The notes: generated by a model from the sequence alone, not told the origin. 64,000 bases of DNA from Malacoraja senta (GCA_038087875.1 JAXLNO010005840.1:62001-126000); one strand, 5' to 3'. Counted from the stretch's first letter, positions 1 through 64,000 are shown. Numbers and translations are program-made.

Positions 1-262
1 GTAGAGCTGCTGCCTTACTGCACCAGAGACCTGGGTTTGATCCTGACTACAGGTGCTGTCTGCAAGGACATTGTATGTTCTCCCTGTGACTGCGTGGGTT
101 TCCTCCCACACTACAAAGACATACAGGTTTGTAGGTTACTTGGCTTAGGTAAAATTGTAAATTGTCCGTACTGTGTAGGTTAGTGTAAATGTATGGGTTG
201 ATCACTATTCAGCGAGGACTCAGTGAGCTGAGGGGCCTGTATCTGCAGCATATCTCTAAAGC
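1..262 (+). mobile_element. HE1/V-SINE-like tRNA-derived SINE (5' cut by window edge)
   Basis: B-box-like GGTTTGATCC followed by the conserved body (ggtgctgtc...gttctccctgtgac...cccacact..aaagac) shared with many copies in the window. Confidence 0.8.
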
Positions 263-368
263 CTAAAGTCTAAATCCACAGCTTAGTTAAGAGTGTGAGT
301 TGAGACTGTTATCTCAGTCCAGGAGATTTATGGTCTCAAGTGATCAGCCTCATTGACTTGCCACTTAC

Positions 369-641
369 CCTGTGGAACATTGACTCCCTGCAGCAGAGTT
401 GCATGTTCGATGTAACAGGAGAATTTTGCCACATCTTCTCTATTCAGTTGAATTGTATTCTTCAGCTGGTAAGTCCCATCCCAATTGGGCAACAGATCAC
501 TGGATTCAGACTCATGGACCCCCTCACCATCTCTCAGCCACGTTACATCGATGGCCCGTGGCTAGAAGCCTGTGACAAGGCAGGAGAGTCTCAGTGATTG
601 CGACCCATCACGTTTAATCCCAATAAACACCTCAGGGGTTT
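369..641 (-). pseudogene. MHC class I-like alpha3 (Ig C1-set) exon with premature stop
   Basis: 273-bp exon between ttgcag and gtaagt; C1-set motifs LSCLVTGF*PRAIDVTW, LLPNWDGTYQL, FSCYIEH; the canonical GFYP reads GF*P (TAG at 562-564). Confidence 0.93.
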
Positions 642-766
642 CTGCAAGTGTAAGAAGAGTCAGAATCAGTGAAGACATGAACAAAAGCCTTCAATTGTAA
701 GATCACTGCAACTCACCACTTTCCCAATCAGAGTTTTTTCTCTGGCTGAACTAAGTTTTCAGTCTA

Positions 767-897
767 GACCCAAAATGCTGGAATAACTCAGCAGGTCAGG
801 CAGCATTCTGGAGAGAAGGAATGCCCAGAGATGCTATCTGACCCACTGAGTTACACCAACATCTTCTATCTTCAGTGTAAACCATCATCTGCAGTTC
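767..897. mobile_element. Fold-back remnant of the Penelope-like terminal module (hammerhead core absent)
   Basis: caaaatgctggaataactcagcaggtcaggcagcat... followed directly by its inverted copy ...gatgctatctgacccactgagttacacca...catctgcagttc. Confidence 0.6.
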
Positions 898-1455
898 TAT
901 CTTGCACAAAGTTTACAGCCTTTTCTCTTTTCATTTTGCATTTCTGGCAAAACAACAAAACATTTAGCTTTAATATCACTGACATGCTCCTTATCTTAGC
1001 TCCAGGCTTTAACTGACAGCACAGATGAAAGGGGAATGCAGGCCCAATGGAGGAGTATAACTCACCATTGGGATTGATACTGTAGACATGATTGCTTCTA
1101 CCTGTTCATGAATCTCTGCTGAATAATAACACTAAATATTCCAAGAGGGAATGGGAGGAAGAAGTTCTTCAAATAGAGAACTGTTGGAAATTGAATGTCA
1201 CCATCCCAAGGAGTAATAGAGGCAAATAGAGAATCTGATTGGGTTTCTGATCAGTTCAGCAACAGACCCTTCAGGCCACAAGGTCGGTGCTAAACATAAG
1301 ACCAAGATACATATTCCTCCATTTCCTGAATATCTATATGACTGTGGATAAAGGACACTGGTACAATATTTATCTTTCACTTGCACTTCCTACCCACTGG
1401 TTCCATCTAAGAGGCACGTTGCCAGACAATTTACTGATACCCACGTTGTAGAACA

Positions 1456-1746
1456 GGGTGGCGAAGCGATCGAGCTACTGCCTTACAGCGCCAGAGACCT
1501 GGGTTTGTTACTAACTACGGGTGCTTGTCTTTACAGAGTTTGTACGTTCTCCCTGTGACCTGCGTGGGTTTTATCCGAGATCTTCGGTTTCCCCTCACAC
1601 TCGAAAGACGTACAAATTTGTAGTTTAATTGGATTGGTATAAATGCAAATTGTCCCTAGTGTGTGTAGGATAGTGTTAGTGTGCGGGCATGGCTGCTCGG
1701 TGCGGTCTCGGTGGGTTTCCGCGCTGTATCACTAAACTAAACTAAA
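1456..1746 (+). mobile_element. HE1/V-SINE-like SINE
   Basis: tRNA-like head, conserved central body and (ACTAA)n tail. Confidence 0.85.
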
Positions 1747-1845
1747 TAATTACTCAAGTGACAGCCTGAAGTGCATGATATTTCCCACCTGATCTATCCA
1801 GAGGATATCCTCTGGCCCATCAGTCAGAGTGCCTACGTCGTGTAC

Positions 1846-2120
1846 CTCTCCTCTGTAGTGCTTCTTGTCCACACTCCAGATATATCCGCAGCCACTTCAC
1901 ACAGTCCTTCTCCAGGAGATCTTTAAAATACTTGTTATGAAGGTGTTGACATTCCACCGATCTGCTAGCATCTGGAAATCTGGACGTAGTGCAATCCAGC
2001 GCATTCTGTCCTTGTCAAAAGCACAGGCATCCTCCCCATCATAACCCAGTCTGACAAACCCATCAGTGGAATTGTCACTGTCCACTTCACAGCCGCAGAA
2101 ACCCTGCACAAAGCAAACAG
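1846..2120 (-). pseudogene. MHC class I-like alpha2 exon with 1-bp deletion
   Basis: ccccag acceptor then (T)VCFVQGFCGCEVD...GYDGEDACAFDKDRMRWIA...DRWN. The frame then shifts to KYFKDLLEKDCVKWLRIYLECGQEALQRR with a gtac donor. Length is 275 bp, one base short of the 276 that phase 1-1 requires. Confidence 0.92.
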
Positions 2121-3179
2121 CTGGGGCTGAGGTAGGGGTGGAGGATTTGTGTTGGGGAGAGTGGATGGAAGGGAGAGGCAATTTACAAATCAGTTCTCAG
2201 CATGGTACAAACAGGCATAACAGAACACAACATGGAGCTGTACAGCACAGGAGCAGGTTTAGCTCAGAGATACAGCGCGGAAACAGGCCCTTCGGCCCAC
2301 CGAGTCCGCACCGACCAGTGGTCCCCGCATATTAACACTATCCTACACAGACTACTTTTCTTTTCCAGCTTTCTCCACTCTACCCCATCACTCTAAATGG
2401 TCCTGGTCTCATATGTTTTCTGTCCATTTTTCCACAGCATGCTGCCTGACTCGTTGAGTTCCTCCTGTTTGTTTTAAATTCAGATTGGCAGCATCTGCAG
2501 TTTGCTGTGACTCCATCTTAGCACAATGGATTATCAATGTGGATTCAGTGAGCAGAAGGGCCGGTTTCCATGCTGTGTGACTCAATGACCCATGGTCTAT
2601 ATACTGAGGGCATGGACTAACCTCAAGTGTTATGGGGGGAGCTTTACTGTTGCGGATGTAACACTAAAGGAGTTCTGCTGTGTCAGAAGGGTGGAACTCA
2701 GATTCTGCACTGTCGTACATAAAGAACAGAGGAAGAAGTGCATTGTCAGATGGGCAATGCTACAGAGCCAACAGGTCAGTCTGAAGGTTAAGGCAATGCA
2801 GATGGGAAGTACATCAAGGCTGTTGCACTGTGTGGGATTGCTACACCCTCTGAGGATTGTTGCCAATATTGAGGGGATGCTGGATTAACACAATATTATT
2901 ACTGAGGGAATACCTCATAGTCACCATCAACCAGCTTAAATCAAGATCCCATCTCTAGATGATCAGGCTATAAATAAACTAATGGTTTCTCCCTCATTCC
3001 AGCCCAACAAAACAGATGATCCAATCCATCCACTTATTACTGGTGTTGAATATCAAATGCTTAACCCATAAAGAGACTATCACCAGCCAACTGTTATGAC
3101 TGTGTGTTCAGCAGTTAGGACACATTAAATATAGACGATGGGCCGTGTCTCTATCAAAATGTTATGGAGTAAATGTCTG

Positions 3180-3805
3180 AAACAGCATCAATGGTGCTGA
3201 AGTGAAAAAGGTTGAGAGTTTCTGGTTCCCCTACTGCCTCAGGAGACTAAGGAAATGCGGCATCTCCAATGACTCTTACAAACTTCTACAAATGTGCCAT
3301 AGAAAGCATACTGACAGGTTGCATCACAACTTAGTTTGGAAAGAGTTCTGCCCAAGACCGCTGAAAATTGCAGAGAGGTGGAGATGTAGCACAGTCGATC
3401 ACACAAACATGATTCCCCACCAGTGAATCCATCTGTATTTCAACTGGTTCAGGAAAGCAGACAACATAATCAAAGATTTGTCCCGTTCTGGTCACTCCTT
3501 CTTCTTCCTGCAGAAGGTACGTAAGCATTAAAGCGTGCACCACCAGACTCAGTAACTGTTTCCTCCCCTATGTTATCAGGTTTCTGAACAGTCCTCCCTT
3601 ATGCTAGGGTTCACCTCAACCCCATTGTAGACACTGGACTTTGTCTCTGGCACTGGTACATTACAATGCTGAGAACTACATTCTGCACTCTTTGCTCTAC
3701 CTATTGTACGAGTTTGGTTTGATTGTATTTATGAATAGTTTTCTTTGATGTGATTGACTAACGCAAAAAAAGTGTATCAGAGAATCATGTGTCAACAATA
3801 AAACT
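3180..3805 (+). mobile_element. Rex1/Babar-like LINE 3' fragment in MHC intron
   Basis: Degenerate RT C-terminal reading (VKKVESF..., LRRLRKCGIS..., CITT..) ending in a ...tgtgtcaacaataaa tail. Confidence 0.6.
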
Positions 3806-3866
3806 AAAACAAAATCCATCTGTGTCATCACTGAGTGTCTACCCCAGGTCCGCTCACGACACTTAC

Positions 3867-4127
3867 TCGAGATACCATGTTGCTGTTGCTAGACTATCTC
3901 AGCATTTCCTCTGACAATCCCATGAAAACCTGCAACTGTGATGGCCATTGAATCCCAGTGATCATGCGGGAAAGACTGGGCCATCCATCGCTGTCTGGGA
4001 ACAGCCCGCTCTAGTGTGCTGTCAAAATATGCTATCTGGACGTCATCCAGCATTGCTACCATACTGTACTCAGGCAGCTCATTCAATCCATGGTTCAACA
4101 GGTAGTAAAATGCAAGATGGTGTAAAT
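3867..4127 (-). pseudogene. MHC class I-like alpha1 exon with premature stop
   Basis: 261-bp exon between ttgcag and gtaagt: DLHHLAFYYLLNHGLNELPEYSMVAMLDDVQIAYFDSTLERAVPRQRWMAQSFPHDHWDSMAITVAGFHGIVRGNAEIV*QQQHGIS. Confidence 0.92.
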
Positions 4128-4318
4128 CTGCAATGCATAAACAAAAATAAGTATGATTGTATCATTCACTGAAAATAACTAAGTTATTAATGCTAAAACT
4201 GATAACAATACAATAACTTTGAATAAGGGAGTCACAAGGACCTGCAGATGCAAGTGCTGGATGAACTCAGTGGGGCAGGCAGCATCAATGATCAGGTGAC
4301 AATTTGGGTCAGGAGCCT

Positions 4319-4625
4319 TTAGTTTAGTTTTTAGCTTAGAGATACAGCATGGAAACAGGCCCTTCGTGCGAGTCCACACTGACCAGCAACCCCCACACAA
4401 TAACACTATCCTACACACACTAGGGACAATTTACATTCTAGACCAAGCCAATTAACCTACAAACCTATACGTCTTTGGAATGTGGGAAGAATCCGAACAT
4501 CTCGGGAAAAACCCACACGGTAATGGGGAGAATGGACAAACTCCGTACAGACAGCATCCGTAATCAGGATCCAACCTGGGTCTATGGTGCTGTAATCGAG
4601 TAAGTCTACCGCTGCACCACTGAGC
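4319..4625 (-). mobile_element. HE1/V-SINE-like SINE
   Basis: Reverse complement of the SINE consensus, with (TTTAG)n tail at the low-coordinate end. Confidence 0.85.
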
Positions 4626-5696
4626 CTTCTTCAAGAGTTGGCATGATGGGCTCTGATACCTACTCCACCAATTATGGTCGAGGTATTGAATGATCCTACT
4701 GGATTGTTTCCCATCTTCAAAGATCTATTATTGTCTATCATGTCGATAGGTTCTACTAGTTACAATATTCCAAAATTTGAAGAATATTTTATTATATTAA
4801 GAAACTGGACAATGTCAAGGAGACTTTATAGAATCATAGAGAGGTAAAGTCAAAGAGTCATACAGCAGGGAATCAGGGCCTATGGCTCAACTTGCCACAC
4901 CAACCAACATGCCTCATCTACACTACCTGTATTTCATCAGTACATAAGTTCTAGGAGAATAATTAGGCCATTCAGCCCATCGGCCATTCAATCATGGCTG
5001 AGCTATCTCTCCCTATCAACCACATTCTCCTGCCTGCACCCCATAACCCTTGAAACCCATACTGATCAAGAATCTGTTAATCTCCACCTGAGAAATATCC
5101 ATTGATGTGGGCTCTACAGCTGACTGAGGCCCATATCCTTATAAGCCTATCCTATCCATGTACCTGATTAAATGATTCTTAAATGTCGTGACAGTACGCG
5201 CCTGAACTACCTTCTCCGGCAGTTCATTCAGTACACCCACCACCCTTTGTGTAACAATGCTATGCCTCAGGTTCCTATTAAATCATTCCCCCCTCATCTT
5301 AAACTTATGTTCACTGGGTACAGCACATAAAAGGCCCTTTAGCCCACCAAGTTCGTGGTGACCATCAAACACCTATTTATACCTGTGGTACGCTAACCCT
5401 TTTAATATTTGCCAATCTCCCATTAACACCTCCCTCATCCCCTCCACCAATTCTAATACATATGCATGACCAATTCACACTGGCCAATTTACCTTTCAGC
5501 CCGGCATTTTGGGGACGTGCGGGGAAACTGGAATAACCATAGCAAACACACGTTTGCAGGGGGGAAAAAAAGCCAGGTTGTAAGAGATCAGGATTGAGTC
5601 CAGGTCCTCATAGGCAGCTGCAACACAGCTCATAGAGATGGGGGGGGGGGGGGGGGTGGTGGAGACTGAGATAAACAGGGCCTAAATTGAAACTCG

Positions 5697-6245
5697 ACAC
5701 AAAATACTGGAGTAACTCAGTGGGTCAGGCAGCATCTCCGGAGAAAAGGAAAAGGTGACGTTTCGTGTCGAGACCCTTCTTCAGAATGAGAGTCAGGGGA
5801 CAGAGAACCGAGAGATATGACAAAGTACAATGAAATATATGCACCCCGACTCTGTCTGATGCAGTGTCTTGACCTGAAACTCCACCTATTCCTTTTCTCC
5901 AGCGATGCTGCCTGACTTGCTGAGTTACTCCAGCCTTTTGTATCTATCTTCGGTGTAAACCAGCATCTGCATCAGCAGTCAGAAGAAGGGTCTCGACCCG
6001 AAACGTCACCCATACCTTCTCTCTAGGGATGCTGCCTGTGCCGCTGAGTTACTCCAGCTTTATTGTCTATCTTCGGTTTAAATCAGCTTCTGCAGTTCCT
6101 TCTTACACATCTGCACTTCCTTCCTACACTTGTGTCAACTGAAACATCACCTAACCATGTTCTCCAGACATACTGCCTGACCTGCTGAATTACTCCAGTA
6201 TTTTATGTGTATTAACCAGCATGTGCAGTTTCTTGTTTCCACATG
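5697..6245. mobile_element. Cluster of inverted and tandem Penelope-like terminal modules
   Basis: One module in one orientation (5697-5790) followed by three in the opposite orientation; hammerhead-like cores with point defects at about 5753-5786 (minus) and 5977-6010 (plus). Confidence 0.65.
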
Positions 6246-7259
6246 CATAAGCAGTATTTGTTCTGTGATAAAGATTACATGCAGCACACCAGACAGTGTC
6301 AAAGTTCATGTGTTTAAGTGAAGTGAGAAGGGGCCCCGAGGGCAGAGTTAGAAGTGTCTGTTTTAGTGTTACCAGGAGAAACATAAGACGGCTAAGAGTG
6401 GAATACAGTAACGATAAAATCCATGTGGCTTCCCAAAACACTCCACAGCCGAGGATTTTTGTTTTATATGTTATTATTTCAACATGGCCATCACCATTAT
6501 ATGGTTTCGGCCCGAAACGTTGCCTATTTCCTTCGCTCCATAGATGCTGCTGCACCCGCTGACTTTCTCCAGCATTTTTGTGTACCTTCGATTTTCCAGC
6601 ATCTGCAGTTCCTTCTTTAACACCATTATATTTACTTTCATTTGATAACAATGGGATGAAACTTTCAGGACGAGTAGGTTTGTAATCTCCAAGCCTTGAT
6701 GAATGTCAGAATAGTTAGAAAGGTACCATTGTGTGGGAAGAAATTGCTCATCAGATTCCCATTCAATCTTTCCCCCCTCAATGTAAACCTATGTCCTCTG
6801 GTTCTCGATTCTGTAATCTGTTGAATATGTTGCCCACTTGAAAATTTCCAGATTGAGATTGATAGATTTTTGTTCATTAAGGGTGTAATGGGCTGGAGTT
6901 CGGCCACAATGTCTGTGCCGAACATGATGTCAAGTTCAACTAAACTCTTCATGCTTGTAGATGATTCATATCCCTCAATTCCCTGCATATCCACGTGCCT
7001 ATCCTCAAGCTTCTTAAATCTCATTATCGTCTTCTGGGGAAGTGGTGATGGGGTAATGGATAGGGTCTGCAGGACAGGAAGCATGCAACAAACAACAAGA
7101 TGGCAACAACATTAACACAACATTGATTGGTCATTTAATGCAGGCTGAATTTTACCATCATGTGAGTGTCTAACACCAGCTGAGGAAATCTTGGAGAGGT
7201 GGAACACCTACTAATGCAGAAGTCACTTCTTTATTGAAAGTGCACATCACCTGAATTCT

Positions 7260-7675
7260 GTCTGAGGCATTAGTGCAAGGACAGATTGGACAAACATGGA
7301 TTGTTTTCTCTTGTATACTGGAGGTTGAAGGGAGACCTGATGAAAGTGCACAACATGGTGAGAGGCACAGACAGAGTGGACAGCCAGAACCTTTTTCCCA
7401 GGGTGGAAATGTTGAAGACCAGAGAACATCACTTTAAGGTTGGAGAAGCAATGTTCAAAGGAGATGAGCGGAGCAAGTTGTTTTATGTGGAGGGTGGTGG
7501 ACATCTGTAACGCGCTGCCAGTGGTGGTTGTGGTGATGGTGGCAGATATAACAGTTACATTTCAGAGGCTTTTAGATAGGTACATAGATAGGCAGGGAAT
7601 GGCCGGATACAGATCACATACAGGTAGAGGAGATTAGTTTAGTTTGTTCGGCACAGACATTGTGGGCCGAAGGTA
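7260..7675 (+). mobile_element. CR1 LINE 3' fragment
   Basis: GLFSL..RLKGDLMKV...DRVDSQNLFPRVEM.KTREH; typical CR1 ORF2 C-terminus and 3' UTR. Confidence 0.8.
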
Positions 7676-7729
7676 GACAAAATGCTGAGGTAACAGCGGG
7701 TCAGGCAGCATCTCTGGAGAAAAGGAACG

Positions 7730-7763
7730 GGTGACGTTTCGGGTCGAGACCCTTCTTCAGACT
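7730..7763 (-). ncRNA. Minimal type I hammerhead ribozyme motif (Penelope-associated), intact core
   Basis: Minus strand reads AGU CUGAAGA A GGGU-CUCG-ACCC GAAAC GUC ACC: core C3-A9, stem II hairpin, G12-A14, palindromic ACGU stem III, GUC cleavage triplet. Confidence 0.7.
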
Positions 7764-8063
7764 GAAGGACTGAAGGACCTGCTCCTGTGCTGTATTGTAC
7801 TATGTTCTATGTTCATTATTTACATGTATTCAGTTCTTCTGTTCAATGGATTGCCAAGGTAACCATAGTATATATAACTTCCCACAGGAGCCTTTACAAC
7901 TAAGGAAAGACCGTTACCCAAAATTATTAATACATTCAATTCAATCATTCAATTAATACATCCAAGACAATGAACCCAGGGCAAACACAGGGACTGTGCA
8001 ACAGTAAATATAATCAGTTTTGTTGTTTCCTCAAAGTTCACAGGTTGAAGCAGTATTGCTTAC

Positions 8064-8115
8064 CAGAGGAGACAGTGGCCACACCGTAAGTGTTCAGTAA
8101 GGTAAAAAGAAGCAT
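8064..8115 (-). pseudogene. MHC class I-like leader exon
   Basis: ATG CTT CTT TTT ACC TTA CTG ... GTC TCC TCT G|gtaagc = MLLFTLLNTYGVATVSS; phase 1 joins alpha1 in frame (G+AT = Asp). Confidence 0.85.
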
Positions 8116-8253
8116 GTTTAACAGCCGCCCACAGCACTATTTAACCAGCAGAGTAAATGCAGCAACAGTAACATAATCTCTTGTACGTTTTTAACAGAAC
8201 TCTGGTGTGAAGGTAATTATTGGTCCATGTATACACAAACCTGATAACCAGAT

Positions 8254-8296
8254 CCAATGGGAATGAGACCACTTGTTCTCGTCACTAATTACCAGT
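8254..8296 (-). promoter_or_regulatory. Candidate MHC X1-X2-Y (SXY) promoter module
   Basis: Minus strand CTGGTAATTAG-TGACG-21 bp-ATTGG, located 140-180 bp upstream of the leader ATG. Confidence 0.55.
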
Positions 8297-9844
8297 GAAT
8301 ACAGTTTACGGATTGGGTTTTATGGTAGGGATTATATTGGTGTTTTAAGGACAACAATTACAAAATCATATTTCACATAGCATCTTACAGCCGAATAGAT
8401 GTTTCTCAAAGTATAATGATTTTACAATTCAGAATGCAGTCAATTCCACAAACTGCAGTGTTAGATAAACCAGAAGTCTACTTTACTGTGTAGGAAGGAA
8501 CTGCAGATGCTTGTTTTACTGTAGGCAGATGCAAAAAGCTGCAGTAACTCAGCGGGTCAGGCAGCATTTCTGGGGGAAAGGAATAGGTGACATTTCGGGA
8601 AGGGTCTCAACACAAATCGTCACCTTTTCCTTTTTCCCAGAAGTGCTGCCTGACCTGCTGAGTTACTCCATCTTTTTATAAGCATAGAAAATAGGTGCAT
8701 GAGGAGGCCCTTCGGCCCTTCGAGCCAGCACTGCCATTCATGGTGATCATGGCTGATCGTCCCCAATCAATGCCTGCCTTCTCCCCATATCCCTTGATTC
8801 CACCAGCCTCTAGAGCTCTATCTAACATTTTTGTGTCTGTCTTTAGTCCACTTTACTGTTATTGCTTAAGTAATAAAAATTGGACAATGCATGTGTAATA
8901 ATTTCCCAGCCCTTATTTGAGGTAATACCATGCGTCTTTTTTTTCAGCTGGGAGGAGAGACATGAGCTCAGTTTAAAGTTGTGTCTAGGTGTAAATGTGC
9001 AGCTCAGTCTCAACATCAGTGCAGAAATCTCTCATTGAGCCTTCTGTTAATACATGGCCCTTTACACCATGTCCCACTCACCTGAAAACTATGCTCTCCA
9101 TTACTTTATATTTACACCCTGTGGAAAAGATTCTGACTCTCTATCCCATCTATGCCTCTCATAGTTTTATATACTTTTATCAACCTCCAGCATTCTAGCG
9201 ATTACAATCTAAGTCTGTCCAACCTCTCCTTCCAGCTAATATCTAATCTGTGCATCATTCTGGCAAACCACCTCTGCACAAATTCCATGCTTCCAAATTC
9301 ATCCTGCATTGGGGCAACCAGAAATGCCGATAATATTCTAAAAGTGGCCTATCTGAAGTTCTATTCTCCGACCAGTCTGACTGTCCCCCTGATTAAAAAT
9401 TATCTATGTATGCTTCGTTCACACCTACTCCTGGCTAATAATGATCTATTCTACATTTTCCTTGAACTACATCTCATTTGATGTCATTCTTTCATACCTT
9501 ACACTTCCTTATCTCCATGTCTCCCTTTCCTCTTCAGCCTGAAGGGACTCAACCAGAAATGTCAGCCATTCCTTCTATCCAGAGATGCTGCCTGTCCCAC
9601 TGAGTTACTCCAGCATTTTGTGTCTATCTTTGAAGTTCCATAAAGCAGCATATGACTTCCTGACTCTTATACTCAATGCTATGAATAGTGTCTTTACCAC
9701 TCTGGCTTTCAATTGATTGAAGGCGGAAAGGAGCCAAAGAATTATATAGCAAAAAATCTCTGTGGTGGGACTGGAACAGAATGTTTTTTTTTAAAGCAAA
9801 AAAATCAAGGATATTGTTCAATAAAAAAGTAAAATATTTCTTTT

Positions 9845-10300
9845 CCCGGTATGGCGGGACTAACATATGATGAAAGAATGGACTGACTGGGCTTATATTC
9901 ACTGGAATTTAGGATGAGATGGGATCTTATAGACGCATATAAAATTCTTAAGGGATTGGACAGTTAGATGCAGGAAAAATGTTCCCGATATTGGGGGGAG
10001 TCCAGAACCAGGAGTCACAGTTTACGAGTAAAGGGTAGGCCATTTAGGAATGAGATGAAGAAAAACGCTTTCACCCAGATAGTTGTGAATCTGTGGAATT
10101 CTCTGCCACAGAAGGCAGTGGAGGCCAATTCACTCGATGTCTTCAAGAGAGAGTTAGATCTTAGGGCTACAGAATCAAGGGATATGGGGAGAAAGCAGGA
10201 ACAGGGTATTGATTCTGGATGCTCAGCCATGATCATATTGAATGACGGTGCTGGCTTGAAGGCCATAATTTTCTACTCCTGCACCTGCTTTCTCTGTTTC
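9845..10300 (+). mobile_element. CR1 LINE 3' fragment
   Basis: Frameshifted ...ERMD.LGLYSLEF..GDL..YKILKGLD.LDAGKMFP..GESRTR..; CR1 3' UTR gatcagccatgatcatattgaatg-like motif. Confidence 0.85.
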
Positions 10301-11123
10301 TATATTGCTGCAGATGGATTGTTAAACGTCCATTCTTTTAAAAGTTCTGCCCCAGTGACTAAAATGCAACAGGTTGTTCATGCCGAGGAATTTGAAGTTC
10401 TTCACCATTCCCACTTCAGCACTCGCACTTCTACAGTATTGATTCTGACTTCAATGTTTCAATGATTCTTTATTGTCACTTATGCACTGCACAGTGAAAT
10501 TCTTGCTCCCGTCGCCGTAATTTGGCAGTATTTACAAAAGAAAAAGAAAAAGTCCAATGTCCGGTCCGTATGTTGGATTTACTGGAGCGCCCCCGATCCA
10601 CGTAAGCTCAGTTAAACCCCAGGCTATTGCCAGGGGGGCCTCCTCCGTCACCCTCGACCAGCTCGGCCAGCCAACAGACGTCCCTCTCCTCGCCCAACTG
10701 GCTCTGTGTCCCGGGAGGCAACTCCTCTCCTGGAGGTAATACCTCAGTCCCTCTCTTAGCGGCCCATTCCTTGCGTCCGTCGGCGGCAGCGGCTCCCTCC
10801 TCCACGACTCTCCGGGTTTCGGGGCCAAGCTCAGCAGCTTCCACCGGGTTGCTCTTCACACCGGCGAACCAAACCTGCCGCCACATATGGCTGCAGGCGA
10901 CCGGCCGAGTCCATCTTCGTTCTCGGCGGCCGCCTGGTCGATTCGTGTTGGGTTCCGTGGGGCGATCCGTGGTCATTTGCTTCTGCCGCTGCGGTGCATC
11001 CCAGAAGCTTATGGCTTGTACACCATCTTCCTTCCAGCAGTCGATAACTAGCTCCTTCAAATTCACCTTGCTGACATTGAGGGAGAGATTGGAGATTCTG
11101 CAATAGAATAGTGAACATATTTA

Positions 11124-11433
11124 GGGGTGGCACAATGGCGCAGCGGTGGAGCTGCTGTCTTACAGCGCCAGAGACCCGGGTTCGATCCTGACAACGGGTG
11201 CTGTCAGTAAGGTGTTTGTACGTTCTCCCCGTGATCACATGGGATTTCTCCGGGAGCTCTGATTTCCTCCCACACTCCAAAGACATACAGGTTTGTAAGT
11301 TATTGTCCTTCGGTAAAAACAATGGTAAATTGTCTCACCTGTGTCGGATGGTGCTGGTTTATGGGGATCGCTGGTCGGCGCGGACTCAGTAGGATGAAGG
11401 GACTATTTCAGCGCTGTATCTCTAAAACTAAAC
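11124..11433 (+). mobile_element. HE1/V-SINE-like SINE (well preserved)
   Basis: A-box TGGCGCAGCGG, B-box GGTTCGATCC, conserved body, ctaaaactaaac tail. Confidence 0.9.
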
Positions 11434-12204
11434 AAAATGGTCTGATTTTCTTTTTTGTGTTTTTGGAAGGAATTCTGTCCCTGATTTGTGTATTGGCCTT
11501 TATAACTTTTTTTTTAAATTCTGATTATATGTTAACCATAAATCTCTGTAAGGTGTCCTTGAGACCTCGGTATAAGGCGCCCATAAATAAAATTCATTAT
11601 TATTCCCCGCACTTCCATGTGCATATCTGAAAGTCTCTTAAATCCTACTATCATATCTGCACTACCACCACCCATACAGTGCGTTCCACCCCCCCCCCCC
11701 CCGCCCGCCCACTGTATAAAGAAACATGCCCTCTACTTCTCCATTAAACCTTCCCCTTTTCACTTTCTAGCTCTGGCCTCTAAAGTTGAGCATTTCCAAA
11801 CTGGTGAATGGTTCTGACTGTCTACGCCTCTCATAATCTGGAGCAACAAACAAACTGCTGGAGCCTAGGGGAACTCAGCGGTCGAGCAGCATCTGTGGGG
11901 AGGGAGGAAATTATTGACATTCCGGGATGAGACTCAGCATCAATTTTGTTGTTCCAAATTTGTAATAAAATATCTGTGGACAGCAACCGCCAGATTACTG
12001 TAACTTTGACCACAAGAGGGCACCAGATGCTACAGGGGCAGTGACAACATTGTTATGCACCTCCAGAACAAAGGAGATATTTTACAAAAAGTTTTGCTTC
12101 CTGTCAGTTACGCATCAATTGTCGACATTGTTTAATCCCACTGCAGCATTCACATAATATTTATTAACCACCCTTTTGCAAGCTATAGCTTACACTGAAG
12201 ATAG

Positions 12205-12715
12205 ACACAAAAAGCTGGAGTAACTCACCTGGTCAGATAGCATCTCTGGAGAAAAGGTGACATTTCGGTTTGAGACCCTTCTTCAGACTGCGGAAAGGGA
12301 AGGGAGATATAGACGGTGATGTAGAGAGCTATAGATCAAATCAATGAAAGATTTGCACAAAAGTAATGATGATAAAGAAAACAGGCCATTGTTAGCTGTT
12401 TGTTAGGTGAGAAGGGACTTTGAAGCTGGTACGACTTGGGTGGGGGAGGGATGGAGAGAGAGGGAATGCAGGGATTACGAAGTCAGAGAACTCAATATTC
12501 ATACCACTGGTTGTAAGCTGCCCAAGTGAAATATGAGATGCTGTTCCTCTAATTTGCGTTTGGCCTCACTCTGACAAAAGAGGAGGCCCAGGACTGAAAG
12601 GTCAGTGTGGGAATGGGAAGGGGAAGTAAAGTGTTTGGGAACCGGGAGATCAGGTAGGTCCAGGCGGAATGAGTGAAGGTGTTCAGTGAAACAATCGGCC
12701 AGGCTTATATCAAGG
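12205..12715 (-). mobile_element. Penelope-like element 3' end (GIY-YIG C-terminus, UTR, degenerate hammerhead, terminal module)
   Basis: Minus strand reads ...KLEEQHLIF.LGSLQP.GMNIEFS, then a pyrimidine-rich UTR, then CTGAAGAAGGGTCTCAAACCGAAATGTCACC; mirror image of 37921-38322. Confidence 0.75.
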
Positions 12716-13209
12716 GCTTATTCAAGTTTTCGTTTTTGGACGGCAGCTTTCTTTTCCAGCTTTCTTCCCCCATACTACAATCAGTGTGAAGAATAGTCCC
12801 AACTAAAAATGTTGTCTGTCCATTCCCTCCACAGATGCTGCCTGACCTCTTGAGTTTCTCCAGCATTCTCTGTTATGCAGTGATAGATCTGTCCCTATCA
12901 GTACACACTGCTGTGCCAGGACTAAACTGTACTCATCAGTACCATCTCCCAGTGCTACACAGTGGCTGATGACCTGTAAAGCACCAACATGCCTTCCCAA
13001 CTCAGTCCCGTACGAAGCTTTTCAAAAAGGGGGGTGGCATGACAGGATCACAAAAAAGATTGTAATGTGAAATAATGTGCGCGCTGTGCATGATTGTAAT
13101 GTGAAATAATGTGCGCGCTGTGCACATCACGAGCGTGAAGTGTGAAGTCCCTCGATGCCAGGGTCCAGGGGTTTTAGATGCTCTCTGATGCATTCTGAGC
13201 CTTATTTTG

Positions 13210-13500
13210 GAGCATTTTTGCATCAAATTCATGACCAATATTTCAGAAATTAACAGGAATCTGAGAGGTAGCTTTTTCACACAAAGGGTGGTGGGTATAT
13301 GGAACAAGCTGCCAGAGGAGGTAGTTAAGGCTGGGACTATCCTAATGTTTAAGAGACATTTGGACACGTACATGGATAGGAGAGGTTTACATGGATATGG
13401 GCCAGACGCGTGTGAGTGGGACTAGTTTAGATGGGACATGTTGGTCGGTGTGGGCAAGTTGGGCTGAAGGGCCTGTTTCCACACTGCATCATTCTATGAC
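13210..13500 (+). mobile_element. CR1 LINE 3' fragment
   Basis: RNLRGSFFTQRVVGIWNKLPEEVVKAGTILMFKRHLDTYMDRRGLHGYGP. Confidence 0.85.
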
Positions 13501-13658
13501 TAAAAAGTTAAGAAGAAAAATGCATGTAGATAAGTAGAGCAGATTTGAAAGAGGAGTGAAATGTAAAGGTAGAGATAGGTTTATGGGTGGAAAGGAACAT
13601 AGGAAAGGAGAGGGGAGAGTGGGCTTGGGCACATGGCTGAAGGGAAAATAGACACAAA

Positions 13659-13900
13659 GTGCTGGAGTAACTCAGCGGGTCAGGCAGCAACTGTGGAGAA
13701 CATGGATAGGTGACATGTCACAGAGTGCTGGAGTAACTCAGTGGGTCAGGCAGCATCTCTGGAGAACATGGATAGGTGACATGTCACAGAGCGCTGGAGT
13801 AACTCAGTGAGTCAGGCAGCATCTGCGGAGAACATGGATAGGTGACATTTCACAGAGTGCTGGAGCAAATCACTGGGTCAGGCAGCATCTCTGGAGAAAA
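13659..13900 (+). repeat. 66-bp tandem repeat (about 3.7 copies) derived from the Penelope-like terminal module
   Basis: Unit starts at 13659, 13725, 13791, 13857: gtgctggagtaactcag..ggtcaggcagcatct..ggagaacatggataggtgacat.tcacaga. Confidence 0.85.
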
Positions 13901-14114
13901 GGTATAGATTATATTTCGGGTCAAGACCCTTCTTCAGTTATATTCATGATGTGACATGCATAGACATTCCTGAATGTTACCCAAACCATCGTGAGCTACT
14001 TTGTGACGGTGCTTGCCCTCTCCTATAACGTCTCTGCTGCCTGGGTGAAGCAGGACAGGACACAAGCTTCGGGACACGGTGTGAAGCTGTTGCCGTCTGT
14101 CCCAGCCTGGTAAA

Positions 14115-14400
14115 AACCTGGATGGAGTGGATGTGGAGAGGATGTTTCCACTAGTGGGAGAGTCTAGGACCAGTGGCCACAGCCTCAGAATTAAAATACA
14201 TTCCTTTAGGAAGAAGATGAGCAGGAATTTCTTAAGTCAGAAGGTGGTGAACTGTGGAATTCATTGCCACAGACAGCTGTGGAGGTCACGTCAATGGACA
14301 CTTTTCAGGAGGAGATTGATAGATTCTTGATTGATACAGGTGTCAGAGGTAATGGGGAGAAGGCAGGAGAATGGGTTTGAGAGGGAAAGATAGATAGTCA
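14115..14400 (+). mobile_element. CR1 LINE 3' fragment
   Basis: MDVERMFPLVGESRTSGHSLRIK... Confidence 0.8.
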
Positions 14401-14965
14401 TAGAGAGATACAGTGTGGAAACAGGCCCTTCGGCCCAGCATGTCCCATCTACACTAGTCCTGTCCACATTTGATCCATATCTCTCCGAACATGTCCTATC
14501 CATATACCTGTTTAAGTGTTTCTTAAATTTTGCGATAGTCCCTGTCTGTACCTCCTCTGGCAGCTTGTTCCATACACCTACCACCCTTTGTGTGAAAAAT
14601 ATACCTGTCAGATTCCTATTAAAGCTTTAGCCCTTCACCTTGAACTTATGTCCTCTGCTCCCCGATTCACCTACTCTGCGCAAAAGACTCAACCATATCT
14701 ATTCAAATCATGATTTTATACACCTCTATTAGATCATCCCTCATCCTCCTGTGCTCCATGAAATAGAGTACCAGCCTACTCAACCTCTCCCTATAGCTTG
14801 GCCCTCTAGTCCTGAGGCAACATCCTCGTAAATCTTCACTGTACCCTTTCCAGTTTAATGACATCTTTCCTATTACATGGTGCCCAGAACTGAATACAAT
14901 ACTCTAAATGCGGCCTCATCAACTTCTTATACAACTGCAACATGACCTCCCAACTTCTGTACTCA
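14400..14965 (-). mobile_element. CR1 LINE 3' fragment
   Basis: Reverse-strand CR1 C-terminus (...VVGVWNKLPEEVQTGTIAKFKKHLNRYMDR). Confidence 0.8.
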
Positions 14966-17767
14966 GCCTGACCTCGCAATATTACTCCAGCACTCAGTTA
15001 CTCCAGCACTCTGTGAAACGTCACAGAACAGGGCAAGATTAGCAAGTTTGCTGATGATACAGAAGTGAGTGGATTTGCAAATAGTGAAAATGGTTGTGAA
15101 AGATTGCAGCAGGATCTCGATCAATTAGCCAGGTGGGCAGAGGAATGGTTGATGGTTGCATGGTTCCTTGAAGGTTGAGTCGCTGGTATATTAGGTGGTC
15201 AAAAAATATTTTGGCACTTTGTCCTTCATCAGTCAGAGTATTGAGTAAAGAAGCTTAAAGATGTTAAGGGAAAAAGAGTAGCAAAGTCAAATGTGGGTCC
15301 CTTGAAGGCAGACACGGGTGAAATTATTATGGGCAACAAGGAAATGGCAGAAGAGTTGAATAGGTACTTCAGATCTGTCTTCACTAAGGAAGACACAAAC
15401 AATCTCCCAGCTGTACTGGAGGACAGAGGATCTAAGGGGGTAGAGGAACTGAAAGAAATTTTCATTAGGCGAGAAATAGTATTGGGTAGGCTAATGGGAC
15501 TGAAGGATGATAAATCCCCTGGACCTGATGGTCTGCATCCCAGGGTCCTCAGGGAGGTGGCTCTAGAAATAGTGGATGCATTGGTGATCATTTTCCAATG
15601 TTCAATAGATTCAGGATCAGTTCCTGTGGATTGGAGGATAGCTAATGTTATCCCACTTTTCAAGAAAGGAGCGAGAGAGAAAACAGGGAATTACAGACCA
15701 GTTAGCCTGACTTCGGTGGTGGGAAAGATGCTGGAGTCAATTATTAAAGAGGTAATAATGGGGCATTTGGATAGCAGTAAAAGGATTAGTCCGTCAACAT
15801 GGATTTATGAAAGGGAAATCATGCTTGACTAATCTTCTGGAATTTTTTGAGGATGTGACAAGTAAAATGGATGAAGGGGTGCCAGTGGATGTAGTGTACC
15901 TGGACTTTCAGAAAGCATTTGATAAGGTCCCGCACGGGACACTGGTGACTAAAATTAGAGCTCATGGTATTGGGGGTAAGGTGTTGACATGGATAGAAAA
16001 TTGGTTGGCAGACCGGAAGCAAAGAGTAGGAGTGAACGGGTCCTTTTCAGAATTGCAGTAAGTGGCGAGTGGAGTGCCGCAAGCAGTGGCGGACTGGGTC
16101 TAAAAATATTGGTTGCCAGGAGACAAAGGGGGCCCACCCACAACTACAATGCTATCATTTAATTTTCATAACGAATAAATAATATTTTCAAAAAATACAT
16201 ATGGAAAAAAGGGTACAATTTAAAAATTTTGTGAAAAAAATGGTTCTTAGTAATTACAGTGTACATGTACTGTACATATTACTGGCAGTAGATACCGAAT
16301 GTAAATACAGAATGTTATAATTTTTTTTTTTTTAAATTTTAAGTAATTGGTTGATATTTTAAAATAATTTACTGCACAATTTACACATTAACAGATAGTT
16401 GAAAAGCACAATAGAGCATTGCATGCAGTCCACTATATTAAGAGCAATCGTTTGTGTTCGCTAGATGATTGTGCGAATCTACCAATAATTGCTTCTGCAT
16501 CCAATTCATCTAACAATTCCTTTTCAATGGTTAGCAACATGTATGATTCCAAATTCTCCTCAGACAGCGAATTTCTTAACCTTGTCTTTATGATCTTTAG
16601 CTTTGAAAATGTCCTCTCACATTGGACTTGAGTAACTGATAGTGTGCAGATGACTTTATAAAGTTGATAAAGGTTATCATATGCCTTGTCATGAAGTCTG
16701 TTGGATGCCAGAATGTTTAGTACACTCGATGGGCAAGTGCTGCACATTTTACAATTGTTGCAACTGGAATCCATATTCTCACCATCATTAAGCAACTTTA
16801 ATACATCAAAGTTTGAAGCAAAAGAAAACAATTCCAATATTACTTGATCTTTGCTGATTTGTGGAAACAGCTTAATAATACCTTCCAATGCTTCATCTTC
16901 AAGGCCCTTCTCTGCAATAGTTTTAAACTTTGCTGGGTCCAAGCAGGTCAAATCTTTATACAACTGTTTGTGTTGTACAAAGCGTGATTCTAGTGACTGG
17001 ACAATGCGATCCATTATTGGGTTAAACACATTTACTCAAAAATCAGCTAGAGAATCTGAGGAATTTCTTTTATCATCAATAAGCTCATCTGCCATTATTT
17101 TCTTCTTCCTCTGCCTCTTAACTGGCAATGCTGTTTCCAACGCAATAATTTCCAATGTTTGATTTTCATCCATATTCATCTGTGAAATCCTGTCATTACA
17201 TTTCTTTACAAATTCCAAAGCCTTGCTGTGAACGTTATTAAATGTTCTTGTCTGTTCCTTCAACTTTGTTGTAGCTGAATCTACCAAACTCCATGCAGTA
17301 AACATATCTAACCCACTTGTCTGTAGATAACTTGATAACGGAGTTGTAGTTTCAAATATATACAAGTAAATAAATGCTGTCAATATGGTTTCAAACTTTA
17401 GAAGACTTTGAAGTAAAACATTTGCTTCATGTTTTGTTTTTGCATCAAACTTTTCTGAATCTTGTATCATTGATAATCATGTCAATAGATTTACGAAAGT
17501 ACTGGCAGCGGCATCATCAAAACTTCCAAATATAGTTGTTGCTGCATTGGATTTTCCTGACCATCTGGTCTCACCAATTAGCTTTAATCGTTTCATTTTT
17601 TTCTTATCCTAGATGTTTTCCAACAACTTCTATCCATACAGCCATTCTCTTGTATGATGCTTTCACAAAAGTTGCTCTATTCTGGAGCAAATTGAAAAAA
17701 GAAACTGCAGGCTCACAACATTTGTTGTTTCAGTTATCACCAAATTCAAGACATGGGCATAGCACCA

Positions 17768-17822
17768 TTTCACTTGCACTTTATGTGCAATGTGACGAAT
17801 AAAACCGTATTGTATTGTATTG
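17768..17822 (+). mobile_element. 55-bp LINE/SINE 3'-tail insertion inside the transposase
   Basis: tttcacttgcac...gtgacgaataaaa..(TATTG)n separates the codons HVHI and WCYAH; removing it restores the frame. Confidence 0.7.
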
Positions 17823-17926
17823 TATATGAACATGTTGATCAGCCACATCAGCAATTTTACTTTGTAAACCATTATACTGGCCATAGTAGCTTGCAGCGCC
17901 ATCTGTGCTATCAGATAAACATTTTT

Positions 17927-19936
17927 TTTTTTGTGATATAAATTTTTATTAGAAGCAAACATATTACAATGTAGAGTAACATATTATAATAGAAGAAAAA
18001 ACTTTTCATATACATCAATCACTCATACATTATTAAATTTGTCAATTGTCAGTTATTTCTGCTTCTAGTGTTTTTTTTTTATATAGATAGAAAAAGAAAA
18101 ATAGAGAGAAAGAAGAAAGAAAAGAGAGAAAGAAGAATTACAATATCAAAAAAGAAAAAGAGGTGGAATGAATAACTTATAATACGTCATAGGAGATAAG
18201 TTCGTAGGTTATGAAATATAATTACATCTAATCCTGAGTTCAAGCTTCAGTCGGGCTTTCGCGCTGGGCCACTCTATCCCTTCAAATAGGCAATGAATGG
18301 AGCCCATATTTTAACAAAAAGTTCTTGCTTGTCCATTAAGACAAGTCTAATTCTTTCTAGATGTAGGGTCTCCGACATTTCCACAATCCACATTTTAATT
18401 GTGGGGGTTGTAGGGCCTTTCCAGAATTTTAATATTAATTTTTTCCCAGTTATTATACTGTAGTCAAGGAAGTTTTTTTGGCTTGTTGTGAGTGTTAAAC
18501 TTTGTTCTGATATCCCAAGTATTATTAATTTTGAGTCTGGAGCCAATTTGGTATTAACAACTTCAGAGATTATTTGAAAAATATCAGTCCAGTAATTTTT
18601 AATTTTTATACAATTTGCAAAGGTATGTGTTAAATTGGCCTCTAGGTGCAGGCATTTATCACATATAGGAGAAATATGTGGGAAAATTCTATTTAGTTTT
18701 ATTTTGGAATAATGTAATCTGTGTAAGACTTTAAATTGTATTAAAGCATGTCTGGCATTTAACGAACATTGATGTATATGTTGTAAACTTTCGTCCCAAA
18801 TATCTTTCGTAATAGGATAACCTAACTCATTTTCCCATTTATGTATATATAGTTCCATCGGTGGTTCCTCATTATTTAGGAGAATGTTATAAATATAAGC
18901 TATTAATTTTTCAGTGTTAGGATGCGTATTCAAACATTCATCAAGAATTTCTGGTTCCCTAGTCCTATAAACTTGTGTATTGGATTTAACATAATCTCTA
19001 ATTTGTAAATATCTGAAAAAGTTATTTGAGTGTAGTCCATGATTCTGTTGTAACTCTTGAAATGACAGAAAGATGCCTTCCCTATAAAGATGTCCAATCC
19101 TTTTAATTCCCTGATTTTTCCATTGTATAAAACCTCTATCCAATATGGATGGCTTGAATAGAGGATTATTTACAATGGGAAGGCATAGTGGTATATTATT
19201 CAGTTTTAAAGCCTTTTTTAATTGTTTCCAAATTCGTATTCCACTATGTATTATAGGGTTTTCCTTATAGGTTTTTTTATGCAATTTTGTGGTAGAAAAT
19301 ATAATCGAACCTATTTCAAAAGGTAAACAGTCTTCCTTTTCCATCCTTAACCATTCTGGTTGTTGGTCCATTTCTTCCAGCCAGAAATTCATGTTTTTAA
19401 TATGGACTGCCCAAAAATAAAATAATAAATTTGGCAAGGCCAAACCTCCGTTGCTCTTTGACTTCCATAAATGTTTTTTACTTATTCTATGATTCTTATA
19501 ATCCCAAATAAAGCTTGAAACAATGGAGTCGACTTTTTTGAAAACGTTTTTTGGAATATATATCGGAATTAATTGAAATAAATATAGTAGTTGCGGTAAG
19601 AAAATCATTTTTATAGCATTAATTCTACCAAGCATTGAAATAGGAAGTGTTTTCCAGTACTGAATATGTTTGTGTAATTTATTAAGTAAGGATGGAAAAT
19701 TTTGTTTAAATAAAGAGGTATATGTCTTAGTTACATAGATTCCTAAATATTTAAGTTTATCTTTAACTATTTTAAAAGGGGATTGTTGTATTGTATTTAA
19801 GTTGAATTTTGTTATTGGCATAATTTCACTTTTATTCCAATTAATCCTATATCCTGAGAACTGACCAAATTGTGTTATTAGATTTAATAGATTTGGAATA
19901 CTAGTTTCTAACTTTGTAATATAGTTAAACATAATA
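17927..19936 (-). mobile_element. 5'-truncated L1/Tx1-clade LINE with uninterrupted ORF2 C-terminal part (ORF 18274 to about 19920)
   Basis: About 550 open codons (FGQFSGYRINWNKSE, KYLGI, GRINAIKM, GGLALPN, C-terminal C..C/H..C knuckle), poly(A) tail, 15-bp TSD CAGATAAACATTTTT at 17912-17926 and 19937-19951. Confidence 0.93.
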
Positions 19937-22163
19937 CAGATAAACATTTTTGGGGGTCAATTTTAAGATGCTGTAATGTTTCAATCAATAGATCAAAAAG
20001 TCCCTGTCCTGTACCATCATTACTTGGCACAACTGAAAGTAGTCGCTCACAGATAATACCTTTAAGCACATACCGAATAATAATTGTGGACGTTTTATAC
20101 ATTTAGCAGCAATGAGTCCTGCTGCTGCATCGCTGATGAAACATATTTTATATCCGGTTTATATTTGTTAACCTTGAGAGATATGCAAGCACTACTAGTT
20201 TCATCTGTAAGGCTATTACTTTTACGATACTTAATGTTCATCACTGAGAACAATGATTCACAAGAATATATACATGAAAAAATCCTGAATATTGATAATA
20301 CCTCTCACATAGCTTTAACAATAACTTATGTTTAAGCACATATGCTGAAGAACAGGCTTCATTAACTTTTCATATAATATTTTCAATGCAGTCACTGATA
20401 ACCAGATAATTACTATGGATAACTGGAGCCTACCCTGGTGTAACAATTACGTTTTTCTAATATCTAAATTTGAACTCACATGTAGCTGAATTTGGATATT
20501 GTTTACCGATAATTTTTTTTTACGATCCTTGAAAAACTATATAAAAAGAATGGTAAAGGAGCCACGCCACGTCTGGCCGCCTGGTGAATGATGCAACAAG
20601 AAGTTATATGCAACAATGATCTTTTATACATATACAAAAACTAAAAATTAAAAACATCTCTTCAATAAGGGGGGGGGGGCAGGCTGAGGCTTTTCAAGTG
20701 TGTGTGACAAAAATACGGACAAATCTTTGATACAAAATTTTCTCACTTGCCAACCGAAATTTTTTGGGAGTATATTATATTATTTGGTGTCATTTAAGTA
20801 TTGGGAGAACCTTTTCAAAGAATTAAAAATCACACTGGAGCGGTAAAATCAGAGAATATTGTAAGTAATTATTATAAGATAAGTCCTGTGAGATTGAATG
20901 AATGTAAATTTTTGTGACTAATTTTAACTCAAAAGTAGTTCATCCCTGTTGATACTGTGGATATTTTTTTAAATTAAACTTTCAGTGTAATTCTAGCTGC
21001 CAGATACATCTTATTCCTTTTTATTACTAAAACAGTTATCTGTGTTTGTTTGTTTATTGCATTTTTATTTGATATAGGGGGGGGGGGGGCACTTCATCAG
21101 GGGCCCACTTGCCATCGGGCAAGCTGATACCCTGGCCAGTCCGCCACTGGCCGCAAGGCTCGGTGTTGGGGCCGCAATTGTTTACCATATATATTAATGA
21201 TTTGGAAGAGGGAATTAGGAGCAACACTAGCAGGTTTGCGGATGACACATAGCTGGGTGGCAGTGTGAACTGTGAAGAGGATGTTAGGAGGTTGCAGGGT
21301 GACCTGGACAGGTTGAGTGAGTGGGCAGATGCGTGGCAAATGCAGTATAATATAGATAAATGTGAGGTTATCCACTTTGGCAGCAAAAACAAGGGGGCAG
21401 ATTATTATCTCAATGGGGTTGGGTTAGGTAAGGGGGAGGTGCAGCGAGACCTGGGCGTCCTTGTACACCGGTCACTGAAAGTTGGCGTGCAGGTACAGCA
21501 GGCAGTGAAGAAAACTAATGGAATGTTGGCCTTCATAACAAGAGGATTTCAGTATAGGAGTAGAGAGGTTCTTCTGCAGTTGTATAGGGGTCTGGTGAGA
21601 CCACATCTGGAGTATTGTGTACTGTTTTGGTCTCCTAATTTGAGGAAGGACATCCTTGTGATTGAGGCAGTACAGCGTAGGTTCAAGAGATTGATCCTTG
21701 GGATGGTGGGATTGTCATATGAGGAAAGATTGAAAAGACTAGGCTTGTATTCACTAGAGTTTAGAAGGATGAGGGGGAATCTTATAGAAACATATAAAAT
21801 TATAAAAAGACTGGACAAGCAAGATGCAGGAAAAATATTCCCAATGTTGGGCGAGTCCAGAAACAGGGGCCACAGTCTTAGAATAAAGGGGAGGTCATTT
21901 AAGACTGAGGTGAGAAAAAAGTTTTCACCCAGAGAGTTGTGAATTTATGTAATTCCCTGCCACAGAGGGCAGTGGAGGCCAAGTCACTAGATGGATTTAA
22001 GAGAGAGTTAGATAGAGCTCTAGGGGCTAGTGGAGTCAAGGGATATGGGGAGAAGGCAGGCATGGGTTATTGATAGGGGACATGATCACAATGAATGGCG
22101 GTGCTGGCTCGAAGGGCCGAATGGCCTCCTCCTGTACCTATTTTCTATGTTTCTATGTTTCTA

Positions 22164-23092
22164 ACATTAGCAAATTTGCAGATGACACAAAGATGGGTGG
22201 CAGTGTGAACTGTGATAGGATGCTATGAGAATGCAGGGTGACTTGGACAGGTTGGGGGAGTGGGCAGATGCATGGCAGATGAAGTTTAATGTGGATAAAT
22301 GTGAGGTTACCCACTTTGGTAGCAAAAACAGGAACGCAGATTACTATCTAAATGGCGTCAAGTTGGGAAAAGGAAGTACAACGGGATCTGGGGGTCCTTG
22401 TACATCAGTCTATGAAAGTATGTATGCAGGTACAGCAGGCAGTGAAGAAAGCGAATGGCATGTTGGCCTTTATAACAAGAGGAATCGAATATAGGAGCAA
22501 AGAGGTCCTTCTGCAGTTGTACACAGCCCTAGTGAGACCACACCTGGAGTATTGTGTGCAGTTTTGGTTCCCTAATTTGAGGAAGGACATTCTTGCTATT
22601 GAGGGAGTGCAGCGTTGGTTTACAAGGTTAATTCCCGGGATGGCGGGACTGTCATATGCTGAGAGAATGGAGCAGCTGGGCTTGTACACTCTGGAGTTTA
22701 GAAGGATGAGAGGGGATCTCATTGAAACATATAAGATTGTTAAGGGCTTGGACATGCTAGAGGCAGGAAACATGTTCCCGATGTTGGGGGAGTCCAGAAG
22801 CCACAGTTTAAGAATAAGGAGTTAGCCATTTGAACGGAGACGATGAAACACTATTTCTCACAGAGTGGTGAGCCTGTGGAATTCTCTGACTCAGAGGGCG
22901 GTGGAGGCAGTTTCTCTGGATGCTTTCAAGAGAGAGCTAGATAGGGCTCTTAAAAATAGCGGCGTCAAGGGATATGGGGAGAAGGCAGGAACGGGGTACT
23001 GATTGGGGATGATCAGCCATGATCACATTGAATGGCGGTGCTGGCTCGAAGGGCCAAATGGCCTATTGTCTCTTGTCTATTGTCTATTGTCT
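22164..23092 (+). mobile_element. Second 5'-truncated CR1 directly abutting the tail of the first
   Basis: Starts at ISKFADDTK immediately after the (TTTCTATG)n tail; ends with a (CTATTGT)n tail. Confidence 0.9.
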
Positions 23093-23160
23093 AAAGGCAG
23101 CTTTAGCGTTTTGAAACCAAAGGCAGCTTTAGCGGTTTGAAACCAAAGGCAGCTTTAGTG
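23093..23160 (+). repeat. 26-bp tandem repeat, about 2.6 copies
   Basis: aaaggcagctttagcg(t/g)tttgaaacc repeated. Confidence 0.85.
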
Positions 23161-23164
23161 GGGT

Positions 23165-23768
23165 TTTTTATTTTTGAATTTCTTTTATTAGAAGCGATTG
23201 TACAAGGATAAGGCAATCGACATAACACTTATACAATTATTGTACAGCTTCATTTTTAACGTTAGAACCTAAATCGAAAAAAAAGAGAGAAAAAAGAAAA
23301 GAATGACGAAAGAGAAGTAAAATAAGAACAAGCTAGAAAATAGACCCTAAGGTTCCAAAGAAGTGCAAGAGAAAAGAAAAGAAATAAGAAAAAAAAAGAT
23401 GGAAATATACCTCCCCCCCTCACCTATCCCTGGCATCAGGTTTAAATTTGTGTTTAACCATTCTGTTGTTGCAGAAATTCAGTAAAAGGGAACCATGTCT
23501 TAAGAAATTGATCTGCTTTTCCCGCCAAGACAAGCCCAATATTTTCCAAATGTAGTGTATCGGACTCATCAGTAATCCACATCTTCACTGTAGGGACTGT
23601 TATCTGTTTCCAGAATTTGAGTATTAATTTTTTCCCCGTTATGAGGCCATAGTTGAGGAAACGTCTTTGGAATATCGTTAATTTAGAGCAGGCATCTGAC
23701 ATACCTAAAGTGATCCGTTTTATATCTGGTTCCAATTTAATGTTAAGTATTTTGGAGAAGATAGCCAT
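23165..23768 (-). mobile_element. L1-clade 3' fragment (same family type as 17927-19936)
   Basis: NYGLITGKKLILKFWK..VPTVKMWI parallels DYSIITGKKLILKFWK..TPTIKMWI; shared 3' end ...ttttattagaagc. Confidence 0.85.
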
Positions 23769-24920
23769 TGGAGAGGTCGCAGAGGGAGGAGCTACACCCG
23801 AGCGGTAGGACTTAAAAAGGAGCGCGGGGCTTGTTGCTTACAGAGGCCCGAGAGCCGTTGGAGAGGTCGCAGAGGGAGGAGCTACACCCGAGCGGCAGGA
23901 GATAAAAAGGAACCCAAATCTGTAACGTTCCAAGTTCCACTTCAAAAACAAGTGGGTTTGAGGAAGCCGCTGATTGGTGGAAGCAGACAAGAGGGAGTAG
24001 CTGATTGGGAGTCAGATCCCTGCTGATTGTACTGTATTGTAGCAGTTTGTTTTGTATTGTATCCAGGGTAAGGGGATTATGAGGGCCAGGGCAGTTTACT
24101 GTTCTGGATGTCAGATGTATTGTATCCAGGGTAAGGGGAGTATGAGGCCCAGGGCAGTTTGTTGTTCTGGATGTCAGATGTATTGTATCCAGGGTAAGGG
24201 GAGTATGAGGGCCAGGGCAGTTTACTGTTCTGGATGTCAGATGTATTGTATCCAGGGTAAGGGGAGTATGAGGCCCAGGGCAGTTTGTTGTTCTGGATGT
24301 CAGATGTATTGTATCCAGGGTAAGGGGAGTATGAGGGCCAGGGCAGTTTGTTGTTCTGGATGTCAGATGTAATGTATCCAGGGTAAGGGGAGTATGAGGC
24401 CCAGGGCAGTTTGTTGTTCTGGATGTCAGATGTATTGTATCCAGGGTGAGGGGAGTATGAGGGCCAGGGCAGTTTGTTGTTCTGGATGTCAGATGTATTG
24501 TATCCAGGGTAAGGGGAGTATGAGGGCCAGGGCAGTTTGTTGTTCTGGATGTCAGATGTATTGTATCCAGGGTAAGGGGATTATGAGGGCCAGGGCAGTT
24601 TACTGTTCTGGATGTCAGATGTGGGAAGTCATGGAGTCTGATAGCCCTCCAGACGTCCACATCTGCGCCAGGTGTATCGAGATGGGGCTCCTAATGGACC
24701 GTATTAGGAACCTGGAGCAGCAGCTCGATGACCTCCGTCTGGTCAGGGAGAGCGAGGAAGTCATTTAGAGGAGTTACAGGGATGTGGTCACTCCAACACC
24801 ACAGGAGGCAGGCAAGTGGATCACGGTTGGGAGAGGCAAGGGGCACAGGCAGGGACTAGAGAGTACCCCGGTGGCTGTACACCTTGACAATAAGTACTCC
24901 TGTTTGAGCACTGTTGGGGT
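23764..24920 (+). mobile_element. CR1 5' end: 5' UTR with duplicated ~57-bp monomer and ORF1 N-terminus
   Basis: Monomer at 23764 and 23854. ORF1-like MRARAVYCSGCQMWEV...HICARCIEMGLLMDRIRNLEQQLDDLRLVRE has a CxxC-CxxC plus leucine-zipper layout. Confidence 0.75.
24052..24618 (+). repeat. 63-bp tandem array, 9 copies, in frame with CR1 ORF1
   Basis: Units start at 24052, 24115, 24178, 24241, 24304, 24367, 24430, 24493, 24556. Each encodes YCIQGKG(S/I)MR(A/P)RAV(C/Y)CSGCQM; one TAA at 24370-24372. Confidence 0.95.
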
Positions 24921-24984
24921 GGCATGATTGATTATTCTCGTTCCGAGTCAATCAATGCAGTGAGAAGCCGGGATTGATCTACGG

Positions 24985-25353
24985 CATGAAATCACAAAGC
25001 TTTAAAATCTTCACGTAGTCACTCACATGACTCCGAAGTAAAATAGTAAGATTAAACGAGAACTTACCTAAGTTTGAAGTTTGATCTTTATTTCATGAGG
25101 AATTATGTAGGTGATTACGTGCACACCACGGCCCTACCCTCTATCATAAAGGTCAGATGGAAGTTCTTGTATTACTCATTTTATTATGAGACTATATTAC
25201 TTCGGTTGTTGTTTTTTGTGATTTCACATCGCTGCTTTGAAGATTGACGCGCAGGCGCACTGGCGGGGTTCTTCACGTAATCACCTACGTAACTCCTAAT
25301 AAAATAAAGATCAAACTTCAAACTTAGGTAAGTTCTCGTTTAATCTTACTATT
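24985..25353. mobile_element. DIRS-like terminal remnant with ~80-bp inverted repeats
   Basis: Arms 25042-25121 and 25274-25353, first 52 nt identical. Segment 25005-25045 is the reverse complement of the start of the DIRS-like element at 49911. Confidence 0.65.
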
Positions 25354-25720
25354 CTCTGCCACAGAAGGTAGTTGAGGCCAGTTCATTGGCTAAATTTAAG
25401 AGGGAGTTAGATGTGGCCCTTGTGGCTAAAGGGATCAGGGGGTATGGAGAGAAGGCAGGTACAGGATACTGAGTTGGATGATCAGCCATGATCATATTGA
25501 ATGGCGGTGCAGGCTCGAAGGGCCGAATGGCCTACTCCTGCACCTATTTTCTATGTTTCTGTTTCTACGAGAGAGACCTAGATAGAGCTCTTAAAGATAG
25601 TGGACTCAGGGGATATGGGGAGAAGGCAGGAACGGGGTACTGGTTGTGGATGATCAGCCATGATCTCATTGAATGGCGGTGCTAGATCGAAGGTCCGAAT
25701 GGCCTCTACTCCTGCACCGA
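25354..25720 (+). mobile_element. Two consecutive CR1 3' ends
   Basis: Two copies of ...gggatatgg.gagaaggcagg...gatcagccatgat...gaatggcggtgc..ggccgaatggcctactcctgcacc. Confidence 0.85.
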
Positions 25721-26121
25721 TTTTCTGTGGGAGGAGCGCGTGGATTAGGTCCCAGCATGGTCAGACCACGTGGTGTGAGAGTCTGCAGCGTGGAGACTCC
25801 AGGCCCGGTAAGACTCTGGTAAGGTGACGGCTGCAGCCCACTGGCGGGTGGTGGAGTGGCCAGGGCTGGTCGAGGCCCACGGGGAGTGGAATGGCACGCG
25901 GGCGAAGTGCCGGTCAGCGGATGAACGGGAAGGCAGCGAGGGGCGGCGGTGTCGATGAGTCGGTGAAGGTCGGCGGCAACGGCCACGGGTGAGGCCGCGC
26001 GGGGAGGTCGACGACAGCGGCATCCTTGGTGGTCCAGGACCGAGATCGGTCAGGGAGGCGGTGAGTGTTAGTGCTTCTCCTCGTGGCAGCAATGTTGTCG
26101 CGGGGCTGTTAGTTCCGCCTG

Positions 26122-26520
26122 TCCCTTACTCCCCCAAGCTGGCTACCTCCCATCCCCTTACTCCGCCAAGCTGGCTACCTCCCATCCCCTTACTCCCCCA
26201 AGCTGGCTACCTCCCATCCCCTTACTACCCCAAGCTGACTACCTCCCATCCATCCCCCTTACTCCCCCAAGTTGGCTACCTCCCATCCCCTTACTCCCCC
26301 AAGCTGGCTACCTCCCATTCCCATTATTCCCCCAAGCTGGCTACCTCCCATTCACCTTACTCCCCCTAGCTGGCTACCTCCGATTCCCCTTACTCCCCGA
26401 ACCTGGCAACTTCCCATCCCCCTTACTCCCCCAAGCTGGCCTGGCTCCCATTCCCCTTGCTCCCCCAAGCTGGCTACCTCTCCCATCCACCTTACTCCCC
26501 CAAGCTGGCCTGGCTCCCAC
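26122..26520 (+). repeat. 32-bp C-rich minisatellite, about 12 copies
   Basis: Unit ccccttactcccccaagctggctacctcccat. Confidence 0.92.
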
Positions 26521-26714
26521 CGCACTGTCACGGGCTGTGGGCCGGCAGCGCACATACACACACACACACGGAGCGGGGCCGCGGCTTCGGGCAGCGGACA
26601 CACGGGGCCATAAACCCGGCAACATCCCCGTCAGCTGCAGCAGAGTTGGGGACAGACTGGTCCCTGCACCCACCCAGCGTCACTGACCATGCTGCACCGG
26701 CACCACGACCTCCC

Positions 26715-27600
26715 TACCAGGGTGATTCACCCCCCCCCCGACCCACGCACCGGGGTGATTCACCCCCCCCAGCCCCATATGGGGTGATTCACCCCCCACC
26801 CCCCGACCCACACACTGGAGTGATTCACCCCCGACCCGACCCACACACCGTGGTGATTCACCCTTCCCGGACCCCCACATGGGGTGATTCACCCCCCGGA
26901 CCCCCATAATGGGGTAATTCACCCCCCAACCTCACACAGCGGTGATTCACCCCCCCCCCACGACCCACACAATGGAGTGATTCAACCCCCCCCCCGACCC
27001 ACACATTGGAGTGATTCAACCCCCCCCCCACCGACCCACACACTGGAGTGATTCATCCCCCTCCCCGACCCACACACTGGAGTGATTCACCCCCCCGACC
27101 CCGACACCATGGGGATTCACACCCCCCGAACCTTAGACAGTGCTTATTCACCCCTCCCCCGACCCACACACTGGAGTGATTCACCCCCGACCCGACCCAC
27201 ACACCATGGTGATTCACCCCCCCCCCCGATCCTCACACAGTGGTGATTCACCCCCCCCCCCGACCCACACACTGGAGTGATTCACCCCCCCCCGAACCCC
27301 ACACCATGGCGATTCACCCTCCCCCCGAACCTCACACAGTGCTGATTCACCCCCCCGACCCACACACTGGAGTGATTCACCCCCGACCCGACCCACACAC
27401 CGTGGTGATTCACCCTTCCCGGACCCCCACATGGGGTGATTCACCCCCCCACCCCCGGACCCCCATAATGGGGTGATTCACTCCCCCCACCGGACCCCCA
27501 CATGGGGTGATTCACCCCCACACCCCCCAGACACCCACAATGGGGTGCTTCACCCCCTCCCACCCCCCGGACCCCCACAATGGGGTGATTTACCAGGGTG
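26715..27600 (+). repeat. ~33-bp minisatellite, about 26-27 copies, palindromic core GGGGTGATTCACCCC
   Basis: Recurrent GGTGATTCACC core with variable C-rich spacers; array bounded by TACCAGGGTG at 26715-26724 and 27591-27600. Confidence 0.9.
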
Positions 27601-28433
27601 CCGGGCTGCCTGTCGCCCTGCTGCCGCCAAACACCAAACGATATTGCCAAGTGCAGGAACTATCTTTGAAGTAGTGGGGAGGTGTCCGACTGCCCTATGG
27701 CGACAAATATGCATGGAGGCGAGAATAATTTCTTGTCATTTCTGGAGATGGTTGGCATTTTCTTTCATTATTGATAGTGCAACATTAATTCTGAAGAATT
27801 CCAAAGAGCACAGTTGTCAAAGTTCGTCTCTTAAAGAAAGCAGACAGCAACAAAATTGTTAAGGGTAAACCAAAGCAATATTTTAATAAATTTGCCAGGG
27901 GGGAGTTGCGAGATCTATAAAGAGCACACACGTTGCTCAGTGCTTCTTGGGCTCCACTCAAAGAACAAAGGAAAGTTAATTATACATTTTCTTATCAAAA
28001 AAACACACCTAAATCTGAGTGAAAGATCCGTAGCCTAAGGGAAACAAGGGAGGCTGGACCCATATATTTGCAATGTCAGCCTTATTCTCAAATCTAGGCA
28101 CAGCTTCAGTACAGCTGCCCATTCCGGAAGGACAACTAACTCCATTTTGTTTTCAAATGACTTCCATCTTGGTTCCAGAATGGGCATCCGTCTGTGAACT
28201 AAAACAAGCTTGTAAGACTTGGATGAAAGCCACTACCTTGTCCTTAGCTGGGACAGGCAGTTCAGACACATATCTAATATGGTGCTGTGCCCAGACAATA
28301 CATCTCTATGTTAATACATTGTCAATACATTGTTTCAATGATTAGTAGAAACCAAGCTTCTAAGATTTCCATAACTTTATTCTACTGGGAAAATTCTCTT
28401 TTAAATTTGACTGCTTTCTGTTTTTCAGCAAAT

Positions 28434-29869
28434 TTAAAAGTAACGGTGTGCAAGCAGGCTGGAGGAGCGGGCAAAGGCATTGCCACAGAGCGGGTAGGTG
28501 AAGGGGTGCTGACCGGTGTGGACTCGCCGGTGCTCCAGCAGGTGGTCAAGTCGGGTGAAGCCCTTTCCACAGGACGGGCAGGGGAAGGGACGCTCACCGC
28601 TGTGGGTACGCCGGTGCTGCCACAGGCTGGACATGCTGGTGAAACCCTTGCCACACTCAGCGCACACATAGGGTGTCTCTCCGGTGTGTATCCGCTGGTG
28701 CTCCCGCAGCCCCCGTGCTCTCTTGTTACAGTGGGAGCAGCTGCTCGCCGGCGTGGGTCCGCTGGTGCTGCCGCAACCCCCGCGAGCTGTCAAACTCCTC
28801 ACCGCAGTACGGGCAGTCGTAGGGCTGGCCACTTTTGTGCACGCGCTGGTAAGACAGGGGGTGGGAGGCCATGGCAAAGCGCTCTCCACACACCGGGCTG
28901 GGGATGGGACCGTCGCCGGCGTGCACCCGCTGGTGGGACAGATGATAGGTGGAGCGGGTGAAGCCCTTGCCGCACTGGGTGCAGGTGTAGGGGCGCTCAC
29001 CAGTGTGGGTGCGCTGATGGAACAGCAGGTGACCGGACTGGGTGAAGCCCTTGCCGCACTGGGCGCAGGTGTAGGGGCGCTCGCCGGTGTGGGTGCACTG
29101 GTGGGATAGCAGGGTGCAGGAGCGGGTGAAGCCCTTGCCGCACTGGGTACAGGTGTAGGGGCGCTCGCCGGTGTGGGTGCGCTGGTGGGACAGCAGGTTG
29201 CCAGACTGGATGAAGCCCTTGCCGCACTGGGTACAGGTGTAGGGGGCGCTCGTCGGTGTGGGTGCGCTGGTGCACCTGCAGGCTTCTGGAGTGAGTGAAG
29301 CCCTTGCCACACTGGGCGCAGGTGTAGGGACGCTCGCCGGTGTGGGTGCGTTGGTGCACCAGCAGGATGCTGGAGTGGGTGAAGCCTTTGCCGCACTGGG
29401 TGCAGGTGTAGGGGCGCTCGCCTGTGTGGGAGCGCTGGTGGGACAGCAGGTTGCTGGAGGAGTTGAAGCCCTTACCGCACTGGGCGCAGGTATAGGGGTG
29501 CTCGCCAGTGTGGGAGCGCTGGTGGGACAGCAGGTTGCTGGAGCGGGTGAAGCCCTTGCCGCAGTCGCTGCAGGTGTAGGGGCGCTCGCCAGTGTAGGTG
29601 CGCTGGTGGGACAGCAGGTTGCTGGAGCGGGTGAAGACCTTGCCGCAGTCGCTGCAGGTGTAGGGTCGTTCCCCGGTGTGCACGCGCCTGTGCATCTTCA
29701 GTTCCGGCGGCGACTTGAAGCTCTTGCCGCAGTCGGAGCAGTCGAAGGGGCGTTCTCCCGTGTGAACCCGCCGGTGGATCTCCAGCCGGCTCGGGTACTG
29801 CCAGGCCTTGCCACACACGTCGCACTCATAACGCTTCTCCTTGTTGTGCCCCCTCATGTGGTCCTCCAT
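28434..29869 (-). pseudogene. Tandem C2H2 (TGERP-linker) zinc-finger gene, about 17 fingers, two frameshifts
   Basis: ATG 29869 MEDHMRGHNKEKRYECDVCGKAWQYPSRLEIHRRVHTGERPF... There is a +1 G in the run at 29242-29246 after finger 7 and a deletion/frameshift near 28715-28745. An upstream acceptor (pyrimidine tract + CAG) opens the exon at 30006. Confidence 0.9.
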
Positions 29870-30107
29870 CAAAGCGCAGCCCCTCGAAGCTCAGCCCGCA
29901 CACCGAGCAGATGGGGGGTGGGGGGGAGGGGCTCATCTGCACCCTGGCCGCCCTCAATGGCCGCTCACGTCCCCGTCTCTCCGTCCACAGCAACGGCTCC
30001 TAAACCCTGCAGGAGGGGAACACAGAGGGTCAACAAGCTGGCAAACAGGACATTACTAGGACATATTGGGTGCATTTATGGCGGAGGAAACCGTTATATA
30101 ATTCTGC

Positions 30108-30419
30108 GCGGCACAGTGGCGCAGCGGTACAGTTGCCGCCTCACTGCCAGAGGACGGGCTCGATCCTGACTACGGGTGCTGTCTGTGCGGAGTTTGTACG
30201 TTCTCCCCTTGACCTGCGTGGGTTTTTACTCCGGGTGCTTCAGTTTCCTCCAACATTTCAAAGACGTTCATGGTTGTAGATTAATCGGCCTCCGCAAAAT
30301 TGTTAAATTGTCCCTAATGTGCGTAGGATAGTGCTAGTGTACGGGGTGATCGCTGGTCGGCGCAGAGTCCGTGGGCCGAAAGACCTGTTTCCGCGCTGCA
30401 TCTCTAAACTAAACTAAAC
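30108..30419 (+). mobile_element. HE1/V-SINE-like SINE
   Basis: A/B boxes, conserved body, (CTAAA)n tail. Confidence 0.88.
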
Positions 30420-30499
30420 CAAAGAAGGGTCTCGACCGAAAATGTCACCATTCCTTCTCTCCACAGATGCTGCCTGACCCGCTGAGTTACTCCAGCACT

Positions 30500-30626
30500 C
30501 TCTCTCTGTCTCTCTCTCTCTCTTTTTCTGTCTCTCTCTCTTTCTCTTTGTCTGTCTCTCCCTCTCTCTGTCCCTCTCGTCTCTCTCTCTCTCTCTGTAA
30601 CTGTCTTTCTCCCTCTCTCTATCTCA

Positions 30627-30657
<31 letters not shown>

Positions 30658-30693
30658 TCTGTCTCTCTCTCTCTCTCACTGTCTCTCTGCCGC
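30500..30693. repeat. (CT)n-rich microsatellite running into the gap
   Basis: Direct reading. Confidence 0.95.
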
Positions 30694-30900
30694 NNNNNNN
30701 NNNNNNNNNNNNNNNNNNNNNNNNNNNNNNNNNNNNNNNNNNNNNNNNNNNNNNNNNNNNNNNNNNNNNNNNNNNNNNNNNNNNNNNNNNNNNNNNNNNN
30801 NNNNNNNNNNNNNNNNNNNNNNNNNNNNNNNNNNNNNNNNNNNNNNNNNNNNNNNNNNNNNNNNNNNNNNNNNNNNNNNNNNNNNNNNNNNNNNNNNNNN
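30694..30900. other. Assembly gap (207 N)
   Basis: Run of N. Confidence 1.
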
Positions 30901-31850
30901 TCAATTTCAATTAAAAAACTTTATTGGCATGATAAAAAAAAATACATTGTTATATTGCCAAAGTATAAAACATGACATACATATTTCAAATGCATAAGTA
31001 TAAATACAAGTATAGTGCATGGATAGATATGTCCCTGTACATAAACTCGCAATAGGCCTATAGCCCTTTATTGATTGCTACACATTCTTGCTGCTGTAAG
31101 CAGTAGAACAGGATAGCAAGTTTAGCAATTCAATATTAATTTCTTAGTTTCAGTTAGTCAATTAATGTGTGCGACATATGTGCATATTGGTCATTCACCG
31201 TCTCTCAGGTTATGGCATGCTGTTACGTATTGTGCACCAAGATGTGCTGTACTTCCTTCACCAAGGATTATTCTTAGTTTTGATGTATCAACTAGTTCTT
31301 TGAAATCAGTGGTTGCCAGACTGAGTTTGTCAAAGTATGTTTTCCTTGTTTTATCAATTTTTTTGCATTTTAGGAGGAAGTGCACCTCTGTTTGAACCTC
31401 ATCTGTCAAACAGTGGCCGCATATTCTGCTTTCTCTTGGTTGCCAGAATCTCTTCTGTTTTCCTTTTTCAACTGCCAAATAGTGGTCACTTAGCCTGTAT
31501 TTGGTGAGGGTCTGTCTCTGCTTTATGTCTCTAACAGTTGAGAGATAGTCTGCCAATTTATAATCTCTTTTTGGGGCACGGTAACATTCTAATCTGCTTA
31601 GGCTTTTGGTTTCTTTATCCCCATGTTCCAAATATGTTTCTTTACATTGTTTGATAATTTGGTTCACTCTAACTGGTGATAGGGGATCAGTATTGATCTG
31701 AGGCTGGTCAGGATTTAACTGGATAGAGTTTAACTGCATAGGGGTAGTTAATCTCAGTACCAACTGACACAGGGAACTCTTTTCTGGGCTCCCCTCTTGT
31801 GTTTTAAGATTCAGGAGAGTTAAGCAGGAACCCTTAAACGATTTTATCAT
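30901..31850 (-). mobile_element. RTEX-like LINE 3' fragment
   Basis: RQTLTKYRLSDHYLAVEKG...PRESRICGHCLTDEVQTEVHFLLKC (C-terminal CCHC module typical of this LINE group); AATAAA and an (AATTG)-type tail at the gap edge. The clade call is from recalled motif similarity. Confidence 0.65.
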
Positions 31851-32140
31851 TTAAAAATAGATTGGATGGGTATATGGAGAGAGATGGAAGATTCAGTGGA
31901 GACAATCCTTTGCGGAAACTACATTTTGAAGTTAGCTGGGAGATGAATGCATAGCTATCATGTCATGAGTGTTCCAGTTAGCTCATGACTTCTGAACTTG
32001 TCTTGTTCATCAAGCTCCCTTTTCCTCAGAGTGCCAATCGTTGCACTTGTACATTGAAAGTATCAGCTCCCTTCAGAATTGGCTCCCAAAACATGGGCCT
32101 TACTCCATGTTCTCTCGGGTCAAGGAGCAGACTTTCTTTG

Positions 32141-33115
32141 ATAATAATAATAATAATAATAATAATAATCCATTTTATTTACTGGCGCCTTTCTAAAACC
32201 AAAGGACACCTTACAAGGCATATAATCACAAAAATACAAAACACATAATCGGAGTAAATTAAATATAAAAACACCACAGTACACAAATCAAGGACAGAAT
32301 TCAAGTACAAAAGCACAAAAAGAAAATAAGAAACACAATTTGAGGAGAGAGCAGCGGCAGCCAATTCGCGCCAGCGTCCACTCTCCCCTCCGACCGCCAT
32401 CTTGCACACAGACTAACAGGCACAGCACACAAAAATCACCCCCCCCACAATGACCACCACTGTGGGGGAAGGCACAATGTCCAGTCCCCAACCCAGTTCT
32501 CCCCAGAGTCAGGCCCATCGAGGCCGCCACAGTTGCCTCTACGGAGGCCCGATGTTCCCGGCCGTCGGGAGAGTCCTCGCAGTGGCTGGAACGGCCGGTT
32601 TCCCAGCGGAGTCCATGGCACCTGAAGCCGACAGGGCCGCGCCGATTTGGAGCCACGAGGCTCCCGATGTAAAAGTCGGCGCCGCCGCCCGCGGCTGGTC
32701 GCTCCGCAGACCCGCAGCCCGGAGGTGTTGATGTCGGCGGTCACCAGGCGGCTCCAGCGCGTCGACCCAGCGCGGCGACCCAGGCAAGGCATCGCCCGCT
32801 CCGCTCCACGATAGCGCTCCAGCGCTGTGCCGCCGACCGAAGCTGAAGGTGCTGGGCGGTCCCCGCCAGGAAACGGCGCTCCATGCCCACTGGTAGGCCA
32901 CGAGGACGGGTCGACGAGGCAGCCTGGAGAAAAAGCTGCCTCACCGACCAGGTAGGGACCCAGAAATAGTTTCCCCCTTACCCCCCCCCCACATTAAAAG
33001 TCAACATTCCCCAAACAAACAAAGAAATAAAAAAAGCTAAAACTAAAGAAAAAGTGAATTTGACGGACGGCTGCTGTTTAGCAGCCGTTCCTCCAAGATG
33101 GCGGCTCCTCCTCTG
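32141..33115 (-). mobile_element. Unclassified GC-rich retro-like repeat with (TAT)n tail
   Basis: CpG-rich body, two YY1-like GCCATCTT motifs, (ATA)n run at 32141-32167; no recognisable coding motif. Confidence 0.4.
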
Positions 33116-34646
33116 ATGGAGGGTGGCATTGTACAATGTAGCCAGGATAATGAAGGACCTCGGTTTTGCAGATGCTCAGCATGGTCCATTCCTTCATTTA
33201 CATTCAAAACAAGTCGATGATGACATGGAACTCAGCCTTTAAACGTACACTTATGTAAATGTCAAGTGCATTCGGTAGCCTGAATACAGAGGTTGGCCCA
33301 TCTTGGCTCTTGAGTAGATTGCCATTTGTCCGGTACTCAGTTCCACTCGAGTGGAAACTTGTTGGAATTGAGGTGCAACCTAGTGGTGAGAATATTGTGA
33401 AAAGCGTAGAAGTGATGACATACTCTTGAATTGCATCTAATTCTAACCTGTTAATTGGGATCACAGCCTGCAAGACATTAGGTGCCAAATACAAAATGAA
33501 AACAAGTTGCGAGGGTAGTCATACTTGAGGAGAACGCTTCACGCATTTTTTTATACAGCTTGAAAACAGGCCCCTGTAGATGGCTCGATTATAATCATGT
33601 CTTGTCTTTCCGCTGACTGGATAGCACACGACATGTGTCAGCCACCGAGTCCATGCCGAACGTCAAACACCTGTTCACATTAGTTCTATGTTATCCCAGT
33701 TTCACATCCACTCCCTACACACATGGGGTCATTTATAGAGACAATTTAACCTGCAAACCCGCACATCTTTGGGATGTGGGAGGAAACCTGAGCACCCGGA
33801 GGGTATCCACTGGGTCACAGGGAGAATGTGCAAATGCCTACCAGCTGTGTCACTGTGCCGTCTTATTGATGGAGTCAAAGGTATTAGTCAGTAACGCACA
33901 GTGTTTGACCTTGCCCTCTGCATTTTACAGTTAGTTGGCAGGTGAATGTTTAGGTCTCAAGCCACAATTAAAAAAGAGCGGGATCAATGCTCGTTCTCTA
34001 AACCAGCAATCAGAAAAGCAAATATATAGCTTAATCTCCTGTATTTAGGGTTGTCTATGCACATGGCAAAAGAAACTGCACTTCAGACAAAGAAGAGTAG
34101 GGATGGGAATGCAGAAGAAAGGAAATGAGACTTGAAGAAATACAGCACCGTGAGGATGATGTTAAAGTCCTCAAATTGTAATTGTCTGCATCAGTCCACG
34201 TTCTGCAGTAAACTACTTCACAGTTGAAGGATGGGAATTCTCATCTTCAGTATTTTCTCCATTGAGAAACCCTTCAACTTTCAAAGCTTTATTGAATATT
34301 CAACACAAAAGGAAAATATCTCTGCACGTTGGCACCTCACTGTTAGCAACCTGCAAACAAGGCCAGGCAAATATTGTAAAACTGGGGGGATTTTGTTTTG
34401 GTATTCATCATAAAAGATTTAAAACGCCTCACAGTTATAAATAATGTAAGAGGCATGAGACATAGATTTTGTGAGATATCACCGAGAAACAGTTGCAAAG
34501 GACAACACAGTGGCAGAGTTGCTAGAGATGTTTCCTCACAGTGCCAGAGACCCGGGTTCGATCCTGACCTTGGGCTCTGTCTGTGTGGAGTTTGCACGAT
34601 CTACCTGTTTCCACCAGTTTCCTCAGTTGAGAATTTCCCCAAATTT

Positions 34647-34968
34647 TTTAGTTTAGTTTAGTTGAGAGATACAACGCAGAAACAGGCCCTTCGGCCCACT
34701 AAGTCCACACCAACCAGCGATCCCCGCACATTAACACTGCCCCACACACACTGTGGACAATTTACCCTTATACCAAGCCAATTTAGCTACAAACCTGTAC
34801 GTCTTTGGAGTGTGGGGGGGAAATCAAAGATCTCGGAGAAAACCCATGCGATCACGGGGAGAACATACAAACTCCGTACAGACAGCACCCTTAGTCGGGA
34901 TCGAAACCGGGTGTCCTGCGCTTCAAGCACTGTAAGGAAGCAACTCTACCACTGAGCCACCGTGCCGC
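34647..34968 (-). mobile_element. HE1/V-SINE-like SINE
   Basis: Reverse-complement SINE consensus with (TTTAG)n tail. Confidence 0.85.
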
Positions 34969-35134
34969 AGGAAGTGGATGAGAAAGTGGGTTAACTTAGA
35001 ACTAGTGTTAATGGGCGATCGTTGGGCAATCGGCACAGATTCGGGGGCCAAAGGACCTGATCCATGATGTATCTCTAAACTAAACAAAAACCACCAATGT
35101 TAAAACAAAATTACTTTTACATCCTTCTGTAACA

Positions 35135-35420
35135 GTTTAAGAATAAGGGTTAGGCCATTTAGATCTGAGATGAGGAAAAACCTTTTCACGCAGAGTTGTG
35201 AATTCGTGGAATTCTCTGCCTCAGAAGGCAGTGGAGGCCGATTCACTGGATGCATTCAAAAGAAAGTTAGATAGAGCTCTTAGGGCTAGCGGAATCAAGA
35301 GATATGGGGAGAAGGCAGGAACGGGGTACTGATTGTGGATGATCAGCCATGATCACATTGAATGGTAGTGCTGGCTCAAAGGGCCGGATGGCCTACTCCT
35401 GCACCTATTTTCTATGTTTC
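35135..35420 (+). mobile_element. CR1 3' end
   Basis: CR1 C-terminal codons and 3' UTR with a tttctatgtttcta tail. Confidence 0.85.
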
Positions 35421-36519
35421 TATACCGGCTTGTGCATCGTGTGACTCCATTGGTTTTCTCCGAGTGCCCCAGTTTCCTCCCACACTCCAAAGATGTAGAG
35501 GTTTGTAGGTTAATTGGCTTCTGTAAATTGTAAATGGTCCCTAATGTGTAGGATAGTGCTAATGTATGGGGTGAGGGCTGCCCGGCACGGACTCGGTAGG
35601 CCGAAAGGCCTGTTCCCATGCTAAAGTCTAAACACGAGTATGAAGAGACTTAGTGCATTGCCAGCAGAATCAATTCACAATTGTTTAATTGTTATATGTA
35701 CCAACAAGAGAATGATGATTTTTTACTTGCAGCAGTTTAACGGCCTGTAAATGATTTTTTAAAAATCAATGACTTAATAACTATAATGCTAGTGCAAAAA
35801 AAAAATCAGCTACCGAGGTAAGCTTTAATCCATTTGATGATTGCTCTGTTTCCTATGAAGCATCACAGTACATCATAAGCAGCTGAGCACATCATCTTAA
35901 CAATGATTTCAGGACCACAGGATAATCTATTCTTGTCTGGAACTAAAGACAACAGTGGGCTTTCCGTCAAAAACAAGAAGTGCCTCTAAAGGTGATCAAT
36001 TTTGATACATGTTAATGTTAAACCGACAACTTGTGTAAAATATTACTATCTATATTGCCAAAGCCAGCAGTCTTTTGAAATTCATTTGTACCGCCTACTC
36101 ATTACTATTCTCTCTCCTCCCTCAGTTAATGGCAGATTTTTTCTGTGTTAAACACCATACGGAAATAGCATTGAGAACAGCAAGGCCATGTATTGTGGAG
36201 AGGTTAGAAGGGTCACGACTTGAAACGTCAGCTATCCATGTTCCAGCAATTGGTGTCCTGGAGGCACTTCAAATCCATTTTCAAAAATGCTCTGCTTACA
36301 CCACTATTGGTCGAACATTCAAGGGCATCAGACCAAGCCTGTGACAGGTGTTAAGACAGTCAAAAAGGGGGAATATTCGACTTTTTGATCTTGGATGCAG
36401 ATGCAAATGTCAACATGTGAAATGAAAGAGGTGTCATTGCACCATCTTTCTGCAGGCAAATTCCCAAATTTAAATTGAAAACACATCTTCATCGTGTTTG
36501 AAGCATGATTTTCAAACCT

Positions 36520-37150
36520 GCAAATGTATCCCGGGACCCGCACTGTAGGCCGGGGACCGGGGACTTGCCTGGTAGGCCCAGCCCGCCCGCCGCAGACCAG
36601 GGATCTCCCTGGTCGGCCCAGCCTGCCCGCCACAGACCAGGGACATGCCCGGTAGGCCCAGCCCATCCCCCGGGGACCGGGGTCTTGCCCACCAATGACG
36701 GAGGACCTGTGCCATGGATCAAGGACCCACAGGAACCCACCTGGACGGTCGGTAAGCAGACCGCAGGAGGAGGGAGTCACCGTCTGAATGGTGGAGTGGG
36801 CCGCTGGAGGCCCTGCAGCAGCCTGGGGCACGGCTGGGCAGGGCGCCGCTCGAAAAGGTCGAGCACGTGTACCGGACGCCGTCAACAGCAGTGGAGCAGA
36901 GGCAGAGGAAATCAACAGCTACACTTGGCCAGGACAACAGACCTTCATGGTCAGATCAAAATCCCTGCACTTACAAAGGTGGGACTTGAAAATGGTGCCA
37001 AACTGGCGACTCTGTATACCGTCTCTGTGTTCTACTGCATAACATTTGTAATGTATCTGAGATGCTTATCTGATGTATAGTGATACGTACTGAACTGTAT
37101 ACAAAAATGAATTTCACTGTACCTCAGTACATGTACCTCATTAAAGTACC
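36520..37150 (+). mobile_element. Unclassified GC-rich repeat with internal ~40-bp tandem units and a LINE-like 3' tail
   Basis: Units ggtaggcccagcc.gcccgc..cagaccaggga; ends in ...aatgaatttcactgtacctcagtacatgt. Confidence 0.4.
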
Positions 37151-37920
37151 GTACATTGTAATGAGGGCAGATTCAAATTAGGTCTATCAGCTCCATGGGA
37201 CACCAGCAAAGCAGGACAGATTTCCATCATCTACTATAAATTGAAACTTACCAAATACTGAATGGCCTTAAGTGAGTGGATACGGAGAGGATGTTTCCAT
37301 TAGTGGGAGAGTCTAGGACCAGATGGCATAGCTTCAGAATAAAATAATGTATCTCTAGAAAGGAGATGAAGAGGAATTTATTTAGTCAGAAGATGGAGAA
37401 TCTGTGGAATTCATTGCCACAGATTAGGTAATTTTAAGGTGGAGATTGACATATGTTTCACTAGTAAGGATGTCAAGGGTTATTGGAGAAGGCAGGAGAA
37501 TGGGGTTGAGAGGGAAAGATATATCAGCCATAATTGAATAGCGGAGTAGACTCGATGGGCCAAATGGCCTGATTCTGCTCCGATGACTTATGAACTGATG
37601 AACAAGTCTGCTCATCTTTGGAATGTGGGAGAAAATCCCCGTGGTCACAGCATGAACGAACAAACTCAGTATAGACAGCATCCATAGTTCGAATTGAACC
37701 CGAGTCTCTGGTGCTGTAAGGCAGCAACCCTACTGATGAACCACTGTCTATTCACTTTCTCAAGTTGAACTTCATTGGAACAGAAATCTGAGGGACAAGA
37801 CAAAGCTCTAAGTCACCCTTGCAGGCAAACTTGTAAATATATCACCATTTCTGACGAGTCAAAATCCTGGGCGTAATGACACATCAACAGTTTGGGAGTA
37901 CATCATCTTGAGGACAACTG

Positions 37921-38322
37921 AGGTCCCAGCGCAAATTGGAGGAACAGCACCTCATATTTCGCTTGGGCAGCTTACACCCCAGCGGTATAAACATGAACTT
38001 CTCTAACTTCAAGTAACCCTTGCTTTCCCTCACTTTCCATCCTTCCCCCTTCCCAGTTCTCCGACCAGTCTGACTGTCTCTGACTACATTTTATCTCTGT
38101 TTGCTTTGTTGTTACCTTCTCCCAGTTAACAATGATCTATTCTACATTTTCCTTGAGCCACATCCCCTTTGTCCTGTTTTCACACCTTACTCTTCCTTAT
38201 CTATGTATCTCCCTCTCCCTTGACATCAGTCTGAAGAAGGGTCTCGACCCGAAACGTCACCCATTCCTTCCGTCCGGAGATGCTACCTGTCCTGCTGAGT
38301 TACTCCAGCATTTTGTGTCCAT
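37921..38322 (+). mobile_element. Penelope-like element 3' end: GIY-YIG C-terminus, UTR, hammerhead, terminal module
   Basis: QRKLEEQHLIFRLGSLHPSGINMNFSNFK* (37927-38016), then a pyrimidine-rich UTR, the hammerhead core and the terminal module. Confidence 0.8.
38228..38261 (+). ncRNA. Minimal type I hammerhead ribozyme motif, intact core
   Basis: AGT CTGAAGA A GGGT-CTCG-ACCC GAAAC GTC ACC; predicted cleavage 3' of C38258. Confidence 0.72.
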
Positions 38323-38709
38323 CTTCAAGGAGGCATGATAGTTCTGAATTAATCAGGAATGGGTTTCAAATGACACCAAGTGAGCAGGTTACAAAACCAC
38401 GCATGGAAAGCTGTCCACTGCAAACCTGAACTAATAAAAAAAACTCAGGATTTGTAGAATTACGTTGTGAGACAAGATTTGAAATATTTTCATCAAGCAA
38501 TGCAGGTTAAGGGCTAGGGCTAAAATTAAACTGTCCTACGAAACTGCATTCATACTCCTGTCCAGTATTTCTAATAAGCCTAAGACAAGCAGCTAGAGCC
38601 ACATGGATTAATCCCTTCTGCAGATTGTCAATCTGTTTAATAAAAGGAAATAAAGTGATTTGGCTCAATGTACAATATAATGTACAATGTACATTTGGCT
38701 CAATGTACT

Positions 38710-40252
38710 TAAGGAAGTAGCCCCAGAAATAGTGGATGCATTTGTGATAATTTTTCAAAACTTTAGATTGTGGAGTAGTTCCTGAGGATTGGAGGGTAGC
38801 TAATGTAACCCCACTTTTTAAAAAGGGAGGGAGAGAGAAAACGGTGAATTACAGACCAGTTAGTCTAACGTCGGTAGTGGGGAAACTGCTAGAATCAGTT
38901 ATTAAAGATGGGATAGCAGCACATTTGGAAAGTGGTGAAATCATTGGACAAAGTCAGCATGGATTTATGAAAGGTAAATCATGTCTGACGAATCTTATAG
39001 AATTTTTCGAGGATGTAACTAGTAGAGTGGATAAGGGAGAACCAGTGGATGTGTTATATCTGGACTTTCAGAAGGCTTTCGACAAGGTCCCATATAAGAG
39101 ATTAGTATACAAACTTAAAGCACACGGCATTGGGGGTTCAGTATTGATGTGGATAGAGAACTGGCTGGCAGACAGGAAGCAAAGAGTAGGAGTAAACGGG
39201 TCCTTTTCACAATGGCAGGCAGTGACTAGTGGGGTACCGCAAGGCTCAGTGCTGGGACCCCAGCTATTTACGATATATATTAATGATTTGGACGAGGGAA
39301 TTGAATGCAACATCTCCAAGTTTGCAGATGACACGAAGCTGGGGGGCAGTGTTAGCTGTGAGGAGGTTGCTCGGAGGCTGCAAGGTGACTTGGATAGGCT
39401 GGGTGAGTGGGCAAATGCATGGCAGATGCAGTATAATGTGGATGTGAGGTTATCCACTTTGATGGCAAAAACAGGAAAGTCGACTATTATCTGAATGGTG
39501 GCCGATTAGGAAAAGGGGAGTGCAATGAGACCTGGGTGTCATGGTACACCAGTCATTAAAAGTAGGCATCCAGGTGCAGCAGGCAGTGAAGAAGGCGAAT
39601 GGTATGTTAGCATTCATAGCAAAAGGAATTGAGTATAGGAGCAGGGAGGTTCTACTGCAGTTGTGCAGGGTCTTGGTGAGACCACACCTGGAGTATTGCG
39701 TACAGTTTTGGTCTCCTAATCTGAGGAAAGACATTCTTGCCATAGAGGGAGTACAGAGATGGTTCACCAGCCTGATTCCTGGGATGTCAGGACTTTCATA
39801 TGAAGAAAGACTGGATAGACTCGGTTTGTACTCGCTAGAATTTAGAAGATTGAGGGGGGATCTTATAGAAACGTACAAAATTCTTAAGGGGTTGGACAGG
39901 CTAGATTCAGGAAGATTGTTCCCGATGTTGGGGAAGTCCAGAACAAGGGGTCACAGTTAAAGGATAAGGGAGAAATCTTTTAGGACGGAGATGAGGAAAT
40001 CATTTTTCACACAGAGAGTGGTGAATCTCTGGAATTCTCTGCCACAGAAGGTAGTTGAGGCCAGTTCATTGGCTATATTCAAGAGGGAGTTAGATGTGGC
40101 CCTTGTGGCTAAAGGGATCAGGGGGTATGGACAGAAAGCAGGTACAGGATACTGAGTTGGATGATCAGCCATGACCATATTGAATGGCGGTACAGGCTCG
40201 AAGGGCCGAATGGCCTACTCCTGCACCTGTTTTCTATGTTTCTATTTTTCTA
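38710..40252 (+). mobile_element. 5'-truncated CR1 LINE, RT region with frameshifts
   Basis: [53 protein letters not shown]; (TTTCTAT)n tail. Confidence 0.93.
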
Positions 40253-40943
40253 TAAGTAGATAGACAAAAAAAAAGTATATATCTTTAGTGCATTTTCTGA
40301 AATTAAAGTAACAGCAGGTGTTGCACTTGAATTTATTCCACAAGTTTCATCCTGTAGCTTTGGGAGCATTGATGGCACGGTGGCGCAGCGGTAGAGTTGC
40401 TGCTTAGCAGCGTCAGAAACCTCGGTTCAATCCTGGCTACGGGTGCTGTCTGTACGCAGTTTGTACATTCTCGCCATGACCTACGTGGGTTTTCTCCTGG
40501 GTCTCTGGTTTCCTCCCACACTTCAAAACTGAGACCAAAACTCCAAGTGTGGTCTCACCAGGACGCTGTACAACTGCAGAAGGACCTCTTTGCTCTTATA
40601 CTCAAATCCTCTTGTTATGATGGCCAACTTGCCATTAGATTTCTTCACTGCCTGCTGTACCTGCATGCTTACTTTCAGTGACTGATGAACCAGGACCCCA
40701 GACCTCGTTGTACTTCCCCTTTTCCCAACTTGACACCATTCAGATCTCTTACATAGATATTGTGACTAACAGTTTAATACTATTACTGCTCATCAGAAGG
40801 GAAGGGAAGGGAAGGGAAAACCCAGCCGTATAAAATATACACAGTCAACGCATTTGGAAATTATTGGGCAGTATTTGTTTAGTGTCTCATTTTTTATTCT
40901 CTGCGACACTCCAACTGGAGAAGTGAAGCATTCAATGCCCTAA

Positions 40944-41273
40944 AAGCCCTGTCCCACGGTACGAGTTCATTCCAAAAGCTCTCCCGAGTTTAAAAAAAAT
41001 CAAACTAGTGGTAAGCACGGAGAATGAACGTAGCGGGTACGTCGGAGCTCGGGGACGTCTCTTAGGGGCTCGTAACGCTTACGGCAGGTACTCGGGAAGA
41101 CTCGCTAACGGCAGGTAAGCATGGGAAGACTCGTTAAGATTTTTCAACATGTTGAAAAATGTCCACGAGAGCCCCGAGCACCGACGAGTGGCCATTACTG
41201 TAAATCTCCGAGTTCGAATCTGGGCAAACTCGGGAGAGCTCTTGGAATGAACTCGTACCATGGGACAGGGCTT
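40944..41273. mobile_element. PIF/Harbinger-type MITE (330 bp)
   Basis: About 50-bp TIRs aagccctgtcccacggtacgagttcattcc... and ...ggaatgaactcgtaccatgggacagggctt; TAA on both flanks (40941-40943, 41274-41276). Confidence 0.8.
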
Positions 41274-42079
41274 TAAGACAGTAGTTATTTACCCTTATTC
41301 TTTATGACAACTATGCTACTAATTTGCCATAATAAATGCAGCTATCATTACTTCTTGGATAGCACTACATTTAAAAACTGGGAAATAATGGGCATAACTG
41401 AGTGCATCGGAAAATGATAGTATGGCCATTTAAATGGTAGTAAAATAGGGAAATCAGGAGAGCCTGGATTTTACAACAGAGCAACCTATTGTTTTTGAGA
41501 AAAAGCTCAACATCAAATAGAGATGAAAAGGGGTACAGTGAACTTAGAGATATAGAGTTATTTCCAGCAGCTTAATTAAAAGTTTCTTTTTTTAAAAACT
41601 TTTCCCTCTTAACGTTTTGTTGAAAAATATTAGCTATCTGATATAGCTTAAAATGATATATAAATGTTAACCAGAGAATATGACATTTGATACAACATGG
41701 GACTGCTGAGATGATTAATACATTGCATTAAAAGAGAATCTAGACAAACAAGATGATCTTGATAAGCTATGTTGGCAAGAGATCACGAGGAGCACAGGGA
41801 TGATTGCAGCAAAGGACCTACTCCTGTGGTCATTCCTCAATTATGCATCCACAAGAACAATCATCAATTACAGTTTGCTGCACAAAGAGAACTGAGGCAA
41901 GAATATGTGGATTTTTAATCATGTCTGACCAACTGTGGTATAAAATAGCTGTGCTTCATAACTAGCTGTGCTTCAAGTAAGTCTCTTTCAATGAGCTGGA
42001 AAATTACTACCCTATGGAAAATGTGGAAAACTGGTCAGACATACCCTGTTCACAGAAAAGCCACTTACACTACCACCCA

Positions 42080-42450
42080 ATCATGTGATGCAAACTCCAT
42101 CTTCAAGTTCATTGTTGTTGCCCGAATTGCAGATGGTGATGAGTCAGAGTATAGAAGGGAGATCGACCGACTGACCATATGGTGCCAGCACAGCAACCTT
42201 GCCCTCAATGTCAGTCAGAGCGAGGAACTGATTGTGGTCTTTGGAAAAGGAAGGATGAGAACCCACAAACTGTCTTATACAAATGGGATGATGGTGGAGA
42301 GAGTCAAACGCTTCAAATTCCTGAGCGTGCATATCTCTGAAGATCTTTCCTGGACCCAGCACACTGATGCGATTATAAAGAAACCCCATTAATGCCTCTA
42401 CTTCCTGAAAAGATTGTGGAGATTTGGTATGTCAGAGACGACTCTCTTGA
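42080..42450 (+). mobile_element. Rex1/Babar-like LINE RT fragment
   Basis: DESEYRREIDRLTIWCQHSNLALNVSQSEELIV...VERVKRFKFLSVHISEDLSW. Confidence 0.8.
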
Positions 42451-42545
42451 AATGAGAGAAATCAATATTCATACCGCATGCTTGTAAGCTGCCCAAGCGA
42501 AATATGAGGTGCTGTTCCTCCAATTTGCGTGTGGCCTCACTATGA
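42450..42545 (-). mobile_element. Penelope-like GIY-YIG C-terminal fragment
   Basis: EATRKLEEQHLIFRLGSLQACGMNIDFSHFK. Confidence 0.8.
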
Positions 42546-44167
42546 CGGATGGAATATTTTACACTTGCCTGGAGGAGTGAGGCAGTAACAAAATTCAAGT
42601 AGATCAACACCAACAAAGACAAAGCAAGCCACCTCATTGCCATCGCATTATCCACAGTAAATATGCATTCATTCCCTCCACCTCCAAGCACAGTGGCTGC
42701 AGTGTGCACCATCTGAAACTATGCACCAGTTACTTGCCCAGGTTACTCTGGAAACATCTTCCAAACCCGTAATCTCTACCAACAAGATGGACAAGGGGAG
42801 CAAGTCCATGGCTACAATACTACCTGAAGGTTCTGTTCCAAGTAATATACCATGTTCATCTGAAAATATATAGCTTGTTCTTCATCAGAAGGTTGATCAT
42901 CACTGTTCTTCATCAGTGGTTCAAGAAGGTGGTTTACACCATCTTCCCAAAGTAAATTATGGGTGAAGAATTGATACTGACATTGCTGGCAATACCCAGA
43001 CCCAAAAATGAAAAATGAAGAAACAAAGTTCAAGACAAAATGACTGGATAGAGAGAGGAAACATCCAAGGCAGGGATTCTATTTTTATATAATGTTCATT
43101 ATACAGAAGTAACTTCAATAGTTTGTTGGACTAAACTAAATTAATAAATAATCATAAAATTGAATACAATTGGTGAAAAGTAGAGCAAAATAAGATTAGT
43201 TTCAGTTTGCTCAGGAAAGATATAGGGAAAATTCACAGTTACTAATGACTGTACTACAAATCAATATTAAATATATTGGGGAAGAATACAACTTAAATTT
43301 ATTCTAATGCAAGAATAAAAAGCAGAAAAAGTAACACATACCAGCATTTTTATTCCTTTTCTATGCATTTGTACTCCTTGCATGACAGAGGTGATTACCA
43401 ATGCATTTATTATCAGGCTCTTTTGGAATTGAAAACAACTGCAGGAGATCACAGTGTTGAATAATTCGTTTTTTAGTTTGGGGCTACAAAGTCTCTGGCT
43501 CTCCCTGTTTCAAATGATGAGGTCCAATGATCCTGATTGCTTTGTGCATTTCACCAGCGTGTGCCACTGATTACATACGCTGCTGCTGAGGGAACTGGAT
43601 ATATGGGAGATGGAATGCAAAAGGAAAAACTAGATGTATCTGTACACTTGCTACCTTCAGCCATTAAAGCTAAGAGCCAGTACTTTTTATAAAGACAACA
43701 AAAGTCATACAAAGACTTTAGGATAACTTAGATTTTCTTGTTTTGCATGGAAAGATTATACATAGTTTGTGTAGGAAGGAACTGCAGATGCCGGTTTACA
43801 TCGGAGATAGACACAAAATACTGGAGTAACTCAGGCAGCATCTCTGGATAGAAGGAATGGGTGACGTTTTGGGTTGAGACCCTTCTTCAGACCCAGACTC
43901 ATAGGTTGTACATTGTTTGGAAGAGTCACAGTCTGAATATTAACCAATGTTTCCCTTTCAGATGTTCACCAAGCTGCTCCTATATGCAGCACCTTTGCCG
44001 ATTGCTACAATACTCACCAGTACATACCAGAAAATCAGACTGCAACACCTGAACTGTGTACCTGTATAATTTAGTGTGGAAATCCAGAAGTTGTTCTTGT
44101 ATTTCCTGCTCCAAGTGGTGGGCTGTTTTGCAATGTTCTCCAATTAAATCAGTGAACTTGTAAGAAC

Positions 44168-44470
44168 AGGGCAACATAGTGGCACAGCAGCAGAGTTGCT
44201 GCCTTGCAGTGCCAGAGACCTGGATTCAATCCTGACTATGGGCGCAATCTGTACGGAGTTTGTACGTTCTCCCTGTGACCGCGTGGGTTTTCTCTGGGTG
44301 CTCCAGTTTCTCCCTGCACTCCGAGGACATGTGGGTTTGTAAGTTAATTGGCTTTGGTAAGTTGTAAAATTGGCTCTGGTGTATGTAGGTGTGTAGGTTA
44401 GTGTGCAGGGTGATCGTTGGTCAGCAATGGCGTGGTGGGCCAAAGGGCCATTTTCCGCACTGTACCTCTA
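44168..44470 (+). mobile_element. HE1/V-SINE-like SINE
   Basis: tRNA-like head and conserved body. Confidence 0.8.
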
Positions 44471-46103
44471 GATTCCAAATTTTAAGAAAGAATGAATTCA
44501 TATTGTATAACTACCTTCCACTGTCTAAGGACATTTTAAAGCATTTCACAGATAATAAAGTACTCCAAATTAGCATAACTGGTGCACAAGAGAGGAATAA
44601 AGGCTTCCCAATCCTCTGGCTTCCCAGTAATCTTTGTAATGTTATATGCCTTTTCATTTATGCTGTATTTGACTTCTCTTGTCAGTCACATGCACCTCAT
44701 TCTCCCTTTAGAATCTTTCTTCCTCTTTGGAATGAACAAATACTGTGACTTTTGAATTATTCCCAGAAATTCCTGCCATTACTCTTCCACCGTTGTTCTT
44801 CCTAGGGTCCCTTTCCAATCAACTTTAGCCAGCTCCTCCTTCATGCCTCTGTAGTCACCTTTGCTCAGCTGTAAAACCGACACATCCAATGTCATCTTCT
44901 CCCTATCAAATTCCAGGTTGAATTTTTATCAAATTATGGTCACTGCCTCCTATACAGGTACACACACGCATTTAAGGAAGGCAAGTGAATTTGAGTCCGT
45001 CTGAATAAGGGGCCAGACCCAAAACAACACCTGTCCATTTCCTCCACAGATGTTGTCTGACCCGTTGAGTTCCTCCAGCACTTTGTGTTTTACTCAAGAT
45101 GACAACCTGCAGTTTCTTGTGTCTCCAAGAGGATTCAAGTACTGTAGTTGAGAAGTCTGCCTCAAGTTAGACACGGTCCTGCTGAGAACACACTTAGAAT
45201 ATTGGTGTACAGGCCTGGTCTCTCCATTTAAGGAAGGGTATGTTTGAAATGCAATGAGGACTGATCATATTAATTACTGGCATGGGAGGGTTGCTCTGCA
45301 AGATGAAATAAAGCATACTGGTCCTATGCCCACGAGGGCTCAGAAGAATGAGAAGTAAATGTACAACATTTTCACGTGGGTTGATAAGGTAAATGCGGAG
45401 ATATATTTCCATAGCTCGAGGTCATTCTAAAATGAAATTGTCCATTCAGGATTGAGAAGAAATTTCTTCAGAGGACGGTGAATTTTTAGAAATCTCTGTC
45501 TAAAAGGCTTGTGAATGATTCAACACAGAATGCAATACAGAAATACATCAAGACATTTTTTGGATGTTAACAAATCAAGGGGTGTGGGGTTGTTGCAGAA
45601 AAATGGCTGAGGTAAAAGATCAGCCATGATCTGAGTGAATGGCAGTCAGGCACTTATGATAGAATGGCGGGTTCATGCTAATACCTTATACAATAATGAA
45701 TGAAGGAGTTGATATTGTGCTCAATTTAATATTTTAATGTAAACAATATGTTGCCAATTTCAAACTCCATCTGACTCACTGGTTCACCAACAACTGGCAG
45801 AAATTGTGAATACTGTAACAATGTCTTCATTTCATTAAAAATATGAAGAATGAATGCAAGCAAGATTTCTATTGTATCCATACTTGTACATAAGACAATA
45901 AAGTTGAATGGATAGGAGGAAGATGTTGTCATGAACAATCTGCGATGATGCATGTGATAAAACAGAGAAACTGGTCCAATTATAATCAGTGTTTGTTGTA
46001 AAAAAAACACATTTTTAAAGACTATAATAACTTATGGAAGAGCTACCACACAGTACCTCTTTATATTGCAGCATTAAATCCCAAATTAGTGAATTTTCTG
46101 GAG

Positions 46104-46315
46104 ATACACACAAAAAGCTGGAGTAACTCAGCGGGTCAGACAGCATCTCTGGAGTAAAGGAAAAGGTGGCGTTTCGGGTTGAGACCCTTCTTCAGTCTTG
46201 ACCCAAAACATCATCTATTCCTTTTCTCCCGAGATGCTGTCTGAACTGCTGAGTTACTCCAACTTTTTGTGTCTATCTTCGGTTTAAACCAGCATCTGTA
46301 GTTCCTTCCTACACA
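46104..46315. mobile_element. Fold-back Penelope-terminal mini-element with 17-bp direct repeats
   Basis: Inverted arms; TAGTGAATTTTCTGGAG at 46087-46103 and 46316-46332. Confidence 0.8.
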
Positions 46316-47609
46316 TAGTGAATTTTCTGGAGGACCTTAGAAATAATAATAAAGACTCAAACAGCAGCAGCCCTTCACAAACTGGAAATTCTGCCGGACA
46401 AGATCAAACTAACCTACTTATGTAGAGATCACACAGAAAATTAGATAACTCTCTCAGTCCTCCATTTTATACTTAACTTATGGAAACACGGAACCTCCCT
46501 TTCCCACTTGGACCCTCAGGCACAAGAACTATTGGAAGTCACTGTGATAGTCAGGTGAGGAAGATGGAAAAAAATGCTATTCTTTTACATAGCCAAATAT
46601 CAAACCTCAAACTCCAACGCCACACCAGGAAGAAACTAAAACAATCTCCACAAAAAAAACCCAGGGGGGCATTTCACTGAGCATGAATTATTTACCATTA
46701 AGTTTGAAAATAAAAGTGAGGGCAGATAAATTAAAATGGGAGGCATTCTCAAGATGACAGGCTCATCATTATTTCTACTGTCAAAAACATGGTCATTAGT
46801 TCCAATTTCACTCTTAAACAAAGATCCCTGGATCAGAAATAAATAACAGATAATTTTGGAAGTTGGTGGTTGGTTGCCAATTAAATATGTGCAATCTGCT
46901 CATCTTACCAGCAAAAATAAACAACAACAAAAGCAAGGAATTTAGTCACGATATATAATATTTTCATATTTCATGGGGTTGAAGAAGATTTGGTATTTTA
47001 ATACATGAAGTTAGCCATCATGCCAACTCATATCTCTTTTCCTGATGTGGACTGCTTGACATTAACACACTTGCAGATCAAGGAAGTGTTAGTGTGAACA
47101 GTCACTGTGAACATGCCCTGTGCTATTTGCAGTACCATTTGGGAATTGCCACTTGTGTAAGACAAATCCGATACATGAGAACAACAGTCCCGGCTGGTGC
47201 ATTATTCTTTTTGATCTTTCAATACCAGGCCATTTCCTAAAGATTTGGTCTCCATTTATCGACTTATTACAAATATAGGGTGCAACAAAATGTTGATAAT
47301 AAATGGTTTCAGGACCTGGTGAGGGGTGAGTAAAGATATGAATTAGGTACATCCCTTTTATATTGTCTTATCTTATTTTACTTTTTTTTCTTGTTCCTTC
47401 TTTTGTTTTTTTAACTCTTTCTTGTGGTTTAGGTCCCTATGGGTTTCCCTGGACCACTCTTTCACTCACTCACTTACTATCTCTGCTAACTCTTTCTATC
47501 CTTTTTAAAGTTTAAAATAAGAAGTGGTACAAGAAATGTATAATTTTATGTTTGTTTGAGATCACTGCACTGTACAATACTTCCAATAAAAATTTAAAAA
47601 GAAATATAA

Positions 47610-47970
47610 GATTGTTAAGGGCTTGGGCACGCTAGAGGCAGGAAACATGTTCCCGATGTTGGGGGAGTCCAGAACCAGGGGCCACAGTTTAAGAATAAGG
47701 AGGAAGCCATTTAGAACGGAGACGAGGAAACACTTTTTCTCACAGAGAGTGGTGAGTCTGTGGAATTCTCTGCCTCAGAGGGCGGTGGAAGCCGGTTCTC
47801 TGGATGCTTTCAAGAGAGAGCTAGATAGGGCTCTTAAAAATAGCAGAGTCAGGGGATATGGGGAGAAGGCAGGAACGGGTTACTGATTGGGGATGATCAG
47901 CCATGATCACATTGAATGGCGGTGCTGGTTCAAAGGGTCAAATGGCCTGCTCCTGCATCTATTTCTATTG
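47610..47970 (+). mobile_element. CR1 3' fragment
   Basis: LEAGNMFPMLGESRTRGHSLRIR..PFRTETRKHFFSQRVV. Confidence 0.88.
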
Positions 47971-49910
47971 TGAAGCTTGATAGGTGGGACATTTAGACAG
48001 GCACACAGATAGGAAAGATTTCGAGGTATATGGACCAAACCCAGCCAAATAGGACCAGATCAAATAGACAACTTGGTCGGCATGAATGAGTAGAACTAAA
48101 GAGCTTGTTTCACGCTATATCTCTATGACCTTATTTTGTAAATTTTCAACATCTGTCTGATCAAGTTCAACATCTTGAGATGATTATGGAAGTGTCTGCA
48201 TGTGGATGGCCCCAGAGATTTTGTCACAAAAGTAATAGGATTACCAACCCATATCACCAAACTAAGAGAAAGATAAAGCATGTACATCCATTTATAGTGA
48301 ATACATGTTAAATGGTATTCTCCAAGGAAATGGACCAGCTTTTCATTGTGAATGCCAATATTTTGTATTAAACTTTCATAACTACACGTCTCAGAATGAA
48401 AACATATGTTTGATAAAATTAGAGAATCTGTTATCACCATTCCGACAGTATATTCCAGACCTTCACAGCTCTTCCCTAAATGTAATTATCCCCTATATTA
48501 CATTGATTTGTTTTGCTTGTATCAGTACCATGTGATTTTAATCCACCTGCAGTAAGCAACAGATTTTCCTTACTTGCTCTACAAATCATCTGGATTTTGA
48601 ACACCTGTTAAATCTCATGCAAACTTTCTTCTTAGTAAAATAAAGTAATCCCAGTTTCTCTGGTTTCCCTCTCATCACATTGGCCCCCATTCCCATTAAT
48701 GATATTTGAATATTTTCCAACATCTTGAACTTCCCTAAAATGTCATACCCAGAATTGGCAATAATACTCTTTCAGATACTACCAATTTTGAATAAAGCTC
48801 TGGCACATCTTTTGTAACTGATGCAATTTATAACATATTTTATAAAATCAAAGATCAGTTTGTATTGACAGCCTCCTCATATTTCTCCCAGAAAACCTGT
48901 ACACAACCCAAACTCCCAATGTCTTTGCTCCCGTACCTTCCTGAAAATGGTGTCATCTAGCCTTTGCCTCTTCTCAATTTTTATAACGGGTTATTTTCCC
49001 CACAGCTCTCTTGGTTAAATATCATCATTCTATTCATTTTACAGTCTATTTCCTACCAGAAGCTATTGCTAATATCACTATTTACAATCAAAAATACAGT
49101 TTTTGTATTTAAAAAATACAACACTGTGGGTGGCACAGTTGGTAGAGATGCTGCCTCAATGCCAAAACCCCAGGTTTGATCTTGTGGTGTCTGTGTGGAG
49201 TTTGCACATTCTCACTGTGATCACATGGCTTCGCTGGGTGCACCAGTTTCTTCCCACATCCCAAAGATCTGTTCATTTGTAGCTTAATTGCATCTGTAAA
49301 TAAGATAACAGAACTAGTGTGAACAATGGTTGGTGACAAAGGGCCTTTTTCCATGCTTTATCTCTAAACTAAACAATTCTGTGAAAAAACTCAAATGAAA
49401 TTTAAATTCATCAACCAAAGACTAAATATCCCTGATAACATCTTTTTTGGTACCATCAAGCAACGAAGACTAGAGATGCAAGGAACTGCAGATGCCGGTT
49501 TACCAAACGAAAAACAAGAGTGCTGGACTAACTCAGCAGTTCTGAAGAAAGGCTCTGATCCAAAGCATCACCTATCCATGTCCTCCAGAGATGCTGCCTG
49601 ACCTGCTGAGTTTCTCCAGTACTGTGTGGGTTTTTTTAAACAACGATTAATTAACAAACCAGTCCAATACTCCCATTCACATGGTGTAAAAAGTTAATCC
49701 ATTATACCTGCATCACTCCCAAATTATTCTGTATTCAGACTAGAGGGGATACTCTACTCAACTGAAAGATAGACAATGATAACGACAATAAAAACAACAA
49801 TAATATTCCTTTCATCCATTTTCAATCAGAAGTACACCCCCACCCCATGTTCAACTAAAATAAATGAACGTAAATATCGAATCGACACATTTAAGCAATG
49901 GCAAAATTCA

Positions 49911-52900
49911 ATTTTACTTCGGAGTCCCGTGAGTGACTACGTGAAGAAGAGCCCGTCCAGCCGCACACGCCTCATATCATCAGACGCAAAGCGAAGTGCC
50001 GATGTTTGGAGCGAGCAGAGCTCCTCCAAACCGGTAAGTAAAAAGCAAACCAAAAGTAAAAAACCTGAAGGTAAGTTTTTACTTACGGTTTTCAGGCGAT
50101 TTAAAAGACTTGTAGTAATAAAATACGTCATAATAAAGGAAATTGTGGAGGTATACCGCAGAGTGCTCAGACAGACAGACCGCGGGGCTGTGAGTAGTGG
50201 GCGCAAATCTATTTTTTTTAATTTTTAAACGGCTGCCGTTTAGCGCTATTAGATCGCATAGATAAGAGGTTGCGGTTAAAGAAGTCAGACCGGAGATCCC
50301 CGTTTCAGGTAACTAGTTGGTTATATTTAAAACCTAGTTACAAGGCAATGCAGGGAATGCCTGAGTCAGGTAACTGGTTTATTATATTTTTAAAAACCTA
50401 GTTGCAGGGCAATGCAGGGAATGTCCAGGTTAACTATTTGGTCTAGATTAGAGCCAGCATATGAAGTGCCTAGGGAAGGTCCAGGCTTTGTGTTGGGCTA
50501 GAGAAGGCCAGTGTATGAAGTGCCTGGGGAAGGTCTGTTTTAACATGGTCCCTACAGGGCCAGTGCAGGGGTACCTGGTGGAGGTCCAGGTTTAGCGTTG
50601 GCCCAGAGTAGAGCCAGCGCGTGGAGTGCTTTATAAGGTCCGGCTCAATGTTGGCCTAAAGGGAGAGCCAGCATAGGAAATATTTGGGGGAAAAAAATAA
50701 TCCGGTTCAGCGCTGGCCTACAGGTGAGCCAGTGTGAGCACATGGTTGGTTAATGTACGTTGGTCTACAGGAGAGCCAGCGCCAACTATATCTGGGAGTT
50801 AGCGTTGGCCTACAGGTGAGCCAGCGCCAGCAGCACCTGAAAGAGGGCTGCCTATGATGGGCCTACAGGAGAGCCCGCATGGAGAGCAATTGGAAGGGTT
50901 GTTATGCGTAGGCCTATGGGGGAGAGCCAGCGCTAGAGATACCTGAAGTAGGATGTAAATTCGGCCCTCCATGAGGAGGTTTAGTTTATACAAAGATTCA
51001 AGTAAACAGATTATATGAGGCCTAGAGCCCAATACAGAGCCAAAGGACCAGAGTTGGCACAATATATTAAAGTTGTGGTTCCAAAAAGATGAGGGACCCA
51101 TTGGGAGATAAATAAACTATGTCAATAAAATACTTACTCTCCCAGCAGCTCCAGGTTCTAACCAGGTATGAGCTGTCGACATAAATAAACCCGCAGTATT
51201 GAGCATGATATGCAAGTCTCAGCGGGGGAGAGGGTATTGAAATTACTGGTCAGGCGTTAAGGCTTTTTTGACCAAAGGTGGATGGAGAGCATGTGTTGAT
51301 ATCACAACAAGGTTGAATTAGCACTCATGTAGTAAAGCGCACTTTCAAATAACTGTTTTATAAAAATGCTATAAAACCTAATATATACCCTAAGTTTGGG
51401 GGGGTTCTGTACACCATCTAATATTTAAATTGTCTATTAATCTGTTTTTAGAAAGATCTAGCCAAAAAAAAAAGTATGATCCTGTGTGATTAACAGATAA
51501 AATTAACGCAGTTTTCCCTACCAATATGTGGTGACTGGGGATAGTAAAGTATCAATTCTGTCGTTCCCATATGTGCGTTATAGGCGCACTCCTGAGTTAT
51601 GTGGAAGTTATAATATTCCACTAAGATCAGGGGATAACGATTGCCATGAGCAAACCCTGAGGAGGAGGAGGTCTGGTTCTGTAAGAAACATATTAAATGT
51701 TTTACACTTACAAGTTGGGGAAGATTACATTGCTTACTATAAAATGGCAAATTGATATTATACGGTACAGTATTGTGGGGTTTAGAATGTAGTTCTACCC
51801 ATATTTGGTTTCTCTTACTAAGGTATTTGAAACCAGACACATATTTTCTCAAAATAAGAGAATATGTAGATTCAGACAAAACATGAAATATTGTGGGAAA
51901 GAGATGATTAAGAGGTCATTTCACCATTACCATCAATTAATGCCAAATATGTTATGAGAGCAAATAAGGATGGTGGGTGTAGATTTATTCTAGATCTGAC
52001 AATTTTTTACTCTATTTTGTACAGTATAAAAGTGGATAACATTTGTTAATGTTATGCAGCCAATTTTACAAAAAATGTATTTTACTATGTGACTGTGTAT
52101 GGTATAATATATTTTATTTTATCTGGATAAGCCAATGATGGCAATTTAAAGCATTGTATTATGTTTAGTCTCAGCCTTGACACTATTTGACAGGTAGTTG
52201 GATTTAATATTAGCTTTACTAAGGACTCAGGTCCATTTGGTAATGGTCTTTTGCCATATTCTGATTGTAGGAAACATTCGGACTACAACAGAACCATGAG
52301 TGTTAGAATAAAGCTCATTTTGGAGATTTGTTAACCATCGAGATAAATCTAAAAGTTTCCAAACAGTTATTGATTATTTGGGAAATGAGAACACATGGTC
52401 ATGATTCGATTGCAGATTAAGGCTGCATTTAAGTGGAAGTTGTACGTAACTCATTATAGAGCATCAACCATTGAATAAAGGTCAATATAGAGCACTAATC
52501 CTTAATTAGGCATTTAATTGGAAGTGGTATTAAACTCTACCAACCTTCAATTAGACAGGAAACAAGCCTATGTTACACATTTTGCTTATTTTCAGCTGTA
52601 GAATTTAGATTGCGGCATTATCAAAGTTTATAGTAAGCATGGATAATACAATTTATGTTAAGTTTGCCAGGCCATGTATTTGCCAGTTACAGTTATTACT
52701 GGAATATTAATGAATCAGGAGTCTCAAATGCTTCCAGAGAGATTCTGGCTAAACACCTTCCATTATGCTACACACTAATGGTAGTGCTCTAAGTTGAGGT
52801 CATACTTATAAGTATTTTCAGCTGTGGAGGTACATGGAGTACCTTTTGATCAAATAACAAGGGATCATTATGTAAGTTTTAGGAACATTTATGACCTAAA

Positions 52901-53170
52901 GCTTATTTGCTCTTATATGCAAAGTTGCATGTTTGGACATAGTTTGAGACTACGGAATAGAACGTATGTCAATCATTTGAGTGGTTTAAGTCAGTATCTT
53001 GTAATAGACTGGCTAATGTGATCTGGATCTGGTATTTACCAGAAATATTTGATTGGCAATCAACCTATGAGGTAGATTCAATATAGTTGAAGACTCAAAA
53101 GTCATGTAAATCAATGATAATATAGAATGTATGTTGAATCGTGAGAAATTTAACAATATTATAGCACGAT
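49911..53170 (+). mobile_element. Decayed DIRS1-like (tyrosine-recombinase class) retrotransposon
   Basis: Terminal-repeat-like start ttttacttcggagtc..gtgagtgactacgtgaag. RT remnants NKDGGCRFILDLT (51963) and WQFKAL (52139). RNase H remnants LHTNGSALS*G (52768; cf. LxTDASxxGWG) and YVNHLSG (52964; cf. YINHxGG). The recombinase ORF was not seen and the right boundary is approximate. Confidence 0.75.
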
Positions 53171-53519
53171 TGATGACTTATTTGTATACATATTTTTTTT
53201 TATTTTTTTTATTAGAAGTACAATTGTATACAATCATATTTTCATAATACATTTTATGTACAGCTTCTTTGGAGAGCTTGTTGATGGATCTTTGAAGGTA
53301 GTGGGACAGTCATCTTGGAACTGTGAAAAACGTTAGCTGAGCCATACCTGTAACATTGTGTGGATTCTGGTTGCCTCCCTACAGGATTGATGGGAGTTCA
53401 CTAGAGAGGCACAAGAAAGGTTTACGACAGTGGCAGGACTGCAGAAGAAAGGTTGCAAGGAGAGAGTCGTCAGGAACTGCAGCAGGTAGATTGTTTGAGT
53501 GGTTATAATATTATAGAAA

Positions 53520-53717
53520 AAAAGACAAAATACTGGAGTAACTCAGCGGGACAGGCAGCATCTCTGGAGAGAAAGAATGGATCATGTTTCGGATTGAGAC
53601 CCTTCTTCAGATGTCTCAACCCAAAATGTCATCCATCCCCCCCTCCCCCAGAGATGCTGCCTGTCTCGCTGATGTCTATCTGTGGTGTAATCTGTGGCAG
53701 TTCCTTCCTACACATAA
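53520..53717. mobile_element. Fold-back Penelope-terminal mini-element
   Basis: Inverted arms; imperfect 12-bp direct repeat GGTTAT(A/G)ATATT at 53501-53512 and 53718-53729. Confidence 0.65.
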
Positions 53718-54270
53718 GGTTATGATATTCTGACTGGTTCAATCAGAGTAAACAAGGTAACCATCTTTCCTACACAAAGTTGGAAATGTAATTCAATTAG
53801 CATAAGGGTTTGATGCAATTAGTACAGTGGGCCAAGGGTTCACTGCCTGAATGGTTGTTGGAAGCAGAACTCACATTTACTGGGCACCTGGACCAGCAGT
53901 AGAAGAGGCTGTGAGCGAGATTCACCTGGCCTCCCAGCACGTAAAACAGAAGGTGGGAACTATAGGTCAATTGACAGGTACATGGATAGGACAGGTTTGG
54001 AGGGATATGGACCAAACGCAGGCAGGTGTGACCAGTGTAGCTGGGACATGTTGGTGGGTTTGGGGGAGTTGGGCAGAAGGGTCTGTTTCCACACTGTATC
54101 ACTCTATGATTCTAATTCATCCAGCACTCAGAGTTCACAAGAGGAAATAACTAATCATTTGGTAAGCTGCATCTAATCAAACGTAGCCGACATGGTTTAA
54201 TGAAAATCATGTGTGACAAAACTTGACAGGATGTGATAGGGAGTTGATAAGGGAAACCTGTAAATGTAGT

Positions 54271-54431
54271 AGGAAGGAACTGCAAATGCTGGTTTAAACC
54301 AAAGATAGACACAATAAGCTGGAGTAACTTAGCGGCTCAGATAGCATCTCTGGGGAAAAGGAATTTTCTATTTGTTTTCTCCAGAGATGCTGTCTGACCC
54401 GCTGAGTTACTCCAGCTTTTTGTGTCTATCT
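54271..54431. mobile_element. Fold-back Penelope-terminal mini-element inserted in a CR1 RT fragment
   Basis: 14-bp direct repeat CCTGTAAATGTAGT at 54257-54270 and 54432-54445; removing the element restores VDKG.PVNVVY..DLQKAF-like CR1 sequence. Confidence 0.8.
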
Positions 54432-55140
54432 CCTGTAAATGTAGTGTGTATTTAGATCTCCAAAAGGCATTTGCCACAAATGAGGACAAATGTGCTAACA
54501 TGGACTGAAAGGTGGCAGTCATATAGAAAAACAAGTTAGAATAAATGCGTGAAAACTGAAGATGGAATAGATCTGAAAAACAAAATGCTGGGAGCACTCG
54601 GGTCAGGCTGCATCTGTAGCCAGAGAAACAGAATTAATGTTTCAAGTCAAAGACCCTTCGTCAGAACTGGGGAGGTGACAAAAGAAACTTGTGAAGCTGC
54701 ACAGGTGGGTGGACGGCTCTGATAGTGTAAAACCAGGTGGCCATGGGGATAAGCTGCACACAAAGTTATCTGGTCAAGGAGTGAATAGGAGCGGTTAGGT
54801 TCTATATAAGGAAAATAGGCAAAGATCGTAGCAGTTGCAAAATGCAGAGCAAGAAGACATGTCTAGGAAGGAACGGCAGATGCTGTATAAACCGAAGATA
54901 GACAACGGGACAGGCTGCATCTCTGGAGAGAAGGAATGGGTGACGTTTCAGGTGGAGACGCTTTTCAGACAAGACATGTCTGGCAGGTCAGCATGGACAT
55001 GCCCTCCACTTTTGGATAGAGATTTTAAAAAACAAGCCAACTCAATTATCACAAATGGACAACTGATACTAACAGAGGAATCAAGTTACCCAAGATTATC
55101 AAATTCCGTTCAAGCCCAGAGGACTGCCATGAGCCCAAAT

Positions 55141-55350
55141 TGAAGGTGAGATGCCGTTCCTCAAGATTGCTTTGAGCCTCATTGCAACAGTGCAGGAAGT
55201 CACAGACTGTTCATTCACTCCCACATCCAAGAGTCAGAATGAGATAACAGGAAGCTCAGGAGTGCCCCATGGATCGAACACAGGTGCTCCACAAAGTGGA
55301 AACCCAACGCCTGTTTGGTTTCTCCAATGTAGAGGAGACCACATCGTGAA
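55141..55350 (-). mobile_element. Penelope-like GIY-YIG endonuclease fragment
   Basis: CSRCGLLYIGETKQALGFHFVEHLCSIH (YIG motif plus downstream R/F/EH-type helix). Confidence 0.8.
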
Positions 55351-55552
55351 CACAGGGAAAGGAGCAGAGGGGGAAAAGGAGAGACAGTGAGAGAAAGGGA
55401 AGAACACAGTAGAGAGGGAGGGGGAGAGTTAGAGTTGAGTTTAAAGAAGGAGAGGGAAGAGGGCAAGATACTTTCCACACTTTCCTCTTCACCTCAATCT
55501 CTTTCATCATCTCCAAGGCAGGTTTTGCTAAGTTTTGGCCTTTTACAGTTAA

Positions 55553-57115
55553 ATAACCATATAACCATATAACAATTACAGCACGGAAACAGGCCATCTC
55601 GACCCTTCTTGTCCGTGCCGAACACGTATTCTCCCCTAGTCCCATATACCTGCGCTCAGACCATAACCCTCCATTCCTTTCCCGTCCATATAACTATCCA
55701 ATTTATTTTTAAATGATAGAAACGAACCTGCCTCCACCACCTTCACTGGAAGCTCATTCCACACAGCCACCACTCTCTGAGTAAAGAAGTTCCCCCTCAT
55801 GTTACCCCTAAACTTCTGTCCTTTAATTCTCAAGTCATGTCCCCTTGTTTGAATCTTCCCTACTCTCAGTGGGAAAAGCTTATCCACGTCAACTCTGTCT
55901 ATCTCTCTCATCATTTTAAAGACCTCTATCAAGTCCCCCCTTAACCTTCTGCGCTCCAAAGAATAAAGCCCTAACTTGTTCAACCTTTCTCTGTAACTTA
56001 GTTGCTGAAACCCAGGCAACATTCTAGTAAATCTCCTCTGTACTCTCTCTATTTTGTTGACATCCTTCCTATAATTAGGCGACCAAAATTGTACACCATA
56101 CTCCAGAATTGGCCTCACCAATGCCTTGTACAATTTTAACATTACATCCCAACTTCTATACTCAATGCTCTGATTTATAAAAGCCAGAACACAAAAAGCT
56201 TTCTTTACCACCCTATCTACATGAGATTCCACTTTCAGGGAACTGTCCACAGTTATTCCAAGATCCCTCTGTTCACCTGCATTCTTCAATTCCCTACCAT
56301 TTACCATGTACGTCCTATTTTGATTTGTCCTGCCAAGATGTAGCACCTCACACTTATCAGCATTAAACTCCATCTGCCATCTTTCAGCCCACTCTTCCAA
56401 CCGGCATAAATCTCTCTGTAGACTTTGAAAATCTACTTCATTATCCACAGCCCCACCTATCTTAGTATCATCTGCATACTTACTAATCCAATTTACCACA
56501 CCACCATCCAGATCATTGATGTACATGACAAACAACAGTGGACCCAACACAGATCCCTGTGGCACCCCACTAGTCACTGGCCTCCAACCTGACCAACAAC
56601 CATCCACCATTACTCTCTGGCATCTCCCATTCAGCCACTGTTGAATCCATCTTGCTACTCCACCATTAATACCCAACCATTGAACCTTCTTAACCAACCT
56701 TCCGTGAGGAACCTTGTCAAAGGCCTTACTGAAGTCCATATATACAACTTCCACGGCTTTACCCTCATCAATTTCCCGAGTAACCTCTTCAAAAAATTCA
56801 AGAAGATTAGTCAAACATGACCTTCCAGGCACAAATCCATGTTGACTGTTCCTAATCAGCCCCTGTTTATCGAGATGCTTATATATATTATCTCTAAGTA
56901 TCCTTTCCATTAATTTGCCCACCAGTGACGTCAAACTAACAGGTCTATAATAGCTAGGTTTACTCTTTAGACCCCTTTTTAAACAATGGAACAACATGCG
57001 CAGTACGCCAATCCTCCGGCACTATTCCCGTTTCTAATGACATTTGAAATATTTCTGTCATAGCCCCTGCTATTTCTACACTAACTTCCCTCAATGTCCT
57101 AGGGAATATCCTGTC
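55553..57115 (-). mobile_element. Young 5'-truncated CR1 with uninterrupted ORF2 C-terminal 453 codons (55636-56997)
   Basis: All RT motifs in one frame ([33 protein letters not shown]); (TTATATGG)n tail. Confidence 0.95.
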
Positions 57116-57156
57116 CGGACATAAAATAAAAAACTATTTGGGAAAACTTACATCAG

Positions 57157-57307
57157 TCATATTTTAATTCTGTTTTCCAGAGCTTGCATGCTGGAGTCCA
57201 TGTCCTTCTGTGCCGCACGTACAGCCTGCAGCTCCAGCCGTGTCTGGCTGAGCTGCTCCTCCAGCAGCACCAGTGCAGTCAGTAGCTGCTTCTGTTCATC
57301 TGTCAAC
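57157..57307 (-). CDS. Unrecognised coiled-coil gene, last coding exon
   Basis: tatag acceptor, phase 2: (R)LTDEQKQLLTALVLLEEQLSQTRLELQAVRAAQKDMDSSMQALENRIKI*. A GTAAGT donor lies 5 nt after the TGA. Confidence 0.7.
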
Positions 57308-57854
57308 CTATATTAATAATAATCCATATAATTTTATTAGCCCAGTATGTATACATACAAGAACTTGCCTTGATGCTTTGCTTGCAAGGATAAAAACATG
57401 ATATACAGTAGACAATTAAAAATAAAACATTATAATTTAAACATGTGGAAATAAAGTACCAGATTAAAGGAGGCTACAGACTTTTGGCTGTTGAGTCGAG
57501 CTACTGCTTGTGGAAAAATACTGTTTTTATGTCTGGCTGTGGCCCAGAGAAAACCTGTCCTATACAGGACAAAGCAAGTCATCAGGGTGCAGGAGCAGAG
57601 GCAGCACGGTGATGCAGAGTAGAGCTACGGCCTTACAGCGCCAGAGACCCGGGTTCAATCCTGACTACCGGTGTAAGAGTGATCATTGGTCTGCACGGAC
57701 TCGGTGGGCCGAAGGGCCTGTTTCCACGCTGTACATCTAAACTAAAAGCCACGTTGACCTAAAAGCGACGTTGACGTTCACGCAGCAACTGACAAAGCCC
57801 CCCCCCCACCAAGGGTCTGCTGCTACTCCACTCCGGGCTGGAAACACTCTGTAC

Positions 57855-57898
57855 CTTTCCACAGCAGATTCCATTTCCTTCACCTTCTGCAACAACAT
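57855..57898 (-). CDS. Unrecognised coiled-coil gene, 44-bp exon
   Basis: ttcctag|ATG TTG TTG CAG AAG GTG AAG GAA ATG GAA TCT GCT GTG GAA AG|gtac = MLLQKVKEMESAVE(R); phase 0 to 2 matches both neighbours. Confidence 0.7.
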
Positions 57899-58375
57899 CT
57901 AGGAATAGAAATTAAACAAAGTTTATTTCAAGTTGGGAGGCTTTTTAATTCTACTCACAGCTACTTATTTTACAACATACACGTCAAATTTACAAATATG
58001 TAATGCAGAAAAGTCACTTTTCCATACTTCATATTTCCTTATGACATAGGCCATTTCAGCCCATCAACTCATTGCCAGCTCTGCGAGAATCCCAGTCCTT
58101 CACGAATTTTCCTTGAAACCAGTTCCTCACAAATTCCCATCAATTGTCCGCAGAATCCACCATTCAATTGAAAGCAAACTTCACTGAACTGTAGCAGCTT
58201 AACACCCAGAGGATGGGAAATGCAGGGAATTCTCTGCCCAAGTGGCTACAGAGACCAGTCCTTGAGACCAGTTCAACAGCGAGGTGACTGGCCTTGATAT
58301 TACAGAATTGAGAGTATGGTGTAAAATTGTGCCGAGATAAATGGTCTGACTGAGAGGTAGAGCAGCTGAGGGGCA

Positions 58376-58655
58376 GCGCGGTGGTGCAGCGGTAGAGTTG
58401 CTGCCTCACAGCACCAGAGGCTCAGGTTTGATCCCGACTACGGGTACTATCTGTACGGAGTTTGTACGTTCTCCCCGTGACCTGCATGGCTTTTCTGCAG
58501 GTGCTCCGGCTTCCACCCACACTCCAAAGACATACAGGTTTGCAGGCTAATTAGCTTAGTAAAATTGTACATTGTCCCTAGTGTGTGCAGGATAGTGATA
58601 GTGTGTGTGGATCGCTGGTCAGCGCAGACTTTCCATGCTGTATCTCTAAAACAAA
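58376..58655 (+). mobile_element. HE1/V-SINE-like SINE (intronic)
   Basis: A/B boxes, conserved body. Confidence 0.85.
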
Positions 58656-59062
58656 ACAAAAAAAGACTAAAAGCAGCCATTTCAGGCAGAATGTGAAGGA
58701 AAGCTTGCCATGCTAGGACCAGAGGCCTTAGCCTCAGAATAAAAGGATGTTCCTTTGGGAAGGAGATGAGGAGGAATTTCTTTAATCAGAGGGTGGTGAA
58801 TCTGTGGAATTAACTGCCACAGTAGGCTGTGCATCTTTTTAAGGAAGAGATAGATTATTGATTAGTATGGGTGTCAGGAGTTATGGGGAGAAGGCAGGGG
58901 AATGGGGTTGAGGGTAAGATAGGTCAGCCATGATTGAATGGTGCAGTAGACTTGATGAGCCGAATGGCCTCATTCAGCTCCTATCACTTATGAACCATGA
59001 CTCTCTGTGCCCTCTCTACCCCTTCTCCCACACCAGCAGCAGCTCTCTCTCCCCGCACCCAC

Positions 59063-59140
59063 CTTGGTATTGCAACCAACTTCCCGTAACGCCGGCTCCG
59101 TCCGCTCCTCATGCATCTGCTGGATGGCGGGGATGTCAGC
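59063..59140 (-). CDS. Unrecognised coiled-coil gene, 78-bp exon
   Basis: tttgcttccag|ADIPAIQQMHEERTEPALREVGCNTK|gtgggt; phase 0-0. Confidence 0.62.
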
Positions 59141-60481
59141 CTGGAAGCAAACACACACAGCGTTACACTCACCAGGGGCACGCACCCACCCACCCCTCCA
59201 CCTCTGTCCAACACCGAGCCAGAGCCTTTGTAGAGAGAGAATACCAAATGTGTACAGATTTGTAGGTTAATTGGCTGCGGTAAATTGCCTCTTCCATGTC
59301 AGCAAGTGGAGAATCTGGGGGGGAGGGTGGATTGAAGACAATATGGAAAGAATAAAGTTCAGTTTAGTTTAGTTTATTGTCACGTGTACAGTGAAAAGCT
59401 TCTGTGGCATGTTATCCAGTCAGCAGAAAGACAATCCATGATTAGTAGGCCCCCTTCGGCCATGACTGACCATGGGTGATGCATCCTAGTTTGCAGGTGA
59501 TGTGTGGTCGAATGCAAGCCTGGGCGATGTCATATGGAGGACAGGCTGTTGCCCATGCAGCACGTCTCCCCTCTCCACGTCACTGATCCATCCAAAGGAA
59601 CAGCAGGGTCGTTACAGTTTGGCACCAGCTCCGTCGCAGGAGCTGCCAGAGCGAGGTTGTAGACAACAAAGAACTGCCTTAGGGGCTCCAACTCTCAAAG
59701 CCTTTTGAGGTTTACTCCAGGAGTCTTTTGCATGACTGGATATCGCCACAAGGCAGTGGAGGTTTTAAATCAGAGTTTTCCCTCTCCTAGATGGACTGCC
59801 TTCCCAGGCTGACGAGCCCCATCTGCCCGAGATTACATGATTACAATCGGGGCATTTACAGTGTATAGATACATGATAAGAGAATAACGTTTAGTGCAAG
59901 GTAAAGATAGTAAAGTCCGATTAAATATAGTCCAAGGTCACCAATGAGGTAGATCGTAGTTCAGGACTGCTCTCTAGTTGTGGTAAACTTATTCAGTCGC
60001 CAGATAACAAATGGATTAGATTAGTGTAGATGGGTGATCGATGGTCAGCGTGGACTCAGTGGGTCAAAGGGCCAGTTTTCATGCCATCTCTCTCAATGAC
60101 TACCAGGCAGGTTAAGCAACAGCTGGATTTCCTCCTGTGTCAATCACGGCTCTGCTCACCCCCCTACGGACAGACTCTACACATCACTGCAAGATACACT
60201 TATTTGTCACATGTGCCAGTTGGCACAGTGAAATGTGTGGTCACCATACAGCCATACAATCAAAAATAAGAACACAACACATGATAGAGTTCAACATAAA
60301 ACATCCCCACACAGCAGAATCAAAGTTAGCCACTGTGAGGGAAGGCACCAAAGTCAGTCATCTTCCTCTAATGTTCCCCACTGTTCACCCGTGGTCGGGG
60401 CCTCCCCGAGCCCTCCGCAGTCGCCGCTACGGGCAGGCAGGAGTGGGGGAAGTGGCCAATCTGCCAGCATTTGACACTCAC

Positions 60482-60703
60482 CTGCACCCTCTCCAGCGAC
60501 TCGAAGGGCAGCATGTTCCGAAGCTCCTCCAGTGTCTGAAGGGTTACCTTGCCCAGCAGCTTGATGACGTGGGCTGGTATCAGCGGGGGAGGGAGGCGTA
60601 TGGTTTCAGACGGCTCACCGCCCCAGTCTAGCCAAGCCCGGAAGGCAGCGGTCAGCAGCTCCAGCTCCTTTTCCATTCTCTGCATTCGCACCTGCAGGCC
60701 AGC
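60482..60703 (-). CDS. Unrecognised coiled-coil gene, 222-bp exon (possible ATG at 60685)
   Basis: ctgttcctag|AGLQVRMQRMEKELELLTAAFRAWLDWGGEPSETIRLPPPLIPAHVIKLLGKVTLQTLEELRNMLPFESLERVQ|gtgagt; phase 0. Confidence 0.68.
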
Positions 60704-60734
60704 CTAGGAACAGAGCAAGACAGTCAGCTTGGGC

Positions 60735-61040
60735 AGTATGGTGATGCAGTGGTAGAGTTGCTGCCTTACAGCGCCAGAGACCCGAGTTTGATCCTGACTA
60801 CAGATGCTGCCTGTATGAAGTTTGTACATTCTCCCCGTGACCTGCATGGGCTTTCTCCGAGATCTTTCGTTTCCTCCCACACTCCAATGATGTACTGGCT
60901 TGTAGATTAATTGGCTTAGTATTAATGTAAAATTGTCCCTAGCGTGTGTGGGATGATAGTGTTAGTGTGCGGGGATCGCTGGTCGGTGTGGACCCAGTGG
61001 GCCAAAAGGCCTGTTCCTGCGCTGTATCACTAAACTAAAG
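60735..61040 (+). mobile_element. HE1/V-SINE-like SINE
   Basis: Conserved head, body and ctaaactaaa tail. Confidence 0.85.
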
Positions 61041-61398
61041 TCCATATCAACCTATAGCCATCGCCGCCCTTCAATGTGACCGTGCACCGCACATTTATTG
61101 TCAAGGCCAGGTTCCACAGCATGGAGGGGGGACACCTCCAACCTAATGCAGGCCAACTGCAGCCAAACTCTCCATCCTGCAACCCCATCACAACCCCCAA
61201 CTCTCCACCCCATTCACTCTGCCCCCAACCCACCCCTTCCCCTCCACTTATCTCACATCTCTCCTCTATTTTACCCTCAAGTACTTTCTCCCCAGGGTGG
61301 AAATGTCAAAGACCAGAGGGTAGAGCTTGACGATAAGAGGGATAAAGTTTAAAAGGTGATAGATATTTTATACCGGGGGGGGGGGTTGTTTTGTTTTG

Positions 61399-61417
61399 TT
61401 TGTGTGTGTGTGTGTGT

Positions 61418-61460
<43 letters not shown>

Positions 61461-61475
61461 CTCTCTCTCTCTCTC
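61399..61475. repeat. (TG)n(CT)n compound microsatellite
   Basis: Direct reading. Confidence 0.95.
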
Positions 61476-61589
61476 AGGTGCAGAATTAAACGCAGTCTTG
61501 CCCCTGGGTGTCCGCTCTGGCCAACACCTCCCAACCACAGCCACAAAGCTGCAAGTCTCACTCTTCTTTCTGCCTGGGGATTGTGTGCA

Positions 61590-61890
61590 GTTTAGTTTCG
61601 TTTACAGATACAGCAAGGAAACAGGCCCTTTGGCCCACCGGGTCTGCACCGACCAGCGACCCCCCTGCACTAACACTGTCCCACACACACCAGGGACAAT
61701 TTATACCCAGCCAATTAACCAACAAACCTGTACGTTTTTGGAGTGTGGGAGGAAACCAAAGATCTTGGAGAAAACCCACGCAGAGAGAACGTACAAACTT
61801 CATTCAGACAGCAACCGTAATCAGGATTGATCCCGGGTCTCAGGTGCTGCAAGCGCTGTAAGGCAGTAACTCTACCACTATGCCACCGTG
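61590..61890 (-). mobile_element. HE1/V-SINE-like SINE
   Basis: Reverse-complement SINE consensus. Confidence 0.85.
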
Positions 61891-62159
61891 CTGCCCTTGA
61901 TTCCACATTTACTGACCGGAGCAGACATCCATACCATGTGCGGTAACTGTCAAATGACAAAGATTATCCCGAGAATGCTTTGGATCAAAATAAGTATAAG
62001 TTGGCGCATGGATTGTTCTCACGAGGGAGGTGAGCTGGCCACACAGAAGCGGGCAGCTAACGAAGGGTGTGCAAACCACACACACGGGCGGGGAGCTCAA
62101 AGCTGCACAGCACGGCTCGTGTCGAGAAACCAGCTAGCAAGCTGTCAAAATGCACAGGA

Positions 62160-62340
62160 GGGAACTGCAGATGCTGGTTTAAACCGGATAGACACAAAAA
62201 CTGGAGTAACTCAGCGGGTCAAGTAGCATCTCCAGAGAGAAAGAATAGGTGACGTTTCGGATCGAGAACTTCCAGAAATGTCACCTATTCCATTCTCCAG
62301 TGAATCTGCCTGACCTACTGAGTTACTCCAGCATTTAATG
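62160..62340. mobile_element. Fold-back Penelope-terminal mini-element
   Basis: Arms meet within the hammerhead region (ggtgacgtttcggatcgagaacttc / cagaaatgtcacc). Confidence 0.65.
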
Positions 62341-62999
62341 TCTGGCAAGTCTGTGCAATTATGCACAGTGGTCAGTTCAGTGGTGTTGTGAGCTTGGACG
62401 ACTGCTCTATCTCTAAACTAAACTGAACCTGCAGAAATCAGTTAGGGCAGGCTGGAGTGGGATTCAGAGGGTGAATTCAAGGAGGTGCACTGCCCCCGCT
62501 GCCATCCTTGGGTACTCTCTCTATCCCAGGGTGGAAATCGCTATCAAAACATGGGGGTGGGGGCACAATTCCTTGGTGGCCAGGCGCATGCGCACACACA
62601 CACACATTCGCGCACACAAACACGCGTGGCTTTGGCCGTGGGCCCTGTGGACGGTAACATCGGGAGCTGACCTGGTTGGTGACCGACTCCGAACTCCAGC
62701 AACAGCAGCCTCGTCTATCCCGAATCGTGGGGCTTGAATCGGCCCGTTCGCGGGGCCTTTCATCGCCCGGCGGGGGCTTCAACATCGGGAGCCTCGATGC
62801 TGCAGATTGATCTTAAGCCGCACCGGGCGATGAAAGACCCCATGAATCAGCCGATTCAGCCCTTACATAAATTCTGATACCCTCTTGAATTTTTCAAAAG
62901 CTACAATGTGATAAATAACACTTAAACAAATAAAACTGAAGCAAATAACCTTGGAGGGGGAAAAAAAATACTAAATAACGTGAGTGACCTGAATGAGGG

Positions 63000-63250
63000 A
63001 CTTACCTGCAAGCCAGCCAAGAAACCCGTTCGAACCGTTTAAATCTTTCCCATTCACCAATACATCCAATTAGTTCAAATGGTAACTGTACCCGCATCAG
63101 ACGGTTTTAAGAAATTCTCCGTGAATATCTTCAGTAATACTTGAAGGTCAAAACACAATTGGTGACGCATCGTGTTAATACGATGTTACTAAAGACAATT
63201 AACAAGCGCTTCACAGTGACACCCCCACTGTCTCGCGGAAAGCGGAGATT
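63000..63250 (-). promoter_or_regulatory. Candidate promoter and 5' non-coding exon of the coiled-coil gene
   Basis: Strong donor GCAG|GTAAGT (exon end 63006); nearby TGCGTCA, CCAAT/ATTGG copies and an X-box-like GTTACCATTTGAAC; locally CpG-rich. Confidence 0.35.
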
Positions 63251-64000
63251 TTAATAGATTATTTTTCATCAAATTTCAAAATCCGGATTACAAAACATGT
63301 AAATGGTAGGCCTCTGAGTAGTGTTGTAGAGCAGAGCGATCTAGGAGTGCAGGTGCCCCCCACCTCTCAAAACATGGGGGTCGTGACCCACCCACCCCCC
63401 CGGGAATTCCGCCCATGCTCTCTCCCACCCTTCCCTTTCAGATCTGCAAAGCACATGCCACTAGCTGCCCTACTGTTGCGGCCTATTTACATGCCATTCC
63501 CACTGCAAGCATCAGCTGCATCAGGAGGACAGGCCTCCAGTGTAAGTGAACGGGCAACCAGACAAAGGCACAGTGAGAAGCCGGGAGGGATGGCTGATTG
63601 AAGCCCATCCACAATAGACAAGGAGGGAGGGTCAGCCAAATGTATTCGGTATTGTGATTGGCAAGAGGGATGGTGTATTGAAGTGTATTGGCAGGGAGGA
63701 CAGCCTATTCTCATCGACAGGACGAAGAACAACTTCCAACCCACTAAAACCCACACATGGAATGTTAAAATGCATTTTAAGCTTCTACTGCTGTGGAAGA
63801 GTTTCACTGAATGCTAAGATCCACCAGGTACTCACTGGTTTCTGACACTCTGAAAAGACATTTGGACAGAAATATTGACAAAGGGTTTAGATGACTGTGG
63901 GCCAAATGAGCCCAGTTTGCCAACTTGCTTGGCAAGGCCAACTAACAACATGTTGCATGACTACAACACCATGAGTATCCTGGAGTCCCAGGGATGGACA

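Follow-up and report, generated by a model that had tools for sequence, protein, structure and literature searches.

A dead or null skate copy of a probably old non-classical MHC class I lineage with a conserved groove lacking peptide anchors

Introduction

Can a class I gene whose groove has lost most of the classical peptide anchors, and which is itself interrupted, still tell something about the ligand of its working ancestor, or is such a groove a product of decay? This question is raised by a gene on the minus strand of the window, by which we mean the whole 64-kb stretch of Malacoraja senta DNA analysed here. In a preliminary description of the sequence, the groove was read as divergent and unusually apolar, and an ancestor with a non-peptide ligand was proposed.

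Non-peptide antigen presentation has long been held to start with CD1 and MR1 in tetrapods. UGA and UFA have been reported, as a personal communication, to be lipid binders like CD1d (PMC12562908), and CD1-like features of UFA are cited as unpublished data (PMC10751288). UFA and UGA suggest that non-peptide presentation might date back to the origin of jawed vertebrates. This picture would be widened by one more conserved lineage next to UGA, with a still more hydrophobic groove and with its peptide-terminus anchors lost. We consider it likely that the gene in the window belongs to such a lineage: a dead copy or null allele of an old, non-classical class I lineage that is sister to UGA, is represented by roughly one gene in each shark or ray species and has a conserved, anchor-less groove for which a hydrophobic non-peptide ligand is predicted.

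Gene organization

Exons for a leader and for the alpha1, alpha2 and alpha3 domains could be delineated in the window, and every junction between them is of phase 1 (Table 1). The start of alpha2 was corrected to 2120, behind a ccccag acceptor, and does not lie at a later cag within the coding FVQ. The leader exon is kept at the orthologous locus of L. erinacea. Translation of the minus strand gives DLHHLAFYYLLNHGLNELPEYSMVAMLDDVQIAYFDS...MAITVAGFHGIVRGNAEIV*QQQHGIS for alpha1 and TVCFVQGFCGCEV...GFVRLGYDGEDACAF...MLADRWNVNTF(-1 nt)NKYFKDLLEKDCVKWLRIYLECGQEALQRR for alpha2. All three pieces searched, alpha1 and the two halves of alpha2, match Pfam MHC_I, and the orthologous L. erinacea protein (P0001) matches PF00129 and PF07654. 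The features of the MHC class I superfamily are present, namely an MHC_I platform followed by a C1-set alpha3, one exon per domain and the C101-C164 pair. Neither an exon for the transmembrane region and tail nor a second class I gene was detected in the 64-kb window, and a search of the window gave no Rfam match.

Table 1. Features of the window, with positions counted from its first nucleotide.
Feature	Position	Strand	Remarks
Leader exon	8115-8064	-	ATG at 8115; MLLFTLLNTYGVATVSS; phase-1 donor G/GTAAGC; in-frame join to alpha1
alpha1 exon, 261 nt	4127-3867	-	Acceptor cag at 4128-4130, donor A/GTAAGT; Pfam MHC_I
alpha2 exon, 275 nt (276 in orthologues)	2120-1846	-	Acceptor ccccag, donor G/GTACAC; Pfam MHC_I on both halves
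alpha3 exon, 273 nt, C1-set Ig domain	641-369	-	Splice sites identical to L. erinacea
In-frame TAG, alpha1 position 82	3891-3889	-	Tyr in all orthologues except Hypanus (His)
1-nt deletion in alpha2, frameshift between W147 and C164	1936..1937	-	TTCAT-AACAAG versus TTCATGAACAAG, alignment to L. erinacea locus L001
In-frame TAG in alpha3, at the codon of the invariant Tyr in GFYP	564-562	-	
C2H2 zinc-finger open frame	28437-29396	-	
Reverse-transcriptase open frame	55639-56997	-	RVT_1, E 2e-33
Assembly gap, 207 N	30694-30900		

Lesions and haplotypes

The assembled copy carries three disabling lesions, a stop codon in alpha1, a single-nucleotide deletion in alpha2 and a stop codon in alpha3 (Table 1). 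Over positions 300-4200 they were compared with contigs from two further conspecific samples (X1 and X2; 0.81 and 0.76 of sampled words), a kind of data in which rare variants can be hidden. At the alpha3 TAG, the contigs of X1 and X2 match the window with zero differences; the site reads TAC in contigs of two other species (X3, X4) and at the L. erinacea locus. The alpha1 codon is TAC (Tyr) at full depth in both X1 and X2 (place 3889, C>G). The base deleted in alpha2 is present in 100% of the depth of X1 and in about 77% of that of X2, and as about 23% of the X2 depth lacks it, the assembly is apparently not the only source of the deletion allele. We infer that the alpha3 stop is an older, shared lesion and that the alpha1 stop and the alpha2 deletion arose on the assembled haplotype. 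The copy in the window is a dead gene or a null allele.

In both same-species samples, positions 2634-2944 and 3795-3853 are also covered by minor contigs, which have about 93% identity to the window and about one quarter of the main depth. They point to a further related copy in the species or to a divergent haplotype.

Residues of the groove

Residue numbers were checked against PDB chains by phmmer alignment. Residues 154-181 of H-2Kd aligned to the stretch KYFKDLLEKDC... yield L159, C164 and Y171, HLA/RT1-type chains yield L143, R146 and W147, and H-2Kb, RT1 and grass carp chains yield F7 and H59. The changes that had been read by eye (F7, H59, L143, R146 and L159, with W147 and Y171 kept) are thereby confirmed. 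The N86 sequon, too, is absent as described, because position 86 is His; position 84 is Gln. At the classical anchors Y7, Y59, R/Y84, T143, K146, W147, Y159 and Y171 the window gene has F, H, Q, L, R, W, L and Y, which leaves W147 and Y171 as the only retained members of the classical set, the N86 sequon included. This sequon is missing across the whole lineage, and an N-S-T sequon in the alpha2 loop is conserved.

The strings that had been quoted as apolar (LAFYYLL, YSMVAM, FVQGFC, FVRL and MAITVAGFHGIV) were all found in the translation. The four additional cysteines ascribed to alpha2 could be identified as C93, C99, C124 and C174, which stand beside the canonical C101 and C164. C99 is found across the entire lineage and C174 in most of its members, C124 is confined to batoids and C93 to the species of the window.

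The description of the groove as unusually apolar was borne out by Kyte-Doolittle scoring of 44 approximate pocket columns, which were placed via alignment landmarks to classical pocket positions and not from a structure. The mean over these columns is 1.12 for the window gene and 1.21 for its lineage, 0.35 for UGA, 1.04 for a CD1b-like sequence and -0.13 for sequences with the classical signature (n=16). When 117 class I sequences are ranked by groove hydropathy, the top 12 are all members of the lineage of the window gene. Charged or His residues occupy 3 of the 44 columns (H59, R146 and D163).

Orthologues and conservation

Relatives were collected in two steps. An exhaustive, profile-free search started from the alpha1 piece and gave P0001, the L. 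erinacea protein, at 93% identity; P0001 is 92% identical to the window gene and served as the query of a second search. The search with P0001 returned one protein per species in Pristis, Mobula and Hypanus. One protein per species was likewise found in Pristiophorus, Heptranchias, two Scyliorhinus, Stegostoma, Hemiscyllium, Chiloscyllium, Mustelus and Cetorhinus. All of these orthologues are annotated "MR1-like" by NCBI.

Twelve intact orthologues share the signature F7, H59, Y82, Q84, no N86, C99, C101, L143, R146, W147, L159, C164 and Y171, with the exception of a Leu at position 147 in three orectolobiforms (P0157, P0158 and P0161, from Stegostoma, Hemiscyllium and Chiloscyllium). The preliminary description had allowed that intact relatives might retain the anchors, in which case the changes would be drift. 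The changed residues (F7, H59, Q84, no N86, C99, L143, R146, L159) are carried by 12 of 12, and the anchor changes are therefore ancient features of the lineage and not drift after inactivation.

Within the lineage, conservation is higher in the groove columns than in the remainder of alpha1-alpha2 (entropy 0.38 versus 0.67; 25 of 44 versus 54 of 135 columns invariant; p=0.017). No significant difference between groove and non-groove conservation was seen for UGA or for classical-type sequences. The groove strings of the window and of L. erinacea differ at one place, where L. erinacea has the derived state; given this and the conservation of the groove, the groove of the window is the ancestral, selected one. 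The eight replacements that are private to the window include none in the 44 groove columns and none in the 109 columns that are invariant elsewhere. The polarised private replacements of the skates (n=18) likewise spare all 109 columns that are invariant among the other orthologues (p=8e-5). These comparisons show that the anchors for the peptide termini had gone before the split of sharks and rays, and that what the window contains is the working groove of the family and not a product of decay.

Skate loci and selection

The P0001 locus, on an unplaced scaffold of L. erinacea (L001), is colinear with window 1-8212, with 6-7.5% substitutions in introns and identical splice sites, and is intact at all three lesion sites. 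P0001 had been considered as an intact paralogue from the same genome, which was ruled out by the colinearity, by the degree of intron divergence and by the contigs of the window's species, among which none was P0001-like in alpha3. Since such contigs were not found in that species, L001 is an orthologue in another skate. The NCBI model of P0001 (XP_055486430.1), compared with L001:10001-19283, continues beyond alpha2 for 12 intronic residues (GTRPRHSDWWNG), begins alpha2 at an acceptor further upstream, which adds two residues, and omits the leader exon at L001:101-152.

A second copy in L. erinacea (L002:10001-14271, JAMYXN010000412.1) lacks alpha1, reads TGA in place of the C164 codon and has lost 3 nt in alpha3. 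Its divergence is 9-12% from the window and from L001 alike; NCBI annotates it as a 263-aa protein (P0164), and it is an older dead duplicate.

Selection was estimated after Nei-Gojobori over 261 shared codons. The comparison of the window with L. erinacea gave an omega of 0.65 (21 nonsynonymous and 9 synonymous changes), with 0.59 on the window branch and 0.69 on the L. erinacea branch. Omega was 0.22 between skate and sawfish and 0.17 between sawfish and sevengill shark. The skate value exceeds 0.22 (p=0.004) and is indistinguishable from neutrality (p=0.19). Omega is thus raised, yet none of the 18 private replacements falls in an invariant column, so that constraint in skates looks relaxed but not abolished until recently.

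Phylogeny and synteny

In a careful maximum-likelihood tree of 55 rows, the lineage of the window forms a clade with support 100/100, in which the shark and batoid parts are separate. It is sister to a UGA clade, itself supported at 100/100, with 95/88 (94/80 without one long row), and the window gene lies outside that UGA clade of 9CH4 and its kin. Sequences with the full classical signature (Y7, Y59, R84, N86, Y99, T143, K146, W147, Y159, Y171) are placed elsewhere. Only one CD1b-like sequence was included; its branch has a length of 2.4 and does not join the lineage. In a protein tree, P0164 appeared as the sister of the window gene. This was dismissed as a long-branch effect, as by DNA this alpha1-less pseudogene is the outlier of the three.

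The signal for the UGA sisterhood comes mainly from alpha1. Taken singly, alpha2 and alpha3 do not recover it but are not in conflict with it either, and no exon shuffling is therefore seen. An alpha1/alpha2 chimera had been considered, as alpha1 strongly matches 9CH4 and the alpha2 pieces did not list it. It was ruled out, because full-length P0001 aligns along all of 9CH4 and the trees of the single domains are compatible with the UGA sisterhood.

UGA orthologues are present alongside the lineage in these sharks and rays (among others in L. erinacea, in Rhinoraja and, with three copies, in Pristis), and the two lineages are therefore paralogues. In the sawfish Pristis pectinata, the orthologue of the window gene (LOC127585976, 13,956,125-13,977,896) lies between B2M/BRD2 and COL11A2/RXRB. 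It is found 42 kb from a UGA gene, as its direct neighbour on the same strand, within an MHC-Ib cluster (CM019888.1, 13.956-14.057 Mb; L003, L005), an arrangement that fits an old tandem duplication. The supplement of one study labels this sawfish gene just "MHC-Ib" (PMC10751288). Two more F10-like MHC-Ib genes are seen downstream, and the other two UGA proteins of the sawfish map to the same chromosome.

Comparison with known class I molecules

Among solved structures the best match is 9CH4, entitled "shark nonclassical MHC class I, UGA" in the PDB (E 1.5e-21 when alpha1 alone is searched, E 2.9e-60 with P0001). The entry 8GM8 might conceivably be UFA. An AlphaFold model of the sawfish orthologue (pLDDT 91) also has 9CH4 as its best structural match, with Z 27.5 and an rmsd of 2.3 A over 268 residues. 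An earlier model, built from alpha1-alpha2 with 15 sequences, was poor (pLDDT 54) and was set aside. The fold matches of UGA, chicken BF2 and YF1, MR1 and CD1 all fall within about 2 Z units, and the fold is therefore uninformative on the class of ligand.

UGA shares with the lineage Q84, L159, the AGFHG helix motif, a hydrophobic groove, the motif NxYFKxLLEKDC and one extra residue between W147 and C164. The two are only about 40% identical, however, and UGA keeps Y7, Y59, N86 and K146, has F99 and F143 and possesses the less hydrophobic groove (0.35 versus 1.21). The short tails of UGA contain a YxxPhi motif in 10 of 13 gene models (YNAV, YNVI, YQTI, YENI, YESI; P0008, P0238-P0248), whereas the tails of the orthologues (P0151-P0161) are longer, rich in Gln and Arg and devoid of YxxPhi.

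The lineage resembles CD1 in its lost peptide anchors, in genes that are conserved with little variation and in a groove-column hydropathy that is as high or higher. In contrast to CD1, to which no closer kinship is detectable, it keeps the canonical alpha2 disulfide and lengths and has no tyrosine sorting motif. With MR1 the gene has in common that it is class I-like, conserved and monomorphic in appearance; alpha2 matches MR1 with E about 1e-8, but the gene groups with MR1 by sequence no more than with classical class I. In MR1, Lys43 captures the ligand by forming a Schiff base with it. This residue aligns by phmmer to Ala41 of P0001, in a column that holds A, T, I or C across the lineage, and the name "MR1" is therefore unsupported. 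Cartilaginous-fish UAA (PDB 6LUP) has the fold, the exon phases, the C101-C164 disulfide and the C1-set alpha3 in common with the lineage, but forms a separate clade, and nearly all of the classical anchors are missing in the lineage. Chicken YF1*7.1 and class I molecules that present lipopeptides offer a hydrophobic groove for lipid-bearing ligands and are an equally good structural match. YF1*7.1, however, belongs to an unrelated lineage and retains more of the classical anchors, so that the likeness is one of kind only.

Alternative explanations

Decay could by itself have produced such a groove. If the anchor loss and the apolar residues were drift after gene death, the ancestor would have been an ordinary peptide-binding class I molecule, and both the disabling lesions and the raised omega of the window branch would fit. 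This is extremely unlikely, as the anchor signature and the groove are common to all twelve intact orthologues, the private replacements of the window avoid groove and invariant columns alike and, among the features noted at the outset, only C93 is private to the species. An origin within the classical UAA lineage, or within the multicopy non-classical families that descend from it, followed by divergence, is practically inconceivable, even though many elasmobranch class I genes are named alike by NCBI and the alpha2 pieces, taken alone, have grass carp classical class I and MR1 as their best matches. Only two classical anchors are kept, and the tree sets the lineage apart; nesting within classical class I had been named as the outcome that would speak against a separate lineage, and forcing a union with the elasmobranch classical-signature clade was rejected (delta lnL 53, AU p=0.0003). 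The lesions themselves might be assembly errors in a gene that works in this species, for which one could cite the contigs of the other two samples, without the alpha1 stop and mostly without the alpha2 deletion. The exact match of the alpha3 TAG in the contigs of both samples, the share of X2 depth in the deletion state and the raised omega make this very improbable.

A non-classical lineage without lipid presentation is a possibility that we regard as real but not as the favoured one. The molecule might hold hydrophobic peptides or lipopeptides (cf. YF1*7.1, Mamu-B*098) or a small metabolite, or its groove might be closed (cf. HFE, FcRn, ZAG). YF1*7.1 and the lipopeptide-presenting molecules match the structure as well as CD1 does, the tails of the orthologues have no YxxPhi endosomal motif, and the class of a ligand is not readable from sequence. 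On the other side, the groove columns are almost free of charged and His residues, the Lys that captures ligand in MR1 is replaced, the nearest relative UGA is a reported lipid binder and the groove is conserved as in a presenter of a single ligand. A hydrophobic non-peptide ligand for the lineage remains plausible, a proposal that is made because the groove is anchor-less, nearly uncharged and conserved and because of the kinship with UGA and the reported lipid binding of UGA and UFA.

Proposed function and significance

We propose that the working protein would pair with beta2-microglobulin at the cell surface and that its groove would hold one conserved hydrophobic non-peptide, lipid-like ligand. 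By analogy with what is reported for UGA and known for CD1, this ligand may be shown to a receptor of limited diversity. Because YxxPhi is missing from the orthologue tails, endosomal routing through a tyrosine motif, as in UGA, CD1b and CD1d, is probably not used.

A published name for the lineage was not found in the literature consulted, the texts of which gave no UDA, UFA or UGA sequences; it could be a named single-copy lineage such as UDA. Its characterization as a poorly described elasmobranch lineage is therefore a fair one, with the qualification that its members are annotated as "MR1-like" by NCBI and that its sister UGA has a crystal structure. That this kind of gene is annotated in public genomes and that the structure of UGA is solved was already known. 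New are the history of the lesions in the different haplotypes, an omega that is elevated in the two skates alike and the unaltered groove of the window.

A more far-reaching interpretation, which we offer only tentatively and consider doubtful, is that of an unnamed third presenter of lipid-type or small hydrophobic ligands in sharks and rays, standing in tandem with its sister UGA, with the most hydrophobic groove of all, retained for about 300 million years and now being lost in skates. If this were true, skates would have been caught in the loss of the gene, through segregating null alleles, an omega of about 0.6-0.7 and an alpha1-less dead copy in L. erinacea, and their nulls would be natural knock-outs for probing the role of the molecule. 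Intact orthologues, for example those of sawfish and catshark, would be a clear target for ligand elution and structural work. The copy in the window adds two things, a faithful record of the skate groove and a case of gene decay in skates with lesions that differ between haplotypes.

The introns of the gene contain stretches (693-954, 1479-1871 and 2134-2395) at which contig depth is thousands of times that of single-copy sequence in all four runs, which represent four samples of three species. These stretches are very high-copy interspersed repeats common to skates.
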